A stretch of DNA of 38,371 bases, from the NCBI GenBank assembly GCA_040143965.1, contig JASJQH010000047.1:1-38371 (forward strand). Direction: 5' to 3'. The position numbers and the translations under genes are program-made. The notes under the pieces are model-generated. The model saw only the letters and a list, made by a program, of their open reading frames with translations. It made no database searches and was not told the origin of the DNA. Shown here in pieces: positions 1 to 38,371 of the stretch. This DNA is from Basidiobolus ranarum. Taxonomy: Eukaryota. Numbering within the stretch: the first letter of the stretch is position 1; each line of letters starts with the position of its first letter.

Positions 1-102
1 TTGCTGCTGCTGCTGTTGTAACAGCTGTTGACGATGTTGTAACAGTTGTTGTTGCTGAAGCTGCTGCCATAATTCTTGATTCTGCTGAAAAGGATTTGAC
101 AT
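1..102 (-). CDS. 5' end of a glutamine-rich protein (partial, runs off the window)
   Basis: ATG at 102 opens MSNPFQQNQELWQQLQQQQLLQHRQQLLQQQQQQ with no stop to position 1. It is built from mixed CAG/CAA codons and is too short to appear in the ORF track. Confidence 0.6.
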   Translation of the reverse strand, partial: MSNPFQQNQELWQQLQQQQLLQHRQQLLQQQQQQ

Positions 103-195
103 TAATGCAGTATGTGTCTAAGTAAGTATTTTCTCTGCTATTATTGTCTAATACTAGTATTGATGTATAATTAACAATTGACTACAATTTCGAAA

Positions 196-226
196 ACGCG
201 TTAGTTGGTTCTATTGGAAACGCGAA
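196..226. promoter_or_regulatory. Two MCB-like elements with an intervening CCAAT box
   Basis: ACGCGT at 196-201, ATTGG (CCAAT on minus) at 213-217 and ACGCGAA at 220-226, lying 94-124 nt upstream of the ATG at 102 in AT-rich DNA. Confidence 0.45.
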
Positions 227-597
227 GCGAACAGCAAGAAAAAGACCATAGAATACCATCAACGTAAATTGTTGTAGTGAAAGAATATTACTCAAATTTG
301 GGGGATATATTCAATTGCCACCAAAACAGAACTAGACGAAATTAATAAGCATTTATTGGTTATTTTTTGATCAATTGATTTATGTTTTTGAGTCCATGTA
401 TGATCATGAAATGAGCTTAATTCGCACCAATTTAACATGATTGTCTGAAATTCAAGCCAGATATTAGCTGACAAAAATCTGTTTTATTGACAAATAATTG
501 GTCTAGGCGGGACGATGTAACAGATATAAAGAGTTATTTGGCTTGCAAACCAAGAATTTTACAAGAAAATATGTCAAAATAGCCAAGATTCGTACAC

Positions 598-2307
598 TTA
601 ACGTCGAGAGTGCCGATCACGACGATAATCCCTACTGCGAGAGCGAGATCGCTCTCGGTGATGACGGCTTCTTCTACGAGAACTTGAATCAGGACTGTGG
701 TAATTATAAGCACTGTTATGTTGAGAAGAATTGTCTTCTTTAGATTGTCGACTGTCTACTAACTCCAAGTCAATCTTTTCAGGGCCGTAATGTTGCCATT
801 CACTTTGTTTATCAGGCACAATATGTTGGCTTACTTCTGAATGACTATAAGTGCTATGTTCAACTTCAGGTGACCGGCTACGATTCCGTTGAGAGTGTGA
901 CCTTTGATCTGCTCTACGATGCTCTTTCCCTTTTCGACTTCGGCGCCGATGACTATGACCAGAGGATCTTGACTCAACAGAGCGTGAGCGGGAGCGTGAC
1001 CTTCCATCAGGCGACCTTGATCTATATGAGTATTCAGAACAATCATCACTATCGTCTGAATCGTGTCGCCTACTATGACGACGACTTTTCTTCTTCTTTT
1101 TCTTTCGACTCTTATCTTTCTTGTGTTTCTTTTTTGAACTGTTATCGCCATATTCCGCTTCTTCTTGGTCGGGGTCATTGCTCCTTTTTTGTTGAGAATT
1201 CTCTTCTTGGATAGATTCGGTTCGAGTTAAGCACTAAACAATGGACTACTTAATAGAATTCTTATTAGTTGATCATAACGTGAAGATTTACCTCCACTTT
1301 GATTTTATCCAATGTTGCTTCCAGGTAGGCTCGAGCGTTAGTATGCTCTGGGTCAATCTCCAATGCTTTCTTGAACTCGTCCACTGCTTTGTAATAAGCT
1401 CCTGTATTTGCTAAACTAAAAACACATTTTAATTAAATTTATACATGCTGTGCTCCATAATATAGAAGGCTTTTTTTGTTTTACGTACGCAGCACCACGA
1501 GCAATATAGGCCTCTTTACATTTTCCGTAGATCTCTAATGCATGGTCATACTGCTTAATGGCCTCATGGTATTTGCCATCTTTAGCCAGCTTGACACCAG
1601 TTGCAACACTATTAATCAATACACTTTAGAATATGCCATTGGTTTGATAGTCTACATTAAATAACCCACGTATCGACGGCCCACTCTTGATTTTGAAATT
1701 CACGTAAGAGTAGATAATCTTCGTTGGAAGGAATATCATTTATGATCCTATTTCGGAGCAAGAATGGACTGATCAGTAATACAGTTCTTTCTTTCGATTA
1801 GTTCAAGTTTTCAATAGATAACATTCTACCTGTCTGTTAAAGTCTTCTCCGTCTCATCCAATACCCCTATGTAAGGATTAATCTGAAATTTACGTATAAC
1901 CAGTTCATTATATTCGGGGTTTTTGATTTCCACGTTTCTTTCTAAAAATCCTCTCCAGACTCTGGTCTCTAAGGTGGTTTTCGGTGGGGGTGGAATGTTG
2001 AAGCTCTCTATTTATCCGCGAAATGAGATTGGTTTTGGGGGGTTATAAGAGAGTTAGAATTAAAGTTAAAATATCGTTTCAAAAAGTAGTCTTTTTATTG
2101 AGTTTTCAGGATCACATTGTATATTAAAAGGAAAGAGAAAAACATGAACGTACCTATTTTATTTATATCAGTACCAAGTAAAGCAACTAATTTAGTTTGA
2201 ATTTTGGAGGAAGTACGAAAGTTTTCCAACAGTGTTTCAAAGGGTAATGGTTGTTCTACTGGTTGATTGACATTATTTAGAGAAGGACTCTCTGTAGGAT
2301 CGAGCAT
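598..2307 (-). CDS. TTC14-like tetratricopeptide repeat protein with Lys/Arg/Ser-rich C-terminus (~436 aa, 6 exons)
   Basis: Exons 2307-2154, 2007-1830, 1768-1670, 1608-1489, 1415-1292, 1233-598; all GT-AG, total 1311 nt, in frame. The core LREFQNQEWAVDTVATGVKLAKDGKYHEAIKQYDHALEIYGKCKEAYIARGAALANTGAYYKAVDEFKKALEIDPEHTNARAYL resembles the TTC14 TPR block. The tail has KKKKKKSRR and RSRSRSRS. Confidence 0.8.
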
Positions 2308-4288
2308 ATATATGTTAGAGAGAAGTGTCTATACGATGATGATGAAAAAAGGTGATGTCTAAATGCATAGATATATTAATTTCACCCACAGAATGAGGCG
2401 ACTAAATTATAATAACCGAACTATAATCAAAATATCCAGCCCTACCCCTTATTATGTTTAAAGTTAATCATAGAATACTGTTGTACATATTGTTGCTTTC
2501 AAGCATTACTTACCACAAACTGGGAGCAAGGAGCAAGTATAGCTAGACTTCCTTTTAGCCATTTTCAACAAATTATCGGGCGAACTTAAACCATGTTTTA
2601 TCCGGCCATAAATGACATCCAGGTTTCGATCTGGTTAAATAAATCGTACGGTTACTTACGTCTGTTAACTATCGGTGAACCTCTAAGCCGTGGAATGTGA
2701 CTTCACTTGACAAATACGGCGATCTCTATGCAAATAGTTCATAGGAGAATTTGATTACAGTGACACTCATTCAGAACGAGTAAATAAGCCCAAGGAAGGG
2801 GAGATATAATTCGTTTATTCGATGGATCATTTTAGGATTAGAACTGCTCTTGTACAGGCCATCTTCTACGTTATTCCATAGCGACATGTTGTGATTTTGA
2901 AAGTCACATTCTTCCAGGTAAAAAGTTGAATGAATGTTAGAAATATTCCAGTATTTGAACCTCAAATATACAAGCTGCATCAGGAATAGCTGGACCACTT
3001 GAATGTTTATTGGTTCAGTTTGCGCTACACAAGCTTCTTTGAACGCCATTGATATTTCTTTAGCTAATTGGGTATAAATGGAACGTTTACAGCATCAGGT
3101 AAAACATGAGTCATATTCTCAGTATGGGGGAGACTAAATATGTGAATGTTTTATGTCCGAAATGAAAATTCCCTAGCTACGTTCGAATTAACCGGATAGG
3201 TGCAACTCCTGTAAAAGGCATCATGGCAATCTAACGGCTATTGATGATTCTGGAAGGATTAATACTGGAGAGTGTGACAAACGAAGATTCCACCTACAGA
3301 TCAGAATCTACCCAAGTATTTAGAACAGCCACAGACTCGGCCATTGATTACTAATCAATATGGTACACAAGAGTAGCTTGTATTAATTTAGTCTTCTATG
3401 GTGAACGTCTTATATCCCTAATCAGTGATTATAACACCAGCGCTATCAATGAATGGATATTTTCGAATGGGCTTGATTTCACCTGACTTCCTTAATAGAA
3501 AATAACCGGATTCAGCCAGCTCCGTCTACAGTTTCTGTAATAGAACGAATGCTCAGAGTGGTGTGCATAACATGGAGATACAATAGATTTATTAGGGAAT
3601 TTACGGAATAACCTTTAAAATACCAACCGAGTCGACGCGATTTTATATTCAATATATATGTCAATTAGGTAGGATCAAACACTCCAAATTTGTTCTAAAA
3701 AACAACATGTATACTGAACATAGGAGGTACCAAAGCCATATGGGCCATCGACCCACTCTCAGTTGTGGGGTCTCTTGTCCAACTTGGGAAACATATGGTT
3801 GCTGTTACCCCTCCCAAAATAATGCTTTCTTTCCTTGAGCTTTGATCCTCTTATTTGGTTTCAATATATTTAATTAAAGTCACACAAGATGAGACAAGGC
3901 AAAATCATAAGACTGCTACTTCCATAGATCCTATCTAATCATTGTTGATAAATGAGAATGGGATCATTGAAAAAGGAATGGGGGAGGGGGACGGATGAGA
4001 GACATGAATGGTAAATGAAAACTGTTCAGAAAAAGGCGATGATGAGGTGTCAGAAAATCCACATTTTAACATGTACAGTCTCTATAATGAGCCAAAAATA
4101 TACGTAAAGAGTTACTTTGAACACACAACTGATGTAGATCAAAGTACCACAGTATTTACAGGTAAAGCGTGCTATTAAATAAAGTAGGTCAATGTTAGAA
4201 AAGCAAGAGACGGCTGTTCGACGAAAATGGTTGAACTATGGTGCAAGGATTGGCATCGGTATTATTCCTTGGAGTACTATAGAACATT

Positions 4289-5701
4289 CTACGAGTGCGG
4301 GATGTTTTGCTGACGAAGATAATTATCAAACAAAAGAGAGAACCCTTTATCCTCATGCTTGGTCAAGGATCCCCGAGCAGGTTCAAAGCTCACATAGAGA
4401 TTGGTATCTCGCTTGAAATTTGACTGATTTCCCGCCATCTGGACCTGGTTATTGATACGAGGATGTGAAGGAAGGTAAGATGACGCCGATATAGGGCCTT
4501 GAGAATGATAAGAAATGTCGGTGGGGTAAAAGTTTGTATCTCGGCGAAAGTTGGGACGCCGTTCATTTAAATTGAGTTGTGACAAGCTAGAGGTGGATAG
4601 TTGCATCTTGGTGTTTACTGATTTGTGCTGGTTAAAGGGTAATCTGGCCTGAGGCACAATCTCCTCTTCATCAATATCTTGTTCGAAATCCGAGTTATGT
4701 CCAGAGCTAGGGGATAGTGCGGAGCATCCGCCTCCATACCTCTCATACGAGCGCTTACCCTCCATTGGGAAAGATTCAATGCTACATAACACGGGAGATG
4801 ACGCTTTACGTTTTTTGGGAGATAAGTCAACAAACTCCGTGTCTTCGTGTCTTTCACCATTCCTAGTAAAGCCAAAGATAAATACCAATTCTCTACAGCG
4901 AAATATCACACAGTTAATCCACTTACTTTGGACGATCTTTGCGAATGCGAATTCGTACTCCTTGGTCCGAAAATACTCTACTGAGTGCAGTAGATTCAGA
5001 CATGCCAGGAAATAGCTTAGGCGAGTAAACGGTGAAGACATCCGAAACAACTGAGCAGAGATGCACGGCAGATCGACTGATTGATAAAACAATTAAGTTT
5101 GATGCAAATATTTCAAAATGTTGATTATTTGACGAACCTGATTATCTCATAGAGGTTGAAACGAAGACGAAATCTTCCCTCGAGTCTTACAGAAATATCC
5201 GGAAAAATAAAAAAGCCTTTCTCTGGATAATGAAAAGTTAGGTAACTGTGCTATCGTGGACAATTGAAGTAACTGAACTTACCACTCTGGTCAATATCTT
5301 TGAGTTTGTGTAAAGAGGATACAAGAGTTCCAGCAAGTCTTCTTGGTGGGATTTGCTCCGGATATTCATCCTGACTTGGCAACAAAGAAACATAAACCAT
5401 GAAGTTGGGGTTCTGTAGATATTCGTCGTCATTAGCATCACCATCAGTGCAAATCTGTACGACAGGAGGTGGATCGATAGGACGTCGATCTACTTTCTCT
5501 TTGGAACTACATAAACGTGCTTGGCGGGGCTGTTGACGCATTATCAAGCGATAGGACCTGAAGCATTTGTTTGCAAATGATGAATATGCAAACTTCAAGC
5601 ATGCTTGAACAATTGAAAATCTCTTACCTGTCAGGGCGATAACCGAAACGCTCAGAGCTTTGGATAAATTTATAACTTTGTGTTGAGTAACCTTTAGTCA
5701 T
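4289..5701 (-). CDS. Velvet-domain transcription regulator A (VosA/VelC-like continuous velvet domain; ~385 aa, 5 exons)
   Basis: Exons 5701-5628, 5557-5283, 5222-5138, 5076-4927, 4862-4289 (1158 nt). Velvet motifs: [106 protein letters not shown]-like PKKRK follows. Confidence 0.92.
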
Positions 5702-7519
5702 CTTCAGTGTAGACAAGAAGCAGGTAATGATTTAAGAGGATTGTATAAAATGTGTACAGCTAACGTGGGAGGGAGGTAATTTTATAAGGAGTATAAAGGA
5801 TGTAAAATCAAGAAAAAATGAAAATGTGCAAGACAATGGCAGTCTATATATACGATCCTTGGTCACTATGGCACCAAAATCTCACTATATTGGATTATCC
5901 CTAAAATTAGTAACAGCCGCTAGAAATGCCGAGAGATTCATTTCGATTGTAATTCATGATTAGTACTTAAATGGGATATATACCTTGAGCGCAAGGTTAG
6001 TGAGCTGACTCATTTTAAAATCAGGTCGGTTGGATGCAACTCAACGAGAAGTTTCACTGAGCCTTGCTCATATATTTGGTCAAGGAATGCAGTCAACGCT
6101 TCTTAAGATTACCATTAGTATACTGTAACAACGTAAACCCATACGTATCTTACGTGTCGATGTATGTTTTGATCTCACATCGACCACTGGGCTACAATCT
6201 GACGTTACATACACTATAGCTGCATCGATTGCTAACTGGTTCTCTGATCCAGAGTCTTGTTGAAACAGGCTAGTCTCTGACGGTAAATAGCACTCACTCG
6301 TAAGCAATATTAGTACTAAGAAGGAGGTAGCACGGTTTTCAATTGGCTATGAGGCACTTAGTTAGGTTGAGCAATATATACAATACAAATATCAAGTGGC
6401 AAGTCCACTGGTGCCACAAGTGTTATTAGCGATGTATTCCGAAATCAATCAGCTGAGTCCAACAGAGTTCTCTAATGGCGGGTTTAATGTGAACATTTCT
6501 GTTACAACTTCGCACCGCTTGTGTTGATCGATCCTCACCTGTAATTAACATTATCTTCTACCATCTTCTCGTGACACATGCATTCGATGAATTCCAACAG
6601 ATGAAATCTGTGATGAGCTGCACAATCTCGGATTAAAAGGCCTGATTCTACTTATCTTGGAGTTGGCCAGTCAATTAGTCTACTAAAACCTTATTTGCTA
6701 TGCATCTACCCGTTATGGACTGAATCACGCTTGGGGATTATTGCCATTGGATTACATAATCCATCCATGTGATACCATCAAGATTTGGTGAGCAAATGGA
6801 AATCAATCCTAACCCTGAGCTCCACCCAAAGCGCCAACTCACGCCTTGAAACATTTTTTTGACGAAAGAAACACAGCCATGTGTACATTTCGTACATCTC
6901 CATTGGTGACGAAGCTTGGTCTGTGCCAATGTCACATCGTCCGGAGTGCTTTTATGATTACAGCTCGTCGCTCAAGGCCCCGATCGCCGACGATATCGGG
7001 ACTATGATTGGAGTCTTACATCACCTAAACCCTTTGGCGAGTCAAGGTCTTGTTGGCGATTCCATAGTGGTTCATTTATCGGGAAAAAACTCTGCTTTGG
7101 CTGTGGTTCTAGAGTGGAAACAAACTCTAACCTCTTCAAATCGCATTTGGATAGCCAAGTGCGGGTAACTTCCAATCACAGTGAAACAGATGCCATGGAT
7201 AAGGTAGCTGAACTCATGTCATAGCCCACAACCCATAATCCAGCATTCGACTCTACATCGATTGTTTAAACCAATTAGCGTTATAGCTCAGTTCGGATCA
7301 CGGCCACTCCTGGGAAAGGCAATCCCACATGTTGAGTTGCAACATCCATGAAATTCAAAATATTTTCAAAGTTGACGGAATCTCCGAATGAAACCTCCAG
7401 GGCTGCGGTAAATTAAGTAACTAAGCTCCAACTGTAAATTAACCCTATGGGAGGTGAAGGAGTGAGTGTGCTCAAGGTGCGATTCAGAATTTAGCCGACA
7501 TGTATGACTCTGTCTACAT

Positions 7520-7557
7520 CAGTGCACCAGTGCACCAGTACACCCATGCACCAATAC
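7520..7557. repeat. Short imperfect tandem repeat, 8-bp unit
   Basis: CAGTGCAC CAGTGCAC CAGTACAC CCATGCAC CAATAC in the region between the two velvet genes. Confidence 0.7.
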
Positions 7558-8610
7558 CTTTTGAGTCCATCATAACCCTCGTGACCTGGTTTGAATCCCT
7601 AGGTGATATAAGAGGTGATGCTAAGTGATCTAGTCAGATGGGCACAGTCTAGGTCGCAGAGACGAAGGCATGAAATGACCTTATCTAGCCCTAACCCGTA
7701 TCTCTGAATGTATATATTTTAATCATTCCAGTATCCATTTCCCACGATTCACCCCAATACTGTCAAGCCTTTCAAGAGCGTGGAATCTTGGGGAAAGCTA
7801 CCGTCATTTCAGCCAAGTACACCAACATTTTGCCCAGTATATCGGCTGGAAACGCCTATTGCTATCATTGGCCAACATAATTCATGCATCTACATACCAA
7901 TAGTCTTTCAAGGTGGGGCCAATGATGTTGTGGGGCTTATATACAATAGCAGGTAATGGTCGTGTTGTTTCTGGCTCGCATCCCTCTGTTCGTCACCATG
8001 ATTAGGCTCTGTGATCGAAAGTAAACATACACTCGTCAATAAATCTGCTATATATCTAGTTTGAAACTGAAACAAGCCCGAGCGGAGTGGAACTCACTAA
8101 ACTTTGAATAACGGGGTAGCCAATCCGAGTTCAATTTTCCTTCAGTAACAACATTGCGTAGAGCTAATCTCTCCCCCTGCGCTCCTTATTGGGAAGGTGG
8201 GTTTTTCCGGTCTGCTGAGTAATTTCGATCACTATGTAGCAAATTGTCCAAGGCAATATAATCACATTTGTTGGGGAGATTCGGATCTTTTTGCTCTCCA
8301 ACTCAAATTAGAATCGATAGTCTAGCTTTCTCCATATTAGTTGGCTATGCATATCTTCAAGGTGTGTTTTGGAAGCATCGAATCAATATGAACTCAAAAT
8401 AAGGGTTTTTGGCCACAATGACAAGATCACAATATCCAAAATTGGTACTTAATCAACAGTACATAAACCATAAATATATTGACAGCCCCTCTTCGGGCTC
8501 TCACTTTGTCAAGTTCTATGTATCTTTCTTTTTCTTTAACAGTATATAACCCATCATTCTTTACTCAGCTTAAACTATTTCAATCCTATTTCATTTAAAG
8601 TCCATTTTAC

Positions 8611-10084
8611 ATGAATAACCCTGGTTGTATACAACAGCCTCACTTTCTGACCACTCCACAGTGCTTTCGTCCTTTCACAACGAAGTGAGTGTTTCTTTGA
8701 GTGACTTCTCTTGTGGGAAATAGCATTTCTATCCAGCCTTCAGCACTACTTTTTTGGTTTGGTTCACGACTTATTTAGTTATTAAATTTTAGAAGCTGTC
8801 GTCTGAAAGTTAGACAACAACCTGTGCATGCTCGCTTGTGTAGTTCTAAAGAAAAAGTGGACAGACGTCCCATTGATCCACCACCTATTATACAGATAGA
8901 ATCTAATGATGGAGACGAGTATGTGCTATAATATTCTTCTTCTTTAGACTATATACTAATGCGATTTGCTCTGTTTTGATTGAATCGTACATGAAGTGAC
9001 CTCTTTCAAAATCCTAATATCATCTTGTTTGTTACTTTAATATCAGCCGATATAGCTCAACCTGAGTATATACATCCTAAATGCTTAACTGGGACCACAG
9101 TATCTTCTCTTTTTAAATTGAAAGACATCGACAACTCTGGTAAATACTCTTTGAGCCCACATGTCTCCTTTGACTCGATATTGAAGAGTGCAAGATAGCT
9201 CTTGCCTTTTTGTATTGCTTAAAAGGAGGATATATATGGAAATATATCTTTGCATAGCCATCTGACTTAACCATTGATGTACTTAGACGGTGGTTTTTTT
9301 GTTTTTCCCGATATTTCTGTCCGCTTAGAAGGACGGTTTCGACTTCGCTTCAGCCTTTATGAGATAAATAGGTTTGTAAAGAGACCACTAGCAGAAAATC
9401 AATCATATGTAGAATAATTACTAAATATACTCTGATGATTTAAAAGTACAAATGTCGAATATATCACTACTGAGCTTTCAGATCTGTTCACCGTTTACGC
9501 GCCAAAGCAGTTTCCTGGAATGTCAGAATCCACCCTGTTGTCTCGCTACTTTGCTGAGCAGGGTGTTCGGATTCGAATTCGTAAAGAAAATAGAATGCGA
9601 ACCATGAGGTATTGTTGAGAACTTTAATCTAATATACCAGGTCTGTATATACTAAATCAAAAATCATAGTGAGAATATCAATATCATAAAGCATAAACGG
9701 AAGCCTGATCACGAAACTTCACCATGCTTGTCACAAGATAGTGATCGAACCCGACGTGGTCTCAGCCCTACGTACATGGCTTCAACCGAGTCGGGGAGTC
9801 GGCCTTTACAAGATATTACCCGAGTACAACATCGTGCAGTTGACTACGAGAGTAGGTCGTGGTATTCCGAGGCAGCAGCAGTAAGGCCTATGGTGATGAA
9901 CACCACTAGTGAATTTAATCCATGTTTTCCACATGATAGCAATTTCTATCCAACCGTAAATACAACTACCATACAACCTAGACGACCTGAAGATGGATTT
10001 TCGACTTTATTTGACATGTATCTACAACAGAAAAACATCCCATACTCAAAGCCAACTCAGCACATGCGCCCACCAGAAAATTAG
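8611..10084 (+). CDS. Velvet-domain transcription regulator B, paralog of A (~334 aa, 6 exons)
   Basis: Exons 8611-8684, 8793-8918, 8997-9139, 9287-9371, 9447-9608, 9670-10084 (1005 nt). Motifs: [114 protein letters not shown]-like TATATAA near 8543. Confidence 0.92.
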
Positions 10085-11439
10085 AACTAATTCCGGACTA
10101 GAATTTACAATCGAACTACCTCCCAATCCTGTCACATAAGCATCCAAGTCGTAATCAGATAATTAATTATGCTTGACGAGGGTAAGATCCCTACTTGAGC
10201 CAAACTTCACGAAACAATGGGACAACCTAAACATTTCTCGTTTAATTCTTATTTAATAGCAAAACAAAGCATAGCCATTCAATTTTCTGTCAACGGACGC
10301 CAAGTATATTGTGGCGTCCATCATTGTTTTAGGAAAGGATTCATTTTTGTTTTGAGTTATTGTATTATATATTGTCTCTTATCTACCCACTATCTAGTAG
10401 ATGATAAATAAACATCTTTATTTGATTTACTTTAGATTGAAAGTTGAGCACCTTCGCTGTTGTCCCTAATCAAGTGGATTCGCAATTTCTGAAGCTGATT
10501 ATAGGTGACAATACCACCAAAAATGCACTCGCCTCTCAGATATCCTACGGCCTCATTGACCAGGTACCTTTACCCTAAGGTGGAGCCCACAAGAATGATG
10601 ATATGTGCACACAAGAAAGAAGGCGGAGTGTTTATATATGCTGACAATCACGTGCTTGGCCAACTATTTAATTAATTAGATCATTACAAGCATAACACAA
10701 AATATGCAAAGCTAATATGATCTCCCCAATTGAGTATAATCACTAGGATTGAACTCTGCCAATGATAGGGTGAAAATTGTAGTTTAAGGTAATACATCAC
10801 TACACAGTCCCAGGAATTCATGCGTCTCTTCCAGAGCAAAATTATCGAGGCTTTGGAACTTTCCTAGCTCTTGGGTATTATTGATATTTACTGTCCAATA
10901 GGGAAAAGGATGGCATATTAGGGGAGTGTTAATAGGGTATAGAAATCCATGATGGAGGCAACGCTCTCCCTAGGATCCTTGGTAAATTACTTCAAGACAA
11001 AGAGTGTCAACGGTTTTGCGAGCTTTGCTTGACGATTGGGCTTCTGAAATCATTTGTTAGTATTTTACCTTATTTCTGGTTAGGTTGAATTTATATCTTA
11101 TTTGTCCCATAGAATCCACTTTTGCCCCTTCCTTTCTCAATACTTTAACCTTGTTTATTTATATTATCTTATCCAATATCCCTTTATATCCCGAGTATTC
11201 TAATTCTACTCCTTAATATTTTAATCGACTTGCGTTTCTTCAACGTGTGTGAAGGAAGTTATCAATATTAAGCGATATCTCACACTCGTTAACTTTCACT
11301 AATATAGGTACTTGGACATTACCAACGTTTAGTCACTACCTTGGTTTTCTCTCTCACTCAAAGTTCTCAAAGTACAAACCACTTTCAGAAGACGGCCAAT
11401 AATTGTTTCATCTGTAACACGTATTGATTGGCGAACTTC

Positions 11440-14400
11440 ATGAGTAACAATATTAAAGTAGTAGTTCGTTGTCGTCCTCTCAATGCAAGAGGTAAAGCTA
11501 TCAAAAGCAAGAGAACATCATTTTTAAGGTCATCTGTTAATATAATTACGTAACCATAGAGAAGGCAAGAGGTGCACAATGTCTCATCCGAATGGAAGGG
11601 AATCAGACTTTCATCACCAAGCCAGATGATAATTCGGTGAAAGCCTTTGCTTTTGATCGCTCGTATTGGTCGTTTGATAAAAACGATCCTACTTACGCTA
11701 CTCAGCAAACCCTATACAACGACCTAGGTGAAGAGTTATTAGACCACGCTTTTGGTGGTTATAATACTTGTATTTTTGCTTGTACGTAAGAATGATACTT
11801 CTTGAAAGGGTCTTGAAATGTATATACTTATTTATTTTTCACTATTATAACAGATGGTCAGACAGGTTCTGGAAAATCCTATTCTATGGTAAGTGGAGTA
11901 TTCTTCTCTGATTCCTCATCCAAATTCAAGTTACTTATTTCATTGGGTTTTCTTTTTATCAAAAGATGGGTTATGGTGAAGATAAGGGTATTATCCCTTT
12001 GACATGTTGTGAGTTATTTCATCGGATGGACTCCAACTATGATCCAAATGTGAAGTACAATGTACAAGTATCATACATGGAAATTTATTGCGAAAGGGTT
12101 AGGGATCTTTTGAATCCTAAGGCTAAGGGAAACATGAAAGTTCGTGAACATCCAAGTATGGGTCCTTATGTTGAAGATCTTTCAAAGCTGATGGTTACGT
12201 CGTTTGCTGATATTGAGGCACTTATGGATGCCGGTAATAAGGTAAAACCAGCAACTGTGCATGCGCATGTCTGTTTACTTTATGATATATCAAATTACAG
12301 AGCCTTACGATGTTGCTTTATAAAACGATAGTCTAGAACCGTTGCTGCGACGAATATGAATGAAACGTCCAGTCGTTCCCATGCTGTCTTTACACTTATA
12401 TTGACGCAGATCCGATTTGATCCGGAAACAAAAATGTCTTCTGAAAAAGTGTCGAAAATTAGGTGAAGATTCGTTCATTTATATACTTCTCTAAACCCTT
12501 ACTGCAATACATATTTAACTGTGTGTTTCCTCGGTTCAGTCTGGTCGATCTTGCAGGTAGTGAACGTGCCGATTCTACAGGGGCTACCGGAACTAGATTG
12601 AAAGAAGGAGCAAACATTAACAAATCTTTAACAACTCTTGGTAAAGTTATTTCCGCTTTAGCTGAAGCCTCTTCAAAGAAGAAAAAGAAAGATGAATTTG
12701 TGCCATATAGAGATTCGGTATGGATTCATTAACTTTATATTTCTTTCAATTGTAAACATGTAACTTATTTCTATTCTTTTAGATCCTTACTTGGCTTCTT
12801 AAAGATTCCCTTGGTGGAAATTCAAAAACTGCTATGATAGCAGCCATTTCTGCTGCTGATTATGATGAAACCCTCAGTACCCTTCGTTATGCTGATCGTG
12901 CTAAGCAGATTCAAAACAAGGCTGTGGTTAACGAAGATCCAAATGCCAGATTGATCCGTGAATTGAAAGAAGAACTACAGATGTTACGCACCAAGTTGGT
13001 CGCCTACGATCCAGCCGAGGCTGAAGCATTGGCAGCAGGTGGTGGAAGCTACTCTGTATCTAGCCCTGGTCTTTCCTCTGGCCCAGCAGGGAAAATCAGG
13101 GATCAGCTCCAAGCTTCAGAGAAGCTCATGGCTGAACTGAATGAATCTTGGGAAGATAAACTGAAAAAAACCCAGGATATTCAAACGGAACGGGAAAAGG
13201 TTCTAGAGGAATTGGGTATCTCCATTGAAAAGAATCAAGTTGGTGTTTACTCTCCCAAACGAGTACCCCATTTAGTCAACTTAAATGAAGATCCATTAAT
13301 GTCCGAATGTCTCGTTTACAATCTTAAATTTGGAAATACTAAAGTTGGAAGAATGGATTCTGAAGTAACCGCGGATATTCGATTAAGTGGCTCTAATATT
13401 CTCGAGGAACATTGCTACTTCGAAAATAACAATGGTATTGTTACACTATACCCTGGAGAAAATAGTATGACCATGGTAAATGGACGGCGTACCAACGATC
13501 CTAAAAGACTCAGATCTGGCTTTCGTGTCATCCTCGGAGATAATCATGTTTTCCGGTTCAATAATCCCGAAGAAGTCAGACGTGAACGTGATATGCAAAA
13601 GAGTGCGCTAAGTAACTCGGTATTTCCAGAAGCTTCGTCGCCAACTCCAGACGAGCATGATAGACCCGAATCTCCCACTTCTACAATCTCTTTGGCCTCC
13701 GAAGTTGTGGATTGGAATTTTGCATGGAAAGAAGTTGCCAATACTATGTACAATGCCGATGGTACTCCATTTCCTTTGAGTATCAAAGATGGCGAGGGTG
13801 AAGACTCTTTCATGTTAACAAGCCCTGACCCAGCTCGTCTAGAATTTGAAGTAAAACTTCATCTAGCTCGTAATGAAATGCAACAACAGCTAGAGGTTCA
13901 AAAGCAAGGGTACGAAGAAAAGCTTAAAAAACTCGAAACTGGAAGTAAATCACCTGAACAGACAATCGAAAGAGAAACTTTGGAAGAAAAGCTTAAAGAA
14001 ACACAAGTTAAAATGGAAAAAATGCTCGTACGGCAAAGGGATGAGTACGAAAAGAAGATCAGACGCATTTCCACCTTGCCTCCTGGAACTTTCTATCAAG
14101 AACCAATTGTTTACACTGAGAGAGAAAAGGAATTGATAAATTGGACTCTTGGCCGCATGCGGGCCCGTCGTACCGTTAACATGGCTGAAACAGTTCTAGC
14201 TAACGCGGTTGTTTTAAAAGAAGCCAACGTTATTAGCAAGGAACTGGGAAAACAGGTCACTTACCAATTCACCATTGTGGAAGATTATCCATTTATCCAG
14301 CCTGTATCTTTCTGGGAATGCATGTCGGCTTTGAATCAGTTTGATAACCAAGAAGACTCGGATTTGTTCCAATGTCCAAAGCCATGCATTGGAGTCAAAG

Positions 14401-16689
14401 TAATTGACATGAAGAATGAAGTGATTTATACATGGTCTATCGACAAACTCAAATCTCGACTGAGACGCATGCGCCAATTGTATAATTATATTGATCAACC
14501 CACTTATCGAAAGCATTTCAACTTTGAGGAGCCATTTTATGAAGATCCACCTACATCGTTCACTCTTATCGGAGGTGCTTCCGTATATCTCAAAAATCTT
14601 TTGTTCAGGTTTGCCCAAGAACACAGTGTCCCGGTCCTTTGTAGGTACACTGGTAAGATTAAGGGGTATTGCCGTGTCGCCCTTACCCCTGTCATCGATA
14701 AGGAAAATAACGGACTAGCTTCACCTCTCATCTCCCCCAGAACGAGTGGAGATGAGAGTGAGGCTGAAGGTCTTGTTGATACATCGCAATCACTTGGGGT
14801 GGGAGATCAGATCAAGTTCAAAGTTAGTATCATTGAATTATCCGGATTCTCTGAGGATGACTACACTCAAGTTCACTGTCAATTCCGTTTGGCTGGCTTT
14901 GGTAGCGTCAAACCTCTGTCTGAAAATGACAAGATATTCGCGACAGACCCTGTCACTGATTTTGAGAATTTGCCTATTTATTTTGGATATCATCAGGTGA
15001 TATCCATGACTTTAACTGAGGAAAGCTTAAACCATCTCCGTTCTAATCACCTCATCTTCGAGGTATACGGTCGTGCGAGACCAAAAGTTCTATTTGAAAT
15101 AGAACAGTGGGATTCTCAGCAAGAAGGTGGTGATGTCGTACCAGCATCTGATACCATGAGTATAGCCTCTGATAGATCAAAGCCTGTCGAGAGAAGATCC
15201 GATGAAGAGTTGGTAGCTGAGGAGCATCACGATGTGTTAGCTTGGGCACAGATATGTGAGTTGGGCCCCACAGGTGAATATGTTGCTGTGCCTGTTCAAA
15301 CAACCAACGCAATGGACTCAGGCGCTTTTATGCTTCGTCAAGGTCTACAACGTAGAATCGTTTTAACCTTATCACATAGTAGTGGACATCAGTTTGAGTG
15401 GACTAAAGTTACAAAAATGAAAGTCAGTCGTATTCGTTTACTCGAAAATAGAGCTCGTATAGTAGAGTCTAAGCCTCGTAAAGACCTCGAACTAAACATA
15501 GTTCCATCACAATCAGTAATATATCGCCCAGATGGGACCAGCTGTCTAATAGCTCAGGCTTCATGGGATAGTTCACTTCATGATTCTGTCTTCTTGAACA
15601 GGGCCACTGCTTCTAATCATCGTGTTATGATGACATTAAACTGGGAGCTCGAAGCGGATCGTGTCTGCGAGCCAATATGCTTTAGTATGGATATCGCCGT
15701 TCAAGTTCAAGGACGTGAAGCTCGCACTCTTACGAAAGGATTAATGAAGTTCTTAGGGGGATCTAGCAAACAACTTTATAAAATGAGCACTGTTTTCCAA
15801 GTAACCCTAAAGCCACCCATTACTCGTAAATTAACTGAGCTATGGCGAATGAATACGGCGTCAACATATATTCGTGGTGAAGAATTCCTTGGAGGATGGA
15901 AACCTCGTGGAGTTTCGTTAGTAAAAGAGTATCGCCTCATTCATGAGCGTATTCGCGTTGTTGAAGAAGTCGAAAGCACTAGACAACTATTAAAAATGAG
16001 AGAGATTCTAGGCATTCAAACATCAAGTTCCACTAACATTCCTCCTGAGGAGCTTTGCCAAAAAATCATCGCATTGTGGCAGCGCCCACAAAGAACTATT
16101 GATGATGACATTGTTATTGATCCTAATCCTCCACTTCCTGAAGAGATGACAACACTAGAGCAAGAACCTTCTTTTGAAGATAGCGCCCTCGGTGCGTCCG
16201 CTACACCTTCTATTTCGGAAACGTCCTCAAAGCATCTTGCGCAATCCATTGGATCCATCAAAGATCAAGTAAAACTTACAGCTCAAGTCAAAGTAATCAA
16301 CAAATCCGATACAATAGCCAAGAGAGGGTATTTGTATTATCCTGAGGATCCGCAAGATATCTTTAACTGGTCGAAGAAGTGGTTTGTCATTCGTCGACCC
16401 TATCTGTATATCTATGCCAACAATTCCGAGTCAGACGAACAAGCTGTAATTAACTTGACAGCTGTAAGAGTCGACTATCAGCAAGACCTTGAAAACATGT
16501 TGCAGGTATGGCATTTATAAATTCTTGTATATTGAAATTTCTCTTCTAACCTTTGAAATATTACAACAGAGAAAGCATGTTTTTGCTATCTACACTAGCC
16601 ATAATTCCTATTTACTACAAGCACCCTCTCAAGCGGAAATGGATGATTGGATTGGTCAAATTGATCAATGGTATCATGCACTTTCTTAA
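11440..16689 (+). CDS. unc-104: Kinesin-3 family motor (Unc104/KIF1-type; ~1578 aa, 8 exons)
   Basis: Exons 11440-11491, 11560-11781, 11854-11888, 11966-12241, 12332-12462, 12540-12717, 12783-16505, 16570-16689. Motifs: [11 protein letters not shown]-loop GQTGSGKS, switch I SSRSH, switch II DLAGSER, K-loop KKKKK, FHA region ([18 protein letters not shown]...HVFRFNNP) and a C-terminal PH domain. Confidence 0.95.
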
Positions 16690-17941
16690 GTAGACTAGTC
16701 TTTTCTTCGTTGCCACCTCCCATCATTCTCATTTTGTTTAAAACTCATTTCTTTTAATGGACCTGACCCTTGGATAAACACTAAAGTCTCTCTTGAATCG
16801 ACTAATATTAAAGAGGCGAACTCTTTGAACAGACGGTTAGCCTAATTTAAAAGCCCCTCTTTCACAAACTTTTCAAAGCACATTTTTTAGTATACCATGT
16901 ATTTAATCCACTTTCTATTCAGTTCTTCTGCAGTGAATACTTTGTTCACTCTTTAAACCACCCAGTTCTCTTTTTATCGGGTGGTTTACCCTAACCCTGA
17001 CTGTAGCCCCTGTTATGTCTCATTAGTGCTAAACTTCTAACAAAACATTCAAACTTGATATCAAATGATCAGATGTACTTCAGCTTCATAGTTTCGTCTA
17101 TTAATGATCCCTATGTCTGGTATGTAGTTGTCGTCATTAACGTCGCTAAAGTTTTGGGGCTTAGAATAGTATATTTGGTAGAACTCTATGTGGCACAATT
17201 GTTTCCAGGGTTAGGGTAATGCACCTTTTTGAGATAAAAGCAATAGACGGACTAAATGAGCCAAAGCGAGTTAGGGTTACAAAAAGAAGCCAAGCCAATT
17301 GAAGCACGGGGTAATTAGCTTATTTGGTCGAATACTAGTTTAATATACTGGATCACGATCATGTCGGTCACAATTTAATTAACAGCTAGCTGATCTTATT
17401 CTCTCCTACTTGCTGTAAATCCTAGATGGACCATCCTTAGCATATCCCTAGCCATATTCCTCGCATAGGAAACGTAATCTCTACAGGTGGAAATCTTCGA
17501 GGACATTGCTCTAGGCTTTGCACAGTAGCATTCAGGCTTTGTGCGATATTTAGGTATCATTCCGTGTATCATTCCGTAGCTGGAAACAAAATCGTGAGTA
17601 GAACCATGCTCACTGTGGAACCATAGACATTGAATGTTTCTCTCAATCCTGATATGATATATCAACAACATAATGTTACTATTCTAACTGATTATTTGTT
17701 CCTCAAACACCTTACTGGTAGCGTTTGTGTTCTCAGTGTTGGTATATTTTTCTTATATCTCTTCTGATTTGATCTGTATTCCCCTGTCCCTACTCCTATT
17801 TCTAGCCATCATCCCATTTTAGTCAATATCCGTATTGCTTGCTTGATACAATTCATCGCCTCTTCTTAAGTTTTACATTATCATTACCCTCTCAACATCT
17901 TTGTCGAGGCTAATTCCTTTGTCAAACCAAAATATATTATA

Positions 17942-18129
17942 GTAAGTAGTTCTTGATTTGCCACTATAAATATTGGCTTGTTCGCCTTCTCTCCTCTTTC
18001 GTAGTAGCGAACCATTGAGCGTTTGGTTAGTCTCTACCAACAATTGTCCACTTATTATTTGCCCACTACTTTGACAGCTTATAACCAGAATGCTGAGCAA
18101 TTATAACTGTACTAAACATTTTCTAATAG
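17942..18129 (+). other. Possible 5'-UTR intron of the adenylate cyclase gene
   Basis: GTAAGT donor at 17942, branch-like TACTAAAC near 18110 and TTCTAATAG acceptor ending at 18129, 45 nt before the ATG. Confidence 0.35.
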
Positions 18130-18173
18130 GTACCTCCAACCTGTTTTAGTTTATTTTTATTCGCACTTTCGTG

Positions 18174-21100
18174 ATGCGAAACCCTGGCTCGAATAAGCAA
18201 GAAACCTCTACTGCTGCTGACACTCATACAAAAAACTCACTTTATCATCACGACTGTGTCTCTCTTGACCGACTAAAAGCAGAGCCAACAATTTCCCACT
18301 ACCCTATTGACAAAACTGGTGTACCAAACATCAATATCTATCCTTCTCCTTCCCCTTCATATCAAGAAAACTTTCAGAAGGAGCCTATCTTTATTTCTGA
18401 AGACGCGGAATCGACTCTAACTAAACCTAGAAGTAATTCAGGATTGCAATTATCCTTTTCTCACCAGAAACGCTCTTCTTCACCTGATTTTACTCCAAAA
18501 AGTCCATTTCATCCGAATTCGCTTACTCCAACTCGAGAATTACGTAAGTCTTCATCATCAAGTCATTTGGCGCTTAACCACACTCCAAGTAGAACATCTT
18601 CGATGACTTTGGATTCAACAAGGGAGAACAAGGATAATGGCCACATATCTATGATTTCCAATTTCGAAAGTTCCGGGAGTTCTAACAGCAACACTTACCA
18701 ATCCCAATCTGGTGTTTGGAAGTCCTTCAAAAATAAGTTAGGCAAATTCAAAAGTAAAGACAGAGTTGGAAGTACAGAAGGTAACTGGTAAAGCTTAAGT
18801 TAAGATATATACGACTTTCATCTAACCTTTGTTTAGTGGATAATAATAGGAAAGGATCTCACTCTTCTGATAAAAGTTTGATAAGCGACGAGTCTTCTTC
18901 ATATTTGCCGAAACGTCGTGGGAGTGATGGTTCATGGTCTAGACATCGTAAAAGAAGCGAGGAGGAGTTACAGCCGGTAGCAATTTAACATTACTCTTCT
19001 GTTATATTTGTAAACTAACCTTAAGTTGTATTCATCTGTTAGATTCGTGGAATTAATGGATTTGATTGTATGTATTTCAGTTAAAATTTGGTTCAGAGTT
19101 AGAACAAGTTACTCACGATAAATGAATCTAGTGGAAATGGATGGGATTGTAAACCCTGAAGCGATAGCTAGAGCTAATAACCGCTTACATACAGCGTCAT
19201 TCATCGAAGGTGGAGATAATGCTATTAACCTTGAGGAGTGGAACAACACCTTGCATAGAAAAGAGTCAGCAGAAGCCTGGATTCCACCTGAGTCCTGGGC
19301 AGTTGTGCTACCATCTTCAAGTCAACAAATTACTGACGACGAAGAAGAAGATTATCAAGAAGTGCAACAAATTGAAAATGAGAAATCACTTGCTAGTAAC
19401 GAACCGGTAAATATTAATACCTTAAGTGAGTTTCTTCACTTCAAGACATTTTCTGACAAATTGATAGTATTGTATCCGTATTTTTCGAGAGGACTCTACT
19501 TTTGGTACAGTAACTGTTCCCATCCACATCGTAGCTGCAGATCTATGCGAGATTTTAGGACGTAAATTCTTTCTTACTGAGCCCTCAAAATACAATCTCT
19601 ACGTGCAGCGACATGGCCTTGGTAATATTTCTAGAGATTTCTCTTGACAGTTTCACTCTTATTTACGTTTCTTCAGTAAGGATATTTGCAGCCCAAGAAC
19701 GACCAATTCAATATCTTAAGCGAATGTTGGAGCAAATGGGGTATACCAGTAAAGATAAACTGAGAGACCAGTGCAGAGAAGACAACACCTATTTATGCCG
19801 GTTCACATTTAGTCTAACCAGTCTCCAAGCAACTAACGTGGTGAGTGGTCTCTTAACTGAGCATTTTGCAATGGTCTTGGTATATTAAATATTGTTGTAG
19901 GAATCTTGGCCAGCTAGCTTTCATGAGGTTGATCTTCCCTCACGAAACTTACAAACAGTTCCGATTTTATTGTTCAAACATGCATCTATCATAGTTACTC
20001 TGAATTTATCAAAGAATTTGATGTTGGACATTCCGTCAGATTTCATTCAAGTCTGTACAAGCTTGATGGATTTGAAGCTACGAAACAATGAATACAAGCA
20101 TATTCCTAATAGTATTCGTTATGCTAGCAAATTGGAGTGCTTGGACCTGTCGCATAATAGATTAAAAGAGGTAGAATCTGGCCAATTGCACTCTATACCA
20201 AATCTCAAGAAGCTCTTCCTTTTCAACAATCGGATCAACATACTCCCACCAGAGTTCATTGAGCTCAAGTCTCTGACGGTTCTTGATATATCCAACAATA
20301 AGTTCACTGAGTTTCCTAACTCTGTGTGCGAGCTCATCAATCTCAAGGAACTGTATGTGTCATATAACCGACTCCATCTGCTTCCCGAAACCATTGGAAA
20401 GCTAGTCAACTTAGAGGTGTTGCATCTATCCTGCAATCAGATATCTGGGTCTCTGCCTAAAGGGTTCCAAAATCTTCGTCAACTAATTGAACTCGACATT
20501 CACCAAAACAAGATTCACGATTTGGATGTTTTAGCCTCTTTACCTCAGTTGGAGAGATTATTCAGCGATCACAACTCAGTATCCAATCTCACAGCCCAGT
20601 TTCAGCTACTCAAGCATCTGACCCTGTCAAAAAACCATCTGACACAGTTCAACCTTTCTTGTGTGTCGAACACTTTGACAGACTTGAATCTCTCTTCAAG
20701 CAAACTTTCCACACTACCGGACGATGTGTTTGAACATTTGGGAGGATTACAAAGATTAAAATTAGATAATAATCATCTTGGAACTCTTCCGAACTGTATT
20801 GGCGCTTTGAAAAACCTGCAGGTCTTAAGTTGCACCAACAACTTGTTGGGTTCTTTACCAACTGAGATTGCTGGCTTGTTGGACTTGAGGGTGTTGGATG
20901 TACACAATAACAATCTGAAGACCTTGCCCGAAGAATTCTGGTGGTGTCCTAGGTTGACCGTGTTAAATGCCAGTTCTAACTTGCTGGAAACTTTTCCAGC
21001 TCCCAGTGCCTCACCACCTACCTTTTCCTCTGAATCACCTACATCGCCAATTGCTTCAGTAAAGGAAACCCCGTTATCTCGCACTGCACCTCCTCCTTTA

Positions 21101-23998
21101 ACCCTCTGCATACAAAAGCTCTTCCTAGGTGATAACCGGTTGACTGATGATGTATTTCCTTTGATCGGCTTATTGACGGAGCTCAGGGTTTTGAACGTCT
21201 CTTTCAATGCAATTTACGAAATTCCACCCAACACCTTGTTTGGCTTGGTAAACCTGGTGGAATTATATCTATCTGGGAATCAGATCAGTTCGTTACCCAC
21301 CGATGAGATTGAACGTCTTCGTAGTTTACGTATACTACATGTTAATGCCAACAAATTGCACACACTTCCGGCAGAACTAGGAAAGATTGGAAAGTTGGAG
21401 GTATTGGATGTAGGCAGCAACAATTTGAAGTACAACATTTCTAACTGGCCCTATGATTGGAACTGGAATTGGAATCGTGAGCTTCGTTATTTAAATCTGT
21501 CTGGCAATAAGCGACTACAGATTAAGAACAATCATACTGATCTTAATCCGAATAGAGAGAGGAATCTGGCGGATTTTAGCTCTTTACAGGTTCTTAGTGT
21601 CCTCGGCTTAATGGATGTCACTCTAATGGTAGGTGTGCCTGAAGAAACCGAGAATCGTAGAATTCGTACTTCTACTTCAGAAGTGAACCACATGAGCTAT
21701 GGCATGGCCGATTACCTTGGTCCATCTGGTGTCTTGTGTTCTTGGGATTTAGCAGTCCCCAGATTCCGAAGCTCTGAAAGTGAATGTCTATTCGCATTGT
21801 TCGACTCGCTAAATGTGAAACGTGGGGGATCAGCATTTTCAAAATACTTGAATGATTGGTTTACATATCAGTTTACTTCAGAGTTGAAAAAACTACGCGA
21901 ACCTTCCGAAACTGCTGAAGACGCTTTACGTCGTACATTCTTAGGTATTGAAAAGGAATTGGGGACCCAATTTATTGAAAAGGGTAGAAATGCCGGCGCC
22001 TCCGCCTTGGTGACTTACATTTGCGATAAAACCCTTTACGTAGCCAACGTTGGCGATGCCTTGGCAGTAATTTCTCGAGGAAGTAGTGCACAATTGATAT
22101 CCACCCCACACTCACCGTGTAGCCAAAAGGAAATCAATCGAATTAGAGATTCCGCTGGCTGGATCTCCTCTAATGGCTTTGTTGGTGGTCAAGTTGGTGT
22201 CTCGCGATGCTTTGGGCAATTCAATCTATTGCCTGCAGTCAATGCGAATCCAGCAATCCAGGTAGTCGAACTCTGCGAGCAAGACGAGTTTGTAATCATG
22301 GCTAGCAAAGGCCTATGGGACCATGTGTCCTATCAAACAGCCGTGGATATTGCGTGTACATCGAGATTCGATTTGATGTTAGCTACGCAGAAACTACGCG
22401 ATTTTGCTATCACCTACGGTGCTAGTGAGAGCATTGTGGTGATGATCATTGGAGTCGGGGATTTGTTCAATAAACGTCCCAGACAAGGCCTGAACGGTGG
22501 TCATCAACCGTCACAACCTGGAAAGGGAATGTTTGGTTTTGCTGAAGGGTACGATGAAGCCAACCTATACCGTAAAAATAGACGCGGGAAGGATGAGCTT
22601 CCTGGAGACTCCACTTTAGCTAGATTGGATCGTGAAGTGCAACCCCCCAAAGGCACCGTAGCTATGGTATTCACAGATATCAAGAATTCCACCTTTTTAT
22701 GGGAGACACTCCCAAATGCAATGAACTCTGCGATCAAAATTCACAACAAAATTCTGCGTCGTTTACTACGCGCCATCGGTGGTTATGAGGTTAAAACTGA
22801 AGGAGATGCTTTTATGGTATCTTTCCCAACTGTCGCAGCAGCTCTGCGGTGGTGTTTGACTGTACAGCTTCAGTTGTTGCAGGCGGACTGGCCTCAAGAA
22901 ATTCTAAATTCTGAGGATGGCCAAGAAATATTTGGTCCTGGCCTTACGAACGAACTTTTGTACCGTGGATTGTCGGTCAGAATGGGACTTCATTATGGCA
23001 AACCAGTGTGTGAGAACGATCCCATCACAAATCGTATGGACTATTTTGGCCCCATGGTAAATAGATCCGCACGTATTTGTAGTGTTGCTGATGGAGGGCA
23101 AATTTGCGTCAGCTCAGATGTCATCAATGAGATCAACAACCTAGAAGGAATATTTGATGAGTCTTCAGAGTCGGAAGTTCCAGAAGACTTGCCTACTAAT
23201 GAACTTGGAAGAGATGAGTTAGCGTTGAAACAGCTTCGAATAGAAATAGTCAAACTTGGCGAACGAAAGCTGAAAGGACTTGAAAACCCTGAAGAATTAT
23301 CCTTGATTTACCCTAGATCTCTGTTAGCTCGGTGGGTACGTTGGCAACAAGCACAAACCAAAGAAGAACCGGTGGCCATCTATGAGAGGGCATTTATGCA
23401 GACAATTGATCCTGCTTTAGTACGTTCATTGGGTTATATCTGTATACGTCTTGAGCGAGTAGCATCAGGCAATACTAGCCTGATGAATCGTCGTGCTTCA
23501 AGAACGGATTATTTAAGCGGACTGCTTACTTTCCACGTTAAAGATAATGCGGAAGATCATGAATTAATAAGAATTCTAGAGGGGCTGGTTACCCGAATCG
23601 AAAATGCATACTCTACCATCTACCTGCGAAAATACGAGTCCATCGCGGCTACAGTTGCTGAAGTATTTGGGGAAGAATTCAACTTGAGTAATATCGACTT
23701 GGATGATTTCCGCAAGGCTTTAGGACAGCTCCGTGATATGTTAACTGCAGATAACAAAAACTCAAGACCGCAAATCTCTGATGATTCCCCAATACCACCC
23801 ACAAATTGCATATCTGCTATCAGCGTAGAGGATACGGTTGCTGAGGATCCACATCCATCCACACCTCCAGCGCGTAACTCTGTGAACTCGGCCTATCAAT
23901 CAAAAATCCGACCTTTAGGGATGGTAGTCACAAAAGAAATGTCGGATCCTTTCTTGCAAGAGCTTGCTTCACCTAAAACTGAAGAGAACCATGCCTAA
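18174..23998 (+). CDS. CYR1: Fungal adenylate cyclase (RA domain, LRRs, PP2C-like domain, class III cyclase; ~1820 aa, 7 exons)
   Basis: Exons 18174-18780, 18837-18976, 19043-19067, 19132-19406, 19468-19621, 19677-19840, 19901-23998 (5463 nt). N-terminal FDLEMDGIV and WIPPESWAV motifs, RA domain YCIRIFREDSTF, long LRR array, NWPYDWNWNWN, PP2C-like LYVANVGD, and catalytic VFTDIKNST, EVKTEGDAFM and DYFGPMVNRSAR. Confidence 0.96.
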
Positions 23999-25166
23999 TA
24001 CCACTTAGAAACGCATTGCTCATTTAACCTGACATATATGTGGCACACTCCCTCCCCGCATCCTATTTAGCCCTCCTCTTCTCTGATTGCTTACCCATGG
24101 CCTGTATACTCTGCTCTGACAATCATCTGACTACTGTAAGTTTTATACTATTTCTGTTCTCAAACATGTATTATTATTATTTCATACGCATCTAAAATTT
24201 GAGAGAATTTTGGGTTAGAGTTGAAGGATTCGAAAAGGGGATTTAGAGCGTCTATCAGTTGACTTTTCTTCCATAACTGCGTATTCTTAGTTTTAACTTC
24301 AACCATGTATTTTTTACTCTCTCCTTCGTTTTACTACTCACATATCACTACGCCTCCAGGTGATCATTTGCTGTTTCAATTGATGCTTTGATGCTTTGAT
24401 TCGAATCCAATATCCAAAACTGGTTGCCTGAGTGAATAAATTATGAGTAAAAATTAGAACACCAGATAACATGGCAGACTCTGAGATTCCCATAATTGTC
24501 TAATCAAATTAAGGCTAATTATGCTTGACAACCATACTCGATATTTATTGGCTCCTGATTGTATGTTGAAAGATCACAAAACCACCCGAAAGTCTATTGC
24601 CACGATGATATAACTAGCCAATCGAGAGTCAATATTCATCAATAAATGTAATACCAAGTTAATTTGTGCGAAAGAATGATTGGGGCAATGCAACTTAACA
24701 CAATCACAATGAAATGAAATGATAATGTTAAGAGATGAATGCTAACTCTGCTCCGGAGTTGGGTGGAATTCACTCTTACCTAAAGTTAGTCCAAATTCCA
24801 TGCAAAATGCCCGCAAATCACTCCCAAATCATGAGAAAAAAAGAAAAATCTAGAGTCTCGGGGATTGAAATGACTCTCTACCTTGGATCAAAAATGTTTA
24901 TTGATCTGTAGTAAAATACTCTATATTCGCAATACAAAATATTCCAACAATCTTGTGATTCCAACATTAAGCTAATTTTCTGGTCGTTTCTGTGCACCCC
25001 CCTCTTTTAGTACCCATAGCATTGAGCCGGGCTCCCAATATATCTACTCAAATCTACTTAGTTACACTCAAGCTTGCTCTTTCTTTTCATTTCCTCCCAC
25101 CCTCTGTCTACGGCATAGCCCTCAACTAATATCATTTCTCCTCCTCCTCCTCCTGCATCGCATTGT

Positions 25167-27157
25167 ATGAAAGAACACGCCTCTCAGAAAGTCGAATTTG
25201 TAAGTACTTTCTAAGCCTTAATTGACCCGAGTGTCCCTAGACTTTCTCTTTCATCCTTTTGATTCTTCATCTTGTATGTTTGTAATATTCCATCTACTTG
25301 GAACACTTTCTGGTAGCATTCTTGCTTTTTGTTATTTTTCTAGCTTAACTTTCTGTCTTTAAAGCAGCTTGATATTCCAGCTGGACTGATGCCTATCATT
25401 CAATTTACTTCTTGATCTTTTTTTTACACTGAAACAGTCAAGTCTAGGATATTATTTGGTTTTCTCGACTTCTTTACATTCATACTTTGTATCAGTGAAT
25501 AATTCTTGTTGGTTTAAAGGAGGATACTAAGGTTTCTGACTTTAATTAGGATTACAACTATCCTCTCACTGGAAACGGATCTCCGCAAGGACTTGGCCTT
25601 GGTCTTCCAGTAAGCACATCTACCGGCAGTATGTACAGTCAATATCCTTCTATGTCAGCCCCATTGATGGTCTCCCCTCCCCAGTACCAGACCTTCAATC
25701 ACCAATATCAAAGTAGTAACCAGTTCCCTTCTGTTCTCCCTCAAATTCAGAATGGTAACTCTTACGGAGGTATGGGTTAGTGTTTTTTAGAAATCATGAT
25801 GCTTCAGGTATTCTCAAACTAATATCATTTTACAGGAAGGACAATCTATGTTGGTAATATTCCTCCTGATACACCGGTGGATGAAGTTCTTGGCCAAGTC
25901 AGAGGAGGCCCCATTGAAAGTATTAAACTATTACCAGAAAAAAACTGTATCTTTATTTCCTTTCTTGACGGAAACAGCGCCAATGCCTTCTATCATGATG
26001 CCAACAACAAGAAAATCATGCTAAGAGGACAGGATCTTAAAGTTGGATGGGGAAAACCATCACCAGTTCCTAGCAATGTCTTAGTCGCTGTTCAAACAGG
26101 TGCTACTCGTAATGTTTACCTTGGAAGTCTTGAAGAGGCAATTACCGAGGATAGCCTTCGAGAGGAGTTGTCGGTTTTTGGGCCCATCGATACGGTAAAG
26201 ATTATTAGGGAAAAGAACATTGGATTTGTTCACTTTTTGTCCATTACCAATGCTGTCAAGTGTGTTACCACTCTGCAATCCGATCCCAAATGGACCGGCA
26301 AGCGAGTGAACTACGGTAAAGATAGATGTGCTCAGCCTACCAAGTCCTCCCAAAACAATGGGTACTTGGCCAACAATGGTGGCAATAATGTCAGTTACTC
26401 CAATGGGTTTAATGGAAACAATCATTTCAATGGGGTATCTTTTGATCCATATTCCTCTAATGGCCTTTCTCATGAAAATGGTGCTCAGTATTCCCCTTCC
26501 AATTTCGGAGGCGTCGGGAATAATCGCACCATTTACCTCGGTAACATCCACCCTGAGACTACTTGCGAGGACATCTGTAACGTTGTTCGTGGTGGAATTC
26601 TTCATCAGATTCGTTTCATGACTGATAAGCACATCGCTTTTGTTAGTTTTGTTGATCCCAATGCTTCAATGAATTTCTACAACCTCGCCAGTTATACTGG
26701 TGTCGTGATCAAAAACCGTAGATTGAAAATAGGATGGGGTAAGAACACTCCACTTCCACCTGCTGTTGCGATGGCTGTTCAGTCAGGGGCCACACGCAAC
26801 GTTTACATCGGTAATATTGACGATAGTATTACTGAAGAGAAGCTAAAGCAAGACTTTTCAGTGTTTGGAGAGATTGAGCTTGTCAACACCTTGAAAGATA
26901 AGAATTGTGCATTTGTAAACTTTACCAACATACTTTCAGCTGTCAAGGCTATCGACGGAATCAAATCCAACTTTGATTATGCCAACTTCCGTATTAACTA
27001 CGGTAAAGATCGTTGCGGTAATCCTCCCAGACCACCCAAAAACGGGACTGATGTGGATCTTACGAACGGATTCTCCGCCTCTAGTACTACCGATAATTAT
27101 ATCGGAGGTGGCTCCCTCTATGATGGAATGATGAACGGCGTTGCCCGGGGCGTTTAA
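25167..27157 (+). CDS. Four-RRM RNA-binding protein, S. pombe Nrd1/Msa2 and S. cerevisiae Mrn1 type (~524 aa, 3 exons)
   Basis: Exons 25167-25199, 25550-25769, 25836-27157. Two tandem RRM pairs (RTIYVGNI/LKVGWGK/GATRNVYLG/VNYGKDRC and RTIYLGNI/LKIGWGK/GATRNVYIG/INYGKDRC) separated by an Asn/Gly-rich linker. Exon 1 is the least certain part. Confidence 0.9.
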
Positions 27158-27688
27158 AAATCACTTTAATTTTCTTCGTCCGTTTCGAGTAAATATTTTC
27201 CTCTTTTATTCTTTCATAGATACTATCACTAGTCTCCACACCCTTCAAGTTTACACCCTTCTATTTAGTTTCTTCTACCATCATCGCTTATTTACTTCTA
27301 TAAACATCATGCATCCTTTAATCTAAGCCATTATTTAATAAAAGTAACTCATGGCCTGCGGCCACTTTATTGATATGATAAGATATGTATTTAGTACATA
27401 GTTTAGTACCTACACTCTCACTTGACACCGCACCATTTAATCGTAGGTTAGGGTTAAAGTTAAGCTTATCTTCTATTTGCAGAGAGTTTCCATATCTATC
27501 ACTCGTTGAATTTGAGGGTTAGGTGAAGTATTTTCTTGAGAAATACTCGACTGCATGAAACAACATTATTGTGACGTTTTAAATAGATTCCATCTCACTA
27601 TAATTGCGTAAAAAAATTACTGGTATTGATTTTGAGATAAATCAAATATTAGATTCTTAGCAAGTTAGTATTATGAATATAGTACAGC

Positions 27689-28744
27689 ATGTTTAGGAAA
27701 GGTCATCGAATCGGAAGGATACTTCTACATAGAGAACTTGCGTCATGTATACCCAAGCGCTCGCTGTCTACTACGACCACGGTAATAAGTATCGCGCTTG
27801 GCATTCCTTTAGGAATGTACACTTACAAATCGGTAATGATGGTCTTATTTCAAAATAAAATCATATATATGCCATATCTACCTCCAGGTGCCAGACATGA
27901 GACTGAGATACCTAAAGCTAGCACGAACTACTATTTTAGAAAAGAAAAACTCCAGACTATTGATAATTGTACACTTGAAGGGATCAGCATTGCGAATAAA
28001 GAGGAAGAAGAGAGAAAACCCAACCAGGTTCTTGTTTATTTCCATGGGTATGAAATATTCTACCAGAAATAGAAATATTCCATCTATTCTATAATAACCT
28101 CACGTTTGTTCTACAGAAACGCTGGTAATGTTAGTCATCGTTTTCCTGTATTCAATACAATTCTTCGAGCTTTACCCGATACAACTATTGTGTCTTTTAA
28201 TTATCGAGGGTATGGCGGTTCAACTGGTTCACCTAGTGAACAAGGACTTCAACAAGATAGCGTTTGCATTCTGTCCTATGTTCAAAAAAAATTCCCCAAT
28301 TCTCGAGTAATTCTCTATGGGCATAGTTTAGGTGGTGCAGTAGCAGCGTACTTAACACATCAAGTTGAAACCAACCCCACTGAAGTCAATCATGTTGTTG
28401 GTTTGATACTAGAAAATACATTTACTTCCATCACTGGGATGGTATATCATCTTTACCCAGCATGGCTTCCATACCGTTACCTCACGAAATGGTTTCTTTG
28501 GAATCGATGGGACACTGATACCTTGATGAAGCAGATACATCGTACACCAGTATTAATTCTGACTTCAGAACGAGATGCGATAGTTCCCACTGAAATGATG
28601 AACACTCTATGGGAATCCTTGGAACCAAATGAATCATTCAACCGTTCCAAGATAGTGAAGTTCCCTTACGGTACTCACGAGGATACCTTTAAACAGCCAG
28701 GATTCAAAAAGGAGATCCGCGATTTTGTCAACTCTATAAGATAG
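27689..28744 (+). CDS. Bem46/ABHD13-like alpha/beta hydrolase (~328 aa, 2 exons)
   Basis: Removing intron 28048-28116 gives FHGNAGN. Also NYRGYGGSTGSPSEQGL, nucleophile GHSLGG, ILENTFTS, acid DAIVP, His in GTHED, and an N-terminal TM followed by FQNKIIYMP. Confidence 0.9.
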
Positions 28745-28922
28745 TTTAATCAATAAATGAAAGTTTTATTGAATTTCGTTTGGATGAAATGCTCGTTCTT
28801 TCTCTTCCAAATCAAGAATTAAAATGGTAAATATAAAAGGATTTTTAACATGAAAGTGATGGGAATACTTAGGGTTGTGATATGAATGAATGCAGTGTTA
28901 AAATATGTAGAGATGAAAAAGA

Positions 28923-31900
28923 TTATAACTTCAGTGCTAGTCTGTCTTGTGGATATTTCCGTTTCGCATACTCACGAACAGGCCCGAGAACGACCACGAC
29001 TTGCCAGAAGATACCAACTGCCATATTGGCTATGCTGAGACCCCACAGCTTCCATCTGAAGTCAGTAGGATATACATTGTGTCCCTGTGGCAGACTGTAT
29101 GGCTCGATGTACCAGCTGGGACGGCCATATCCAATCTCTTCAAGCACTTCCGGAGTACCGCAATTCAGGCGCAATAAACAGCCAAGTCTGTTAGGATCTG
29201 CCAATTGAGAGTACATTACGATAATCAAGAATCCAACCCAAAGGATCAAGAGTTTCCAGTTTCTCCACCAGGCTGCACGATATTTATGTCCAAAATTGAA
29301 CACCATAGCTACGTTAACGAATTGATATAAGGAAACAAATGAAGCAGTTTGAGATTCGTAGTTATCTCCTAAAAGCCACCATTTGGAATAGTCAACAATA
29401 CTCGAATCGAATTCGTTACAACGATACCAACTTTGTTGTCGAAGGAACACAAATGCACCAATAAAGAACAGATGATTGATAACAATTTGCCCAAGTACTG
29501 AGGCTAAGGTCTCAGGACCAAGAATACGAGCAGTAGGCCGAGTATGGGCTAGTCTAGTGGCTGCATGTGATTGGGTAACAGCCCAGGCGAGTCCAACGGT
29601 TACAAAGGCATCGACCATGATCCACACATTTTGAGATGGCTGCATGGAGTAGTAGAAACTGAAGATCTTTACCCAAGCCATTGTTTGTCCGTACATAATA
29701 AGATACTTGTAAGCAGCGAAAGAGGTAGCTAGAGCAGCCCGTCCTTGTTTCAAGAGTTCTACGCAGGATACAATTGAGCGTGTGCTACTGCTAAATGGAG
29801 AGACAATAGAGGCCTCAGCTTCGCTTAAAGCAAGTCCAACATGAGAGGCACGAAGGGCACCACAGTCATTACCACCATCACCGCACATAGCCGTGACACC
29901 ACGTTCCATATGTAATTGTACGCATTCAACTTTGTCATTTGGCTTCATTCTAGCGTAAACACGGATATCCAAGAGATATTTACGAATAGAATCGTCTTCC
30001 ACCATGTAATTAAAGGCTTTGTTGGTAACTGCTAGTTCAACTGGAACATTGAACTTGTCTTTTACAGCTGTCTCCATATCTGCAACCTCACCGGTATCAG
30101 CATCAGTCCAAATAAGACTATCTCTTGATAGATCTCCGAGAAGCACACGATTATTAGGCGGAATCATACCACATTGACGAGCAATGTAAATACCAGTCAA
30201 AGCAGTATCGCCTGTGATCATGACTGTACGAGTACCACCCTCCTTAAGTTGTGTGATGGAATCAGTAGTGTCATCCTTAAGCATGTTCTTGAAAAGAACA
30301 AGTCCCATCAATCTAACTTGGCTCTCCATTTCTTCACGAGACCATTCAAGTATAGAGTTTGGATCGATTTTACCCAAATCACGATGGGCCATAGCAAGAA
30401 CATAACACCCTTCCATTGCTAGCTTATTACACATAGTATCATAATCTTCAGGAATAGAGCTAGGATCACATAATTCTTTCACTTTCTCAAACGATCCTTT
30501 GACATATACGTGTACATGCCCAGTTGTGGGATCAAGAATGGCTACGGACATAGCGGCACGGGCGTGAACAAATTCGTATCTTTTGACCACTTGAATTGGT
30601 ACTGCGTTAGGTTCTTCGGTTGGAGTCAAAGTATCCAAATAGTTTCCCTCTGCCTGTGGAGCGAGTTCCCATTTGGTAGAACGGAACATTTCAATATCAA
30701 CCGGGTTACCAATTAATTGATCATTAACCTTAGTTACGGTATGACAAGTGGCAACACCAAGACGAATAATACGAGCGATATCTACGAATTTGCCATTTCT
30801 TTCCAGGAACTTGGGAGTGGAATGTTTATCAGCAAGATCAGTATGATCATCACCATAAGAGTTAATAGGTTGAACTCCATAAAACTCTAGACCTTCCTTA
30901 GTTAAGGTACCGGTTTTGTCGAAACAGAAGATGCGGACCTTACCGGCGATGATGATTCTTGGAAGATCAACGCAAAAGATTTTCAACTTACGTAGACGAC
31001 TGGCTGCAACACTTTGGCCAACAACTAAAGCTGCTGGAAGTAAGGGAGTGATAATCTGAGAAATAGTAAACATGCCGTAGAACCAAGCAGCAATATCACC
31101 TCTGCCTCCTAACCAAAGAGCAACTCCAAAGCAAATCAGACCGTAAACAAGAAGTACAGCCATCACAATGCGTAATTGCTCATCAAAGATGAATAATATA
31201 GGATTGGGGAAAAGAATTTTACGCACAAGCTTTCCTTTATCAGTGGAGGTGTTGGTGCGTAGTACTAGAGCGGTAACCTTTTGTTGGTTCCCTTGACCAA
31301 TAGGGGTTGCTTGAGAAATGGTAGTACCAGCGTATAAAGTATTGTTCTTGCCGGATCCAGATGGGTCATATTCCGTGTTGTCATCTTTTAAAGGGAACTT
31401 ACGAATTGGTAAAGGCTCTCCAGTAAGTGAACTCTCATCAGCAACAATATTACCACTGATCACAATACCATCGCAAGGTACAGCCATATCTTTGGTAACT
31501 TCGAAGACATCTCCGGGTACAAGTTCAGCTGTAGATAGCTCTTTCCATTGACCATCACGTAGCACCAAGCAATCACTACGATGTTCAGCCATTTTCTTAA
31601 CACGATGCTCTGAAGTAAGTCTCGTAACTACGCGGATCAAAGAGGAAATCAAAATTACTGCAGTATCAACAATACCGATGTAATAGTAATTGTAATAGTA
31701 GAACAACCAAAGAATCATAAATTGATACAGGTAGAAAAATGAGGTAAATTCTTGCAACAGTGCCACTGGAAAGGAGGGAACTTTCACACTGATGAAGTTA
31801 CTTCCCACAAGTTCTTTTCTACGAATAGCTTCCTCTTTTGTCAACCCGTTTACTTGTTGGAGTAGATCGTGATTGCTTGTGCCTACATCAATCTGGAATG

Positions 31901-33182
31901 GCTTATAGTCTTGAATCTCATCATCAAATACGAAGCGAGTACACTGAAATTCAAAGTAACGACGTCCAAGGGTAGTGGCCTGTACAGCACAGGTAGTAAC
32001 ATGATAATCCCAACCAAAGAAATGTTTGAGTTTAGCCTCCACGTTGCGAACAGCAATTAAAAGGCGACTGTGATCGTCCAGAAGAATATTGGTTTTCAAT
32101 TCACGCTCGAATTGAATATAGTTAGATTGATTAGGATGACTTTGAATGCGGAAGTAGTTGCGAATGCGTGCACGAAGAATGTTGACCCCAAGCAACCAAA
32201 AAGCGGAAAAGTACCACACAGAGACGAATACATTAGAAGAGAGAGTTCCATCCAGTTTGGTAAGGCCAAATGGTGCTCCAGTGATAGTACCGTAGTAATC
32301 ACCTGTAAGAACGCCCATCCAGACAAACCAGCCAAGTACCATGAACACGATCGACCAGAAACCAATAGTTCCGTAAAAGTTGTTATTATATCCTTTGATG
32401 AGGAAATCACTGTTGTCTTGATCTTCATCAATCTCAACCTGATCCTTCTTTGATTTTTCATTGCGTTGGTCTTTTTCGGTCATTTGTTGCTCACTTTCCT
32501 TACGGCGGGCCAAATCTTCTTTGCGGATACCTCTCTCGGCGAAAGTTTTGTAAAGGTGCCAGGTAACCAAAAGGAAAACTTCGATACCCAAAATAGTCCA
32601 AATTCCAATCCACATTGGTTCAGTATACGAGAACTGTTGAACATGAGTTGACTTAGGACAGGTAAGCCATATCTGGTTACCAGTAACGCCTGCAGAAACT
32701 TGAGGGATATTACTAATCCCCATTTTGGATGCACATACTTCGGCGGTTTGAGAATCGACTTTCTTGGGATCAAATTGGGGAATGTCCACCCATTCACTTT
32801 CTTTGCAAGGGAAGTACTGCTGACTTAATTCAATCCCTGGGCAAGCGCACTTACTGACGGATCCAGAACATGAACTTTTACACGAGCCATCAGGACAGTA
32901 ATTTTGTCCTTCAGGACAAGAGGGTCGAATCGACTCGGGGCATTGACTGATATCATTCACGCACATAATAGGGCACATGGCATGCTTCCTTGTACCCAAA
33001 GGACAGGTTTGACCACTAGCACTTTTCTCGTTAACTGGATTAAACAAAATTGATTAGATGAACGGTCACTTCTATGACAAAATATTCACATCTTATTTAC
33101 TTGGAATCAAAGGAACGGAGTTGACTTGTAAAGCCAAGACCATCATGGCTATAAGCCAAGTTACATATGTGGACGCTATCAT
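28923..33182 (-). CDS. Atypical P5-type ATPase with signal peptide and Cys-rich N-terminal domain (~1397 aa, 2 exons)
   Basis: Exons 33182-33101 (GCTGCC ATG context) and 33034-28923, total 4194 nt. P-type motifs: DESSLTGE, DKTGTLT (30900-30920), YVKGSFE, MITGD, VYARMKPNDK, MCGDGGNDCGAL, ASIVSPFSS. The C-terminal TM region (NYESQT...GHKYR) is P5-like. Confidence 0.92.
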
Positions 33183-35860
33183 GGCAGCGGATCGAGTGTT
33201 TGTTATGCACGATCTCTTCTTATATTCAGTAGGGAAGGAGGGAGAGTTGGGAGCTTTCAGTAGATAATGTGCAGAATAATAGTCGATGCACTCTTTCTAA
33301 TAAGCTTTGCCTATGATGTGTTTTGTAATGCATCAAGTCCCTCTGCCTGTGCTTATATATTGCCAACTTCCATATTAATTTGATTCTCATTGGCTCAAGT
33401 CCTACGTAAATTAGGGTTTCCTTTAAATGACTGTGACTTAAGTAATTACCAAACTAGAAAGTCCTCATTATCTTCTTTCGGATATGTCAAAGTTTATTCT
33501 ATCTTAAAAATTCTATTCAGTAACTATTTAATTTAAGAGTAATCAAAATATACAATTGGTATATGGCGATAGTCGGTAAACTCTCACTGTATTAGAATAC
33601 GTCGTGACCAAGTCAATTGATATATTCGCTTAGTGTTGCAATTAGAAAGTAGTTAGAATTAACGACTGTCACAAGCTAACGCTGGGTATATGTTGGAGAG
33701 ATTTTGAGAAACTTTAACTCCACTTCGTGCAAATACCAAGCCGATAATAATGCATCTTTCATGTTTATTCATATTAAGCTCTACTATTCCAAATTGGGCA
33801 GCCTAATTGGTCCAATACAAAAACCCATTGACTGGCTACGATTTATCAAAAAACCACTCTTTTGCTGATATAGATATCATGTAGGTTACAATTTCTCCAG
33901 CAATACGTAAACTCGTCGTAACGATAGTCGTCATTCGGTTCTTCGATAAAGTACTAACATAAGGTTTCACAACACCTTGGATTCAACCAAGCAATACATT
34001 ATCTATAGGAAACTGCACATTAAACCCATGTAGGTGTCCCAGGTATCTGTGCGACTTTATTCTTCAACATTATTAGAATTGTGAATCTATCAAGCTGAAA
34101 CCCATTGCCCGAGTAACTGATTGCGAAATGGTGATGTCATGATGCCAAATATGGATTAAGATTAGAGTTGGAATATCCCAAGAGCTGTCAAAGTCGAATG
34201 ATTGCGTGTGGAGAATTATATTGAATTGTAAGCTATAGATTATATAAAAAGTCAGGGGATATGTTTCAATTACTTGGCTTGAGGAATACATCTCGATCAC
34301 GATAGAAAAATCACTTTGCAGTTGTTATCTGCTTCTCGTGTTTAATGTAGACCAGAGGAATTATGATGACGATCTGATCATACTGTTTCACTATGTATAG
34401 TGCTTCGTTCTTTCCTGAGGAAGCATGTCATCCTCTGGATAAAAGGATGCAATTTCTTGCAGCCGAGTTCGTACTCAGTACGATGCAGATTCCAAATATG
34501 AACATCCTCGTTCAGATACTGACGCAATATACTTCCTGAAATTGAAACAACAAAACAGCTGTCCTCATTGGAATACTTTCCAACTCTGGATATTTAGCGC
34601 CAGAAGTAAGTACAGGATAGAGACACCAAGGAATTATCGTTCGGGACCAGCCTAATTGGAACCTAGGTCTATCATCATATGCCATATTACTGGGTGTGTT
34701 GTTCACTGTAATGATAACGCAGATAACATTCATGCTTTAGTTCCCCGCACTGCTAGTAAGAGCATGGTAAGTGCAACTTACAATATGTACTTGTCCTACA
34801 CCAAAAGAGTACTCACTTTCCGGTATCCAGACTCTTCATAGATACGTATTATTTGCAAAAGAAATAATTATCGACAATTGAAAAAGTAACCATAGTCTTC
34901 TGAAATTGTATGAAGTCATAGCTGTTAGGATAGTTTCAACGAAGTAAATGACCTTCACAGATAATAAAGTGGACATCTGAAATTCTGCTATCCAATAAAA
35001 GTCATACCATTTTTACTTGACTCACGGGACCATGTTTCTAATGAGCGGAGTTATCAGATGGTTTGCGATCTCTTAGTGATCATGTTTCTATCTTAGCAAA
35101 CATAGTATGGGAATATTCGGTACATATGGAGGTGGAATTACTATTTGCCATCCCTGAGAAACAACCGAGTGTTTGACCAGGATATTCCCAAGATCATGCA
35201 CTTATATTTCCTCTGTAAAGGGCTACTCGAAGTGTAATCCTGTCTTTTCTAAAATAAGCAGAGGGTTGGTGATTTTCAAACATGAAAAGGTGCCGTAATG
35301 ATTGCTTATCAAGATAACATATGCGGCCAAGCTAAAAGCAATTTAATTTACATAACGCTGATTCGTAACTTACATAACTATTTATATTATTTCGGCACAA
35401 TAAAAATTCGTAGTCTGGCCCGACAGGATGGTTGTTCAGTTTCTAATTTAGGAACACTCAGTGACCCATCAAATAGTAGGTTCACACGGACCATGATTAA
35501 GTTATCTACATTTTATTTAGTTTGAAAAGCTTATTGCATATTTATCGATGGACAAATTCTATTCCCAAATAACTGCGACTTAATGGTGATAATTTGTTAA
35601 CAGTAAATAACTTCATTTGGATATGTCTCTCAAATGCTGGTTTTATAAGGTAATCATTGAATATCTTTTACTATACGTGGATTCACTCAACAATTACAAA
35701 AGAGTGTTCGATAGTTGGATATGTAGCTGCGAGTACTCAGAGGACACAATACTGGTATATATGTATGTGTTATAAATATTCGAGACAACAAGAAATGCTT
35801 CAGATATTTATGTGATTTACACTTATTGGATTGAAAATGAATAGTATTCTTAATGAGAGT

Positions 35861-36131
35861 TGTTGGAAGTGATTTGGAGAACTAGAAGATGATTTATTGA
35901 GTGTAAATTGGCATTTATACTTTTGTCAAGAGGTAGGCAAACCAACATGTAGAATATGTTCAGGAAGGTCCTAGAAATATGTGAACAAAGTTTGGGGTCT
36001 CTTGGACAAGTTTGAGAACTTGCATGTTGATCTCAATATTGAGCGTAAACTTCTCATAAAGATATTGAATAATAACATAGTGAAAGATGGGTAGTTAACT
36101 ATATGGATGCTTAAGTTATGTCATTTTCAAC
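35861..36131 (+). repeat. Diverged repeat copy 1 (inverted relative to 37371-37698)
   Basis: Shares colinear blocks with the reverse complement of 37371-37698: TGTTGGAAG, TGATTTATTGAGT, an exact 20-mer CATTTATACTTTTGTCAAGA, AAGGTCCTA, TGAGAACTT and ACTATAT.GATG.TTA. Confidence 0.8.
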
Positions 36132-36999
36132 AGATACTGCATGTACTTCGAACTAAAGGTTGAATTGTTAAGTCAAGTACCTAAATATTCCTATATCTTG
36201 TTTAGCTTATTTATTGCTATTTTGAATAGATCCTAGAAATGCTGAGAAGAGACAGAATTTCAAGTTCATTCAAACGTTTCTACCTACTTTTATTGGTACC
36301 CTAGGAATATATCTTTGTTATCAACATACTCATAAATAGTCATTTCATTTCAATCAACAAGCATTCAGTATTACCCTCATATAACTTCCAAGTATCCTAA
36401 ATACTTTAAAAGACTGAAACTATAGTCATATCTATAGTATTCAATTATAAACGGTGAATCTTCAGTAATGATCTCATTATTTTTCACTAATCTTTTCAGT
36501 CAGAAATTTAGGAATACTCATACCATAAATTTGCTTTTCTAAGATAATGCGTTACTTTACTTCAGTATCAAGACATGGTATAGACTAGAATATGGTAATA
36601 TAACCACCCAAAATATGGCTGAATGAAATAAATTATGAAATCGCTTGAAATATATATATTGTAGATACAACTTACGGTGGCAATTGTTTCTGCTTCATAA
36701 GGCAGTTGAAGAGATATTTAAAATATATCAACAAGCAACTTGATATTCACTCAATTCTCGTTACTATGCCAAAGGTAGTTTTATCCCAAATTGTTCAAAC
36801 TTTTGCCTTGCACGTTCAACTTGAGTTCATCCAGAATTTGTCCCTACCATTGAGGATAATCCTCTCTCTTCTCTACAAGATAAGAGTCGTCAATACAATT
36901 CGAACTAAGCTTTAACTGACCAGATTAGAGCGGTTTAATATCAAGAAAACCCATCAAAACTATTACTTCAAGGAAATTATTTTTGCATGAATCACTCAC

Positions 37000-37174
37000 T
37001 ATTCTCAATCGGAATTTACTCGGAATATTTTTACCAACTTGGAAGTTCTCAGATATATAGATACTTCAAACTGGTGATAGAAGCCCCAAACTTTGCACAC
37101 ATGTTCCTGTTTAAGTATTTGGGAGCCTGTTGGAGGTGGTTTGGAGAAATAGAGAAATTAGTGGTTTTCACTTA
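37000..37174. repeat. Chimeric repeat copy 2: a direct fragment joined to an inverted fragment of copy 3
   Basis: 37000-37106 matches 37457-37564 directly (GGAATTTACT, ACCAACTT.GAAGTTCTCAGATAT, TGCACACATGTTC). 37108-37174 matches the reverse complement of 37652-37718 (AAGTATTTGGGAGCCTGTTGGA...GAGAAATAGAGAA...GTGGTTTTCACTTA). Confidence 0.85.
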
Positions 37175-37370
37175 CAAAGAAACCCCAAGTGTATCAAGCA
37201 AAGAACCAAAATCAATACTTTTAGTATATGATACTTTTTTATAATCATTGTATGATAGATCAGTACCTCACTACTTGACATTTAACCAGTAACATTTCAT
37301 TCTGTTGGAGGGCTTGAAAAAGATGCCTTGTTATATATCAATATTTCTGAATTATGTGATGTTGTGAATT

Positions 37371-37718
37371 GTTGAAATTAGCATTACCTAAACATCTATA
37401 TAGTCATATATAGCTTAGTACTTAGTTATCTTATATTTCACCAAGATATTACCCATTATTCTCATAAGGAATTTACTTTGAATATTGACACCAACTTAGA
37501 AGTTCTCAGATATTTCGATTTTTCAAACTTATGCTAGAAGCCACAAAACTATGCACACATGTTCTTAGGACCTTTTTTAACACATTATACACGTTGGTCT
37601 GTTTACATCTTGACAAAAGTATAAATGTCAACTTTCAACTCAATAAATCAATAAGTGAAAACCACCAACTTCTCTATTTCTCTAAACCGCTTCCAACAGG
37701 CTCCCAAATACTTTAACA
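37371..37718 (-). repeat. Diverged repeat copy 3 (longest copy)
   Basis: Contains all the segments shared with copies 1 and 2. Confidence 0.85.
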
Positions 37719-38174
37719 TGAATTCAGATAGTTTTTCCGATGATGCATACTCTCTCTATTAGCGCTATTTTCTTTACTAAATAGAAACAGCTTTGGAGTT
37801 ACAGTTTTTGGACTGGTACTATTTGCGGTAAGATCTTGTTGAGAGATAAAATGATTCAGCAAAGGTATATATTGCAATAAAAAAACATCCTACTTTTGAC
37901 TAACTTATTAATATCACGGATGCAGTCAGAGGCTGGCATAATGGCTATTTGCATGCAGATAGTACTACATATGAATATTTAGCTCAGTCAGGTTTGTGGT
38001 TGTTGAGTTGTCACAATCTGTAAAAGCACATGCCATAAAGCGATTCAATTATGAGCGATCGTAGATGAGTTATGAAAGATATTTTATTCCAAGAAAGATG
38101 GGTGACTTTTACTGATTAACAATTTTAGTTCAATGCAAATATTAAAGAAAAGCGTAATGCGAATTATTAGCTAT

Positions 38175-38371
38175 TTATAACACCAAGTTAAAGATAAACA
38201 ATCCTAAAACCATTCCACTCAAGCCAAGTGAATTTAGAGTTGAGGCGGAGTTTGAGGAATTATTAGTAGGATTGGCTGCATTGGCAGGGCTAGTAGTGTC
38301 TGCTTGTTGACCTGGAATTAAGACTCCTTCCACAACGTGGACCACTCCATTGCTAGTCAATACATTGGCAA
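38175..38371 (-). CDS. 3' end of a fasciclin (FAS1) domain protein, probably GPI-anchored (partial)
   Basis: ANVLTSNGVVHVVEGVLIP matches the FAS1 H2 motif (NGVxHxIDxVL). It is followed by a Ser/Thr/Asn-rich stalk, small-residue omega candidates (NSSNSAS) and a terminal hydrophobic tail LGLSGMVLGLFIFNLVL. Confidence 0.75.
   Translation of the reverse strand, partial: ANVLTSNGVVHVVEGVLIPGQQADTTSPANAANPTNNSSNSASTLNSLGLSGMVLGLFIFNLVL

Follow-up and report, generated by a model that had tools for sequence, protein, structure and literature searches.

A third-branch P5 ATPase of Basidiobolus ranarum with a predicted signal peptide and a predicted luminal 13-cysteine domain

To our knowledge, P-type ATPases are textbook N-in proteins and their extracytoplasmic partners, β and CDC50, are separate subunits. 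The β subunit of the Na,K- and H,K-ATPases and the CDC50 protein of the P4 flippases have a disulfide-bonded extracytoplasmic domain with their own TM helix, and rest on the pump's luminal loops. In the polytopic transporter NPC1, a signal peptide leads into a Cys-rich N-terminal domain in the lumen, which captures a lipophilic ligand for hand-off.

The P5 pumps include the P5A (Spf1, ATP13A1) and P5B (ATP13A2-5, Ypk9) groups. A P5C clade was named in 2025 with one studied member, TgFLP12 (TGGT1_289070), and the available text of PMC12217143 places it in fungi other than yeasts, oomycetes and alveolates, and reports it absent from animals and flowering plants. The term 'P5C-ATPase' came up in our literature search only in that paper, and the SPLLP motif searched with ATPase gave nothing relevant. 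For the Plasmodium ATPase3 (PF3D7_0504000), the accessible part of Wiser 2025 (PMC12655044) states that AlphaFold puts two TM helices and one extra membrane-crossing helix at the N-terminus, and dismisses them as wrong.

The locus and its P5 core

The window analyzed here is the whole 38,371-nt stretch of B. ranarum contig JASJQH010000047.1. It holds a two-exon gene on the minus strand, 33182-28923, for a P5 ATPase with a spliced CDS of 4194 nt, or 1397 aa plus stop (Table 1).

Table 1. Positions in the window of the gene parts and of the observed or predicted protein features.
Feature	Coordinates	Strand	Basis or remark
Coding exon 1, 82 nt	33101..33182	-	27 codons and first base of codon 28
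Predicted cleavable signal peptide, residues 1-22	33117..33182	-	-3/-1 rule; equivalent leaders in homologues
Phase-1 intron, 66 nt, GT..AG	33035..33100	-	in-frame stops; CTAAT branch-like site
Coding exon 2, ~4.1 kb, including stop codon (28923-25)	28923..33034	-	colinear with full-length homologues
Predicted luminal 13-Cys domain, residues ~23-167 (~140 aa); exon-2 part	32616..33034	-	13 Cys, family conservation, AF2
Predicted extra helix TM0, residues 168-186, lumen to cytosol	32559..32615	-	hydrophobicity; model helix 137-192
Predicted charged cytosolic linker, residues 187-250	32367..32558	-	low model confidence, probably disordered
N-terminal TM hairpin, Ma (251-269) and Mb (296-314)	32175..32366	-	luminal GDYYG loop between helices
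P5 core: NTD, A, P, N domains, M1-M10	28926..32174	-	Pfam and PDB matches
M4 motif TPLLPAA	31029..31049	-	replaces PPALPA (P5B) / PPELPME (P5A)
Phosphorylation motif DKTGT within CFDKTGTLT	30906..30920	-	sequence
Luminal loop L7-8, clade-specific C1233 and conserved EFD..WW..DNYE	29349..29441	-	alignment
Luminal loop L9-10, clade-specific C1313 and C1319 (C-x5-C)	29043..29195	-	alignment

The core is that of a P5 pump. It matches the Pfam families E1-E2_ATPase (4e-26), Hydrolase and Cation_ATPase_N, and its phmmer matches in the PDB are ATP13A2 at 1.4e-116, Spf1-type pumps at 7.5e-75 and the best non-P5 pump at 5.5e-25. Against four outgroup pumps, the protein groups with the P5 rows with a support of 100.

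P5B pumps are thus its best match of solved structure and share the core domains and the 10 core TM helices. However, the P5B reference rows have VPPALPA in M4, and PF12409, listed for P0300-P0309, is not found in our protein at E<=1. P5B pumps have a membrane-embedded loop where this protein has two full N-terminal TM helices and TM0, and their N-terminus is cytosolic whereas it is predicted to be luminal here.

P5A pumps share the two N-terminal TM helices before the NTD and match in the core, but our protein has neither the PP(D/E)LPxE motif nor PF23143. It adds the predicted signal peptide, luminal domain and TM0, and falls in a separate clade. The M4 consensus of its relatives, (S/T/N)P(L/I)LPA, is consistent across them. 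The sequence-only reading of this DNA had claimed that characterised P5A and P5B pumps lack such an N-terminal domain. This holds in 7 P5A and 10 P5B reference rows, and the PDB alignments to ATP13A2 and Spf1 begin only at residue 357 of the exon-2 protein.

The 13-Cys domain and the clade-specific luminal loops

The Cys-rich segment picked out earlier does have 13 Cys, at residues 38-153. These stand in a 140-aa predicted luminal segment, versus 19 Cys in the remaining 1230 residues. Exactly 13 are kept in 129 of the 130 complete domains among relatives. At least one N-glycosylation sequon is found in 123 of these 130 domains, a count that chance expectation is not far below, and the window's domain has none.

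No known fold was matched by the domain. AF2 models it alone with confidence (pLDDT 89.3, pTM 0.74). Foldseek with this model gave a best E of 2.2 and nothing significant, and the VIA fold comparison with 48161 PDB chains gave a best Z of 2.2, with Z>=2 in 7 chains. Pfam has no family on the domain and no consistent match across 40 members, and the ESM Atlas gave no usable match.

Among known Cys-rich extracellular modules such as EGF, furin-like and LDLR-A, none gave a consistent Pfam match (40 members) or a significant one in Foldseek or VIA. The EGFR Cys-rich region and LDLR-A appeared in weak Foldseek rows that are not significant. The whole N-terminal 320 aa, modelled from an 8-sequence alignment, reached a mean pLDDT of 67. 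This model gave nothing in Foldseek at E<=1e-3, and its VIA matches (Z ~8) are generic helix bundles confined to the helical part, 127-306.

Whether the domain is always fused to P5 ATPases had been asked earlier. Among the short profile matches inspected, no clear case of a free-standing copy was seen. Such matches have the look of gene models that are split or incomplete. One of them, P0416 (DSO57_1008303), has a locus tag adjoining that of P0032 (DSO57_1008304), which is an ATPase core.

Two luminal loops of the core are particular to the clade. L7-8 is extended, and L9-10 has an insert of ~29 aa that is absent from P5A and P5B. Their Cys recur in the 38 clade rows, C1233 in 34, C1313 in 35 and C1319 in 34. 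None of the three occurs in the 7 P5A or the 10 P5B reference rows, save one Cys in one P5B row in the 1233 column.

The motifs WYRCNEF and GCLLRLNCG, named earlier as possible partners of the odd domain Cys, indeed lie in loops that are luminal by P-type topology. A bond of the odd Cys to a loop would be numerically attractive, because 13 and 3 make 16 luminal Cys, all clade-specific. A complex prediction of residues 1-160 (exon-2 protein) with M5-M10 (1092-1369) scored 0.00; run with alignments unused, no controls and an uncertain partner fold, it speaks neither for nor against the contact.

The domain might instead be mainly a sorting or quality-control handle for ER exit or post-Golgi targeting, with no role in transport. 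The pump core does not depend on this exact fold, as the oomycete-type members have a different luminal domain with 7 Cys and the luminal stretch of another subgroup contains no Cys. However, the main-group domain co-occurs with the conserved clade-specific luminal loops and loop Cys, which argues for its physical coupling to the membrane domain. We regard a mere handle as unlikely.

Leader, topology and gene model

The leader consists of an n-region MIAST, an h-region YVTWLIAMMVLAL and a c-region QVNS, with V at -3 and S at -1. Signal cleavage would probably occur after VNS. In homologues, equivalent leaders end in small residues that directly precede a conserved (I/L/V)P(V/L/A)(F/W/I) motif. 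Among the relatives whose match begins at profile position <=6 (n=142), 116 have a hydrophobic leader of 12-60 aa with a median of 27 aa.

The other 26 fail this leader criterion. About half of them, with leaders of <=9 residues, resemble truncated gene models, and the rest are borderline or long. The criterion alone is unspecific, as it is passed within the first 35 residues also by 2 of 12 P5B-type and 2 of 7 P5A-type rows. The composition of the leader and its recurrence in relatives are nonetheless consistent with the signal-peptide exon that had been proposed from the letters of the DNA.

An uncleaved signal anchor would turn the leader into a 14th TM helix, with only a very short stretch of N-terminus in the cytosol, and would still leave the Cys domain luminal. 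The hydrophobic KD window spans residues 2-28 and the n-region is uncharged, with no basic residue, as such an anchor would allow. But the h-region is only ~13 residues long and is followed by the polar QVNS with small or neutral -3 and -1 residues. Homologues have A, S or G at -1 just before the conserved motif, and the median leader length is typical of cleaved signals. The anchor is therefore quite improbable and the cleaved signal peptide is preferred.

Beyond the leader, hydrophobic segments at residues 168-186, 251-269 and 296-314 precede the core helices. This and the model agree with the order given by the sequence-only reading, namely a TM helix, a charged linker and two more helices, and with its total of ~13 TM helices. 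TM0 is followed by a juxtamembrane W-x3-K-x3-E, in which W158, K162 and E166 are invariant or nearly so. The linker has 64 residues with 13 K+R, 15 D+E and no Cys, and its richness in K and R after TM0 agrees with the proposed topology. The GDYYG loop between Ma and Mb is conserved, with invariant D245, Y246 and Y247.

Since three membrane helices lie between them, the Cys domain should be on the membrane side opposite to the cytosolic A domain. This weighs against a P1B-like reading, in which the Cys-rich segment would be a regulatory domain that binds metal in the cytosol and the leader would be no targeting signal. CP and CxC spacings do occur in this Cys-rich segment, and P1B pumps have Cys-rich N-terminal metal sensors, according to the available text of PMC10654040. 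However, hydrophobic leaders lie upstream in most of the relatives, the Cys count and spacing are fixed at 13 and partner Cys stand in the luminal loops. Moreover, His-rich motifs and CxxC ferredoxin-like motifs are missing, and Pfam gave no HMA match. We give a cytosolic metal domain hardly any credence, and keep the luminal one.

The start ATG is at 33182-33180 and exon 1 translates to MIASTYVTWLIAMMVLALQVNSVPLIP. The intron runs GTAAAT...CCAG with the branch-like CTAAT 18 nt upstream of AG, and exon 2 begins in phase at 33034. Exon 2 is colinear with full-length homologues, with 85-89% identity to P0004 and P0003 (~1380 columns), so no further intron is needed. Its stop-to-stop frame does not open until 33053, and the first Met comes at residue 47. 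As this Met falls inside the conserved domain, an upstream exon is needed.

The annotated paralogue P0004 of Basidiobolus meristosporus reads SVPLIPINEK across the same junction point, and the spliced product matches it there. The predicted junction is canonical and in frame and has comparative support from P0004, which bears out the hidden exon and in-frame splice first noticed from the letters of the DNA. P0003, the closest of the public models, has no leader at its start; the window's intron, read through at its 3′ end, lines up with the first 7 residues of P0003, so that this model most likely missed the exon.

That exon 1 is a chance ORF with the true 5′ end elsewhere and the signal peptide a gene-model artefact, as the start of P0003 might suggest, is scarcely believable against the position of the first exon-2 Met, the canonical in-frame splice with its P0004-like product, the read-through in P0003 and the leaders across distant taxa. 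The window has two further long ORFs on the plus strand, 12783-16520 and 19901-23998, which are unrelated to the ATPase.

A third P5 branch and the proposed cap

A profile of the N-terminal 320 aa matches 262 proteins at E<=1e-3. The leader, the 13-Cys domain and TM0, as predicted along these sequences, are a family-wide trait. The tree has a 38-row clade with the window's protein at an SH-aLRT of 98, apart from P5A (100) and from the PPALP-type P5B rows; being from a quick search with several long branches, it leaves the order of the three groups unresolved. By alignment and tree, the protein belongs to a third P5 branch apart from P5A and P5B, hardly described so far. The sequence-only reading took the architecture for a candidate uncharacterised system, yet it is no orphan and is the standard form of a large P5 clade.

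The named members are from the early-diverging fungal groups Mucoromycota, Zoopagomycota and Blastocladiomycota, from Ichthyosporea (Amoebidium, Creolimax), the oomycete Globisporangium and the apicomplexans Rhytidocystis and Cardiosporidium. Among the named rows there is no animal or Dikarya member, and among the rows carrying names no moss or diatom member. No Toxoplasma or Plasmodium sequence is among the matches to the Rhytidocystis member.

The branch is most likely P5C, as judged by its taxon range, its apicomplexan members and the published descriptions, and not by the sequence of TgFLP12 or PfATPase3. It is likewise a third P5 group, into which Rhytidocystis and Cardiosporidium fall. 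The taxa of the named rows and the separation from P5A and P5B both agree with what the available text of PMC12217143 reports.

ATPase3 resembles our protein in having an N-terminal extension, and its AlphaFold helices, as given in the accessible part of PMC12655044, match the layout here. TgFLP12 is described in the available text of PMC12217143 as having 12 TM domains and lacking a targeting signal at the N-terminus, and so differs from this layout if its gene model is complete. In the portions available, PMC12217143 makes no mention of a signal peptide and PMC12655044 none of cysteine, and neither describes a Cys-rich luminal domain. The literature searched holds no description of an N-terminal luminal module of P5 ATPases, though the clade is named.

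Taken as a whole, the protein is probably a third-branch P5 pump with a luminal N-terminus, a signal peptide, a disulfide-rich luminal domain and a cap. The signal peptide of ~22 residues would target the nascent chain to the ER. The next ~145 residues would fold in the lumen into a compact disulfide-rich domain with the 13 conserved Cys, and TM0 would bring the chain back to the cytosol. The charged linker would then lead to a two-helix hairpin as in P5A and to a normal P5 core.

The luminal domain would most likely lie on the luminal face beside the Ma-Mb loop, L7-8 and L9-10 as a cap. Such a cap may be the built-in counterpart of the Na,K-ATPase β or CDC50, with likely roles in folding, in exit from the ER and in the shape of the substrate path's luminal mouth. 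The receptor-like pump with a built-in accessory subunit or ligand-capture domain, as suggested by the sequence-only reading, is compatible with these data and neither favored nor disfavored by them. The likeness to β and CDC50 is by function only, as here the module is fused to the pump N-terminus in type I orientation and has no sequence or fold similarity to them.

As to the cargo, the window's protein has other residues in place of the first P5B-conserved Asp in M6 and of the Asp that follows the M1-M2 LW motif. We take these two Asp to correspond to polyamine-site residues of ATP13A2. Polyamines are probably not carried, since M4 is more hydrophobic (SPLLP-type) and the P5B-conserved acidic positions in M2 and M6 are replaced. 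Our best guess, by analogy, is transport of a lipophilic cargo into the cytosol, out of the lumen or the luminal leaflet. The available text of PMC12217143 claims movement of a lipophilic cargo in that direction for TgFLP12.

A bolder version would extend the cleaved signal peptide and the TM0-held luminal domain to all third-branch pumps, including the ATPase3 and FLP12 types. It would link the odd Cys to C1233 of L7-8 in the main group, and let the cap, a new fold, capture a lipophilic cargo and feed it to the pump as NPC1 does. We consider this rather doubtful. The NPC1 N-terminal domain is an analogy only, as no PDB chain matched the fold of the window's domain in the VIA comparison.

Within the literature searched, the N-terminal module is not described and the clade is already named. 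For the superfamily, the combination of signal peptide, luminal disulfide-rich domain and extra TM helix would, if true, be a new architecture. If it holds for the whole branch, no other P-type ATPases would have an extracytoplasmic N-terminus together with 13 TM helices. The AlphaFold features that the accessible part of PMC12655044 calls hallucination would then be real. Gene models without the short signal-peptide exon, such as P0003, would be corrected. The module would also give a structural handle on the barely studied P5C pumps, including apicomplexan proteins discussed as drug targets.

Gene model and N-terminal topology

The ATPase frame lies on the minus strand (Table) and a short frame upstream of it contains an ATG at 33182. 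The first Met of exon 2 is residue 47, already within the conserved domain, so an upstream coding exon is required. The intron contains stops in frame and, 18 nt ahead of its AG, a CTAAT; a splice from 33101 to 33034 preserves the frame and gives a CDS of 4194 nt. On either side of the junction, the residues match those of P0004, an annotated Basidiobolus meristosporus paralogue with 85% identity. The hidden exon, the in-frame splice and the length of 1397 aa proposed by the sequence-only reading all hold.

Coordinates of the ATPase gene and other open frames in the window
Feature	Position	Strand	Description
Exon 1	33182-33101	-	82 nt, 27 codons and one base; encodes the hydrophobic leader
Intron	33100-33035	-	66 nt, GTAAAT at start, CCAG at end
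ATPase frame, stop to stop	33053-28923	-	1376 codons
Two adjacent open frames	27683-28744	+	alpha/beta-hydrolase-like, GHSLGG nucleophile elbow
Long open frame	12783-16520	+	1245 codons, no relation to the ATPase
Long open frame	19901-23998	+	1365 codons, no relation to the ATPase; leucine-rich-repeat-like

The closest public model, P0003 (B. meristosporus K493DRAFT_384971, 89% identical), has no signal peptide, and so the comparison suggests that it most likely missed the short first exon. Its first seven residues fall where translation of the window would run on through the 3' end of the intron (33035-33056). About a dozen other relatives' models have leaders of at most 9 residues and may have missed a first exon likewise. 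In the ORF translations, the hydrolase-like frames converge on the ATPase 3' end, with roughly 180 bp between them and the ATPase stop codon.

Kyte-Doolittle windows mark residues 2-28, 168-186 (the extra helix TM0), 251-269 and 296-314 (the Ma-Mb hairpin) as hydrophobic, ahead of the core helices. Residues 28-167 hold 13 Cys versus 19 in the other 1230, and the 64-residue linker after TM0 has 13 K+R, 15 D+E and no Cys. Three membrane passes separate the Cys domain from the cytosolic NTD/A domain and thus place it in the lumen, as had been proposed. The WYRCNEF (L7-8) and GCLLRLNCG (L9-10) loops, also proposed to be luminal, are so under the standard P-type topology. By the -3/-1 rule, cleavage is predicted after VNS at residue 22, and in relatives the last leader residue is A, S or G, directly followed by a conserved (I/L/V)P(V/L/A)(F/W/I) motif. 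We hold the gene model and the luminal placement with high confidence, and the signal peptide is quite probably cleaved.

At the other end, the C-terminus (28926-28940) reads ...LALKL, and most relatives end in K-L, K-x-K-L or K-K. This conserved cytosolic tail might be a candidate sorting signal with a spacing that departs from the textbook KKXX.

A third branch of P5 pumps

Pfam matches the protein to E1-E2_ATPase, the HAD hydrolase fold and Cation_ATPase_N, with no match in the first 380 residues. Against solved structures, human ATP13A2 of P5B is the best match (E 1.4e-116), followed by a fungal P5B (1.2e-103), P5A Spf1/ATP13A1 (about 1e-74) and non-P5 pumps (from 5.5e-25). The P5 structure alignments begin no earlier than residue 357 of the exon-2 protein.

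The M4 motif is (S/N/T)P(L/I)LPA across the whole family, and neither PPALP nor PPELP occurs in any collected member. The reference rows read VPPALPA(A/T) with PF12409 listed, or VPPELPME with PF23143 listed. In a maximum-likelihood tree of 59 rows and 1103 columns (LG+C20 PMSF, quick search), the window protein falls in a 38-row clade (SH-aLRT 98) that includes ichthyosporean, oomycete and apicomplexan sequences. P5A (support 100) and the PPALP rows fall outside this clade. The tree contains a number of long branches, and no branching order among the three groups is drawn from it. Specific to the clade are an extended L7-8, an insert of ~29 aa in L9-10, Gln for the first P5B-conserved Asp of M6 and loss of the Asp following the LW motif in the M1-M2 turn. 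We take these two Asp to correspond to polyamine-site residues of ATP13A2.

A 2023 review divides P5 pumps into P5A with PP(D/E)LPxE and P5B with PPALP (PMC10654040). In 2025, a third clade P5C was defined around Toxoplasma TgFLP12, with proposed fatty-acid export, and PF3D7_0504000 (PMC12217143). Judged by taxon range, apicomplexan members and the published descriptions, the window's clade is probably P5C. TgFLP12 is described there with 12 TM domains and without an N-terminal targeting sequence (PMC12217143), a different layout from that of the window pump if its gene model is complete. Rather than an orphan system, the pump is an ordinary member of a large and hardly studied P5 branch, probably the one recently named P5C.

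Conservation, fold and cysteines of the N-terminal module

With the N-terminal 330 residues as query, seven proteins were found (Basidiobolus, Calcarisporiella, Sporodiniella and a JGI record), and all 13 Cys align in 6/6 of those that span the domain. The core as query gave 2678 hits, of which the best 120 share 51% identity or more and are for the most part around 1400 aa long; the organism-named rows among these 120 are all Mucoromycota or Zoopagomycota. Among 1.84 billion cluster representatives, a profile built from the N-terminal 320 residues detects 262 proteins at E<=1e-3, of which 154 reach <=1e-10 and 64 reach <=1e-30. Ten distant representatives include, as named taxa, Kickxellomycotina (Mycoemilia, Spiromyces), Coelomomyces (Blastocladiomycota), the ichthyosporean Amoebidium, the oomycete Globisporangium and the apicomplexan Rhytidocystis. 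A further homologue search added Cardiosporidium (Apicomplexa) and Creolimax. The short profile hits look like pieces of split or incomplete gene models, not like independent proteins; the locus tag of one, P0416, adjoins that of an ATPase core.

A domain-only HMM matches 202 of the 283 collected sequences, and 129/130 complete domains have exactly 13 Cys. Among the 142 matches with a Met start and a profile position <=6, 116 have a leader of 12-60 aa with an 8-residue hydropathy >=2.0 (median leader 27 aa). The other 26 mostly have leaders of at most 9 residues or borderline hydropathy of 1.7-1.9. Since 2/12 P5B-type and 2/7 P5A-type control rows also satisfy the hydropathy test by itself, the weight is on the leader's fixed position immediately before the domain.

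Oomycete-type members (P0246, P0278-P0280, P0294, P0225) have a signal-like leader and then a different luminal domain of ~180 aa with 7 Cys and an ACPIN..CCD start, and the luminal stretch in P0296, P0297 and P0299 is about 80 aa long and free of Cys. With such segments in the clade, the N-out layout seems, from these sequences, older than any single luminal domain.

Modelled alone from an alignment of 40 diverse sequences, the 13-Cys domain has a mean pLDDT of 89.3 and a pTM of 0.74, with a few short strands and a single 16-residue helix. The best Foldseek match in the PDB had E = 2.2, and VIA-align, run exhaustively over 48161 chains, reached Z 2.2 at best and gave Z>=2 for just 7 of them. 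Pfam gave no consistent hit among the 40 members and ESM Atlas no usable match. As none of these methods finds a match, the modelled domain looks like a fold without a solved relative, although a missing match is no proof of a new fold.

The loop Cys are common in the 38 clade rows (C1233 34/38, C1313 35/38, C1319 34/38) and absent in 7/7 P5A and 10 P5B rows, except for a single P5B row with a Cys in the 1233 column. None of the three occurs in the oomycete-type members with the 7-Cys domain, and in the subgroup with the Cys-free stretch C1313 and C1319 are retained and C1233 is missing. This co-occurrence, in a few lineages, fits a local C1313-C1319 bridge and a C1233 tied to the canonical domain as 13 + 1 paired Cys. 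In apicomplexan P0271, P0287, P0288 and P0237, the Cys at column 52 is missing along with that at column 74, and in most of them so is the one at column 90. In this uncertainly aligned part, the joint absence hints at C52-C74 being one disulfide.

A possible luminal cap and its meaning

The pump would be targeted to the ER through the cleaved signal, and its domain would fold oxidatively in the lumen and be anchored by TM0. The domain, the Ma-Mb loop (with a conserved GDYYG) and the enlarged L7-8 and L9-10 could then assemble as a luminal cap that may shape or gate luminal entry. Its role would resemble that of the separate beta or CDC50 subunits of P2C and P4 pumps. We give such a cap about an even chance. 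The hydrophobic M4 motif and the lost P5B acidic positions argue against polyamines as cargo; our best, tentative guess is a lipophilic cargo like the one put forward for TgFLP12. The observation of the sequence-only reading is confirmed, and its interpretation is supported in part.

In Wiser 2025, ATPase3 has an N-terminal extension and AlphaFold gives the Plasmodium protein two N-terminal TM helices and another membrane-crossing helix (PMC12655044). There, these helices are called 'obviously wrong', and P-type ATPases are said to offer no precedent for an extracytoplasmic segment (PMC12655044). The layout is the same as that of the window pump. The literature searched, in the parts available, describes neither a signal peptide nor a Cys-rich luminal domain for these pumps, and the module of signal peptide, Cys domain of apparently new fold and extra TM helix appears undescribed there. 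By sequence comparison, the module is conserved across eukaryotic supergroups. Its conservation from fungi to apicomplexans suggests that the ATPase3 helices dismissed by Wiser (PMC12655044) are real.
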